Below, piece after piece: positions 1 through 64,000 of a DNA stretch of 64,000 nucleotides. Under the pieces are notes generated by a model, which was not told where the DNA came from, searched no databases, and saw only the letters and a program-made list of their open reading frames with translations. The translations under genes and the position numbers were made by a program. The stretch is from Takakia lepidozioides (Eukaryota > Plantae > Bryophyta). Within the stretch, counting starts at the first letter, position 1. Each line of letters starts with the position of its first letter. Where the stretch lies: contig CM060733.1 in NCBI GenBank assembly GCA_030704615.1, positions 52,514,001 to 52,578,000 of the forward strand. Reading direction: 5' to 3'.

Positions 1-109
1 TTCCCCGAAGCCTATATATCACAGCTGGCATGACAGACTTTGATAATCGCATAAATAGTACTCTAGCCGCCATGGCGTCGACCGTGCTACTGAAGGGTGA
101 ACGACTTAC

Positions 110-354
110 CTGCAAATGGGTAGTAGTCTGTCAGCGCTCTTGAGAGACTCTCGTTTAGTGTTTCATTGAACTGCTCCACAATGAAGTCTTCTTGAGCTTG
201 CGTCGAACAAGAGGAGGCATCTGAGGGGAGGTACAAGTTTGAACCAGGTGAGATCGAGGCTGGTAAGTGGGAACCGCTTGAACTCCCGGCTCTCGTGAGG
301 ACGTGGCGTGGGAACCACCGTGGTTTTTGATAGGACTGTCACTTCCACTGCCAT
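110..354 (-). pseudogene. BAHD acyltransferase (transferase family), first exon, frameshifted; gene continues beyond the window start
   Basis: ORF MAVEVTVLSKTTVVP...FPLTSLDL resembles a BAHD N-terminus. After a frame change near 195-200 the sequence reads QEDFIVEQFNETLNESLSRALTDYYPFAG, matching the conserved L..AL..YYPxAGR motif, followed by a GTAAGT donor at 109. Confidence 0.75.
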
Positions 355-1979
355 TTTAAATAATGTAGACTTGTTCAGTGCTGGGACTCTCGCTCCAGCG
401 CTCGAAAGTTTGCGGATCTAGAGAGCTAGGTGCAAGCTGGAAAGGAAGCCAGAGTCAAAGAGTAAGAAAATGATTGAAGAAAGTCAATGCCGATCGATCA
501 CGAGTCAGGAAGGAATAGCTAGTCTAGCTGGAATCCACGAACCTCAGGTGGAATGGATAGCATCAAGAATATCTTGAACAAAATCGAGTCCCACTCGGAA
601 GATAACTCCTTACCTAGAATTACAAATAGCAGATCGCAAGGTACTGGATTCGCACCTAACATAGTGAGCGCTATGAGCTGACTTCAGATGCACCCTCGCT
701 AGTTGCAAGCTGCGCAAACAACCGTTCTGCAATTCTGTCCAGAGTCACTCAGATTTTCCCTTCGACCACATTCAAATCGAGCTCAACGTCCGATGTCCAC
801 ACGAGGATCGTGGAGTTCAGCACGCATCTGTCAACCTTGGCCTCCTCACTCTAAAGACTTAACCCTCGCTGAAAACAATGAGTTGATCAACTAACTGGAA
901 CACCATAGGTGTGAATACATATACAACGTTTGTTATAGGGATAAGGAGAGCAAGACCACATGGGCCTTGTCGCTAACTGTAATGAAGCTATAATTACTGA
1001 TGCAAACGGTGGCCAACTACTATCTAGATTTAAGGAGCGGTGCATTAACGGCTCATAATTTTGTGTGGCCTCGTCGTTATGAGGCTAAGTCAGACGACCG
1101 TCATGCTATAGTTGTGTAGAGATATCTATACGATCTAGTTGACATATACTATCTATATGTAGACAACGATATAGTTGTGTAGTGATATGTATGCGCACAA
1201 CAAACGTGGTATGTGCCCATTACCACTCGGCTACATGCTGGTTGTCTATCCCCCAGGAAAGTACCTGATCAGCTAGCTGCCGGCCAAAGCGTAGAAACTG
1301 ATGCTCAACTAGTCCACTTTATAACTCAAGCTGATGGACTAATGAACGTGTAACATTATTGTCCCTCTTTCAAAGCTTCGATAGACGGCTCCTCAGGCAC
1401 ACACGGTAGATCAGTCATATTGTCAAACAGTCTAGCAGAGAGCCCCGTGTCATGCATGGGCACATAGTATATGGTCCTCAAGCAATTCTTAGAAAACCAA
1501 AAAAAGACACATAAAACTCAGCTAGAATACCTTCTGTTTTGCTTGATGGTTTCATCCGACTCATATTAAATTAACTCAAGGAGGATGCTCAAAATACTCC
1601 TGCAAAGCACCAGTTTTAACATAAGACTATTTTTTTCTGAAATCTGCCATGCATAACAGCAAGATTCTGTAGTTACTGGTGGCATACGCGCTACATCTGT
1701 TTAAAAACATGCACATTAACCATGACAGTTGTGTTGAATTTCATCGTGTATACGATGAATGATTCGCTGGACACATAGATGAATTAGTATGCCAGATCAT
1801 AGGACTCAAATTATTTCCCGCCTAACTGGCTATGGCATCTCTCTGATCTGGTGTAGTTAGATATATGCTTGTAAGTACTCTCTACCTTGTAACGTTGTAT
1901 GAGCATGTCGTTGCTCCGTTTCTTACAATAGCTGAATACCAAGTAAGAGGTGAAGGAAATCACCGTTGTGGAGAAATTC

Positions 1980-2640
1980 AATGGAGAAAATTATCATCTG
2001 TGAAAATCCCACATGCAGTTCATCTTCCAGGCCAGGGAGCTATGGTCAATCGGGGAAGGGACAGAGACGTTGAATGCAACAACAGACAAAGTTGCATGGG
2101 AGAAGCGTGATAAAGTGGCTGCGGTAAGTATCCTGCAATCCATCGACAGAGTTCATATGGAGCAGCTTATTAATTATACTACAATTGCTGAATGTGGGGA
2201 ACTCTAAGCATGATACACAACCAGACGCCAGAAGAGAACATTACACACTTGCAAGAGCAATTTTATAAGTGCAATATGCAAGAGCATGATATCATTGCTT
2301 CGTACACCAGTACCATCTCCGCTCTAAGAAGAAAGTTAAACGAAATCAATGTTTTTTTTTTTGGAAAAAGCGCAAGTAGCTAGAGTTTGGCAAAAAATAG
2401 CCATGCATTCTGTTCATCCATTGAAATTAGGACAGAATCATCCATGTCCGTACATAAATCCATTTATATCATCCATATTTGGCAAAATCATCCATAGTTT
2501 ATTTTTCATTTGGAGAAATTTGGCGATTCCATCCATGAAAAAATAAGAAATTTGCGACAAAATATTCCATTTGTTTTTCTGAGGTCGAAATTTGGCAAAA
2601 ATTCGCCAAGAAAAAAACGCTGAATGAAATAGGAGAACTT
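1980..2640 (+). mobile_element. Ty1/copia gag fragment, decayed and interrupted by a hAT MITE
   Basis: MQFIFQARELWSI...WEKRDKVA...MWGTLSMIHNQ...LQEQFYKCNMQEHD...LNEI(GE) is a copia gag pattern, with a frameshift near 2192. Confidence 0.75.
2347..2622. mobile_element. hAT-type MITE, family A
   Basis: TIRs caatgtttt / aaaacgctg (CAGTGTTT consensus); 8-bp TSD aacgaaat / aatgaaat; homologous to 6476-6757 in the opposite orientation. Confidence 0.8.
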
Positions 2641-3290
2641 CCACTGCTTCCACTGCTTCCACTGTCTGCATCAACATGCTCTTAAGCGATTCCCAAATCA
2701 ACAACCAACTCAACGGATGTCTCGGTCGCCTGTGAAACAAAGTCTGGTGTAGGTGCCGTAGGTCCTTGCAATACCTGTTGTGTTGACCCCTGCTAGGGTA
2801 CATCTTCAATGAGATATAAAATTTGCATCGGTTGTTGTTGTGATACTGCAACTTCTATATAGACATGTGTGTCCTCATGAAAGATAACATCTCTACTGAT
2901 AATAACCTTCTTCTTCACTCTGTCCCAGGGGCGGTATGCTTCGCTTTCAGCACTGTATCCAAGAAAAGTACATTCGCTGCTCTTAGAGTCCAATTTGCTT
3001 CGAAGTTGCTTTGGAATGTGCACATAAGCATCACTTTCAAAAACACGCAAGTGTGCTACATCAGGAGTTGCACCATGCTTGTAACGGAGTCATTCCCTCT
3101 AGGGTTCGTGAGCCAGTTCGGTTAAGAACATAAACTGCAGTTTGAACAGCCTCTCCCCAAAATTTCAAAGAAATGTTTCGACCATGAATCATGCACCTAA
3201 AGGCTAACACGCTCAATAAGTGTCATATTCTCTCTCTCTGCTACTCCACTTTGCTCGGGAGTATAGGATGCCTGATACTTCTGCGATACA
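2640..3290 (-). mobile_element. Ty1/copia integrase C-terminal fragment
   Basis: YTPEQSGVAERENMTLIE and RVFESDAYVHIPKQLRSKLDSKSSECTFLGYS...ISRDVIFHE are copia integrase and downstream SH3-like motifs. Confidence 0.85.
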
Positions 3291-4329
3291 ATAAGAATAT
3301 CATGCAAGATCATTATAGTCCATCATCCAACTCTGTACCTTCAGTGACCGTAAATCTGTGATCACCTAGCTCCATGTCTCCAAGTTTCAGCTTTGTTGCA
3401 ATTCCACTTCAACTATGTCTCCAAGGTAGACTGTATTGCCCAATTAATTGCAGACTCATATCCCTTTTGTGATAAACAAAATGGGGAGGGGCATTTATGT
3501 AGGCAATTGAAATGGCCATGGTTCCCTGAGTTTGGTACATTGTAGTTTCTTCTTAAAGCATTGAGGGCAATTCCTTCCTTATTATTTCTGATTGTCAACC
3601 AGGTGTTGTTTGCTTATTAAACTTCATTTATTTGTTCAAACTACATAAAACTAAGGTGTGCAACAATTTGAAGAGTTTTGCAATTCCTGGTTGCTAAACC
3701 TGTAATTCCAAAGGTGAATATTGTTGAGGAGGTGGGTTGGAGACTGTGTTTGTGATGGCCAAGGTTGATCTCCTTGTCTGCATTGTTTCCTCATTCATTA
3801 GAAAGCGATGGTATTCATTGCTTCCTTGTGCGTAGCTGTAATATGACCGTTGCAAAGATACGTGGGTTTTAGGATGGTGGCAGTATCATGGCCGCTTAAA
3901 GCCTTGCATGGCTGGGATCCTTTGGTATTTGGCTACCGTCTCATGTTAGGGCATGGGGCCAAGGATGTTACCCCGGGGTCTTAGTATAAGTTGGTTGAAA
4001 ACCTAGGGTTCGGGGTCTTTTGGGAGACATCTATGTACAGCTAGGTATTCAATAAAGGTGTACAATAAAGGTGTACATGGTGTGGATGTGTCGTGGATGT
4101 TCTGTGCATGTTATGTTCGTGATCTCTTGTTGATTCCTCCTCGTCGTGTGCCTCTGCTGCACTGCATGCAAACTCCCGTTCTTCTAGAGCTAACTTACCC
4201 CTGAATCTGGTTGAGCCGCGTGAGGACAGGAGAATGTCATCCGGGCTCAAAACAAGCCTTCACATGCTTGAGGGTACTTGGACGGGTAAATATGGCAGAC
4301 GCTCATGAATATGGCTTTTGGATTGGACC

Positions 4330-4935
4330 AAACTTCATATAAGGATTGACTAGGTAGTGTGGTCTGTCGGTGAACACATTTTATACCATCAGATTATATT
4401 CCAGAAAACCCAATTTACTTAATTTCACGACTTTCTAGTGACAAAAAATACTTCAAATTCAGTATCTCCAACACCAAAGTCCAAAAAGTGTGAAACCACC
4501 TTGATGCACCCCCTACTCATTGAGGGTTTTCCAACGACATCAAGACCACGGGCGGAGGCTTTGCGGGCTGGGATATTTCAATGATGCTACAAACAAAACA
4601 AACTACCAAACTTCATGTACTGATTGACTAGCCATCGAGTGCATATTATATCATCACTTTATATTCCTAAAAAAACCCAATTTGCTATTTTCATGAATTT
4701 TAAATGACAAAAAGTACTTCAAATTCATTATCTCCCACACCGTAGGTCCAAAAAATGTTAAACTACCTTGATGCACCCCTACTCATCGAGGGCTTCATGC
4801 GGTATCAAGACCACAAGCGGAGGCTTTGTGGTTCGGGAGCTCTCAACGACGCTACAAAACAAAACAATATCTCACTTAATATGTAGAGTATGGTGCCGTT
4901 GGCCAAGTATCTAGTGTCATCTAGGTCCAAGTGCG
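4330..4935 (-). mobile_element. Short tandem array of diverged non-autonomous Helitron-like units
   Basis: The reverse complement matches the 42176-45499 units (gaaa.ccctc.a..ag.aggggtgca core), with CTAG|TCAATC junctions near 4350 and 4630. Confidence 0.6.
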
Positions 4936-6475
4936 TTTAGGGGTTAATACTGGGAAACGGTGGATATTAAAAAAAAGTTAATATTCGCCGAGGTTGGGTA
5001 GCGTATGAGCATGCTCACGCCTGCAGGCGTGAGCACAAAGGTATATTCCGAATATTCCAAAAGATTTTGGAGAATATGCGATCGCGAAACCAAAATGCGC
5101 TCTCGCAGTAAGAAATACGAAACTATCTGAAAATCGTGCTCGCATGAAAAAATTTACGAAATTAATCGTCCAAAGCTTGACTCGCGTGAGCACAAAGACC
5201 CACAAATACATCTGCCAGAACTCAAAGATCAGCACACGTAAATAATTTGGGAACATTGTGTATAGAACATCCGCAAGAACCACCCAAAAAATGGGTTTCG
5301 CCAGCGAAATGCAGACGGTTCTTACCGGCTAGCGAACCTTGGATTTTCAAATTGGGTTTTGTTTTTTTTCTTAAGGTTTCTCCCTTTCAAGCTCCTCCTA
5401 TATGTTTAAGATTATATTTAGACACCATGGAGACCCTACGAAGAAAGACCCTATGCCCATCTATTATATGTATTTCTGCTGACATACATATCATCCATAT
5501 AACCGTGGATCCTGCTCACACGGCGATTTTTTTGTGCTCACGCCATACCAATCCCCATATTCGCCCAACACTGGTACTTCCGTACTTACCCTAAATTGGG
5601 CCCAAAAAGACTAGGCAGACCCTGTCCAAGGCTGGCTATTTTACGTACGGTGGGGGTAAGCCGATATCGAAATCTACTCGGGGCTGCCCTATAGTGTCAC
5701 CCTCACTGTCATTTAAGTTATAACAAAACTTGCTTTGACCAGGTATGTTCGTTGTCAGTAAAGTAAAGTTTGTTTTTACTTGAGCCGGTAGCCCAGTGGT
5801 TGGGTGTTTGGGTTTGATCCTTCAACATGTGCCTTCAGACCGTCCATTGGGCCCTCGGTGGCCTGTGTGTTGAGCGGTAGGCTCTGTAAATTCACTGGAT
5901 GTTAAAGAAACTTTATCTTTATCTTATATTTTTAGTGATAATTACAGGCCTACTGTTCATTGTCGATAAATAAGACAGTTTTAAATAATAATAATAATAA
6001 TAGAGAACAGTGGGATTGTAGCCCTGAAAAACTTTATTTATAGTAAGGAAAAAATAACCTTACAAAGCCATAAGGCAGAGGAAAGAGGTTCCACTTTCAA
6101 GACAGTTCAATTGCAAGATACCTGGGATAAGAGATTTGACTTACAGAATTATTTGATTTGTCCATGAAGGAAGATAAATATAAAGATAAATATTATCATT
6201 CGCATGTATAGTAAGAGAGGAAATTACACATATTCGCATTCATATGTATAATGAGATGTAAATTATTAAAAAATATTAACATAAAAAATATTTGCATAGA
6301 GGAGGATGAAGAGACCCGTCCTTCAAGAGGCATCATCATTTCATTTTCTTTTATATGTAGGATAAGAGATATAGTCCTACGAATAAATTTTTACTGTAGA
6401 GTCAGACAGGAGTAATTTTCGTATCTTGGACTTTATCTCCGTTCCGAGAGGTTTGGCTCTGATCAGAGTGTATGT

Positions 6476-6757
6476 CAGTGTTTTTATTTCTGGCGAAATT
6501 TCGCACTTTTCCGACCTCAAAAAAACAAAATCGAATATTCTGTCGTAAATTCCCTATTTTCTCATGGATGAAATCGCCAAAATTCTCAAAAAACAATTCT
6601 TGGATGAATTTGCCTAATATGGATGATATACATGGATGAAAGTACGTAGGAGGATGATTCTGTCCAAATTTCAGTGGATGAGCAGAAAATATGGCTATTT
6701 CCTGCAAAACTCAGTAGCCACTCTTGTTCTTTTCCAAATTTGAAAAAAAAAACACTG
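6476..6757. mobile_element. hAT-type MITE, family A
   Basis: TIRs cagtgttttt / aaaaacactg; 8-bp TSD gtgtatgt / gtgtgtgt. Confidence 0.85.
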
Positions 6758-7622
6758 GTGTGTGTACCTCATGGTGTAACCGGGTTTTTAATTTTTTCCC
6801 CATCAAATAATTTATAACAAGCGGCTAGTCGCGTAATGGCTCCACCCTAAAACTCTGAAGTTGAAAATTTCCCAAAAATATTGTATTAAAATATTTCATA
6901 TCGCACATCACATATTCGATTTTATTTTATTCTTATTCTTTTTGTAAGGACATTGGCCGTTTACTTTATATTCGAATTATATGTCAAACATGTTCTGCAT
7001 AAGAGGGAAATTCAATACCAACGCTGCATGTGGTGTCTAGGGAATTCCGAAAAGGCCTCGATGTGAAATGAATCGCAATTCACTTGATCACCCCCCTAAA
7101 AGTGCGCAATTCAATTGAACTGCTAAAACTAGCTTGAAAACAACCCTAATTTGCAATTCAATTGAATTGTCGGCACACAATTCAATTGAATTGTAATCTA
7201 TAATTTTTAACTTACTTCTGTATATAACGTATATAATGTATATATATGTACATATTCAGATTATACATATATGCATATGAAAGTATAAGCTGAAAGTCTA
7301 TCTATCCTTTGCCCATGGTAAGGCCTGAGCACGAGAGTTGTAAAGCCTAAGGGAGAGCGAGTGAAGGAGAGAGAGAGGAAGTCCCAAGCGCTTGCCCTAA
7401 AAGCGGGATTGTCCCTCTTTGTGGATGTTGGATGGCTCCTTCTTGAGTAGTCCACCTTGTTCATATTGCCAAGCACTTATTGTGCCAATATATGGCTATG
7501 TACATATACCAAACATGATATAAAGTCGGGGATAGAGGTCCTGGCACAACTTTATTGTGTGCATTAAATATTGATGTAGGATATTACAAAACTGATCTTC
7601 GAATTTACTAGTTATTAAAATA

Positions 7623-8380
7623 TTAGCTATCCTTCCACAAGGAATCATAGATAATCTGGAGCTTCAAATCCGGTCCTCTTGGATGAATCTGGACCCCACA
7701 CTCTATCCCCGCTCCTTCAGAACGGCGTGAAGTTCTTCGAGCAAACACCCCAACCCTACTTATTACAGTAGAGTCCAATTCTAAAATTACATCTGCTTTT
7801 CTATAATCCATTAGGCATGCACATTTTTGTCTCCATTGTCCCACCATTGATTGGGGTCGGAGAAGTGTTCATTCCAAAGCTTCTCTTCATCTCTGTTATT
7901 TGTTTTTGGGTTCTTTCCTGCTGCCACATCGGCAGCAACTTGTCAAAGTCACTCCAAACCACCACAGATGCACCCAACGAGCTACTTATAGAATTCAATA
8001 TGCACATTCAGGGCCGAATCGGATGAGAGGGCAAAACAGGTTGAAATAGGTCGAAGAAGAAGGTGCCCTCACCACATTGTCCTTGACCTTGTGTCATGAC
8101 CCATGGAGGATTTGACCGTAATCACTAGAGATTGAGGGCTGTTGTCCACTTCCTTGAGAAACTCCTCTACCCAAGGAACCTGGAACTCGGTGGTAGGCAT
8201 GCTGCTAGTATCCAACACCTTGAGACCATGTTTGTAAATGGAAGAGGTGCCCACACCATTACAACCAATGGCCATCACCTCTTCCACGCAGCCTAGCACC
8301 TCCCCTGTATCCTTGAGCACCACCCTCCAACCTTCCACGTTCCACTTGGTGTCACATACTCCAGCTGTTCTCATACACAA
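7623..8380 (-). pseudogene. Decayed gene fragment: RimM-like PRC barrel followed by an OSB-type PDF ssDNA-binding motif
   Basis: VEGWRVVLKDTGEVLGCVEEV...QVPWVEEFLKEVD resembles the RimM C-terminal PRC barrel. EEKLWNEHFSDPNQWWDNGDKN spliced (GT 7822, AG 7689) to IHPRGPDLKLQIIYDSLWKDS resembles the OSB PDF motif. Confidence 0.5.
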
Positions 8381-9894
8381 TCCACGGTGAACAACTCAAG
8401 GTCGAATAACCACCACTGACTGTCATCTAGCAAGAGTCCACACTTGGGTTCTTCGCCTGCTTTACCAGAAATGTAAGGTTCTCATTGTGTACCGTTGCCT
8501 TAAGACCACCGCAAGAAGACAAGAACACTAACAAAATCAGAACGAGTGGATCTTCCAGCTCTCCAGGCTAGATTTAGCGAGTATCTTCTTTCGACCTAAA
8601 TTTTAACTTTGGATATGTTGTTCGATGGGCAATGAAGTGTGCAAATCGGAACACTAATTAGAGCAGGTGGGATAGAAAGCTCCCTCATTAAATGTGACCA
8701 ACCTAGTGGACGTTCTTTCCAGCTTGCTCATTTGGAAGAGCATTTCCTGCTCACTTGCACTGGCCCTCTGTACATAGTCTTTATTTCTGCCACAAGTCTC
8801 TTATGCCTCTGTACGCCTCCATCTATCATTCAATACCTACCCTAGAAGTAAAGATGAAGACCTTTCAATTATGACTGAATCATTTGGTTGTCCTACCAAT
8901 GGTCCAATTTTGCTTGTTAGTTATTTTTTAGTTAGTTGCTAAGGAGCTTGTTTGAGAGATGAGCAAGCTTTGTGGAAGCAATTTGTTTAGTGAAGTCCTA
9001 GTTTGTTTGTGGCTTAAAGCTTAGCCTAGATTCATTGGGCAAGCTTGGAAGAGACAACTAATGGAGCTTAGGAAGACTAGAGATATTCTAGGTGCCTAAG
9101 TTTGTGAGGCAAAGTGTCATTTATGCTTTGAAAAAAAAGAGTTTTTCCCTAAAAATGAGTGGTGTTTCACTTCGGGATGTGGTGAGCCCCTACAGAGAGA
9201 AGAGGAGGTAGGAAACAACAAACCCCATAAGAGAGGTGAGCTTCTACCCCTTCCCCTAGGTTTTGGTATACCACTTAGCAAGGGAAAACACTCTAGAGTG
9301 AAGAGAAATGCCTCTTGTTCCTTTGTTCATTTGCTTTGCTTTGTTTGTTTTGTGTTTTGTTTGTTGAAGGTCCTTGTACTAACCCTTGTCTAGCTGTCCT
9401 ACTAACCAAAAAGGTGGTGGAGCTTGGGGAAAGGGTAGTACTAACCTGCTTAGTGGCCAAGAGGCCCAAGGTTTTGTTTTTGCTTTGTTTTGTGAAGTTG
9501 AGAGATACTAACTTGTAAGGCCTCTAACCAAGCTAGCTAGAGGGTTGCTAACAAGGTGGGGAATCTTCTCTTTTGTTCCTTGGCCATTAGGCCCTTCAAC
9601 CAAGGGGTGTGAGGGAAGCTAACCAAGGGATCCTTGATTAGATGCTTGCATTTCCATTGTTGCATTTTTTTTCTTTGTTTTTTTTTGTGAAGCAAGATGA
9701 ATGAGTGAAGCTCAGTGTACTAAGCACCACACTTGCTATTCACTTGTCTCTTTGTTAAGCATATCAGCCCCCATGTAGGGGAGAAGTAAGGTGGAAGAGC
9801 TAGCATAACTAATTTACAGATAAAAAATCTAATCTAAAATGGACTCCCTAGCTTGGTATCTAGCTATGAACCAAGGGTTAGCTATGGTTCATAG

Positions 9895-10366
9895 CACTGT
9901 TGGACTGGTATCAAGTTTTTTACATACCAGACTCGTCCTAGTACCAGGCGTATCACAAAACTTTTATACCACTCTGGTCTATATAATGGTGGATGTATTT
10001 TTTTCCACATACTGGTATGAATATGAGTATCATGACCACAATACCAGCTGGTATGAGATATCAACTCTGGTATCATTCCAAAGCCATCTTGAGTTACAAA
10101 TGTGTCAAATGGCAAGTATCAAGTGAAAACAAATAAAATATACATAAAGAAATAAATATACTTAAGTACAAATATATAGGCAGATGTACACATAAATTAC
10201 TTCAGTATACATACCAGAGTAAATTAGGAAGAAGGTGGGGGAGTACTGGTATTGTGGCTGGTATGAAAGAACTGATACCAGCCTGGTCTGGTATATGACC
10301 AAGTACCCTTTGGTCTGGTATCTAATACCAGTGCATATACCAGTATTATATACCAGTCCAACACTG
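9895..10366. mobile_element. hAT-type MITE, family B
   Basis: TIRs cactgttggactggtat / ataccagtccaacactg; perfect 8-bp TSD GTTCATAG; internal taccag/ctggta repeats. Confidence 0.85.
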
Positions 10367-10479
10367 GTTCATAGCTAGCTTGGTTCATAGCTTGGTATCT
10401 AATTTCAAATGGACTCCCTACCATAGCTAACCCTTGGGGAAGGTAGGGTGCTAACCCCAGTGGGGTTAGCCTTGTGTTT

Positions 10480-13460
10480 TCTTAGGTGAAGGCCAAAGGC
10501 CATGGAACCACGAAGTTGAGTATTTACGGGGTTAGCAAATCTATCTACATGATGGGGACCCCATCTAGATTCGATCAAAGCAAAATTATTGGGGGAGAGA
10601 GAAAAATTATCGAAGTCTCTAATTTTTGAAAAGTAATCAGCCCATTCGTTTTCAGATCTAGGGATCCACTGGGGTTTTAGTCTAATAGAGTGTTCAAAAC
10701 AAGAAAGAAAAACTTGAAAACATAAATTATGTAGATGTAAATGGCGAGAGCCTCTGGACGAAAAAATGTTAACGAGTCACTCCTAGCCACTACAGAAGAT
10801 TGTGAAAGCAGATGACCATGAGCATCTAAAAATGAGAAAAGCGCAAATAATTCTCGCCAAGTGGACGAGGTTGAAGCATGAGATTGTTCAAAACTAAAGG
10901 ACCCGTGAAAATGGAGTGGCTCAGAATTATGTGGATCTTGAAACCACGCCCCCCAACTGGTGGTGCTTGCATCATAGATAATATTCTTTTGCGCACACTA
11001 ATAGGCCAGATTGTAGTTGAGTTTAAAATGTCAAAAAGAGAAACCCAAGTGGAGAGTTCAGTCCGAGCCAACTCTGATAAAGTAATGAAACCCTGCCAAC
11101 CTGATCTAGTCAACAAATCTGTATGAAGGTGGAAGGTCAATAATCTACAAAGGGGTCCTAGAACTAATGCCATAGAAGATAACATGCCTAGGACAGAAGC
11201 TAAAAGTCTGGAAAAGTTTAAGACATCTTTGGATAACATTAATTAATTTATCTTGACGAGTTTTTGTAATTGAGAAGCGACCAAAAGGAGTTGAAGTATC
11301 TAGAGTGGAACGCAAAAAGTTTGTTTGGTGATAGCACTGCAACTGACATTTATCCCATGCCACTAAAAAACCAGCTGATCGGAGATCCAAAAAAATCTGA
11401 TATCTAGTAGAATAAAATTCAGAAGTTAACTGGCAGGTGAAAAGAAAATCATCTAGGTACGGGATGCACCGGAAGCCGTGAGAACGCCATAACCGAACCA
11501 TTTGTCTCATGGTTTTTGTAAAGACATAACATGCGGTAGCTAACCCGAAAGGCAGCAAGCAGAATGTATTGTAGATACCCCTAAATTCAAAAACCGAGAT
11601 AGGTCCAATAAGCGGGGTGGATGTCAATATGATGGTAACCAGACTTAAGAGCAAAGGTAAAAATATAGTCATTGACGTGACAAATGGATTTTACTGAGGT
11701 AATGTGTTCAAAACGGAAGGTCTATATAAAAAGAAATGAGTTGAGAACTCTAAGGTCAAGAATCAACCGAAATTTTCTATTGGCCTTGGGCACAATTCCA
11801 AGAGGTGAAAGAAAGATTTAAGGGGAGAGACCACGGCAACACCAGTTGAAACTAAAGTTGCGAAGAAAATTTAAAAACTGGGGCATGGTTCTTGCCAATC
11901 CATGGGTGAGTATTTGGCCTTAAAAGCCATGGTAATTGATAGCCACCCAAAATCCAAGTGAGGACAAGCATCGAACTCCAAAAAGTTCTCTAGAAAGGGA
12001 GAGCGTTCCTGAGGCAGTGACACACTTGTGAGCCTTGAGCTGAAAAGCTAGAATCAAATTCAGACTTAAAAGAAGTTAGATCTGCAGTATATAGATTAAA
12101 AACATCATTAGGTGAGGAGGATAGAGTCTGGATTGTCTAGAAAAGTTTTTTTTTGTATTTAACTAAGTCGATCGACAGTTACACTAGAAAAAGAACTATA
12201 TAGATACTACGTTAAACACCTACGGTCTTGTCGGATGGTAGTCCATCGATTGACAGCTACACTTTAAAAAAAAAAACTTTATAGATACTACGTTAAACAC
12301 CTGCGGTCTTGCCTGCTGGAAAACATTTACAGGAGTTATTGCCCAAATACCATTATGCCCCACATAAGGTCCCTGTGGAATATTTTCCCCACACACAGGT
12401 GTTGTAGGTGTGCCAACTTGATTCGCAAAAATGCACATGGAGGCTTTATGACTCCAGGCTTTATGGCTCCAGGTCCCAGGCTTATGGCTCCAGGCTTATG
12501 GCTTTATGGCTTTATGCTCCAGGTCCCACAAAATCAAGCAATTTCCCTGGAAACTCTGAGAGAAATTCTGATTTAGACGTCCTTGATGTCTAGAATAAAA
12601 TTCTTGTCATCTCCAAGGACCTGGGAATGAAAGTTTTTCTCTTTTTTCCATTTCACTTTCTGCAGCGTCCTTTGCAAGCTTTCTAGATTTTCAAAGCTTG
12701 CGCTCATCATCCAAATTGTCTATGGTACTTTCCTGTTCAAAAAATGTTGCAACCTTGTAACCCTCTTGGTCACAGATACGAATCAGTAGCTTGTGATTGG
12801 TAAGTAAATTCTTACCTTCGTCAATGATGTGGTAAGTTTCTCGCTGGTTGATCCTTGGGGAGAGAGCTTTTTTAGAACAACATCAAGATTATCTTCTGTG
12901 TCATGAAGGACCTCAGGAGTCTTCTTGTTGTTTTCGTGTTGGAGAGGCTACTCACGTGCACAACGATTCTTCCGCTCCATTTCTCTTTCCATCTGCTGGA
13001 TCTTCATTTGCAGGCTTGCATTTGCCTGATCCTGAGTTTGGACCATGTTAGATAAGGCCTTGAAGTGAGTCGTAGCCCATGCAGGTGCCCCAACATCTTG
13101 CGTACCGGGCCTAGCACATAGTGTTGGATCAATAGGGTGTGAGGGTTGGCCATCGTCATCTGAAACATCTTCATCTAAGTGCATGTGTTGGCTGCCAGTG
13201 GGAGGTCCAGTGTGGTCGTGGGATTGGGCCTCCAACGATTTGCTCTGGTGTGACATCTCATGAGCGAGCCTTGTGACATGATTAAGCTCAAAAAGCAATC
13301 GCACGGAAGATGGGCGACCTTCATCATATGCCTGACCTTTGTTGCGGGACTCCCTTGCCCTTCGTGTTGGGGGGGTGACTCCTCTAAGGTGGGGGCCCAC
13401 ACAAGCTTCTCACTATGAGCAACTAGATTTGATAATAAGTCAAGGTAGCGAGGAGGCACA
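10480..13460 (-). mobile_element. DIRS-like (tyrosine-recombinase class) retrotransposon, decayed: gag, RT, RNase H and N6-adenine MTase-like remnant
   Basis: gag: GKNLLTNHKLLIRICDQEGYKVATFFEQ...DDERKL (~12680-12820). RT: KFRLILDLRVLN, LKSGYHHIDI, LPFGL, YLDDFL. RNase H: DAS..WGA, SSTWREL, WIPRSENEWADYFSK. MT start: WGPHHVDRFA. Many stops and frameshifts; no YR domain seen. Confidence 0.85.
12442..12528 (+). repeat. Short tandem repeat (ggcttatggctcca-like units) within the DIRS gag region
   Basis: About five imperfect ggct(t)tatg(g/a)ctccag units are directly visible. Confidence 0.7.
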
Positions 13461-13759
13461 AAGAAGTAAAATCTGCTGATAGTTCTTTGCTACGCCAGTA
13501 GATCTCTTATAGCAGCTAGTCAGTTGCTAATACAGCTCCAGTCAAGTTCTATCATCATATCGACGTAACTACATCCCATTCCCGCACCTTCCCACTTTCC
13601 CACTACCTGGTCAATGGTCATTGGTACAAATCTTTGACAGGAAATTTTGTAAGTTTATCATATATTATTTACTACGAACTTTAAATAGTCACGTATTTCA
13701 ATCGTTATAATTTTTAATGTCAACCTTTGTTGATTTCACCAGTGCTCAAAGATCAAACG

Positions 13760-16597
13760 TTATAATCTTCGGGATGCAACGGTGGAATCCAACTTTTTAT
13801 TTTTGTGTTGGATGCCAGCCAAGGCAGAATTTGGGTCCGGATCCAAACCTGCGCTGGAAAGTACTGGTTCCGACGTCACAAGAGCTGTGGACTTGAACCT
13901 GCCACTGGGTGTCATCGTCCTTGGAGAGTTAGGCTCGGTGCTAATATGGAGCATGTCATCAAAAAATTTGGGTCGCGGCATTGGATACTTGATGGCGATG
14001 TGGCCTTGCAGCATATTCACAACCATCGCCATCGTAGGCCTTCTCTCAGGGTTGTCATTGATGCACCAGAAGGCCACTAGCAACGCCCTTTTGACCTCCT
14101 TGACGTCCACAATTCCGCACAGCAACGGATCGACAACCTCGAGGAATGCTCCAATTCCTATCTTGGCAAAAGCCCACAAAGGGTAGTACCAGTCGGGCTG
14201 CACGTCGGTCTCATCCTCGTCTATCCAAGAGATTTTTAGGTTGCGCCGGCCACTGACTATCTCAAGCAACACCATACCGTAGCTAGACGTCAATTTTTGG
14301 CGGTGATGGGCGTGTGGTTGGAGATCCACTCGGGAGCCAAGTAGCCGGAGGTGCCATGAATGTGCATCGTCATTGTGCACGTCTGCTCCCGATTCAGGAT
14401 CCGTGAAAGCCCAAAGTCCGCCACTTTGGCAGACATCGTGGAGTCGAGTAGAATGTTCTCTGGCTTAATATCGTAGTGGATGATGCGCTGGTCTCGCACG
14501 TCCTCGTGTAGGTATGCCAGGCCCCGCGTTGTTTGGATGGCAATCTTCTAGCGGGACCTCCACTCCAGGATAGGCGCATCTGACTTTCGATCCTTACTGA
14601 AGATGATTTTGTCAAGGGAGCTGTTCTCCACGTACTCGTACACTAACAACTTGTGATCAGCTTCCTCGCAGAAGCCGTGGAGTTGCACCAAATTGACGTG
14701 ATGAATGCGTCCAATCGTGTCGACCTCGTTCACAAATCCTTTCTCTCCGGCACCCAACTTCTCCAGTTGTTTCATGGCCACAACGGCCAGCTTTCCGATA
14801 CTCCCCTTGAACACGGACCCATAGCCCCCTTTCCCAATCTCCTCCGCAAAGTCTCGGGTGGCCAGTCGAATCTCATCATACGTGAAATTTAGAGTCGTGC
14901 CTCTTGACGCAATCCACTTCTTCTCCAGCCTTTTGATTCGAAGGCTTCTTAATTGTTGAACGACAAAAAAACACCCTAAAGTCCACAACATCACGCTGAG
15001 GAAAAGAAGCGTTGTGCCCGGTAAGATGAGTGCTATCAGTAGTTTCAGTTCAAGAGAGAGGCCCCCACAGGTCTGGATCTAAACGGCCATTTTGGCCACT
15101 TTGAGGTAGGTCGTTGCGGAGTCGTTCTCAAAACCGCTGAAAATAACATCCATCATGAGCCAACACGTGTAATACCCGTCATTTTGTGGTGCGGTTACAC
15201 AAGCTTTACAAGCATATAAGTTCAAGCACATTTGAGTGTAAAAACTCAAACTTACATTCCCTAAAGGAGCCGATTGGAATTTACCAAAAAGATAGTCGGT
15301 TTTATCTATCCCAATCATGTTGTCGACGGTAGTAGCATCGTTGTTGCAGAGCGTGGTAATGGCCGTCGTCCATGAGCACCCTTGAGATGGACAATTAGCA
15401 TTAACATATTGAAATCCCTCGGGACAGAAGCATTGATTAGAGCGGCAAATTCCATAGGGACCACAAGCAGCCCACACGGAACAGATGTCTGAAAGAGCTT
15501 GCCATTCTACCCTCCATTCTTTCGAGCTCCCATTAATAACCCAACTATAGATGCGTAAGATTCCGTCCGAGTCAAACGTTACTCGGCGCAAACGACCTGT
15601 CAAACCTTTGTCATTGCTATTTCCAATCACACTCGAGCTATTTCCGAACAAATTGGTTGCTAGAAACTGACCCTCTGTGGTCAAAACGACGTATGAGGAG
15701 CCTTTCGGGGAGGTATAGTTCCAGTAAATGTGAAGCAATGAACTATAATACCCTATAGCCGGAGACTGCCAATAAGCCCCGAGCCAGTCAGGCCACAAAG
15801 CAAGGTAGAATCTAGTTTGTGTCCAGCTGTCACGTTTCTGCCATGCGAACGTGGACATATTGGCAATATATTGTTGGGGCAAGAGAGCCATGCTCACATT
15901 GAACTGCAAAGTGCACAAGTTTCATCATGATCAGTGTGTTAGTTACCCTCAAACTACTTGAAAAACTAGACGATAGCATACATGTATATTTACCGACAAC
16001 AACTTGATATATGTAGTTCCTATGAGAGCGTGACCGGTCTAGACTCTCCCCTTATGATTTGGACAACAACAATTTACAATTATCATGTCCAGACTTGGAT
16101 ATGATCATTTGTGTAGCACTCTGACGTCATCATAAGTTCATTAGACAACTTGACCATGTATAATTTAGTACGTGTCTGCAGCAACTAAGTACTTACTTCG
16201 ATCACATGCATTTTGACTTACATCTGTTGTGTATGAAGTCCACAGAGGTTGCGCAGACAAGTCGCCATCGTAGTACACCTCAAGGTCTCCTCCAGCAGTC
16301 AACCACAGGGTGGCATTACTGCTCAAGTTCATGGATCTGTCTGCCATCCACACCACTGTATTCTCAGGAGATGTCTGGGCATACCATATAGCGAGCGTGA
16401 ACTGGGGACGTCACATTCGGTTGCATCCAAAATCCCATCTCAAAAAATCCACCAGGTGACAACAAAGCCTGATTCATGTTTGCAAGCAGTTTGGAGTTCA
16501 ACGTCATGTTGCTCGCGGGTGACAACTGACATGTTGTGCAGCGGATCATGCACAACATTAAAAAGAGCACCAACTCGAACTGAGAATGACGATTCAT
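13760..16597 (-). pseudogene. G-type lectin S-domain receptor-like kinase pseudogene (B-lectin, S-locus/EGF, PAN, TM, Ser/Thr kinase)
   Basis: Signal peptide and SPGGFFEMGFW, VVWMADR, GRLRRVTFDSDGILRIY, CGPYGIC, a TM segment, IGKGGYGSVFKG, HYDIKPENILL, DFG, GYLAPEW. Frameshifts at ~16405 and ~14292; in-frame TAG stops at 15079 and 14548; one intron (GTAAGT donor ~16221). Confidence 0.9.
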
Positions 16598-19500
16598 GGA
16601 TTTTGCACTTCTAATGAATATGCCCACAACTGGGCACTCTGAATCCATTGTCCTCGTTGTTGTCAACAGTGTCATACTGCAATTAACATGGTGCTGTATA
16701 CCTGGGATATGTCTTGGTGATTCAACTCTACTGCTACTACTAGTACTGTATCCAATGTCATTTCCCTCTGCCTCATAACATGAACCAAGTTCCATTATCT
16801 CAAAAGTCGACTATACAAATCACTCGTGAAGCACATCTATTTATTGAGAATATATGTACAGTTTCCTTCACCAGATTTAGAGCTGGAAAGCTGATCTCAT
16901 GAGGTTAAGCTGGTCCGCTGACCACCATGGCCGTAAGCCTCTTAAAATTTACTATCAAAGACGACGTCAGTGGAAAAACAACTTGTAAATCATCATTGTT
17001 GCGTAAGCTAGAAGGCATCACGTAAATACGGAAGGAGACAGATACTCCACTGCTTCTGGCCGAGACATGAAGGAAAGACAAGAATGGAATAGTTTTTCAA
17101 GGTCCAAATAAGAAATTTACGTTTCCAACTAGAGTGTGAACCCTCCTTACAGTGAACCACGAGGGTAGGCGGTCTTCGAACAGAGTTGATGAAGATACAG
17201 ATTGAGCATGGCCACCATCGAGCAAGAGAAATCTACACATAATAACAAAGACAATGACGATAGAGCCTAGCCATGTTATTAATCTCCGAATTGGACGCTG
17301 CATGCACCTATCTGTTGCCTGCACAAGGACCAGCTATCACTTCCCGAGGACTGATTACAATGACAAGCTTTGTACAGTCTGCTTCCTCCACGACCTATCA
17401 ACCTCCTGAAGTTGGTGACCTCCAGCTCATGACACTAGATTCACCTCTGGAATCTGCGGAAATTGTCCACATCACGCACTCAGCCCGCGAAATGAAATCA
17501 TTCACGGGAGGTTACCACCACAGGAACGGCTTCGGTTCTGAAGGTGCTTTACGAGGTATCTTGCAAGTGAACCATGTTTAGCGATCTGTTGAGCCTAAAG
17601 AGCACTAAAGAGCACTGATAATGAATGCTCTCAGCACTGATTATAGGCGCCTTTATTGAGGCAGCAAGCCGGCTACCGGCAATGGCTGGGTTGCTCCTGC
17701 GAGCCTTCGTGGGTGGCGGGCCGCCTTGCTGCCCTCGCCCTCTGTAGCCCTCCCTCGCCACGCGCCCTAGCAAGGGTTTGACCCGGCCAACCGACACAGC
17801 CCTAAGTTATTTTATTTTATTTTATTTAAAGAACAGGGGATTATCCCTGATATATTTATTGGCTCCTCCCTATAAGAGAGAGACCACGCATTGGTGCCAA
17901 AATTGAGAAGGATCCTCATATACCTCCACTAGATAATACCTACATGAAGCACATAATCCTCCCCCACTCAAATGTCAGCTTGAATGTACCTTGATTCGAT
18001 AAGACCCATAAATGAATCTTGTGGGGAAGGTAGGAAGGCTCCGAGGTTCTTCCAATGCGAAAAATACAGAAGCCTCAACATTTCCCCAAAACGCCCACAC
18101 ACCCCCATGGATTATGTAACTAATAACAAGTAACCCTAGCCCCGATCTAGTCTCTCTACTTACCTGCGTCTATCGCAGGACTGCAGCCTAGACAACAGAC
18201 TACTCCTGCCCTGCTACTCTATCAACTTTGCAAATCGGCAATATCCGCCAGGATGAGTGGTGATCTTCCACACCGTGGTCCCTTCCCACAGAAGAATCTC
18301 ACGGTTTAACGCATAGTTGCACTTGCGTTGTTGTGACCCATTTTCATCACTGCTGTTTATGCTGTGAGGCCAACATATCACGGCGTTATCAAGCTCCTTG
18401 CTGCAGAGAGGGCATCTGCATGATTTTTAGCTACAAGATCGGCACTGAGCAACACTCCGTATGTTCAGTACGAGCAGGGAAGGTCCTTGAGGTATAGTGC
18501 CTACTACCTAACCTCTTCGGGCTTTTCTTCCACCATAACATTGTGAGTGGGAAGTATAAGTACATGAAACTACTACTACCTAATTATGATTGTGAAAATT
18601 TCTAATGAAAAGGAAAATGAGTTCAGTGTTGAGAGAGAAGTGATCTGGTGAGCAAGCTCACCTTCTAAGCCCTATATATTAGAAATACTAAAAAAAATTG
18701 GATGGTCTATCCCAGATCCTCGGATGAAGAAAGATTTCAACACTTCTTGGTTGGTAGGTGTCATATTTCATCTAACCAGCTGTCCTATGGTGCTCTTAGA
18801 TGTTTTAGGCCCAAAAATCCACTCCATTTGAATTCTTGTGGCCACTAACGCCCGAAAGCTCCAAAAATAGTGGATTGTTGCAAATCTCTTTCAAAATTCT
18901 TGAAACTTGGCCACACATTTCCTTGGGGTATACTTGAAATCCCCACAAAACTTCAGCTCCATTGGGTTCCACCATCAACCATGGAAAATCACCAAGCCGC
19001 AAATTCACGTGAAAACAAATTTTCAACGTGTAACATGTTTCTTGGTTGTGGACAAGTCAAGGCTTGGGGCTGAAACTCCTTCCACATCATCTTGCACCAC
19101 ATTTAGACACACACAAAAAAGCCCAATGGGTAGTTTGTCGTTGAGGTCAAGCTTTCCTGTCTTACCTTCGTTGATAGCGATCGGATGTTGAGGTGAGGAA
19201 CAGGTAGGCCGTTGCCTGCAATTGCATAATATGTCCCTACATGTTTGAATTCAAAGACTGGAATCGCACGCCTTCAACTGTTGCTTCTTACAGGTACCCT
19301 AGTCGTATAAACGCCTGAGCGCTTTGGCTTCATGGACGTCACAGACCCTTCCATTTGTGGGCCATACCAATAGCTATGTCGATGTTTCGCCTTTTCTGTA
19401 ACAAATGGTCCTGATTCTGCACTGTCGACGTATAATTCGGCTCTCTTGACCTCAAAAACACTCAAAAAACAATCCACGTGATAATTTATGTACCTCCATA

Positions 19501-19669
19501 TAGCTCAAGTCTCAAGACAATGCGGTGGTACAACACACACATGGTGTGAACATTGCTTAGTCTATGTACTCCATGAGAAGCGCACATAAGATTCAAAATA
19601 ATAGATCTAACGTGGATTAGATGTGGACATATAATTATTTTACTGTCACGTCATAGTACATATGTAACA

Positions 19670-19868
19670 GGCCTTGGATCAGGCTATCATTGATGCTCCA
19701 GAAGGCCAATAGAAACGTCCTTTCGACCTCCTTGTCGTCCATGCTCCTGCCCAGCAACGGATCGACGACCTTGAGGAATGCTCCAATTTCAATCTTGGCA
19801 ACAACCCACAAAACGGAATACCACTCGGGCTGCATCTCGATCTTATCCTTGTCTATCCAAGAGATTCT
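19670..19868 (-). pseudogene. Partial duplicate of the receptor-kinase C-lobe
   Basis: ISWIDKDKIEMQPEWYSVLWVVAKIEIGAFLKVVDPLL...AFWSIND aligns with ISWIDEDETDVQPDWYYPLWAFAKIGIGAFLEVVDPLL...AFWCIND at ~14050-14235. Confidence 0.8.
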
Positions 19869-20328
19869 CGGAGGTCTAAATACACAAAGTGCTCAATGCA
19901 AGTTGGATGAATGACTTCAGGTAGCATTAAGGTGATAATGTGACAATGAGCTGGCAGGAGTGTGGCCAAATCCATGGCATTCAATCAAAACTGGTTGATG
20001 GGCAGATGAAATTGACTGAGTAATGGATGAAATAAAGGGCAGACCAAATCGCAGGAGTTGGAAGCGCCTTCATGAATATGAGGTCCACACGGGAGGGGCT
20101 TTGTGTTGCTTGACGAGGTGCGAGATGTTGTAGAGGCAGCAGATTGTGGGCGCAGGATGTGTGACTGGGAAGGGGCATCCATCGTGGAATTTCGGGGCCC
20201 TGCTCCTTTCCACCAGCACATGATGTTGCAGAAGCCATTCCACTTGTTGTGGACCTAGGGCATTTCTGCACCAGAGATTGCGAATGTTGCTGCACAGACG
20301 AATCATAGATCTCCATTCAAAAATACGG

Positions 20329-20910
20329 CACTAGTAGGAATCGGCAAACGAACGTCTCAATTAACGACTGGAAACCCAATCGTTTTAGTCAAAAAACGAC
20401 TAGACGACTACGAGTGCGAACAGACTAGTTGGTTCAGATAGCCCAGTCTCTTTGGTCATTACGTGGTGGGAGTCTTTCCAGGCAGTCGTTCCGCCGATTG
20501 CGGGGTAACTTTTAAGGTGTGGCCATGTAGCGCCGCCGTGCGAGACGTAGACTGAATCTTGGACCTTGACCACAGTGGGCTTTTGACCGGGGGGGTACGT
20601 CTTCGCCACAGTCTTCACTGCTGACATACAGCCATGTGGCTACACAAGAAGAAACCTTATTTTTTCCCACTACACTGTTTTACGACTCATGTCTGGTATG
20701 AATCTACAAGTGACTACCTTACGACTGTAGTTGCTATTTAAGTAAGAACCGACAATTTGTGTCAGGTGTCATTGGAGTGGCAAAACTAGTTGTATCCATG
20801 ACTTCATAAACGACTCATGATTATATATCAAGTATTTATCTAAAATAAAGTATATAGATATTATGACATGGCACTTCAAGTCATTGAAATTACTGTGCTT
20901 ACGACTACAA
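20329..20910 (+). mobile_element. CACTA (En/Spm)-like left end with subterminal repeats
   Basis: Begins CACTAGTAGGAA and is followed by repeated (a/t)ACGACT motifs; no matching right end or TSD found. Confidence 0.5.
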
Positions 20911-22204
20911 TTTGACGTGGTATTTGAATTTTTTATATATACACCTTACATAACCCCAAACAGTGCTCGATACCGGCTTCGTCCTGATCGCTGGATGTTC
21001 TTCGCGTAGCAAAATCCCAGTCAGCCACTATCGTTGGACAAAACCTGTTTAGGGTTTTTAGTAGGAGACCAAGACTCCTTGGAAGCTCCTTGGAAGCTCC
21101 TTGAACTGAATTCACACACAAAAACTTAATTGTCCTACTGGGAAAAAGAATATACTGTAGGCAGTTTGCAACTTGCGATACTGTAGTGTTTGTTTTGCTT
21201 TGGTGAACTATCACATAGGGGAACCCATGCTTGATCCTGTCAATAGCATGTTCGAGCGTGAAATGAAATCATGACCAAGAGCATGTGTGTTCCACGCCTC
21301 CAACGTCTTTTTTGAAACTGCATTGGAGCAACATGAATTTAATTGATACTTGGTAAATTGCGAGACTGTTGTCAACCGTGTCGTTGAAATTATAGTAATA
21401 ACTTCACATACAACTCCATAAATGTGGATTAATAAGGCACAATTATATTATATTATGACGTGTATACTAGTGTCTATTACTCAAGTGCCTACAATCACGA
21501 GGGAAGCTAGCGCGTGAGCGCGCTCATGCTTAGCGGACTAAGCGTGAGCAGACTTTGTTAAGCGTGAGCACATTTCCTAAGTGTGAGCACATTTCTTAAG
21601 CGTGAGCATAGAATGAAAGCGGATCCTATAGCCGTGGGAAAAGCAGAAGCTATTGCCGTGGGGACAACGTTTATGGTTTATGGGGGCAACATACGCAAGA
21701 CATGAATGGAAATTTGAGAGTAATGCGAGACGAAATCCGTACGGATGAATGGGTTTGTGGAATGGATGAATGTTGGATGAATGTTGGATGGTTATGGGAT
21801 GAATGTAAGATGAATGAGGGACGTCAAAATACGGATGAATATACAATGGATGAGACCAATGACATCTTGGTTGAAAGAACTCAAACGATTTTCGACGGTC
21901 ACGTACCTTGTGTTCGAAACAGTATACATGTCGTATAAACAATGCCAGTAGTGAAGGTCCATGTAAGACTGGGGTATATTTAGAACGCACGGTCGAAATT
22001 GGAAAGTGTACAAAGTCTAGAAAGTGTACAAAGCATTGCCATTCATTTGATCTTGACGTGGGGTAGGAGATGGCTTCTGAGTCAAGAAAGTGCTGCCATC
22101 AAACAGCCTGAAGCTTTTTCCATACAAAGGCGCGACTTTGTCATCTGTCACCGGACGTCACTGAAAAGCAGCCCATGCTTTGCAAGGTCATGCTCGAGAA
22201 TATC

Positions 22205-25200
22205 TCAAAGTCGTGCAGTACTATCTCGCTCAAGTAGTGTCATAACATCAGCAGGCCCTATCGTACATTGGTGAATGTATGTGTCTCTTTTTGGATCACA
22301 AAACATCCTCTAAATGTACATGTAGTACAATTGTTTGCATGGCATGTAGTGTGAATGCAGGGGAGTGACATTGAAAATTTTGTTACTTGCTCAGATTCTT
22401 CATTTCCACAAGAAAGGGCCCTGGTACCAATGTGAAAATAGGTTGAGTTGTCGCTACAATTTATTCCATACATGTTTCTAGGTTATATCATGGGAACGAT
22501 GGGGAACTCTTGGCCAGGATGAAAGTGGCTAAGTCGTAAACATGCGTATTTTCATCCGGACAATGAATGGATTACATCCATGCTTACTGGATGACTCCCA
22601 GGAACGAGGACGAAGGATCCTGTGCCAAGAATGCAATGAATTTGTGATTAACTCTGTTAATGAAACCTAGCACGTTTTTCGTTTGTGAAAGTGGATGACT
22701 TTCATCACTGGCGGTTACCCTAGAAACGTGGGACGAGGAAGACGAAGGGGTAGATGACGGGGGCTGTGAGCAGATGCTGCGAACAGTGGAATTAGCAGGG
22801 CATTGTGTCAAGGGCGATTGCATCTACGCTGGGGCATCTGGCTTGCATTAAGGGAAGTGTTAATGTAGAGGATAAGGGCACAGCTTGGTAATCTGTGCAG
22901 CAGGGAAAGCGGTGCCGCCATCTTCTTGGTAATGATCGATTTCTGGAGGATATGCTTACAGGGAGATCGGCGTGGCATGCGATGGAGCAATCAGTGAACA
23001 GGCGGTGCCATCACTGCTATGGTGAATGGGTAGCTTAGGGCTTGCTGGAGGATGATCGTGTAGGGAACAACTAGGTAATTTGTGCTCAAGCCAGGTGAAG
23101 GGAGGTGGTGCAGTAATCGTTTCATAGCTTTGAAGAAAGGGAGTGCTGCAGGACGATTCATGAAGGGCAAGGGAAGTAATATCATGTGCTACTGACAGAA
23201 GTAATGAAGGTATAGAGGCGGTGCTGCCTGTGATTTGACCTCTGAAGGTGTAGGAGTTGCGGGGAAAGCAGCTCGGTGGAGGGGCGGAAGTGCCGTCGTT
23301 ACTCTCATGACCACGATGACAGGGAGGATGAACTTGCAAGGGAAACGGCCTGCTGCCAGGGAATAGGAAGGTGGGGTTGCTGGCACAATCAAAGGCTAGT
23401 TAAGGTGAAGGAGCAGCTCAACATGACGAGCATCTGCCAGAGGTAGGGTGTGCAAACTGATACTGCCACCATTGCATTCATGTGCGATTATTGAAAGCTG
23501 CACTTGTGGGAGAAGCAATTGCTGCCAGATGACGGGCAGCGATGGGATTACTGACTTGGCCACATGTTGACTGGTGCAATCGCCAGAATGAGGGCATTGG
23601 CTTGTGGACAGTGAATCAGGTTATTTGTAAATAAGGAGGCAAAGAGTGAAATGTACAGAGCAAGAAGCTTTCAGATGATGACTGTCTTCTTGTTATCATA
23701 TCAGATCTTAGGGTAGATTAGCAGAGATGGTGGGATAGGGTAGTTAGTTGGCAAGCGATAGGGTTACTGCCATGGGCTGAAGCACAGCCATCATGACTCA
23801 CTGAACGCTTGAATCGACAAATATCTGAAAGGTGGAGTGGCAGAGCGATGACAGGATCTGACATGCATAGATCTTTGTTTTTACAACGTGGCATTCAGAC
23901 GACAAGAGGAGTTAGGGTAGCTGCTGACAGAGATGGTGAGGTGCCATTTCGGGCAGGCAATCCCACCGCTTCACCTGGGGTATAAGACAGCTAAGTTCGT
24001 AGATGCATGGCTCTTTTCTCAGACTTAGGAATAGAGGCTTCTTCTTCTTCCACTTAGGAATATTTGCTATGGAATTTTGGTAGAGACACTCTCAATGGAA
24101 ATGAGAGAGACAGAAAAAGATTTTGGAAAATGGAATGGAGACTTCTGGAATTCATACCAGTCCTGGTGGTAGAGAGAAAGTGAGGCAGGGTGGAAGTTAT
24201 GTGGAGTGCTGCAAGAAGTTGGGAAGTCAGTTCTTAACATAAGATGTTTCCTGTTTTGGGAGGATGTGAATGAGGGAGAGTAAAGAAGAAGTGCCCATGA
24301 CTTACAATGAGGGCAGCATGCATATAATTAGGTTAGGCAGTAGCATTTTCAGAGAGAATGAATCAGGTGGAAGTAAACCTGTTGGCTGCTGATTACATGA
24401 TATACTTAGAAGCATGCAGGGGCTAAGGCCTGCAACAGAGAAGATCACTTGAGGGTGATTATTGGTAGCCCATTTGTATCTGCAAGAAAGGATTGAGAGG
24501 GTTGAAAGTGTCATATGTCCTTGATGCAAAGGGATGGGGAAAAGAGATCTTGAAAGAGGAATGGTGGATCATCAAAGTGAGGCTATGTGTGTGGAAAACC
24601 CGGAGCTGGTTGTAGTTGAACCAGTGACCACAAAACTTGATGTGTATTTCATGGAACTGGCCTGCCAGTATGATCAAGTGATTGCCCTTCATGGGTGCTG
24701 GCTAACCTGATTTTGTGATAATGTATGTGTTGAAACATTTAGGAAACAGAACCCTGGCATATGAAATACCTTGTTTATAAATGAGCAAAGTTATAAATTA
24801 GAGAAACTTCTCAACCCCTATCCATGTCTTCTCTTCCGCTACGGCGTGGATGAGGGTACCCAATCTCTGATCATGAATAGAGTAGAAGTAATTACCTGTG
24901 GTGTGAGTCATAGGGCAGTAAGTGTATATTTGGGTAAGAAACAATTTAGGAGTTAACTAGAAGGGGATTTATGCCCCCTTCTTTTCACACTACAGGCACA
25001 AATTTACCTCTCTTTCCTAGAGAACTTGAGATTGTGTTTTTGAAGTCTGGGCAAGTGCAAATCTGGGAAATTGGAAACTGTTACCTCGTACGCCCTATTG
25101 TGAAGAACAGATCCCATCGTCACCATACTATACACCCGTCCGTAGCCTGGTGGGGGAACATCAACAACGTGGGTGATCCGACACTGAAGGGTTTTCGCTG

Positions 25201-28200
25201 ATTCAATCTTGCACTCGTGCTCTGCACCTGCCTCAACCCGCCGGACCACCTTTCCGTTTCTTTTCGTAGGCCAGTCGTTGCCAAGTGGAGGGCGTGCATG
25301 AAATGGGGAAGGGAAATCATGCGAAGAATTAACCGTCATGACAGTTGGTCCTCTTGGGAGCCAAAATCTTGCATCTTGCATCATGTCAATTATGTAGATA
25401 GTGTAGTTCCTATCTTAACTGGCCAAACATTTGGGATTTGAGGTTTGCTTATCACCGAATCACGGACAGTTCCCCTCACGCAACGTTTCATGTCATCAGG
25501 ACAAAACCAGAACTTGTGAGGCCTGACCTCCCGCGCACTATAATGCTTGAACAACCCTGTGAAAGTTGGGGCTGGAGTCCCTGCTGGGGCTCTACAAATC
25601 ATAGATGTGCACTTCACAAAGGACCTTGCCCTGATAGCGGAACATTTCATCTTTGAGCCTTGCGTAGTTCGTTCTATGTGCCACAGCGCGTCTGCACAAT
25701 CAGACTCCTGGATGGGCAGCATGTTCGCCCCTTCTTCCCGTGTAGTTGTAGTTGTCGACTCCGTGAACTCTGTCGAGGATGATTCACCCACAAATGATGT
25801 TGTGTGCACGAAAGTGGGTGGCACGCACACGTGGCACCGAAAAGTTATCCCTATCATGTCGATGCGAATCCCCGTCCGATCCCGGAGGGGTGTCCAGTTT
25901 GCGCTTGCATGAACCGAATCTCTCCTCACCTTCCAGATGAGGATGTCTGGATTGCAAAGGTGTTCCCATTGTGCATTCGTTTACAACCTTTGCCATTCTA
26001 ACAGGATTCTTGCATCTGTTTGCAGCCCTCAACTGCAACTCCGCCCTGTCTGGCCCCTTACCAGAACCGCTTCCACGAAAGAAATCCCGGTACCGTGTTT
26101 GTTGCGAAAGCGCTCGGACCATGTCATCCGAAGTGGCAACATACAGGTCCTGTCCGTTCTTGCCGGATTGCGCATTCCACACACTATGCACAGTCTCGGA
26201 TAGATTACAAGAAGGCATATCCGCTATGTCCTCATATTCTGCACACAATATTCTTTCCATTTATTATTGTACTTCAAAAGCTAATATCATTGAAGAAAAG
26301 ATACGTCGACAGGGGTAACACCGCAAATTGAACTCTTGCAAGCATTGGAAATTTAGAAGGGACCTCATGCTGCATTGGAGGAGTACCACCATGCCCTTAT
26401 AGTTTGGTATAAGGAGTTTGCTTCGATCTCGCTTGTCGCATCTTTATACAGCCGGCAGAGTCTCATGTGTTCCTCCTACAACTCTGGTTTTATGCAATTC
26501 TTAGTGTGCCTTCGGAGAAACTGAGTCCAATGCAACAGGCAAGTGCGCTCCCTGCCCACCATGGGTATTTTCGGATCACCACTTCCAAGACCGGACTGCA
26601 TTCCAATTTGCCTGCGTGCTATCGGCCATAAACCCATGAAAATTTGGATCTGAGACACCATGATTCCTCATGACTTTCACAAGGGACTTCCACATCAGGA
26701 TTTGAGACTCAGTGTCTTCGGATTGCATGTCTCGCACTACAATTGTCATAACCCTTTGGTAAGAAGGATCGTACACATGGGCAGCCATGGTTGTCCAGCC
26801 CTTCACACGTTTCACATGATCAAACATGAGCCAGGATTTCTGGAGATCGCCACCGGGCTGCATTCTGCGGACCAAGCTAACTCCCGCAACTGTGGACATC
26901 TTGAACAAGAACACTTTCAACGACCCCTGACCAGGGAAAACATTGTCTTGAATGAAGTCGTACATGCTTCTCCGCTTCAATTCTAGGATGCTATCCACGT
27001 AACCTGCGCTCCATGTTCCCATTCTGAGTGCGTTGATCTGGTTGTGTACATTTGGTGAACTAAGGGTCGAGAAATAGTCCATAACCACGTCCAGTTTTTC
27101 TCTGTCCAGTTCTCGATGTTCTCTTCCGCTCCTCCTAGAATGTGTTTTTGTAAGAAGCTTTTGCTTGCAAAAAGTGCAATTGCAGATGGCGGTGCATAAG
27201 GAGCATTCTCCACCTTGTGCCGTAGATGTCCCCGAATTGTTTCAAGACTTTCTCGACAATCCCCTTTCGATACGGGGTGGGTATGATTACCGAGATGAAC
27301 ACAAGCTCGAATAAGGCCGCGAAAACGATGGAGCACATAGTACATGTGGGCCTTGCATGTGCCAATGCATGTTGGAGCCGTTTTGCAATATTTGCAGAGC
27401 AACGTCGTGTTTTTAGGAGGTGGGCACCCAACCTTGAATGGGTTATCCGCGCAAAGTCCCTCTCACTCCGTCTCGTTTGGGGAGCCTCTCAATGCCAAAC
27501 AGTTGCAGACTTCATTTCCACAACGTAGGTGCCCAACACAGACTGATCTACGGAAAGACAAGCCATGAGGGTTATGTATATTGGTTGTTTTAGTTCGACA
27601 CCAAGGGTGTCCGTCGTGCTTCTTGTCCATCCCTTGCATGAGTCCCCCAAACCTCCACAGGACGTCGGAGGTGGCAGCTCAAAAACCACATCTCCATCAA
27701 ATTCTACGGGAAGGTATTTTGCTCTAACAATATTTATTGTCCCCCATGCAATTCCACGCACGTCACTTCTGCAATTTGGCAAGCATTTCATAGACTGCAA
27801 CTTTGGAACAACACTGCCTATCTCCTACAAATCTGGTTCTTCGACAGAAGATAGATGTGTTGGAGGTGGTGGAATCTTAGAGATGTCTTCGTCACCGGAG
27901 CTTTCCGAGAGATCGACAAAAGCCATCGATGTACTGGTGTCCTTTTTTTTTATTGTAGCAAGAGTGAAGGCCGGAGCCACCGAAGCGGCAGTTCCTGGTG
28001 TGAGTGTAGAACCTGCAGACAAACGTCGCTGATCCCCGTGCACGCGGTAAGTGCCTGCTGGAACTCTCCATTGTCTGATACGGTCATCGCACACAAATGG
28101 CTCCAGAATCATCATACTGTCGACCCTACCGGTGAAGTCGTGCACTTCTTTCTCCATATGCACAGTTCCAACTTGCAGATCCAAGCTTCTACAGAGGACA

Positions 28201-29060
28201 TCCTCTCCCACGGTTGCCATCCCATTGGCGTCTGGCACTTTGGTGAAGGGGAGCGATTTGTAAGGACAGTAGAACTTTACCAACTCTCCTGTGAGAGCCA
28301 TTCGTAAAGCAGAGAAGAGTATGGGAACGGTGTCCAACAAAGTGTGCCAGCACTGGAGCAACGAGCCGTACGTCTGGGGATAGCATCAAACAACATGATC
28401 GACGCACCCATACTGGAACGTTACTGCTGATGCACGGCTAGGTGGATGAGCAGTTTCATTCCACTTTGCAACAGACCATCTATCCTCATCCATCCATATT
28501 ACCCATCTGACAAGGTATCCTATGTAATCATTAACTACCTGTATCCAACGGTTTTCTTCAGACACCAGCTGTCCAGCCACCCGTTCATTCTATCTTAAGA
28601 TGTGATGTGTCATAACTGAAGATGAAAAGCAGCTAGGATGAAATTGTTCTACTTGTTTTTCATTCATTTGTTTTGAATGAGCAGAGGACGTGGAGAAGAC
28701 ACCACCACCGAAGCGACAACCAAAAATTCCCTAGGCACGTACTTCTGTTCTAAAACAACCTTACTTTAGCGCGACTCTTGACCGTTCAGGGACGACGTGT
28801 CTTGCATGCAGATGCTCCACGCAACCCCGCCACTTCTCCACGAAGCTGGCATCTTGGCGCAGTAGGGGCAGGGGAGAGGCAAGTTCCTCTTTCTCGCACC
28901 ACTTTTTCGCTCCCTAACTGCAATCCTGGATCATGTCAATAGTGAGACTCCCTCTCGAGCTAGAAGAAGGCGCCGCCAAACTCTGTACTTCACATCTAGC
29001 AAACAAAGGTTGCGGACGAAGGAGAGAATGAAGAAGATCCGAAGGGAACTCATGTTGGGG
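22205..29060 (-). pseudogene. Mutator-type DDE transposase with N-terminal Cys/His (GCM/WRKY-like) zinc domain and C-terminal SWIM finger; frameshifted and split by an insertion
   Basis: DGHPW..GHLRCGNEVC..CKYCK..HLGNHTHP; WLMFDHVKR (D1); FMADSTQANWNAV (D2); CLLHW (CxxH); CNLSETVH (E). The SWIM motif YEVTVSNFP...KFVP|CKQLYY is rejoined when 22345-24994 is removed. Start coordinate approximate. Confidence 0.8.
22345..24994. mobile_element. 2650-bp nested insertion with TGT..ACA termini (non-autonomous Ginger/GingerRoot-like element or solo LTR)
   Basis: Perfect 11-bp TIR TGTAGTGTGAA / TTCACACTACA and 4-bp TSD GGCA on both sides. Removing it restores the transposase frame K-F-V-P-C-K-Q-L-Y-Y. 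Confidence 0.9.
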
Positions 29061-29206
29061 GAGGACACCGGGTTGATTCAGGTTACAGGTTGATACAGGT
29101 TACAGACACAGACATTCGAAACGAACATTGCCCTTTGAATGATTGATTTCGACCCGAATTGAGTGGCCTGGTTCTCTTTTCTTTTGACGTTTGAATATCA
29201 CAAAAC

Positions 29207-29771
29207 AACCTTGCGTTGACGCAAGGTTGTTTCGAATGTACTGTCTATGTCTGTTTTTCCCATTCACTGTTTGTTTTCCCACCGTTGCAGATCCCACAAT
29301 CAACCTTGCGTCAACGCAACGTTGGTTTGGGTTGCAGGCCTGTATTCTTCTGAAGGGTTTTTTCGAATGGTTGAAGCTCACCAAACAACCTTGCGTTGAC
29401 GCAAGGTTTTTTGAGAGTATAGCGAATGTCTTGTTTTGCCTTCACTCTCAAAATTGCCAGCCCAAGAAACAACCTTGCGCCAACGCAAGGTTGATTTGGG
29501 CTGCACTCCAGTGTCCTTCTGCAGGGTTTTCTGGAACTACTAGAGCTCATCAAACAACCTTGTGTTGACACAAGGTAGTTTGAGAGTCTTGCCAATGTCT
29601 GTTTTTTCCTTCAATCCCACAGTTGCATGCCCCAGAAACAACCTTGCGTCAACGCAAGGTTGATTTGGGGTGTAGTTCTGTGTCCTGTGTCCTGTGTCCT
29701 GGCGAAGTCTGTATTTGACTCCTTTCCCATTGTTGGAAGCCCCAGAAACAACCTTGCGTGAACGCAAGGTT
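29207..29771. repeat. Array of seven 22-bp palindromes AACCTTGCGT-NN-ACGCAAGGTT (cluster 1)
   Basis: Cores start at 29207, 29302, 29387, 29471, 29556, 29640 and 29750; spacing is mostly 84-85 bp. Confidence 0.95.
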
Positions 29772-29901
29772 GATTGGGGCTGCAAATGAAGGGTCATTTT
29801 GACTTGTCCCAAGGCTGTTTTGGGCCATGCAACTGCATGTTTATCTTTAATTGTGTTCAATACCAGACTTCATGACTGATTGATCTTTCATTTTTTTACA
29901 G

Positions 29902-32900
29902 AGGAAAAGGAAAAGGCAAGAACCTGCCAGAGACGGAGGAGAGGTAGACTATGAAGATGATGAAGAAGGTGATGACGAGCATTACGCAGACAGAGCAAAG
30001 GCTGTTATCGGGGGACAGAAGGTGAACTCTTCGAAGGTCATCCTGTCCATGGAAATTCCTGGTGGAGACATCCTTATCCCAATGTGCAGAATGATATCAA
30101 TGCCCGCTGTCCGGCCAGCACTCAGAAACGACATAAGGAAACTTAAAAATGATTTTGTGCATGGGTATGTGAAGGGTTCTGCGGTGTTCTATATTTCCAC
30201 AATTGACACGAAGGGCGAGAGTGCCCTGTATCAGAAGAGATAGAGGAAGGTTGGGATGCATGTTGGCATGAAGTTAATAGGGAGTTCGAGGCCAAACTAT
30301 TCAAGAAGGCTTCCACGAAAGTTTTCATGGGGAAGATGTTTTTTGTGTGGGATGGAAATCACCGGTTGCTTGCCTGGATGGACTACATATCGGAATTGCA
30401 CTCTGACGAAAAGGACTGGCACTGGAGCGTTCATTCTATGGTTCTGGATCACAAAGGACGAATCACACAGCTGCTCACTGCCATGCACGACATCAACAAG
30501 TAAGTTTTCCGAAATTGTTGTGCATTATTTGATTGCATTGCTCTGTTTGTGGTTGTTTTCTTCTTAATTGGAAAAGTGATTGTTCAATGCAGATCAAATG
30601 AAACCTCCAACGTAACAACCAACCTCTGCCACACCCTTTTCCGGGTCTTGCAGATCGGTATGATGCCACTGGAATCGTTTGCGAACGTCTTGAGTCCAAG
30701 TCAAATGAAGAGATGCAGGGAGAAGAAGCTCGTCACCTGGTATAGCCTAACAAGAGAGGCATTTCTTGACTACATGTACACGGTAAAGAAACTTAAACCG
30801 AATTGAAATTCAGACTTGTTTGTTCCCTATTTTCATTGGCTGTGAATTGAAGGATCTTAAATGTTGGATTGTCTGTAGCAAGAGATAGCTGAAGACGAAG
30901 GCCGAATACTACGCCACTCACGCAGAGGAGGAGAGGTCTGTTGTGGGGGTGGCGGAGGCAATCCGGTTTGAGATGGATAACCACAGGAAGAACCTGCTGA
31001 GTGCGTTCGACAAACAAATCCGTATTGCAGATCCCGGTCTTGGCTCAGAGTTCCTGGAGCAGGTGAAAGTGCACTACGACAAGTATGGAATTAAACCCAA
31101 AATGACACAAGAGAAACTGCATCGCCTGTCCATTTCAATGGTGGACACCGCAACCAAAATCAGATGGTTGGAGATTTGGAACTCGGATCCTCTGGTGAAG
31201 GACACGTATGGGTTTCCAAGAACAGAGAAAGATCCCAAAACCAATGTGGTAAAAGTGGTGAGCGACCACTCCTTTGACCAGTGGCTTCACAAAGCTACAT
31301 TCTGGAGCTAGGTGAGAGAAACTACCATTCATTCTTGCAGTCTCCATTTTTCCATGATTCCGTGTTGCTTAGCTCCATATCCTCACATTTGCCTTGTTGG
31401 AACAGCTGGAGAGACGTGCTATTTCAGCACTGGAAGAGTCCTTGACTGACTACAAAATCACAATGACAACACCCAGAATCTCTCTTGAGCAATACATTCG
31501 GAGATGGAAAGGTGCTATATGGAACAACTGTTTCTTCAGGGAGTTTGAGAGAGACAAAGACATTTCCAGGTCGAATGAGTTCAAGAATCAGTACAATAGC
31601 GAGCAAGCTATGAAGCGAGTCTTGTACAGGTATCATGTTTCTTCATTGCCTCTTTTTTTGATTTCGTTTTTTCTCATCAAATCATTCTTATGTTATTGCA
31701 AGGCATGGTTTGGGACTGCCAATGTGAGGCTACTCTGATCGTCTGCCGTTCCTTTCCTAGATGCAAATTAACCTTGCGTCAACGCAAGGTTGATTCGGGC
31801 TGGTGGTTCTGCACTTCTTGCACATATTTTCGTTTTGTTGTACGGTACTTCTCCAGGCATGTTCCAACCTTGCGTTGACGCAAGGTTGGATGTAGGTCTT
31901 GCAAAACAGTATTTTTTGAAATTTCTCTTCACGTAGAAGTACATTTTCCGTTCATTCTCTTCTTGTCCACAGTCTCTTCGTTTCAAATTCTACTTCTAAA
32001 TATTCATTTTACAGACTCATTTAACGCAAGGTTGTTTGAGGCTTGATTTTACCTGCACATTCAAGTTAACCTTCAATGCATTTGCCAGCCTTGCGTTGAC
32101 GCAAGGCTGTACATTCCTCGTGATAGACCAATTTTGTGTTATCATTGCTGATATTGGAAGTTTGTTGGGATGCCTCAAACAACCTTGCGTCAACGCAAGG
32201 TTGATCGAGGTACTTTGTTTTTCCTGCTTCTATGTTTCTGTTGGACAATGGCTTTCACTAAATTGATCATTTGGGTGTGTATCCAGGTACATATACCATG
32301 TCCTCATTCCCGGCAAGTATCTTAGTGATGAACCGGATTTCATTTTCATGTGGGCGGACCCCACTAAGGACAAGACAATGTACACTGCTGGAATCGCGAA
32401 GGACTGGGGCAGGGCGCACTTCAGAGATTGTGGCTGGTACCTGGACTTGCCCAAACATGACACACCGTTCGAGGAGGTGGTCATGCGCAACTTCAATGAC
32501 AATGTAGCTGCTCTTGCACCACTCAGTGACAAGGAAATTCAGGAGAGAATAATTCAAGCCCTCGCAGCAAAGGAGCCGAAGAAAAGTAGCACTCCCAAAC
32601 GGAAAGGGAAGGGCGCAGGTGATGGGAAGGGTAAGGGGAAGATTGTGGCTGGGCAGGAACAGGCTGTGCATGACACCACGGAGCGTTAGCCCTCTCCAAC
32701 TCGCAAGGACAGGAGAACTCCGAAAACTAAAGAACAGCCTTACGAGGCCAGAGAGCACCCTTCTCGGGTTTTGGGTCAGTATGAAAATGAGGTGATTAAC
32801 GAGAGCTTCTTGGCAATGATGGAATCTAGAAAATCCACATTCAAAGGAGAGAGATCGAAGACTGGGGACATCCTGGTTTCTTCCTCACAAAGGTGCCCAC

Positions 32901-34337
32901 ACAACACTTTGTCTGGTGTGTTTTTTACTTTGTTCAACATTGTGTTCTGCTCCTAACTAGTCCACTGTTTTTTTTGTGGAACATGTCACCAAGAGACCTG
33001 AATGGGTGAATGGAAGCCAACAAGCGTACGCAACAGACCTAGTGGTCCTGGACATTCCAGATGGTCTGCCTGTGCCGGATGTCCTCCCATCGAACACAAC
33101 GCCATCGTGGAACAAGTCAGATGCCCTTTTCTGGCAGTGGGTTTTTTCCTTCAGCAACAAATTTTTGTCTGATGCAGGAGCACTTCTTCTTTTGCAGTCA
33201 AAAGACATGCTGGCGCGCAGAACCCTTTTCAGTTACATGAAGGCTTCCGGCTTTAAGGTCATCAAAACATGGACGTGTATCAACACTCTTCCACTTTCCA
33301 AGGGAGAGTTTCCAGGACAGAGGGTGAGTTTAGGGTGGTGGACTGCCTCTTCTGCTAATTTCATTCTATTCATTTCATTATGCATGCTCGTGAACTGAAT
33401 GTTTTGGGGGGGCAATGCAGACTCGGGTGTTCGAGGCTTTATGCTTGGTGAGGATGCGAAAGGACACCCCCCCTCCTAGTATTGCGGAGTTCCAGTTGAG
33501 AGACCTTGCAGCACACATCGACCCCACCTGCGAGCCTATGGGGGACGATGTCCTGTACAATTACGTGGACTCCGGGCGGACCATCAAAAGGACGAATGGT
33601 GTCCCTTGGAGAGGTGATCGGGAGAAATCTCCAACATTCATGCAGACTCTGGTGGAGACTTGCAGCCGGCATGGGGGGCGGGTGGTGGACTTGTCTTTGG
33701 GAATAGGTTTGCCCTGCCAAGTCTACTGCTCTGCCGTATCGATAATCTTGAATTTTGTAATGATTCTTGGTTTTTTTGTTCTGTGCATTTGCAGGTGCAA
33801 CTTTCCATGCTTGTAAGAGCGCCGGTAGACACTTCTTCGACATGGAGGGGGATGCGGAGCTGTAGTCGTGCGAGATTCAACAACTCACCTCCGGCTCGGC
33901 ATCAGCCCCACACAAGGAACCAGTTTTCGACGAACGGGAACTTCCAGATGAAGACCTCGACGTGGACTCCGACTTTGAGTGTATGTAAGTCCGGTTTGTT
34001 TTGGATGACATGTTGGATTTTTCATTTTTTCAGACCTTCATTTTTGTCACAACCGCGGTCGTGTCTTTCTGCTTACTGGGCTTGCAACTTTGGGAATCTT
34101 TGCAGGACACCAAAAACAAGGAGAAGCATCCCATTCTTTGCTAACCCGGAATTTTTCCCGAGCCCAACTGCCCCCCTACGGTTGCCATGCCATGCGGAGG
34201 CTGCCGCTAGGAAGTTTACTCTCTGCGACTCCCCTCTAGTTTGCTTCAATCGTGTAGAAAATGTGGACAACAGGGCTAGGATCGTCATGGACATTAGTGC
34301 GTCAGAGTCCGGTGCTACCACAAGTTCTAGTGCATAG
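29902..34337 (+). pseudogene. Spliced gene for a ParB/Srx-like domain fused to a beta-class N6A/N4C DNA-methyltransferase-like domain; transposon cargo with inactivating lesions
   Basis: FVWDGNHRLLAW (DGNHR at 30351) and AMHDIN; DLVVLDIPDG (33036, DPPY position); WRGDREKSPTFMQTLVETCSRHGGRVVDLSLGI|GATFHACKSAGRHFFDMEGD (motif X/I region). About nine GT-AG exons: 29902-30499, 30593-30782, 30889-31311, 31406-31629, 32287-~32892, ~32961-33322, 33421-33706, 33795-~33984, 34106-34337. Frameshift at ~30224; TAG stops at 31309, 32687 and ~33862. The first exon was not located. Confidence 0.75.
31770..32202. repeat. Palindrome cluster 2 (four full copies and one half-site) in an intron of the ParB-MTase gene
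   Basis: Cores at 31770, 31866, 32087 (AGCCTT..AAGGCT variant) and 32181; half-site near 32023. Confidence 0.95.
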
Positions 34338-35396
34338 ACATTTTCCGATTGGTTCCACCTGTTTGGGAATATCTAGAGAATCAAATGTGAGGAGATTGCT
34401 TCTCTTCCTTCAACTGCGTGCCTCCCTTCCCAACATTGTCTACATTTTCTAGAAATAATTTTTTTCATCTTCACTTGCAAGTCCATTCATACAATCTCTG
34501 TGGGTCCACAATACTTCCAGACATTACACATACGTACGTATATTGTGCATGCATCCAAAGCATAAGTCCATCCATCAACTGTCCGAAATTCTACCATTCC
34601 AAGTTTATCACTCCGTCATTCATCCAGTGTTCCAGCATATATCATCCATCATTCGACCCACACTCAGCCATCATGCATGTAACATCCATCCACCATCCAT
34701 CCAATATTTCTCATCCATCCAATATTTTTCATCCAATCACCATTCATCCAACGTTCATCCAACTTCACATCCAGGTGCGCATTACATTTACACTCGTTCC
34801 CATGGGAATAGGTCCCCTGGTTAAGGCAGACATGCCATAGACGGACCCACACAAAAGTCCGAAACATGACACCCGGCCAACACCGGTCAATACCCTACCT
34901 ATGATGGTATTGACGAAGACAAAAACCAAGCAATACCCATACTATGGGCAAAACCAAAGATCATGCACTGCAAGGTATAAGTATCAATCAATGTTGGGGT
35001 GGTATTACACATATCACATGAATAGGACATGTCCAGGCCATAGTGATAGACTCACCACGTGCTATCCACTCTTTATCCCCACATGCCCTACCTTGATGAC
35101 ATCTTTCCATGTGGTTCAAGGAAATGGTAGCTGGCATTACCATTGGAATACCGTCCGGTCATACCCGTCCGCAAATCAAAATTCACGCTTCTACTGAAAA
35201 CATGACGATATTAAAATTTTGTGAATATTCTAATAGTGCCGAACCAGCTGTAAAAAGTAAAAAATATTTCAATATCATCCCGAAGAAAAACCATATTTTT
35301 TATAAAGCAATTTATAGTGGACGACCTTCTCACATTTTGCCATTAAAAAAGAAACCTCAAATTAAATTGCAAGTCTTGTTAATGTATCATGGATAA

Positions 35397-35963
35397 TCAT
35401 GTACTAGTAGATGGGTCAGTTTCATGATGAGCATCAATAAGCTTTGTAGGTTTATTTACTGTGGATTGTGAATTCGTCTTTGCACCTCCCTTACTAAGCT
35501 CACATTGAATTGTTGCCTCTGTACTTGTACTTTCCTCTACGCCAATTGTCTGTACATTGTTTTGAGATGCTTCAATTATAAGAGGTGCAGGGCGAGCAAA
35601 AAACACAGGTTCCTCATTTCCAGGCATCCGAACAAAAATTACAGATTCCCAAACTCTAGAGCCCTCTAGATTATCATTTGGGTTATTTGGTACACCCTGA
35701 TTTGAATGAAGGCCTCTAGTTTGAGATAATGTTGGTTGATAATGGAAATGATTCATATAGTGAGAATAACACAAAAGCACAATGGCTATGGCAATGAGAA
35801 TTAACATAGAAGCCATGCCTGCAATTATGAAAAACATCGTAGGTGTTTGTTGACAGATAGCATTGATCCAATTTTCTGGATTTAAGCAAAAGTCATTTGA
35901 AGGTAGTGTCTCTGGGGCTAATTGCGAGGTCTTGCCAGCTTCAGATAGAAGGAAGAAAAACAT
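35397..35963 (-). CDS. GLUTAMINE DUMPER-like single-pass membrane protein
   Basis: 188-aa ORF with TM segment FFIIAGMASMLILIAIAIVLLCYS and a VIMAG-like motif VIFVRMPGNEEPVFFARPAP; a splice acceptor just upstream (~35980) suggests a 5' intron. Confidence 0.65.
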   Translation of the reverse strand: MFFFLLSEAGKTSQLAPETLPSNDFCLNPENWINAICQQTPTMFFIIAGMASMLILIAIAIVLLCYSHYMNHFHYQPTLSQTRGLHSNQGVPNNPNDNLEGSRVWESVIFVRMPGNEEPVFFARPAPLIIEASQNNVQTIGVEESTSTEATIQCELSKGGAKTNSQSTVNKPTKLIDAHHETDPSTST

Positions 35964-38465
35964 TTGTCGGCTTCCACCTGCAAAAACATGATCACCATTA
36001 GATTATCCATATAATAAATGGAAAAAAAGATAAAGATATTAGCATACATATTTTTATTTTCTACCAAGAAATGACATGGGACCAGAAGATTGATGACAAA
36101 TTTTGTAAATTCTTTTGTCAATGGATACTAGTACATACGACATATCCAAGCATGTATCATATGTATCATTTGTATCATATTATATGCATATATCTCGACT
36201 ATCTCCGAAGACATTATGTAATTTAATTTATTTAAATAATATTATTTACATTGAATACAGTAATTAAACTATAGACCAATCTCAATGAATAATATTGAAA
36301 TAAAAACTTACATTCATATAGAAAATAAACACTAGTGTAGTATATAATATTCTAACTAATATATGTATACATTGCACTTTTGACAAGTAATGATTATCAA
36401 ATAGAGAATTTTTAGATGAATAATTCAACCATCTAAATTCTAAGTCAAATTTTCTAAAGTGATTCCCTCCCTCTTTTTCATCTTTCAAACCTCTTGCAAT
36501 TTTTAATTTTCAGCTTGCTATATATTTTATAATTAAGTGAGATCATAAATATGTACATCAATTTGATTAATATCCAGACGATTGTTCTTTGTTGAAAGTT
36601 TTGGCAAACCTTGATTAAGGACGTATGATTACAATGAGTATAGGTACAATCTCATGTTGTTATTTGAACTATGTGTTGTTTCGTCTTTCAGTAATTAAAA
36701 ATGCAAAGTTATGACTCTCCTTGTATCTTTGTTTTTCACGTGTTGTCTTTTCTTCCTCCAACGGTGCATGGCTAGAATTCAACCAAGGCCAAAATCCAAC
36801 ATTCGTCAAATAAGAATTCGTGCTTTTAGAAAAGAATATAAATATAAATAATCACATGACGGTTTATGTAGGCTTCAACCGACCACAAATTATTATGATT
36901 GTATATTCATGATTGCTTCTGGGGGAAGGTGCAATGACAAAAAAAACCCTCCATACCATAGCAACTAGGCCTTGTAATATCAAATGGTTGACAAGTTTTG
37001 AAAGAGCATGATCCCCAAAAAGAAGAGAGATGCATTTCAAACCCCATTGTTTTAATGTAAAACATACGACTATCTATTATTTCTTCTTAGGACTATAACT
37101 TTGCATTTCGTGAGACCAAGTCTCATCTCAAGGTAACATATGCAAGAAATTTCATAATTAGTGACATTCAAATATTTCTATCACGCTAACTATATAACAT
37201 AAAGATGCAACAAGATAAATGAGATGTTCAACTTAAAAAAACAGATGAAGTGAGTTTGGATTTGAATACAGAGCAACGAGTAAATGCCCACCCGAAAACC
37301 TATTTGGCCGTCGTGAAGATGAAATGAAGTCAAACATCAACCTGAATAAAATTTTTCGATTTGGTAACATTTCCTCATTTAATGACAATTGTGAATTTTT
37401 ATGATATTGTGAGAGATTTGAGGTGTCACATCGTTGTCTCATATGATTAAGATGGAATGGCAAATATGGTTTATGTATAGGAGGACGCTTTGCAGGAACC
37501 CCACACTTTATTTCCATCTTCGTGTCCTCCCTTGCACGTTGCCTACCATATGGTCATGTTCTTGCCCTTATGTAGAATACATTGAAGAACAAACAACATC
37601 CTCAATATAGAGCTACATCATACCTTGCACAAGACTTCTAGTAAGGACATAAACAATAATAAGGTAGAGAACTCAAACAAGTATGTGTGTGTATGTGTGT
37701 GTTCACCGCGCCAAAAGGTTACTGCCTATGAATACCTTATTGCATCTGCATATGTCAAGATTTTATATATCAAAGAAGTAACTAATTGTGGTCGAGCATG
37801 AAGGTAAGATTTGAACCAGTGACGGATGGGTGTGTAGTGCGTCATATGGGTCAAATGGGCGCGCTAATTAGGACCTGTCCACTAATTGTCTATGCTAGAA
37901 CTTGCGGGCATCCCACCATCCTAGAGGTCCCAAATATGAGAGAAATTCCATTGGTTCCCTCCTAGGGGGCTGCTCACCTGGCCGAGTAGCTAAACAATTC
38001 GACGTAGTCCACAAAAAATGTACTAACTCCGAACTTCGTCCATAGTGGTAGTGATTATTTGGATAAGGTAGGGGCTGACTTTATGCCATGCCTCCTACAT
38101 TGAAGTCCATGCCACAAATATCCCATCTAAGGAATGTTCGACATTCTGTCAATGTGCACTCGCTCCATCAGAGAGAAGAATTCCAAATATGCAATTTGTC
38201 TATGGATGATTAATTCACTTTTATTTGGGATCCACTAACTAATTAGCAAGAAATTTTTTAATTATCTGAGAGGCCAAATCTATCAAACCTAGAGGTGTAT
38301 GTGTTTTTTAAATGTATAATTGCTTTCACGAAAAGAGGGGGACTTTAGGAGGTATCACTTGACGTAACCAACGTTGAGCTGAGCGGTTCTTTGGTTTACA
38401 TGGGAACCTCCAGTTCATATTTGGAAATTTTTTTGAGGAGGGGGGGGGGGGGGGGGGGTTTGTTG

Positions 38466-39697
38466 CAGCGTTGGTCTGGTATGTACAAAAACCCGTGTAT
38501 CAACCCGGTTATGCACCCGGGTATGGAAGCCCCAACTAGACGGTTCCAGATAGGTCGGAAATCCGTCTCGTAACCTACCTGTAGGGTATGATTAGGGTTT
38601 TGGGGAGCGCGATACCCTAGCCGACTGGTCTCGGCTCACCAGTTGTTGATATATATATATATATATATATACGTGTTTCATCATTGGAACTCCGTTGTGG
38701 GTATCGCCGTTCAGGTATCAATGCGCATAGCCTAGAGATGGCTATGTCCATATTGATTCCTTGGATTGTAGCCCACGAGATCACGGTGGAGTGGTCTTTT
38801 CTAAAGTAGTGAGCAATGAGGTATTTGGTCCATAATGTTGCTCATTATATAGTAAGCATGTTTTGCATGCTACGATCAATGTGTGCTTCTTTTTTAAATG
38901 TATTTTTTTTAATACTTTACCCGAAGTTGATATCAGCAGGTATCAAGGTTTCATACCATTGTTGATACTAGGTCTTAAAATGTGAAATGCTGGCATTATT
39001 GGTATATACCATACAAGGCTTCTCATTGTTGAATAATTGGGAGTTTAAGGCTTACGTGTGTACGAGGCAGCGGGCCCATGCAAAGACGCGGGTCGCCTTG
39101 GGTCCCGCCCCAGACCTGGCAGCGGTGGGGTCTGTTGGCCCTGACCCTACAAGGGTCTGTTGAGGTAGGGTCCACCCTCCTCCTAGGCAACCTTGGGGTT
39201 GACAGCTCCCCCTTTATAGTATAAGGAATAAAAAACAGACAAGGTAGTAGCAAATAGTGGATAGTGTGGTGGTTGGGTGCTTCAGATGGCATTCGCGATG
39301 TTGCGGGTTCAAATCCGGTTGGCGCTGCAATGCTTTAATGATGATCATTTTACGGGCGAGTTTCCCCGGAAAAGTCCGGAGAGGGCGGGGCGGTCTGCGG
39401 CGGCAGACCCTGCATTGGACGCGAGCAAATCCGGACCCGCGAGCAGACCCGCCGTTGGACACGAGCATACCCGGACCGTGAGCGGACCCACCGGGTGGCG
39501 GGCGAAGTCGGGGGTGTGCGGTGCCTGGCCCACACGTGAGCCTTAAACTCCCAATTATTCTAAAATGAGAGACCCCTACAAGTACCAAAATCTGGGTTTT
39601 TAAAAAATATTGCATACCCTTCTTTGGGACATTTCTATACTTTTATACTACCAGGACCCTCCTGGTATCTCCAAAACACGATACCAGACCAACACTG
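38466..39697. mobile_element. hAT-type MITE, family B, containing a nested MITE
   Basis: TIRs cagcgttggtctggtat / ataccagaccaacactg; 8-bp TSD gtttgttg / gtttgctg. Confidence 0.8.
39018..39573. mobile_element. Mutator-like MITE with GC-rich core
   Basis: About 43-bp TIRs (tctcatt...gaataattgggagtttaaggct.acgtgtg); 9-bp TSD ccatacaag / ccctacaag. Confidence 0.8.
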
Positions 39698-39799
39698 GTT
39701 TGCTGCTAGGGATCCGCTAGTGTTGGGGCTATAATGGGTCCCGTTTTATTACCTTTGCAATTCCCATGAAGTCTCAAAAATCTCACCTTGGATAATTCT

Positions 39800-41100
39800 T
39801 AACATGACAAGTTCTTGTTGGTTTGAGAACCAATGGTTGTGGATCTCGGTTCCTAACCAGAGTTTTGTGAGAACCTGACATAGACCCCACTGTCCAATAG
39901 ACCCCACTGTCCAATCACCTGGTTTGAAAAATCGTTGCAAAAAATATATGATAAAGAAAACATTGTGACAAGCAAAAATGCAATGAAAAGTAATACAAGA
40001 TATTGTAATACTAAATCAGCCAAAGCAGATGATGCAAGACATCAAATGTTCCCATGCTTGATAATACTTTTTTCTGGTGCTTTGGGTCGGAAAAGAGGAC
40101 TCAACTATCTTCAATTATCTACTAGAATTCAAGAGAGTATGACAAGTATGACAACATCCCTCCAGCTATTAGAGTAGTTGGTGGAGCTCACATGATTATG
40201 AATGCTCTCTCCAACCATGTTCTATAGGATGGAGTCAATGGATGTCACGGTTCACCTATTCCCATTCAAATTTCATATAATTGATAGTCAAGATAAATAT
40301 GACACCAAAACAATCACCAATTCATGATATCAAACAAGTGATAGATATATATCCATCCAATTTTGAGCAACATGTAAAGCACTTGAAGGTTGTGAAGAAG
40401 ATGACCCAACCTATGAAGCCTTCTATAAGCTCTTGGATTGTTTAGCATATTGGCTTTGTTTGAAATTTGCATATGTTTATTTTTCTCAACACTTTCAATT
40501 TTTAGAATGTCATATGGTTCTGGAGAGCTAAACTTATTTTCTAATTCTGTTTTATTTGTTTCATTCTAATCCAGAGTGATGTCAAATGGTTATGGCCCAA
40601 AACTTAAGCTCAATCATTTTTCCTAGTTTTTTCCCATCAGTTTTACTATACTTCAGTCTTCAGATTGTGGCTTCTACTTACTGTTAGATTGTTCAGATGA
40701 GGTGTTTATATTAATAGAAAATTACTGTAATTGTCTACATCTGGTCTTTTGAAACACAAAAATCTAGGTGATATGAAAAAACTATGACCCAAAACTTGAG
40801 CCCCTCTATATGCTCTTGTTTATTCATGTTTAATGACATTAGAACTAAAACTTGTTCTGTAATACATGGTTTAGATTTTTCCGCATGGGATTTCATGTCA
40901 AAGAATTTTTGAGAGCTTTGAGAAATCTCAAACTTCATTTCAACCTCCAGCTCGTAAGCAACAAAATCGAGGTTGCATAATTGGACCTTGTTTGAAATGA
41001 AAATCTTAATTGCTACAAAGAAAAACTAGTGGGAGCAAATTCACTTGGGGATTTACATGCAAATGAAAATAATATCGGGAGAGAAGAAGTAGAACTTGAT
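39800..41100 (+). mobile_element. Possible highly decayed hAT transposase 3' remnant
   Basis: Only weak motifs: WWSSH (~40180) and HNWTLFE...YMQM (~40975-41065) resemble the hAT dimerisation region. Confidence 0.3.
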
Positions 41101-42175
41101 TGCAAAATGGATTGAGATGAAAGGTGTTGTAACCGATCCAAGATCCAAATGTATGTAAGAAAAAATGGGAGAAATTATTTGGTCATCAATTATGACAAAG
41201 ATGTTATATCTGGTCATATAAATTCGTTCTATGAGATGACTCCTTAAGAAAGATGAAGAAAATGATATATTATATATTTTTTCCCATAAGAGCTAATTTG
41301 TAATGCAAGTGTGACAGGTGCACCTCATGTCCTTTTGTTGTTGCTCAGTATTGGGCGATTTCTATCTGTGGCTGTTTGTTTTAGTACCAATGCGGAAGTA
41401 GCACTATGAGTTGTTGCCTTGTGCATCAATGGATTGTGGGCATAGCAACAGCTAATTCTAGATTCTAGAGGTTTTCGTCAGTCAGTCAAAGTTGTCCCTT
41501 CGTGGCACGGAACCTGTTTGGACGTAGACGATGATGTTCAGATGATGTTCAGAAGGCGTTCGAGTATTTGGTTACATTCTTATTATATGTTTATGTTGAG
41601 AGGAAGGAGGCCAAGGGGGACAGGGGAGGGAGTGGGGGTGGGGGTGGGGCAAGGGTGTGTTTGGGTTATGATCCAATGAATGTGGTGGATTTAGTATTAC
41701 TGAATACAAAGAAAAGTGCCACATGCCCTGGATCAAACAGTGGGTTTGCTACTGATAGAATGAGAATAGGCCCCCCAAGTTTGAGTGGGCCCTGTCCGTT
41801 AGAGGATGGTCCAGGAATTAAAAAGAGGGGATATTTAGTAAGCTACACAAGGATTTGAAGAAACAACCCCTCTGTAAGGGGGTAAAAAAAAAGACGGTAG
41901 GAAGGCGACAACTATTAAATGGAGGATGGTTTAGGCATCAAATTGGGGTGAGTAGAGTATACGTATCCAGCGGTGGTTTCTAGGGGTGACATGTGTGGGG
42001 GCAACCTTCTAGAAAGGTCTACGAGAGCTTGGGGCCGCCGGCCTCAGGTATATAAAGGAGTAGAGCGCTCTCCTCTCCTACCTCTTACTAGTTACTTACT
42101 AAGTTAGTACCTATTTTAGTGGGCTCTACATAGGCATGACCCGCAAAAAAAAGATGCAAACATGAACCATAGCTA

Positions 42176-45100
42176 TCAATATACGAAGCGAGAAGTTTGT
42201 TTGTTTGTTTGTTTTGTTTTGCTTTGTAGCGTTGAGATGTCCCAAACTACGGGCCCGACACTGGTGCTTGATCCCGTTGGAAAGCCCTCGATGAGGAGGG
42301 GTGCACCGGCTTGGTCTCATGGCTTTAGGACCTACGGTGTGGGAGATACGGAATTCCAAGTACTTTTGGTCGCTGGAAATTCACAAAAAATAGCAAAAAT
42401 GGCAAAGTGGGCATTCATGGGACAATGGTTGGAGCCTCGACGGGAGAGATATCAAGGGAAAGGTCTCCGGTTCAAATCTGGTCGTAGGCTCTATTGAAAA
42501 AAATGATTAGATATGGCTTACTTCATATATTGATGCACTTGGACTTAGATGACATTGGACACTTGGGCCAACGGCACAGGCTAGCCAATGATTGAAACCT
42601 AGACGGGAGATATATCAATAAAGATTGGATATATTACGACTCAATAGTTCATGTGAAAAACTAATATGGGGCTTGACATGGGAGACGTACTTGAATACAT
42701 AGGAGATTGCACTTGGGCCTCTACATGGGAGATGAACTTGGATACATGAATAGAAGATTGCTTAGATGGGCCTCAACATAGGAGATGCATTGGGATACAT
42801 AGGAAATTGCACTTGGTCTTAGATTTCAATTCTTCACATATGGGCCAAAGGTACAAGCTACCCTAGAGGTTGCAATTGGGCCTCGACGTAGGAGACGCCT
42901 TGGGATACACATAAGATCTTACACTTGGGCTTAGATGACATTGGACACTTGGGCCAACGGCACATGCTACCCTAGTCTATCTATGAATTAAGACGATTTG
43001 TTTGTTTTGTTTTGTCATGTTGAGATGTCCCGATCCGCGAGGCCCCAACCTTGGTGCTTGGTACCGTTGGAAAGCCCTCGACGAGGAGGGGTGCACGGGC
43101 TTGGTCTCACGATTTTTGGACCTGCGGTGGAATTCCAAGTACTTTGGGTCGTTGGAAATTCACAAAATATAGCAAAAATTGCAAAGTGGGCATTCTTGGG
43201 ACAATGGTTGGAGCCTCGAGGGGAGAGATATCAAGGGAAAGGTCTCCGGTTCAAATGTACATGGGAGATGCACTTGGATACATGAATAGAAGATTGCACT
43301 TGGGCTTAGATTTCAATTCTTCACACATGGGCCAACGGCATAGGCTACACTAGAGGTCGCATATGGGCCTCGACATAAGACACCAGCCACTTGAATACAT
43401 AAGAAATTGGGCTTAGGTTACAATTCTTCACACATGGGCCTTGACATAGGAGACGATACTTGAATACATAGGGGATTGCACTTGGACTTAGATTTAATTC
43501 TTAACACATGGGCCAATGGCACAGGCTACCCTAGGCCTAGATCTCCCAAACATGAGGGTCTATAGATACATAGGGGATACATAGGGTACATGCTATCGTA
43601 GGCTCTGTGGAAAAAAATGATGAGAAATGGTACTTTTGGTCGCTGGACAATGATTGCAGCCTCGACATGAGAGATATAAAGGGAAAGGTCTCCTGTTAAA
43701 ATCTGGTCGTAGGCTCTAGGAGACACACTTGGATACATAGAAGATTGCACTTGGTCTTAGATTTTCAATTCTTCACATGTGGGCCAAAGGTACATGCTAT
43801 CCTAGAGGTTGCACTTGGGCCTCGACATAGGAGACGCACTGGGATACACAGAAGATCTCACACTTGAACTTAGATGACACTTGATACTTGGGCCCACGGC
43901 ACATGCTACCCTAGAGGTCGCATTTGGACCTCGACATAGGAGACACACTTGGATACAGAGATGATTGCACTTGGACTTAGATGACATTGGATGCTTGGGC
44001 CAACAACACTCGCTACCCTAGTCAATATATGAAGGGAGACGTTTGTTTTGTAGCGTTGAGATGTCCCACACCGCGAGGCCCCGACGTTGGTGCTTGGTAC
44101 GTTGGGAAGCCCTCGATGAGGAGGGGTGCACGGCCTTGGTCTCATGATTTTTGGACCCGCCGTGTGCGAGATATGCAATTTCAAGTACTTTGGGTCGCTG
44201 GAAATTCCCAAAAAATAGCAAAGTGGGCCGCTTCTTGGGACAATGATTGGAGCCTCGACACGATCGCATATCAAGGAAAAGGTCTTCGGTTCAAATCTGG
44301 TCATAGGGCTCAGTGGAAAAAAAAATGATTAGACTTAGATAACATTGGACACTTGGGCCAACGGGACAGGCTACCCTAGAGGTCACACTTGGGCCACGAC
44401 ATAGGAGACGCACTTGGATACATAGGAGATTGCACTTGGGCTTAGATAACATTGGACACTTGGGCCAATGGCACAGGCTACCCTAGAGGTCGCACTTGGG
44501 ATTAGAGATAGTGGACAATTGGCCCAACAGCACATGCTACCCTAGAGGTCGCATTTGGGCCACGACATATGAGACACACTTGGATACATAGGGGATTGCA
44601 CTTGGACTTAGGTGACACTGGACACTTGGGCCAACAGCACGGGCTACCCTAGTCAATATATGAAGCGAGACGTTTGTTTTGTTTTGTTTGTTTTGTCACA
44701 TTGAGATGTCCCAAACCGCAAGGCCCTAGCGCTGGTGCTTGATACCGTTGGGAAGCCCTCGACGAGGAGGGGTGCACGGGCTTGGCCTCATGATTTTTGG
44801 ACCTGCGGTGTGGGAGATGTGGAATTTCAAGTACTTTGGGTTGTTGGAAATTCACGAAAATAGCAAAGTGGGCATTCTTGGGACAATGGTTGGAGCCTCG
44901 ACATGAGAGATATGAAGGGAAAGATCTCTGGTTCAAATCTGGTTGTAGGCTCTCTGGAGAAAAAATGATGAGATATGGCTAAAAGGAATTTCAAGTATTT
45001 TTGGTTGCTTGACAATGATTGGAGCCTCGACATGAGAGATATCAAGGGGAAGGTCTCCGGTTCAAATCAGGTTGTAGGCTCTGTGGGAAAAAAATGATTA

Positions 45101-45499
45101 GATAGATGCACTTGGACTTAGATGACATTCGACACTTGGCTGAAAAAAATAAATGGGGCCTTGACATGGGAGACACACTTGGATACATAGGAGATTGCAC
45201 TTGGACTTAGATGACAGTGGACACTTGGGCCTATACATGGGAGATGCATGAATAGAAGATTGCACTTGGGCTTAGACGGCCTGGACATAGGAGACACACT
45301 TGGATACATAGGAAATTGCGCTTGGTCTTAGATTTCAATTCTTCACACATGGGCCAACGACATAGGTTACACTATAGGTCGCACTTGGATTTCGTGAAAA
45401 ATAGCAAAGTGGGCTTTCATGGAACAATGACATGGAGATCTCCCAAAACTGCAGGTTCTCTAGAGACATTGGAGCCTTGGGCGGCACAGGCTACCCTAG
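42176..45499 (+). mobile_element. Head-to-tail array of four non-autonomous Helitron-like units with internal satellite-like repeats
   Basis: Starts A|TC at 42176 and ends CTAG|T at 45499, with CTAG|TC junctions at 42975, 44021 and 44652. A hairpin-like gccaacggc motif precedes ctaccCTAG; no TSD. Confidence 0.8.
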
Positions 45500-45877
45500 T
45501 ATTAAAGCCCCCATTTGTGAGAATAACTTATTATTTCTCTAAAGATAAGGTACTCAATGGTACCTTGAAGATCTCATAGCGAGTCTGGGATTTTCCTTGC
45601 GGGGGATAGGGACAATCCTGCAGTACAAATCGTCCACAAGTTTAGGGCCTCTACTCTTTTCTTTGGGTTTCACTGCAGCCCTTAGAGCAGATATGGAATT
45701 CATTTGCTCGTTTACTAACAAGTTGGTCAACAGCAGATTGCTCACTGGCCTTTTGAAGATGGGAGGTGGAAGGTATGGCACAATCTGTTATTTTTCACAA
45801 GCCTCCTTAAGAATCAGCCAAGAGATTTTGGAATTTTGCTTGGCCTATAAAGGCCCTTTAAAATAAAAATAAAAATT

Positions 45878-47170
45878 AGAGAACAGGGGACGGTGGCCCT
45901 GGTTATTTTTATTGAGAATGAGAGGAAAAAATAACATGAAGGCCATACAAGCTACCACAAATTGTTCATGCAGTAAAGCTACAGACGATCTATCACTCCA
46001 TTTCTAAGAAGGCAGATGCAGAGCGCAAGAGGGGCAGAGCTGATTGTGCACGGGAAGGTCGATCAGCGTTTGGAGCGGAGTGAGTCCAAGTTGAGGACTG
46101 CTTTTGCTTTGGAGCTGCGATTCTTGCGGTGGCGCCAGTTGATGTCTTCGTCCACCTCGAGAGAAGACAACCACAGATTAGGCGAACCCCCAGCCTGCTG
46201 GAAGGTGGGAGGTCCAGGTAGTACCAGACTCGGAAAATCCCGAGCAGACGACCCCACCCCTTCCCCAAGACTTGTTGAAATTCGCAACGAGGGTGTCATG
46301 TTTCTCCTCAGAGCATCTGCGCAAATCTGAAAGCAGCACCCCCCAAGCTTTTTTGCCTTCAATTAGCAGTTCACAATAAACTGGATGCAAGGTGGCTGAA
46401 TATGAAACCACGGCGTTAGAGAAGACACAGTTGCATCTGTTCTTCCATAGATGCCATAACGTGATTGCTCGAAGATACCCAAAAAGGGCAATTCGATCAA
46501 GTAACATCAGAATTGATATTTAGCAAGTGTATAACTAGATTTGTGGCTGGGACAGAATTCCAGGCCGCATAGAAGGATCTGACTTTGGACCAGATTAGTT
46601 GAGCAAAAGCACATAAGAATAGACAATGTTCAAGCGTTTCGGAGAACCCTCAAGCACAGACTTTGCAGTTGCTTTGGTCCTGTCTGTATGCTCCCAGCGG
46701 GAGAATCCTGCTAGAGACTCTCCACAAGAATCCAGTCATTTTTCCTGATCTGGCTTTGAGCCAGACATCTTTCCAAATAAGATTCCAGTTAGAAAAATTG
46801 GGAAGAATGTAAGCCCACTTGTCCTGCCATTTGGCAGAAGGAATCCTTTTATCAAGGATGCAGCGATAGCTGATACGAGCAGTATAGCCGAAGAAGGGAA
46901 TCCTGCCCGGCCAGTGCCATTCACCAGGATCAAATGGGAGGTCCGCCACAGGAAGATTGTGGAACCAAACGAGGGTTTGTGAAGACAGCCAGTGATAAAG
47001 GTCCGTTGTTGGAGAGGGGATGGGGTCAATAGCACCTGTAAGAAATCCAAGAGAGTTAACTTGAAATGATAGACCTCTTGCCAATTTTTTCACGACAATC
47101 CCACAGGTGAGCAGTTCTTCTGTAGCCTTTCCAAATAATAAAAGAAAACGAAATAACGGCAAGCTTATCA
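45878..47170 (-). mobile_element. L1-type LINE 3' fragment (zf-RVT region)
   Basis: WKDVWLKARSGKMTGFLWRV...CKVC*GFSETLEHCLFLC..AQLIW and LWHLWKNRCNCVF; AATAAA near the 3' end. Confidence 0.8.
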
Positions 47171-50010
47171 TGCATCCAATCGGGAGGCAGGGGGTAAAGC
47201 AGGAAAGTTATTAGTTATCCCAGCACTCGTTCACTGTTCACGGTCTTGCAGATGGCCGCGTGCCTTTTGGCGGCTACTCCAGGACCCAACATCATCTTCA
47301 TGGCTCTTCCATGGACCCCACGCGTCCCTTGTTTCCTCTGCACTCTTCCGTGTGAGGTTTTTTTGGGTTCTTTTTTTAAACTTGTAGGTAAGCGGACAGA
47401 GGTTGGCTGCCCTCCTCAGACCCATCAACAAGCAATTCCCTTTTGAACAAAAGAGGGGAATGGCCCTGCAACTCATTATCTGTCTTGGAAAAATTCACTA
47501 AGGTTGACTTTGGAGTATGTGTATAGAAAGAGAGGGCGATTTTGCAATTGAGCTCACATGGGATTGTATGATGGAGCTGGGACAACATGACAATAGTACC
47601 CCCTTTGGCACTTCTACACTGACTCTAGGTAGATAGAAACTTCTGCCACTAAAGATACTTGTGTAAATAACTTGTCAGCAAGGCAGTACCCAAGGAATGT
47701 CCAGGCAACAGCCAAGATAATGTTGCAGTCAAGTAGGCTCTGCACACAGTCTTCAGCGTCAATCTACCGAACTTAGGAACTTGTGGTTTCCCTGTTTTCT
47801 AGTTCTTGCAAATTCTTCGTTTGTTTTATGGTTGACAGTATGCTCAGGGCATAGTACATATGGTACCTGAGAGACATATGTCCCACACAGCGTTTCTTTT
47901 AAGGTATTTACATTGTAGCACAAGTGGCGTCCTTGAGAAGCGCCTTAGGGGAGCACGTATGGCGCTGGTACAAAATACAGGGTCGAAATATGTGGCGAGA
48001 ATATGAGATCTGGATTGGGTGTTGGGCGAATGAATCTAAAACATAGTCCAAGAGGTCCTCAACTTGCCGACGTGTCCTTTCATCCCCAAAAAATGAGTAA
48101 GTGACATTCTCATTCTGTTTTGTAAACCTCTACCACCCTTTTTATCTTCATTCCTCTGCAATCACCCTTTTGCCCTCCTACACGGCCACCTTTTCCATAT
48201 ATTTATGAACTTTATCATCCAAACCACCTTACTATAGAAAAAATACAGAGGTATTGGATATTTGAATACCAAGTCCCACTAATATCAGGAGAGTCTTCTA
48301 CCTCTCAGCCAACTACACACATTACACATACTTTAAACAACAAATTCTATCAATATAGAGTTAACACATATGTATATCTATACAGGAAAATGGGCTGGCT
48401 CCACGTCCTCCCACCCTCTGGGGATAGGGCGATATCCTGCAGGTGGTTGGTGGGATCTGGCTCCTCGGTTATGAAATGCCTCCCTTCAATATGGCGACAT
48501 GTGCCTCCCTCTTCCGGCCCCTCTGGCGATTGATGGGCCCACCAAATCAGTTTTTGGCGAAATCCTTAACCCCATTTCCCTTAGCTCCTGTCGCCAGGAC
48601 CTGCGCGAGGTCGAAATCTGGCGATTATTCGCCACTAAAAGAATGGCTGGTCCCACACTTGTCCAGAGCAGGATATCACAGGAAAATAATAAATGGTGAT
48701 TTTAGTTTGACAAGGTCCAAGATTGACGGGGCTTTTAGTGTTGCTGACATGCAACACGAGAAAGAGCCAAAAAGAAAGCATAAGACGATGTTGCCGATCC
48801 GTGCCGCCTGCTCAACATTCAGTTTGCTGGCATTTATGCAGATGTCACGGTGGAATGATAGCTGGTGCAGCACGAGCAGTCGGCGGTGTAGAGCAAGGCT
48901 CGTGCAGCACGAGCAGTCGGCGGTGTCGAGCAAGGCTCGTGCTGCACGCACCACTGCGAGATGATCACTCCTTCGGTGCCACGCTCTCGGGAACGGGACC
49001 CTCCACCATTGCGGCGTGCCGCGTGGGGGCATCCCCTTCAGGTGGCGATCCCGTTATTCCCGCATACTCTCGACAGCTGGTGCTGCAAGGCAAACGCTGT
49101 CGGCTTTATGGATCGCACTCTCGTGAGTGTGATGGGATAGAATCATGCTATCAAATCAGCTCGAAGCTTTGATCGCTGACAGAATATGCGCTTACCGTGG
49201 ACGTCACTAGTGGTACTGCATGACATGTAGTTGAGGATTTCGGAGGATCGAAGTTTATAGTTTATACGTGAGAAGGACTCGAGGCTTCGTGAGGAAGACG
49301 AGATGGGTCTGGACAACTAGGCACTCCAGTTTCTGGAATCCGATTAGAATCTGGACCGATGCTGAATGATGCATACTCCTTGTATGGGTCTGGATAGTGT
49401 TTTCGGCACTCCCTGAACCTCGGATCTCACACCTCTACTGTGCTAATTGAGTTACTCATCGAGCAGGAGTTTTGGACAGCTTCGCAAGTCAAGTTGCCTT
49501 GAAGATGATGTACCCACACCCCTCAAGCCGGTTGGATGATGATTGATTTGAATATCGCCGGTCTATTTCATGTTTAAGTGCCTTGGAGCTTCCACCTAGA
49601 TGATCTGAATGACCATCTGCATGACCTCTTATGACTCTCGTGATTATACCAGTGAGTCTGCCTGGCTTGAATCTTCACCGTAAGCAGATGGTTTATAAAC
49701 GATCGAATATCACGTTGTCAATCTCTGTTGGCTTGCACTATTAGCAGTTGGATCCTTTGACTGTCTGGGACGATCTTCACATCTATAGTCCGTCCGAGTA
49801 GTAAATGAATTAGAGTTCGGTGCTTGTTGTACATCGACGCGAGTTCCGCAGAATCGCGTTCTCGTTTCGTTCCGGAGAACGCGATATACTAGAAGGTGCA
49901 CTGCAGCTTACTTAAGCTCTTTCTTGTGGTGCTGGCAGGTTTGGAAAAATGTAGCGTCACGACGTGTTCAGTCTGGCTTACGATCAGTGATTGCAGTTGA
50001 GAGCTGATCA

Positions 50011-51988
50011 ATGGGTGAAACGTTTGATCCGATCACAGACGTGCCAACCCCTGCTGACGAAGTAGCAAGTGATCTCCTCCTGGGGCCAAACCCCTCGAGA
50101 AGCGCGGTTGTGGCAATGACGGAAGGTTATACAGTAGAGACATTGGTGGAGATGTCCGAAAAGAAGCTTATTGGGCTATTGGATGGCCTGCAGAACACGA
50201 AGGGTCTTGGATTACTTGATTACTCGCGCATTGTGAAAGCTGTCTGGTGCGAGAAAAAACATCTTTATGATGGTAGGCGAGTCAAAATTTACCTAGGCCC
50301 TCCTGCTTCCTAACAGCTCTATCGATCCTATCGACCCTTGTTGGTGGACTGTGTTGTTGTCGTTGTTGCAGGCCATCTGATAATCTCTCCACATGCTACA
50401 ATTAGCTCACAACCGGGAGACTTTGAACATATTGTTTCATTGCATTAGTCTGGCCTTCATATTTCCATAGTTCATGGTACGCACAGCGAAGAGGGATCGG
50501 AAGAACAAGGTCTGCGTTACGTAACACGCATCAGACAGCTTACATACTTCACACTGTTTTGGTGCCAATCTTCCCATGATGTGTGTGGGTCTCCTAGGGA
50601 TCATTTATATGCGGATCTAGAACCTTAAGTAGCACTTGGAGGTAGAACCAGGATCGCAGTCTCTCCATCTTAGCTGTTGGATGTATGTTATATTATTGTA
50701 TGTTTTTGGATGTCCCGAAAAAGGTTGACGGGCTGATCTTAGGCAGAGCAAGTTGGGACCATGCACGAAGGCAATTCTGACACAGATAGAACATGTTTCC
50801 GAGGGAGTTAATGGTGTCTAAATCCTTTGTCTCACAGGATGGAAGCGGAACAAGGTCATAAGCAGGATGGAAAGACTACCACAGACAGGGATGTCCGAAG
50901 AGTTATGGAGTAGGCTACCCGAGCACCTGCTGGACAGGATCTTGGCCTGCTTGCCTCTGCCAGCTCTTCTTTGCATGCGCCCTGTGTGTAAGAGATGGAG
51001 CTCCCTTTTGTCAACCCAAAGCTTCCTGGATGTTTATACAGAGGTTCCCCGAGAATCTTCGCAGCTCTTGGCAATCTTTGAGAGGGGGGAGCATGGTGTT
51101 GTCACGAATGGGTGCTTCACGTTCTGCTCCGTTTCCGAGAGGTGGTACAATATAGCATTAAGCTCTCCGCCTTTCAAAGAGAGTGATCAGTTAGCAGCAG
51201 GCGGGGGCCTAATCTGCTATGTACCACAAAACGATGGAGAAAACGAGGATTTTCTGGTGGTGTGTAACCCACTGACCAAGGCGTGGAGGGCAATCTCTCT
51301 CTCAGGACGTATTCAGATGCAGTCTCTGCTTGCCATGGCGGTGGACAAAACCACTCATGCGTACAAGGTCATTGTGACAGCCCTACTCAAGAAGGTGAAT
51401 GGGCCACGGTTAGATGCCTTTGATCTCACAACCCAGGTCTACGATTCTCTAACAAAGACATGGAAAGTTACGGGTGTCTTACCTCCCGGTCTCCTTTTCC
51501 CACTACATTCGGTTTGGTGCAACGGCTTTCTCTACGGGTGGTGCAGCAAAGCTGATCAGATATGGATCTACGACATAGATCGAGGCCTTTGGAGGGGAGA
51601 GAAAATAAAAATGCCGGATTATGCGTTGAACTCCTGCAACATGCATGTTGTGGAATGTCGAGCCCGACTTTTCTTGGTAATCGAGACTGGATACACCGGG
51701 CATAGCCCTCAAATCTGGGAGCTCGAGCCATCAAGTATGGAATGCACAGAGGTCGCTCGAATGCCTCCAGAAGTATTCGAAGAGTTTCTGGAGAAGGTTG
51801 GTGAGTTCCAATGTGTAGGATACAACGATACCGTCTGCTTCATTGCAGATGACATCCCAGATGTTTTGTTCTATCATCTCGGCAAGGAGCTGTGGCTGTG
51901 GATGTCCAGATGCCCCCAGTTTTTGGACTGGCATCCTTACGGATACGTAGGAGTTGCCTTGGAACTACGTCCAGATGTATCCGTGTAA
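50011..51988 (+). CDS. F-box/kelch-type protein with a predicted N-terminal LEAFY-like SAM domain (exons 50011-50272 and 50838-51988, 470 aa)
   Basis: F-box LWSRLPEHLLDRILACLP...VCKRW; beta-propeller motifs AAGGGLIC, VVCNPLTKAW, TQVYDSLTKTW. The G|GTAGGC donor and CAG|GA acceptor join exon 1 in frame. Confidence 0.85.
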
Positions 51989-53354
51989 CTTAGTTCTGTA
52001 GATCTCTCAACGCGTCTTATTCAAAGCAGTCGTCGAATTTGATGATGCTTCACGATCACCATGCCGTTAAGATAGTTCAACGCCGCTTTCAATATCCCGA
52101 AGAAAGTAAAGATGATCCTCACTGGCCTCTTGAATGGCCCACTGAGGCATCGATACTCAAACAAGGCTCACCCTCTGTTGACACTATGGAGTCCAGTTGC
52201 TTCTTCTTCTCTCTTTGACTCAACCTGCTGACAAGGATCATACCAAACACTTGGGCCACCAGTATTTCTGATCTGTGAGAATCCACCATGACACAACATC
52301 AGAACTCTGCGGAAAAGTAGTTACATGCAATGTTATCACTGTCGTCCTGCTTCCAGTACATCCCCTCTGTGATTTTAGACAAACGAACTTCATGTACTTG
52401 GTGAGAGAGATAGTTTGTCCACTGGTTTGTAGTAAAGCATACAACTCTGCATGCAGCCCACATAGCCCAGCAACCTCATATGTACACAAGAACAATATAT
52501 ACATCAACCTCAGAACCCAATAGCTTACTTTCTCCCACTCTTCTTTGAAGGTGGCGGTAGCTTAATTCAAGATTCAAAATATAAATAAACAACCGCCGCT
52601 AAATGACGGTAACTTCATTTTAAAATATATATTAAATAAGCGACCGCCAAACCGCCAAACGACGGTCGCTTAATTTAAGAATCACTTCGCCACCATAATC
52701 ATGTACATAGATGGATTGTTCCATCACATGTGCAATCAAGACTTTTCTGGCAACAAGAGGAATTTCAAATCGTCGAACAAAATGCACACAGAAAAGAAGC
52801 CTCTGATTGTTTCTGTGCAATCAATAATCACAGAGTGGGACAAGTCCTTCCCTTTACATTTACTTCTAAAGCTAACAGCCTCGTATCTTCCGAACAAGTG
52901 TGTATCAGAGATTAAAACTGAAACAGTTGTTTTGTGCAATTCTACTTTTACAATGTGATAACCATGTTGGTATCCGAAAATACACTCTGGCCTGGTCTGC
53001 CTTTCCTACCAGGAATTGTGGAATTGTTTGATTCACCCTGATGATGAGCACAACAATCACACATGCCTCTTGAGTGAAGGTCTGGGAGGGGGGAATAGTT
53101 GGGCCTCTTCCTCCCCTTCTTCCTACCCCTGCTGTTCACAAGCACAGTCAATATGATGAGAGGAGAGAGCACGATATGACTGGAACAGCTGGAAGTGTGT
53201 TGGCTGGACAGGATAGTAAGAGGAAGGGACAACTTGTGCCCTGTAAGGTAAAACGCAGAAAGTCATTGTCAGGGTGTTGATGGAGTCCTTGAAGCACAAC
53301 AGCATTTTCACCTTCAGACAGCACAGGCATGCTCCAGTGGCCTCGTCTTGGTCA

Positions 53355-56300
53355 TTAAGGTTTGGACCCTTTCACAGCTGCTTGGTTGCTTTGTGTTGTG
53401 CCAGGGCTGCCGTGGCTGAGTGACGGAGCACCACCATCAGACATTGTGGGAACCATGCCAACACGCTCAAATAGGCCATGAATTTTGTTTAGAAGAAGCG
53501 TCTGGGACGGGTCTTCCCCCCGCAAAAGCCGTACAAAATCTGGACCCTGCAACTTCTCAAATAGGAGACGCCTCTCTGACTCAGCTTCATCCAAACGCAG
53601 CTTCAAGTACCTTCAATGTGCACCACATGGATATGAGTATTACTCATCATCTAAGAGTGGAGTCAAATTAGAGAGTCTTGGCTTCCTTGACTTTGAGATG
53701 AGGAATCGGATCCTACGGCATTTTGGCAGCTGGGAGCAGGTACTGTCAAGTCCAACTAATGTATATGAATGATATCCTGCGTCTCTTTAGTGCAGAAAAC
53801 TCTTATCTGGTGCCCTGACACTTTCTCCAAGAAACAAAGAAAAGGGACAAGAGGTTCAGGAGCAGGAATCTTTGCACTGTGCGTGTAGGGTTTTGCATTG
53901 CACCTGCCGGCGTACTCTTCTTCCACTTTTTCAGCCTTGGCCGACACTATTCTTTGAAGCCCCTCTGCCTCTCGCCGGGCTTCATCAGACTTGAACTGGA
54001 ACATGTCAGCCTCCGCCTTCTTCAGCCGAACAATCGATTCCAGCTCCTCTATTTGTTGTTTCTTCCTTTGCCTGTCAAGCTGCCACAAACATGATACTAA
54101 CTCTCAATGCCAATGAGTTGCAACCCTCTTACCCTAACTACAGTCATTCCAACCTATAAGAATCACTTTAAAGTTTCTTGTCTACTAAGCATCTCACATG
54201 AGGTTAGGGCTCAATTCATGAGTGTGGCAGGTGATACTGGTCCATGAATTGTTGATAAACCCAACAGCAACGGAACTCAGTATTTCCTTTGAACTTTCAT
54301 TTTAGGCGCTCCAGAACTTTCCTTTCTTACTGCAGTAACTCCGCCGATTCAAGACTGGCAACAGAGAGAGACCAAATGTCCAGCTAGTTTCCCACAACAG
54401 TACAATGAGCTACTTAGGTGCCCTAAGCTGATGAACTTCTGTAAAAGCAGGTGCAAGGCAAAGGACTTTTTTGGATAAATAGACTCCAGGATTCATAAGT
54501 CCTCCTTATCAACTTCAACTGGCGCCTCATTAAATCCAATGCCTGAGGCCGCCCACCATCTGGAAAATGATGGGCTCCCTCCCAACTTGGTATTGCTTTA
54601 GGGAAACTACCACATGTTTTCTGTGAGAGGGTTGCCTTCACCTCTAATATACTCAAACCAATCACAAGGCTATAAAGTATTTTGAATGATACTTTACAAT
54701 ACAACAACAGGAGGTCCACACATCACAGCCTACTATTCAGCGAGGGAGGAAAGAAGTAACGGAAAGAGGGCCCACCAGAAAAAGTACAACAACTACAAGG
54801 AAAACCAAAACAACACTCACATAACACCAAATGTAGCAGAGACGGAGTGCCTTATGCAGGTAAGATGCTAAAGAGAAAGGAAGAAAGAAATTCATAACGA
54901 TCGTGGAGGCCCATAGGGCCCTAGTACAACAACACAGAGGAACCACACATGTAGGTAGGTAGGCAGAGAGAATGGAGTCACAAGACGTTTTCTTTAGCCT
55001 GATGGGTAGACAGACAGACAGACAGACATCACTCCTTCACTGACCTGTAATTCAGCCAGCTCTCTTTTCTTGTCCTCAACCTCTCGATTAGACACCTCAA
55101 GCGCAAGGCGTGCCTTCTTTAGCTGAACAGCCTTTTCTTCAGCCACACTCTCCATCTTCGCCACAGCTTCTTGCACTACATCCACCATTCGATCACAAGC
55201 TTCCTTCCTATCCAAGGGTTTTCCCTCATCCGCTTCCCCATCATTCTTATCATCGGCGTCATATTCTGCAGCAGGAGAAGAAGGGTATAAGGCTCAAGTG
55301 ATAAAGTGACGATGAGTAAATGGAATCTCCAATGAAGAGGATAAACAATTTTAAGCAAAGCTTGTGAGCATACATCCTGAATCCAGTCCAAAGAGGAGAG
55401 TGACAATAGGTGAACAGAGGGGAGAGGCGTGCTTCAATGTAAAACGTAACAGGAAAAACCACAAACTACTGATCCAGTGGCTAATATGGGCTTATTGACT
55501 CATCTAATCTAACATAATATATAGAACAAGGACAAACCTTGAAAGAAGTACTGAATCTCTTTAAATGCAGTGCTGGCATCAATCCCATTCTTCAACTTGT
55601 CAAGAAGCTCCTCACACTTCCAGTACAACTGCTTCCCAGAGGTGTCATCACTCCCACGGAATATACGACGAACACAATCGAGCTCTCTAACAAGAGCATC
55701 CCTATCCCAGAGAGGGGCACACATTTTGAAAACATCCTTGACCCATCCCAAGAGCTCTGAAACATGTCCACAGGCTCTACATCTGAAAACTATTTCAGGA
55801 GAAGTCCCCTGGCGCACACCCCCTGCCTTCAGGCTGACTCCCATGGAGATTTGCCCCCCCCTTATTGCACAATCTGAATGAGTCCAATGGAGACAAACGT
55901 CACAGCCAACCCAGCGGCAAGTGTTGGCATCAAAATCAAACTTGCTACATGCCATGCACATGCAAGCATTGCAGAAGCCACTTGTGGTCCGACAGATGTC
56001 GCACGTGCATTCATCAGCTGGGAGCTGGCTTTGGCAGGCCATGTTGCGACAACGCTTGTGGAAGAAGATCTCAACGAGCGCTGTTTGAGTCACACTGATA
56101 TCGGGATGGAGGAATGCCAGGATCCCTGTCCTCAGAGCTACAAAGATTTCCAGCTGTGTCCGGTGGGTGCGCAGTAGACCCTCAGGGGACAGGTCCCTCC
56201 GGACTTGCAGAAGCTTCTGAAGTAGTGCAAATTCCTCTCTCCGTTGCATGCTCCCTAGAATATCCCTCAGATCTGCCTGCCAGCATTTATCAAGGATAGA

Positions 56301-59300
56301 CCATGTTAAACTCTCCTCCTCCTCCATAAGCTGTCTCTGTCTGTGTCTACAGGCTAATGCAAATCAATAGTGAGCAGTTTGTTCTAATGCATCAGCATTC
56401 ACAGGCTAGATCCAGGAATAGAATCCAGCAATGTCTGTTGGTTGCCATGACTAGCCCTTATAGTAAGCCATCATCAATCTTCTAACTGGAGAAAATGTTG
56501 CTCATCAACATTATGCATTTAACTATTTCAGGATGACTAAAGCCAGGGTCAGAAGCCCATGAAGCTATTGTCAAGATTCTTTCCCCCTTTCCTTTCTCCG
56601 AGGTATGCTCTCTGGGCCCCCTGTGGATGTTATAAATGTTTCTGGTTTCTGTTCTCTCTCTTGGGCCCTTTGGGCCTCCTGTGCATGAATGTAGTAAGAT
56701 TACCATTCCTTAGCAGAGGCCGTCAGCTTAAAAGATCTGAAGTGCCTTGCAGCCTACCTGCTTGAGGCCCATCCATCTTAGGGCATCACTTGATGTATCA
56801 TGAAATGGTCATTTCCATGTTCTACCCTGTCCCATGCGCCCGTGTGCATGTTATAGAATTACTTTCTTTCTCACCTACCTTTCTCACCTACCCTATTCTA
56901 CATAGATGCTCTGGAAGGATACACTGCGAAGAACAATGGAGTGGGGTTCATTTGGATGGGGGACCAACACAATCGGTACTTCTTTATGCCGACATTGTCA
57001 ACCTCCACAAGGACACCTTTGCATCCTAGAAGGTCAACCTCAACAAAACTAAAATCAAGGTTTTCAATGGCCATGCTGATCAGAGATTCCTCCTCAACCA
57101 GCAAGAGATTGTACTCATAAGACGTTGTTTGCCGTAGCCTTGTGGCCATTGACCCCGCGCCCAGTTTGAGCGGGAACAAAAGGGACAGAACCTACCTCTG
57201 TCAGGGGCTGACGTTGGTAGTAAGACTTACCTCCATATAAAGAATTAATCCGGGTTTTCCAGATATCCTCTAGAAATCCCTTCACACAAGCATCAATCTG
57301 CTGTGTGTGATTTGCCCAAAAACTAGGCCTCAGGAGGGCCTGGGCTTTTGGCTCAGCCTCGAGACTTTCAAAGTTGGTAAACAGGGGTACAGGCACAATT
57401 CCCTTAATAGATTTGAAGAGAGCGTCTCTTTGGTGAGAGAACCCCGGACAGTGTATCAGAAAATGAATACTGTCTTCAGATTGCCCACACAACGGGAATT
57501 GCACTCTCCCTTTCCTCTCTGCTTCTGTTTGCTGTTCAAAGGTAGGCTTCCTGCCCTGAGTTTAAATTTCAGTCTAGTGCCGAGAGTGGGTAGACCCTTG
57601 AGGTCATCCAAGATGTCCTCCCCCATGTCACAGACTGGAAACAAGTTCAGGGTCAACCAGCAAGAGATTGAGGTCGTGAATACCTGGGTCTGGTTATCCA
57701 CCCACCCAAATTTCAGACCGCATCAACTGCTATGGAGAGATTGACGAAGGCATGGCTGCCTCCATACGTCTTCAGGCTAAATGCAAACAAATATACCTGC
57801 GCCAGCCCCCACCAAAAAGTGGCTCTTCAACTCAGTTTCACCCCTGCCGCCACTTACCGCTGAGTTTGGGTCACTAGTGTCCCAGTTCCCTGGTGGGAGC
57901 GAAACCTGGAACCTCTGTAATCGTCTTTCCTCCAAGGAATGCTTGGGGCAGCACTGTCACAGATTTTAGATGCGGAATTAGCGTCTGTACTGCTTCAAAC
58001 CGAGGCCATCTTCCGACTTACAATCTAAGCCCTTCCACCCATATGGCTAACAGCCCGGGCCCTCACAAACTCTAGCAGACTAAAAGACGCTGCTTTCAAG
58101 ACCTGGTTTGATTGGGTCTCTAATATTTTGAGCACCGCAGACTCTCTCTTGCTTTCCCACTGGCACAAATATAGAAACCACCCTATCCTACGAGAAAACT
58201 GTAATTCTCTCAGGGGACATTCTTGGCCCTCCATGACGACGGAATCTTAAGGCCCAATTACCTCTCTGCAGCTCTATCTCCCTCTCTTATAAGGTTGAAA
58301 ATGAAGTTAGGCATAAAACTTCCCTGAACTTGTTCCAGTCTGTGACATGGGCAAGGACCTTAAGGATGATCTGAAGGGCCTACCTACCCTTGGCACTATT
58401 AAACTCAGGGCGGGGAGCCCACCTTTGAACAATAAACAGATGCAGAGAGGAAAAGGAGATTGTAATTGCCCGATGTACAGGCAACCTGAAGACAATATCC
58501 ATTTGATACATTGTCCAGGGTATTCTCACCAGAGAGTGACCCTATTCAGGAACATCAAGAACATGCTTCCTACACCTCTGTACCAAGTTTCAAAATCTCG
58601 AGGCTCAGCCTAAAGCCCTCGCCTGTTGAGGTCTAACTTTGAGCTGCTCACACACAACAGATTGATGCTTGTGTGAAGGGCTTTCTAGAGGATATCTGGA
58701 AAGCCCGAACTAATTGTTTCATCAAGGTAAGTCACACTACTGCAGTGAGCCCCTCACATAGGTAGTGCCTATTCCCTATGTTTCCGTCCAAACTGGGCAC
58801 GTGGGGCTATGGCCACAAGGCTATGGCAAACAAAGTCTTCTGAGTACTTGGGGGTCCTCATGTTGCAGGTTGTCCCACCTACCAGTCTCTATCGGCAGAG
58901 TGTGGGAGTCCACCCCCTGTGCCTTTGTCTTGGCTTCGTCCTCCAGTTTCTTGATCTCAACTTTAGCACGCCCCATCCCGACCCATCCACTCTTCTAAAT
59001 CCTGAGTTGCTACAGATGGATGGTGGATGGAGCATCCACCATGAAAAAGTGTCAAATAGGTGGCAAGCATTGAAGAACATTCCTTCTTTCACGGTCCTTT
59101 ATATTATGAGATCCGTGGGAGATTCTATTGTCTATTTCGAGATACCCAATCTCTCACAGAGGCCTTCCATTACAAGGATCAGAAATGCATAGTTGCATAT
59201 CTGCATAACGCATTCACTCTTAGACAAACCCTTGAGCAATACTTGTTTTTAAGCTGCTTGTGGAGGGCCCCTCTCTCTTTCTTGTTTCATGCATTCTGTT

Positions 59301-60677
59301 GTCCCATAAACTCTTTCAGCTTTCCACAGCTATAGCATCCCGTGCATAATGGTAACTCTAAAATTAACATTTTAGACACCCTTGAGTCTCATTGAAACTG
59401 AAAAAAAGAATATGATTACTAACAAGGTTAAATACATCATTTTTGCAAACCATAGGGAATTGCAAGAACAGCTGGACATAATCAATAAACTCCTCTGTAG
59501 ATTGGAGTGACAATGGATCATTTGGAAATGTACGAGGATGAACGTGTGACAACATCATCATCAAGAGTTGGAGGTGCTATGATCATGAGAGGTCCTTGGT
59601 TCAGTAGTTCAGCCTTGTTTGTGGGAGTGAAGAGATATCCTAAGGCTCCCTTGTAAATTTGACACCAGACTAGAGGATGGTCACATGGTCAAATCACATT
59701 GTTAAAGGCTGTCAGTAAATTAATTTGCTGGTACTGAATAGCATCCTTTGACCAGCTCGAAGCATAGGTCCACTGTATGAGGGATGAGAGAATTTCCAAG
59801 TGTAGAAAGCTCCCAAGGCCTACAGGATTTGTGCACTCAGACTATCAGGGCAGTGGCTTTGTTTCACTATTTCTATTGGTTCTGTTTTGTTCCGTCCCGT
59901 GGGCCCTTCGGACCTCCTGCCGAAAGAATAATCCTCTTTTTTTCATTCTCCCACGCACATGCAGGAAATTGCGCAGACTTAGAAATCTTGGTCATTGACC
60001 GGTGTGGTCTCCACTATCAATGGGCGGATCCACAAAGTACCAAGACTCGCACTGATCAATAAAATGAAACAGAGATATGTCTACAAACAACATACATAAT
60101 GGCCGTACCTTCAATTCGTCCAGGAATTCGTCCGGCTGCTCACGCATGCGCTGTGCTGTAGCGTCCAGTCCCTCTCGCACTACATCTCGCAGCTGGAGTC
60201 GATCCAAATTATTCACCCGGTGGACCACAGTTTGCTCCTCTTCTTCCTCCTCTTCTTCGGGAGGACCCCGTCCCGCTGTCATGTCTTGCTGTGACATATT
60301 TTGCTGTGGCGTGCGCAAAACCCGATTTCACGTCAAAACAGAAAACGAAAAACTTGCTCTAAGGACATCAAAACTACAAATCACATTGAAATCTAACATC
60401 CTTCAAAAGCCACATTGCCCATTTCAGCAGCTCTGCCAATTATAAAGGTCTTAACTCCAACATTCCATAATCTTCCCTCTCTAATGTACTCCACGGAGGG
60501 AAAACCCTCGCCGATTTCATAAACAACACTTCTTACAGTTGGCCATGTCTCCCGCGAACTCGCACTTTCTGACGGAGACGCCCGCCGCATGACGGCAGGG
60601 GTACTTCTCCTCGCAGGATCAGGCCCTGCGCGCCCGTCTGAGGATGCCAGAGATAGCGAGGTTTGCGGATGCGACAT
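53355..60677 (-). CDS. OBE: OBERON-like PHD-finger and coiled-coil protein (exons 60677-60537, 60303-60109, 56276-55538, 55265-55045, 54079-53904, 53610-53355)
   Basis: QTSLSLASSD..SPSESASSRETWPT, HRTQLEIFVALRTG, RCRNMACQSQLP, CRWVGCDVCLHWTH, VRLKKAEADMFQ, YLKLRLDEAE. All GT-AG junctions are in phase; an upstream exon is possible. Confidence 0.93.
57105..58230 (-). mobile_element. LINE ORF2 3' fragment in an OBERON intron
   Basis: LEAVQ..., RLKFKLRAGSLPLN, and a C-terminal zinc motif (C)PLCGQSEDSIHFLIHCP. Confidence 0.7.
58315..58846 (+). mobile_element. Second copy of the same LINE 3' end, in inverted orientation
   Basis: MGKDLKDDLKGLPTLGTIKLRAGSPPLN..CNCPMYRQPEDNIHLIHCPG is the reverse-complement homologue of ~57110-57655. 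Confidence 0.8.
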
Positions 60678-61424
60678 GGCGAGGGTTGCAAACACCTGCC
60701 ATGAAACACAAGCTCAGAGAAACACCAAGAGTATGTATGTACGAAGAAGAAGACGAAGAAGAACGAAGACTGATCAGATTACTGATTACTTAGTCTAAAC
60801 TAAGTTTATTACTTACCTTAAACTTTATTTGACTCCACGTCAATAATCAGAAGTCCAATCCTCATTTTAGACTATTTGACAGTAAGTGTTTTTGCTATTT
60901 ATTAAAACTTAGGACCGCTTCCGTCACGGTTCGGTGTGTGTGTGTGTGCCTCATGGCTGCCTTGGGGCTTGTAAGGGTTTTAATTTTTTTTCCCTTCAAT
61001 AAAAGGGCCCTCTAAGGAAGCCATGGAAGCCCCTTAGGAAGCTCTTTACCCCTCCAGAAAAACAAAAAATGGACCGCTGTTTCACGTTTATTTTTGAAAA
61101 AAAAACAAAGAGTGCCGGAGATCAACAGATGGAGGATCTCCTAACTTGTGGGTTTCTCCTCTAGATGTGGACGAAGACATCAACTCTAGGCACCCTAAAA
61201 ATTGCAATCTTGGCTCTGTTTGTTGGGGCATTGTGTTTCTGCTATACCTGGCCTAGTGGAGATCGTCTTGTTATTTACACAGTTTTTTTTTAAATAAAAT
61301 AAAAAAGGGGATGGAAGCCTTGAAACTTTATAGCAGGGACAAAAGCCCGAAGAGTACATAGAGGAAAAAATAACCTCTAACGAGGGTGCCATAGAGGCTG
61401 ATCCAGGAAAGCAACGCTTCGAAA

Positions 61425-61610
61425 CCAAAGGCCTAAGACAAAGAGTGTAGAAAAGCAGAGAGCAGAATTCTGGGGAGGAAAGCATTAAGGGGCATCAAAA
61501 CTGAGCAGCAGAATGTCTCGGAGCCAAAGGCCCAAGACAAAGAGTGTAGAAAAGCAGAGAGCAGTAATCAGGGGGGAAGCAATAAGGGGCATCAAAACTG
61601 AGCAGCAGAA
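61425..61610 (+). repeat. Two-copy ~100-bp direct tandem repeat
   Basis: ccaaaggcc.aagacaaagagtgtagaaaagcagagagcag...aggggcatcaaaactgagcagcagaa occurs twice. Confidence 0.85.
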
Positions 61611-64000
61611 GGCCGCGTAACTAGAAAACAGATCTAATCTGAAGCACATAAGAACGAGGCCAAGCAGCAAATCGCCACCCAACTAGTAACTCCCACGCTT
61701 TCTTTTCTGAGGCTCGTAAGCTTTTGCTACTGTTGCTAGGATGTTTTCCTTTGTTGTCCTGTGTGACAATTGGGTGGTTGTCCCCTTGATTGTTCAAACT
61801 TTCATGGCTTCTAGAGGTTATTTTTTTCCTTGTTTTTGTTTTTGGTGGTAAGTGAACAGGGGACAGAGGCCCTGATTAATTTTATTGTAGAATAAAGAGG
61901 AGACTACACATCAGTGTCAAAAATGGCTAAGCCCCTGTTTACCTTCCCAAGGTGTCACCTCCTCTCCTTTGTTGAGAAACCTACTCCCAAGGTGTTGCCT
62001 CCCTCATGTAACATCTCTCTTATTCAACAATTTCTGAAGAAAAAATAGATGAATTTTTAGGTGTATTATGGATGAAAGTAGATTTCGTTATTCACAAAGA
62101 GGAGCCATACGCAACTAGCCGCTTGTTTATAATTATTGTGGGGAAAAAAACTTGTTTTTCAATGCAATGTGGGCTCTGTTCCCTCTTGAAAAAATAGTCG
62201 CTCCTAGGTGTTTCCCTTAAATATATATATATATACTAATAATAAAAAATAAGTAAGAAGTCTTACTGAATAGGCCAATGTCACACGTTGATTCACATTA
62301 TCAATAGACATATTAGCCGGCCAGGCGAAGTTGGTCAATGCCAATATATCTGCAGTATTGTAATAATATGAAATTTGGACTATTAGTTTATGGTCAATGG
62401 TGTGGGGTCAATGATAGGCCGGTCAAAGTTTGGTCCCAAGAGAAAAGTCTTTTACCCCATGGTTTCCTAATATGCTTAAGTATGGTATTATTAGTTTTTG
62501 AACTTTCTGCAGGTTGATTTGGACATAAGCAATAATTTGATTAATTTCATGCTGGCAGGACATATATATATACACACACACATATATAAGCAACAACAAC
62601 AAGAACAAATTTTTAAAATGAACGAATGAATAGTTGTAAGGTGGATATCCTTAAAGGAGGCAGTAATATCAAGAGATGGTAGTTGGAAGTGATGTTGTAC
62701 GGCAATGAGGTTGCGAGTGTGGATGCCGCCTCTAGAGCTAGCGTTGATAAGAGTGATCGAGGTCCTCTTTGCCATCAATGCGGGAGCGCTTTCAGGTTTA
62801 CTGAATTCTGTGCTTGATTGATATTGTAGAGACGTAGAGACTCTTCCGAAAGATTAAGGGAACTCCACATTGCATATGTCGCTTTATGTTGTGGCCTTTG
62901 TGTTTGTTTCTGAACACTCTAACATGCCATTTTGTTTTGCAGATTGTGCTTCATGCTGCTATTGGCATGGCACATGTTGTAGTCCAGTCTGTTGGGATCA
63001 ATGACAGTTACTTAGTGGGGGGACAAGCCCTCTACTCATTTTTCAGAATCATGTAGCCGTGTGTTATTGGATTCCATTTTGGGAGCCTTAGAGTACCCCC
63101 AACGTAGGTACGCTCTGTCATTTCCACTAAGGGAAGTCACTCGGCATGAATTCCAAACTGTGTACGATAAAACATAGGGTTCAACAAACTCTTGAAATAT
63201 AAAAACTCTAAAAGATTTAATTTTAACGAAGGGTTGTGGTATTATGAAAATTACATTTATAAAAAAAATATGGGTACTTCTTTGTCTTTGTGTTACAATT
63301 TTCTTAAAAAGAATATATGGGAAGAAGAACAAAAAATGGGGGTTGTGGAGCTAGGATTTCCTTCACCATTATGATCCCTCTGGGTGGATGAACGTAAGTG
63401 GTGACTATGGATGAAGCATGAGCTAGATGAAGGTATGAGGGAGGTGGCGATATTCAGGCCATATTCGCCTGAATAAAATTTATGTATTTTGTTGTTTCAT
63501 GTGCATGTGCTGCTACTGTTTTTTCCCCCTCCAAATTGAACTTTATGTAATACTTTAAAGTAAATTTGGGTGCTAATAAGTGAATCTCGTATTTTTGATA
63601 ATGCAAAATAGGGTGTCTACAAAAAACCCGTATTACAAAATTATGTAATGCAAGGGTCCAAAAAAAAAAAAAAAACCCAAACAATATCCCCCAACTCTAC
63701 ACCCTTTGTGCATATGGTAACAAAATATTACAATGAGTGATCTCTCCGGGCATTTCCAATGTCATCCTGCCGGGCCGTTTCCCGGATCGGGACCCACCGC
63801 ACCTGCCAACGCTATATTTTTAGCGGAGAGAGACCTACGCCAAGGTCAGGGTACGCCATATTTTACATATTTGGCATACCTCGCCAAACCTTCGCCAAGC
63901 GTGCACGTGCACGCCCAAGCACTCGGGAGCAAGTCTGGTACATGCACGTCGCGCAAAGGTATCGAAGAAGGCGCGCTCTTGCTTTCAATTTCAAATTTGG

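Follow-up and report, generated by a model that had tools for sequence, protein, structure and literature searches.

Takakia lepidozioides carries, on the forward strand of contig CM060733.1, a short gene whose first exon resembles the SAM domain of LEAFY (LFY) and whose second encodes an F-box protein. This raises the question of whether the two are truly one gene and, if so, what an LFY-type domain does on an F-box protein. An earlier note, made from the sequence of the surrounding 64,000 nt (the window; positions 52,514,001 to 52,578,000), had suggested an in-frame fusion that could co-polymerise with LFY or form oligomeric SCF (Skp1-Cullin-F-box) adaptors, and had drawn a parallel with UFO, the F-box cofactor of LFY in angiosperms.

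Gene structure

The reading frame begins with an ATG preceded by an in-frame TGA 6 nt upstream, and with exons 1 and 2 joined it continues uninterrupted for 470 aa to the stop at 51988; the gene is intact, as had been supposed. Features are listed in Table 1. The donor reads G|GTAGGC after 50272, and the intron ends in a pyrimidine tract followed by CAG. The codon split at the junction is a Gly codon, from which exon 2 reads on into the 373-aa F-box ORF (50867-51988). Three open GT/AG pairs were found in the ranges examined, and only the one listed has a pyrimidine-rich acceptor, those of the other two lying within purine-rich coding sequence. Together with its conservation in other lineages (see below), this makes it highly probable that the exons are fused in Takakia at the 50272/50838 junction predicted from the genomic sequence. 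The basic patch just past the junction, KRNK in Takakia, has counterparts in the orthologues (KRRK, KRKKK, and KQKK) and is thus present in all four lineages; it may be a nuclear signal.

Table 1. Features of the SAM-F-box gene and of its surroundings, in window coordinates.
Feature	Position	Strand	Remarks
Coding exon 1: N-terminal arm and LFY-type SAM	50011..50272	+	262 nt (87 codons + 1 base); 52-55% identity to exon 1 of three other lineages
LFY-type SAM, five predicted helices, helix 1 eroded	50050..50265	+	Family profile against 4UDE; AlphaFold helices; fold match of L002
Phase-1 GT-AG intron	50273..50837	+	565 nt; same phase in all orthologues
Coding exon 2: short basic patch, F-box, beta-propeller, stop	50838..51988	+	In frame with the F-box ORF
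Basic patch, candidate nuclear localisation signal	50840..50866	+	Just past the junction; putative function
F-box motif (Skp1-binding), intact	50906..51025	+	Pfam PF00646, E=1.1e-9; SKP2 F-box matches
Kelch-like beta-propeller, putatively substrate-binding	51060..51985	+	Approximate bounds; weak Kelch_3; KIB1-4/FKB95 models in orthologues; Atlas neighbours
Two similar ORFs, about 1.8 kb apart	42162-42497 and 43981-44328		Dispersed repeat or duplicated element
Trp-rich ORF	46650-47171	-	Resembles C-terminal LINE reverse transcriptase relic; no Pfam match
Overlapping ORFs with a short repeated peptide	48443-49172		Probably internal repeat of a mobile element
OBERON/TITANIA-like gene	53756-56327 and beyond	-	PHD_Oberon E=2e-38, Oberon_cc E=8e-28

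The surroundings of the gene include several repeat-like or mobile-element-like ORFs, all of them upstream. Downstream and convergent with it is an OBERON/TITANIA-like gene, which is not syntenic in Sphagnum.

Orthologues, splicing, and selection

Exon 1 and exon 2 were used as separate queries, with the Sphagnum protein P0015 as a full-length stand-in; no record identical to the window ORF was found. The three nearest relatives of exon 2 stand at 62-66% identity, after which the matches fall to 31% and below, and a profile search agrees. One of the three is a cluster of NCBI gene models from Sphagnum jensenii and S. troendelagicum (474 aa), which NCBI and UniRef label as F-box proteins only. 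A homologue of exon 1 lies upstream of the F-box exon in Sphagnum and on the contigs L002 and L003, so that both exons, and the phase of the intron between them, are common to four lineages; the F-box exon is present on every SAM-bearing contig long enough to show it. The codon at the donor is the same in the window, L002, and L003, and in Sphagnum the donor is 16 codons later, with phase 1 throughout and the same split Gly codon from every orthologue acceptor. The in-phase junction of exon 1 to the F-box ORF proposed for Takakia is therefore borne out by its relatives.

Splicing can be followed in Sphagnum. The JGI contig L001, of RNA type, matches the genomic sequence L004 in two blocks that skip a 1.33-kb intron, and at the far end it skips a second intron as well; it is therefore a spliced transcript of the Sphagnum fusion. 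Bases 1-118 of L001 have no match to the genomic locus and are probably a chimeric assembly end, and because of this difference the called protein P0002 lacks helix 1. In the Sphagnum SAM domain itself (L004, 10001-10275) there are two 4-residue loop deletions, and the DYS..AVW helix is kept.

Between lineages, dN in the SAM domain is 0.26-0.32, with dS from 1 to saturated, close to the dN of the F-box part (0.21-0.27). The SAM domain is under purifying selection, in the Takakia lineage as in the others.

No proteins from Physcomitrium, Ceratodon, or Marchantia were returned by the relative and profile searches. This suggests that the gene is absent from them, rather than showing it, because these searches have limited reach. 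A large representative search with the SAM profile likewise gave nothing beyond the three lineages already known, except a single chance match to a repeat. True LFY scores about 28-30 bits with this profile, below the threshold of that search, so that SAM-F-box genes of greater divergence would escape it as well. The window, Sphagnum, L002, and L003-type loci showed no synteny with one another; an apparent match upstream vanished once the gene itself was excluded.

Identity of the N-terminal domain

In a single sequence the resemblance to LFY is weak. Exon 1 alone matches the Pfam SAM_LFY model (PF01698) with E=0.0056 and 17.1 bits, short of the 25.2-bit cut-off, and three of six family rows match it weakly. 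A phmmer search of PDB with exon 1 alone gave no match, and an Atlas feature search gave only leads below 0.9, two of which are other SAM families. The profile of the orthologues performs differently: searched against PDB sequences, it matches the SAM domain of GinLFY (4UDE) end to end, with E=1e-5 and 2.6e-6. This is the only significant match, and none of the other SAM domains in PDB was matched by the N-terminal-domain profile. The comparison with SAM_LFY that the earlier note had proposed thus comes out divided, with the Pfam score of the single sequence below its cut-off and the family profile finding the GinLFY domain over its full length. A SKP1-like or transposase identity for exon 1 was also considered and rejected, the only matches being weak ones to DDE models (E 0.02 or worse).

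The structural models give a mixed picture. AlphaFold gives five helices in both single-domain models, each of modest confidence (pLDDT 69 for the window domain, 66 for L002). In the Takakia copy helix 1 is eroded, with a 3-residue gap and two prolines, and the window-domain model has no SAM match in 3D, only generic helical ones. The L002 model has 4UDE as its first match both in Foldseek (probability 0.95, TM 0.53) and in VIA (Z 6.2, rmsd 3.2 over 59 residues), and LFY at row 3 in Atlas. Since Foldseek uses sequence too, the fold match is not fully independent evidence.

Overall, the N-terminal domain is very probably homologous to the LFY SAM, as first supposed. The likeness to the LFY domain (PF01698; GinLFY, 4UDE; PMC4844672) extends over the whole domain, with five predicted helices whose boundaries match, and with the positions of T72 and E81 and the hydrophobic core retained. 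The moss domain differs in its score, below the Pfam cut-off, in several surface residues considered below, and in its setting: it is joined to an F-box and a propeller rather than to the LFY DNA-binding domain, and exon 2 has no match to C_LFY_FLO.

The F-box and propeller part

In the description of exon 2 as an F-box/kelch protein, the F-box is secure. It passes its Pfam cut-off (38.2 bits against 20.5), while the kelch label is a loose one: the Kelch models are below their cut-offs, and the best propeller models, of KIB1-4 and FKB95 types, are below theirs also. All near Atlas clusters are F-box propeller proteins, the nearest named ones being HWS (At3g61590), FBX6, and At5g15710-like proteins, and judging from these matches the propeller is probably a degenerate kelch type.

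A tree with eight outgroups groups the four moss sequences together (100/100) at the end of a long stem, and none of the outgroups is a vascular-plant orthologue of them. The F-box part thus appears as a clade of its own among HWS/LCR/At5g15710-like proteins. It shares with the HWS (At3g61590)/FBX6-LCR/At5g15710/SKIP15 group an F-box followed by what is probably a degenerate kelch-type propeller, at 23-31% identity to the vascular-plant members, but is set apart by its long stem and by the N-terminal SAM exon; SAM_LFY is not listed among the Pfam domains of any vascular-plant match.

UFO lies near this same group. It has an F-box and a kelch-type propeller, as is predicted for the moss protein, which may also share its link to LFY, but UFO has no SAM domain, and no UFO was found among the matches in the homologue, profile, or Atlas-neighbour searches. 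Its contact with LFY is also of a different kind, the UFO propeller binding the LFY DNA-binding domain; UFO homologues outside the angiosperms are not well identified (10.1101/2022.06.14.495942; PMC10227421). With no UFO among the matches, and with the moss sequences in a long-stemmed clade of their own among the outgroups used, the parallel with UFO is no more than an analogy.

Residues of the polymer interface

LFY polymers are assembled through two faces: the mid-loop face contributes T72, T75, and E83, the end-helix face R112 and R116; either T75E or R112E alone yields monomers and abolishes LFY oligomers (PMC4844672). LFY numbering was transferred to the moss domain by spacing, and is thus inferred, from a single HMMER alignment, which has a gap immediately ahead of the last helix. 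The corresponding residues in Takakia are T41 (T72), T44 (T75), K52 (E83), W79 (R112), and K83 (R116). In the order window, L002, L003, and Sphagnum, the T72 position is T/S/T/T, T75 is T/S/T/M, E83 is K/K/Q/K, and R116 is K/K/T/K; the R112 position is W in all. The five residues are therefore not kept as a set. The G70 position, where G70D is the weak lfy-22 allele (PMC4844672), is Glu in two lineages, and E81 is invariant.

The last helix shows the clearest pattern. Positions 104, 108, and 112, which are basic in GinLFY (K/R104, K108, R112), are Tyr, Val/Leu/Ala, and Trp in the mosses, and the invariant columns (D, Y, S, I, A, V, W, E, K, L) cluster on this helix while G70, T75, and E83 vary. 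In place of the basic polymer face of LFY, selection has thus preserved a new, hydrophobic surface, with the mid-loop face drifting. Such a pattern speaks against co-polymerisation with LFY and favours a new contact.

Possible roles

The reading that best accommodates these observations, held tentatively at a little under an even chance, is an SCF adaptor in which the SAM taken from LFY would now serve for dimerisation or for binding a partner, which corresponds to the oligomeric-adaptor half of the original proposal. In this scheme the LEAFY SAM would have been copied onto an SCF substrate adaptor, forming a first exon of its own. Its F-box would bind Skp1, its propeller would pick the substrate, and its basic patch would make it a nuclear protein. 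The SAM would have abandoned the charged head-to-tail interface of LFY, its acidic mid-loop patch partly neutralised and the basic stripe on its last helix replaced by an aromatic-hydrophobic one (Tyr, Val/Leu/Ala, Trp) kept in all lineages. Most likely it would then use the Tyr/Trp helix to make a defined dimer or small oligomer, either with itself or with a different protein that has an LFY-type SAM. Such assembly would increase avidity or fix the geometry in which ubiquitin is transferred, and the substrate could well be a protein other than LFY.

Cdc4, Fbw7, and beta-TrCP offer a functional analogy. They dimerise through their N-terminal domains, and, as is predicted for the moss protein, they have a small helical domain just N-terminal of the F-box and a propeller at the C-terminus. 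Their D domain is however unrelated to SAM, and their propeller is WD40.

A different use of the same parts, possible but on the unlikely side, would be a ligase that caps LFY. Here the mid-loop face of the SAM would still be usable and would dock on the end-helix face of an LFY polymer. The polymer would end there because the protein's own end-helix face would be dead, like that of the single-face R112E mutant, and SCF would be brought to ubiquitinate LFY, which would thus be controlled independently of UFO. Single-face LFY mutants do still form heterodimers (PMC4844672), and in Arabidopsis LFY levels are under the control of an F-box protein (PMC10227421). The mid-loop residues give a mixed answer: all four lineages have T/S at the T72 position and three of them at T75, and E81 does not vary, but E83 is Lys or Gln in every lineage, Glu at G70 recalls the weak allele, and Sphagnum has Met at T75. 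The strongest conservation, moreover, falls on the face that this model calls dead. In its general form, early-diverging mosses would use LFY-derived SAMs as an address system, by which an F-box protein caps LFY or other LFY-type-SAM proteins and so brings them to an SCF ligase, and this too seems improbable, though not markedly so.

The hydrophobic stripe could also be put to use within the protein, which counts against the dimerising adaptor: it could pack on the F-box, the propeller, or Skp1, with the SAM acting in cis as an autoregulatory cap, or the SAM could bind an unrelated substrate or RNA. SAM domains bind proteins, nucleic acids, and lipids (PMC4844672), and a short linker of about 25-40 residues separates the SAM from the F-box. 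This linker differs between lineages in both length and sequence, which is more in line with a domain that acts independently than with a fixed contact inside the molecule, and cis action or an unrelated partner is accordingly given a low probability.

It is very unlikely that exon 1 is left unjoined in Takakia, or that its likeness to SAM is convergent, with a plain 373-aa F-box protein made from the in-frame ATG at 50867. That ATG, the low Pfam score of the single sequence, and the eroded helix 1 would be in keeping with this, but exon 1 is open and selected in this lineage, its splice sites are conserved to the codon, Sphagnum splices the equivalent intron, and 4UDE is the one match of the family profile. 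Least probable of all is a co-polymer, in which the protein would take a place in the head-to-tail chain of LFY as a unit with LFY-SAM and UFO-like parts covalently joined: this is consistent with the homology and with Lys at the R116 position in three of four lineages, but it requires both faces, and with R112 an invariant Trp, E83 changed to Lys or Gln, and no UFO among the relatives, the co-polymerisation put forward in the earlier note is unlikely.

Significance

The gene is real and conserved, and its architecture is apparently an undescribed combination of two known parts: no LFY-SAM/F-box fusion was found described in the literature searched, a scope lying mostly outside subscription journals, and in the LFY literature covered the LFY SAM is described only as part of LFY. 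The survey of the LFY family retained only proteins with an intact LFY domain (PMC6588583), so SAM-F-box genes would have been dropped from it. Type I LFY occurs, according to the same study, in mosses that do not belong to Bryopsida (PMC6588583), a distribution that the gene's apparent absence from Physcomitrium may parallel; this is offered as a lead only.

What the sequences record is an LFY SAM that moved onto a ubiquitin-ligase adaptor and was then held under selection across deeply separated lineages. The literature describes the partners of LFY outside the flowering plants as unknown (10.64898/2026.04.13.717636; PMC8742948), and for LFY turnover in mosses the gene offers a small candidate that can be tested directly. 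If the address-system reading were true, it would represent an ancient means of controlling LFY dosage without UFO, one that Physcomitrium apparently lacks. Should the gene fail as a candidate for LFY turnover, it would still show, in a clean natural case, how the polymer interface of a SAM domain can be rebuilt to serve another purpose. The domain combination may also represent a new means of assembling a ubiquitin ligase or of directing it to its target.
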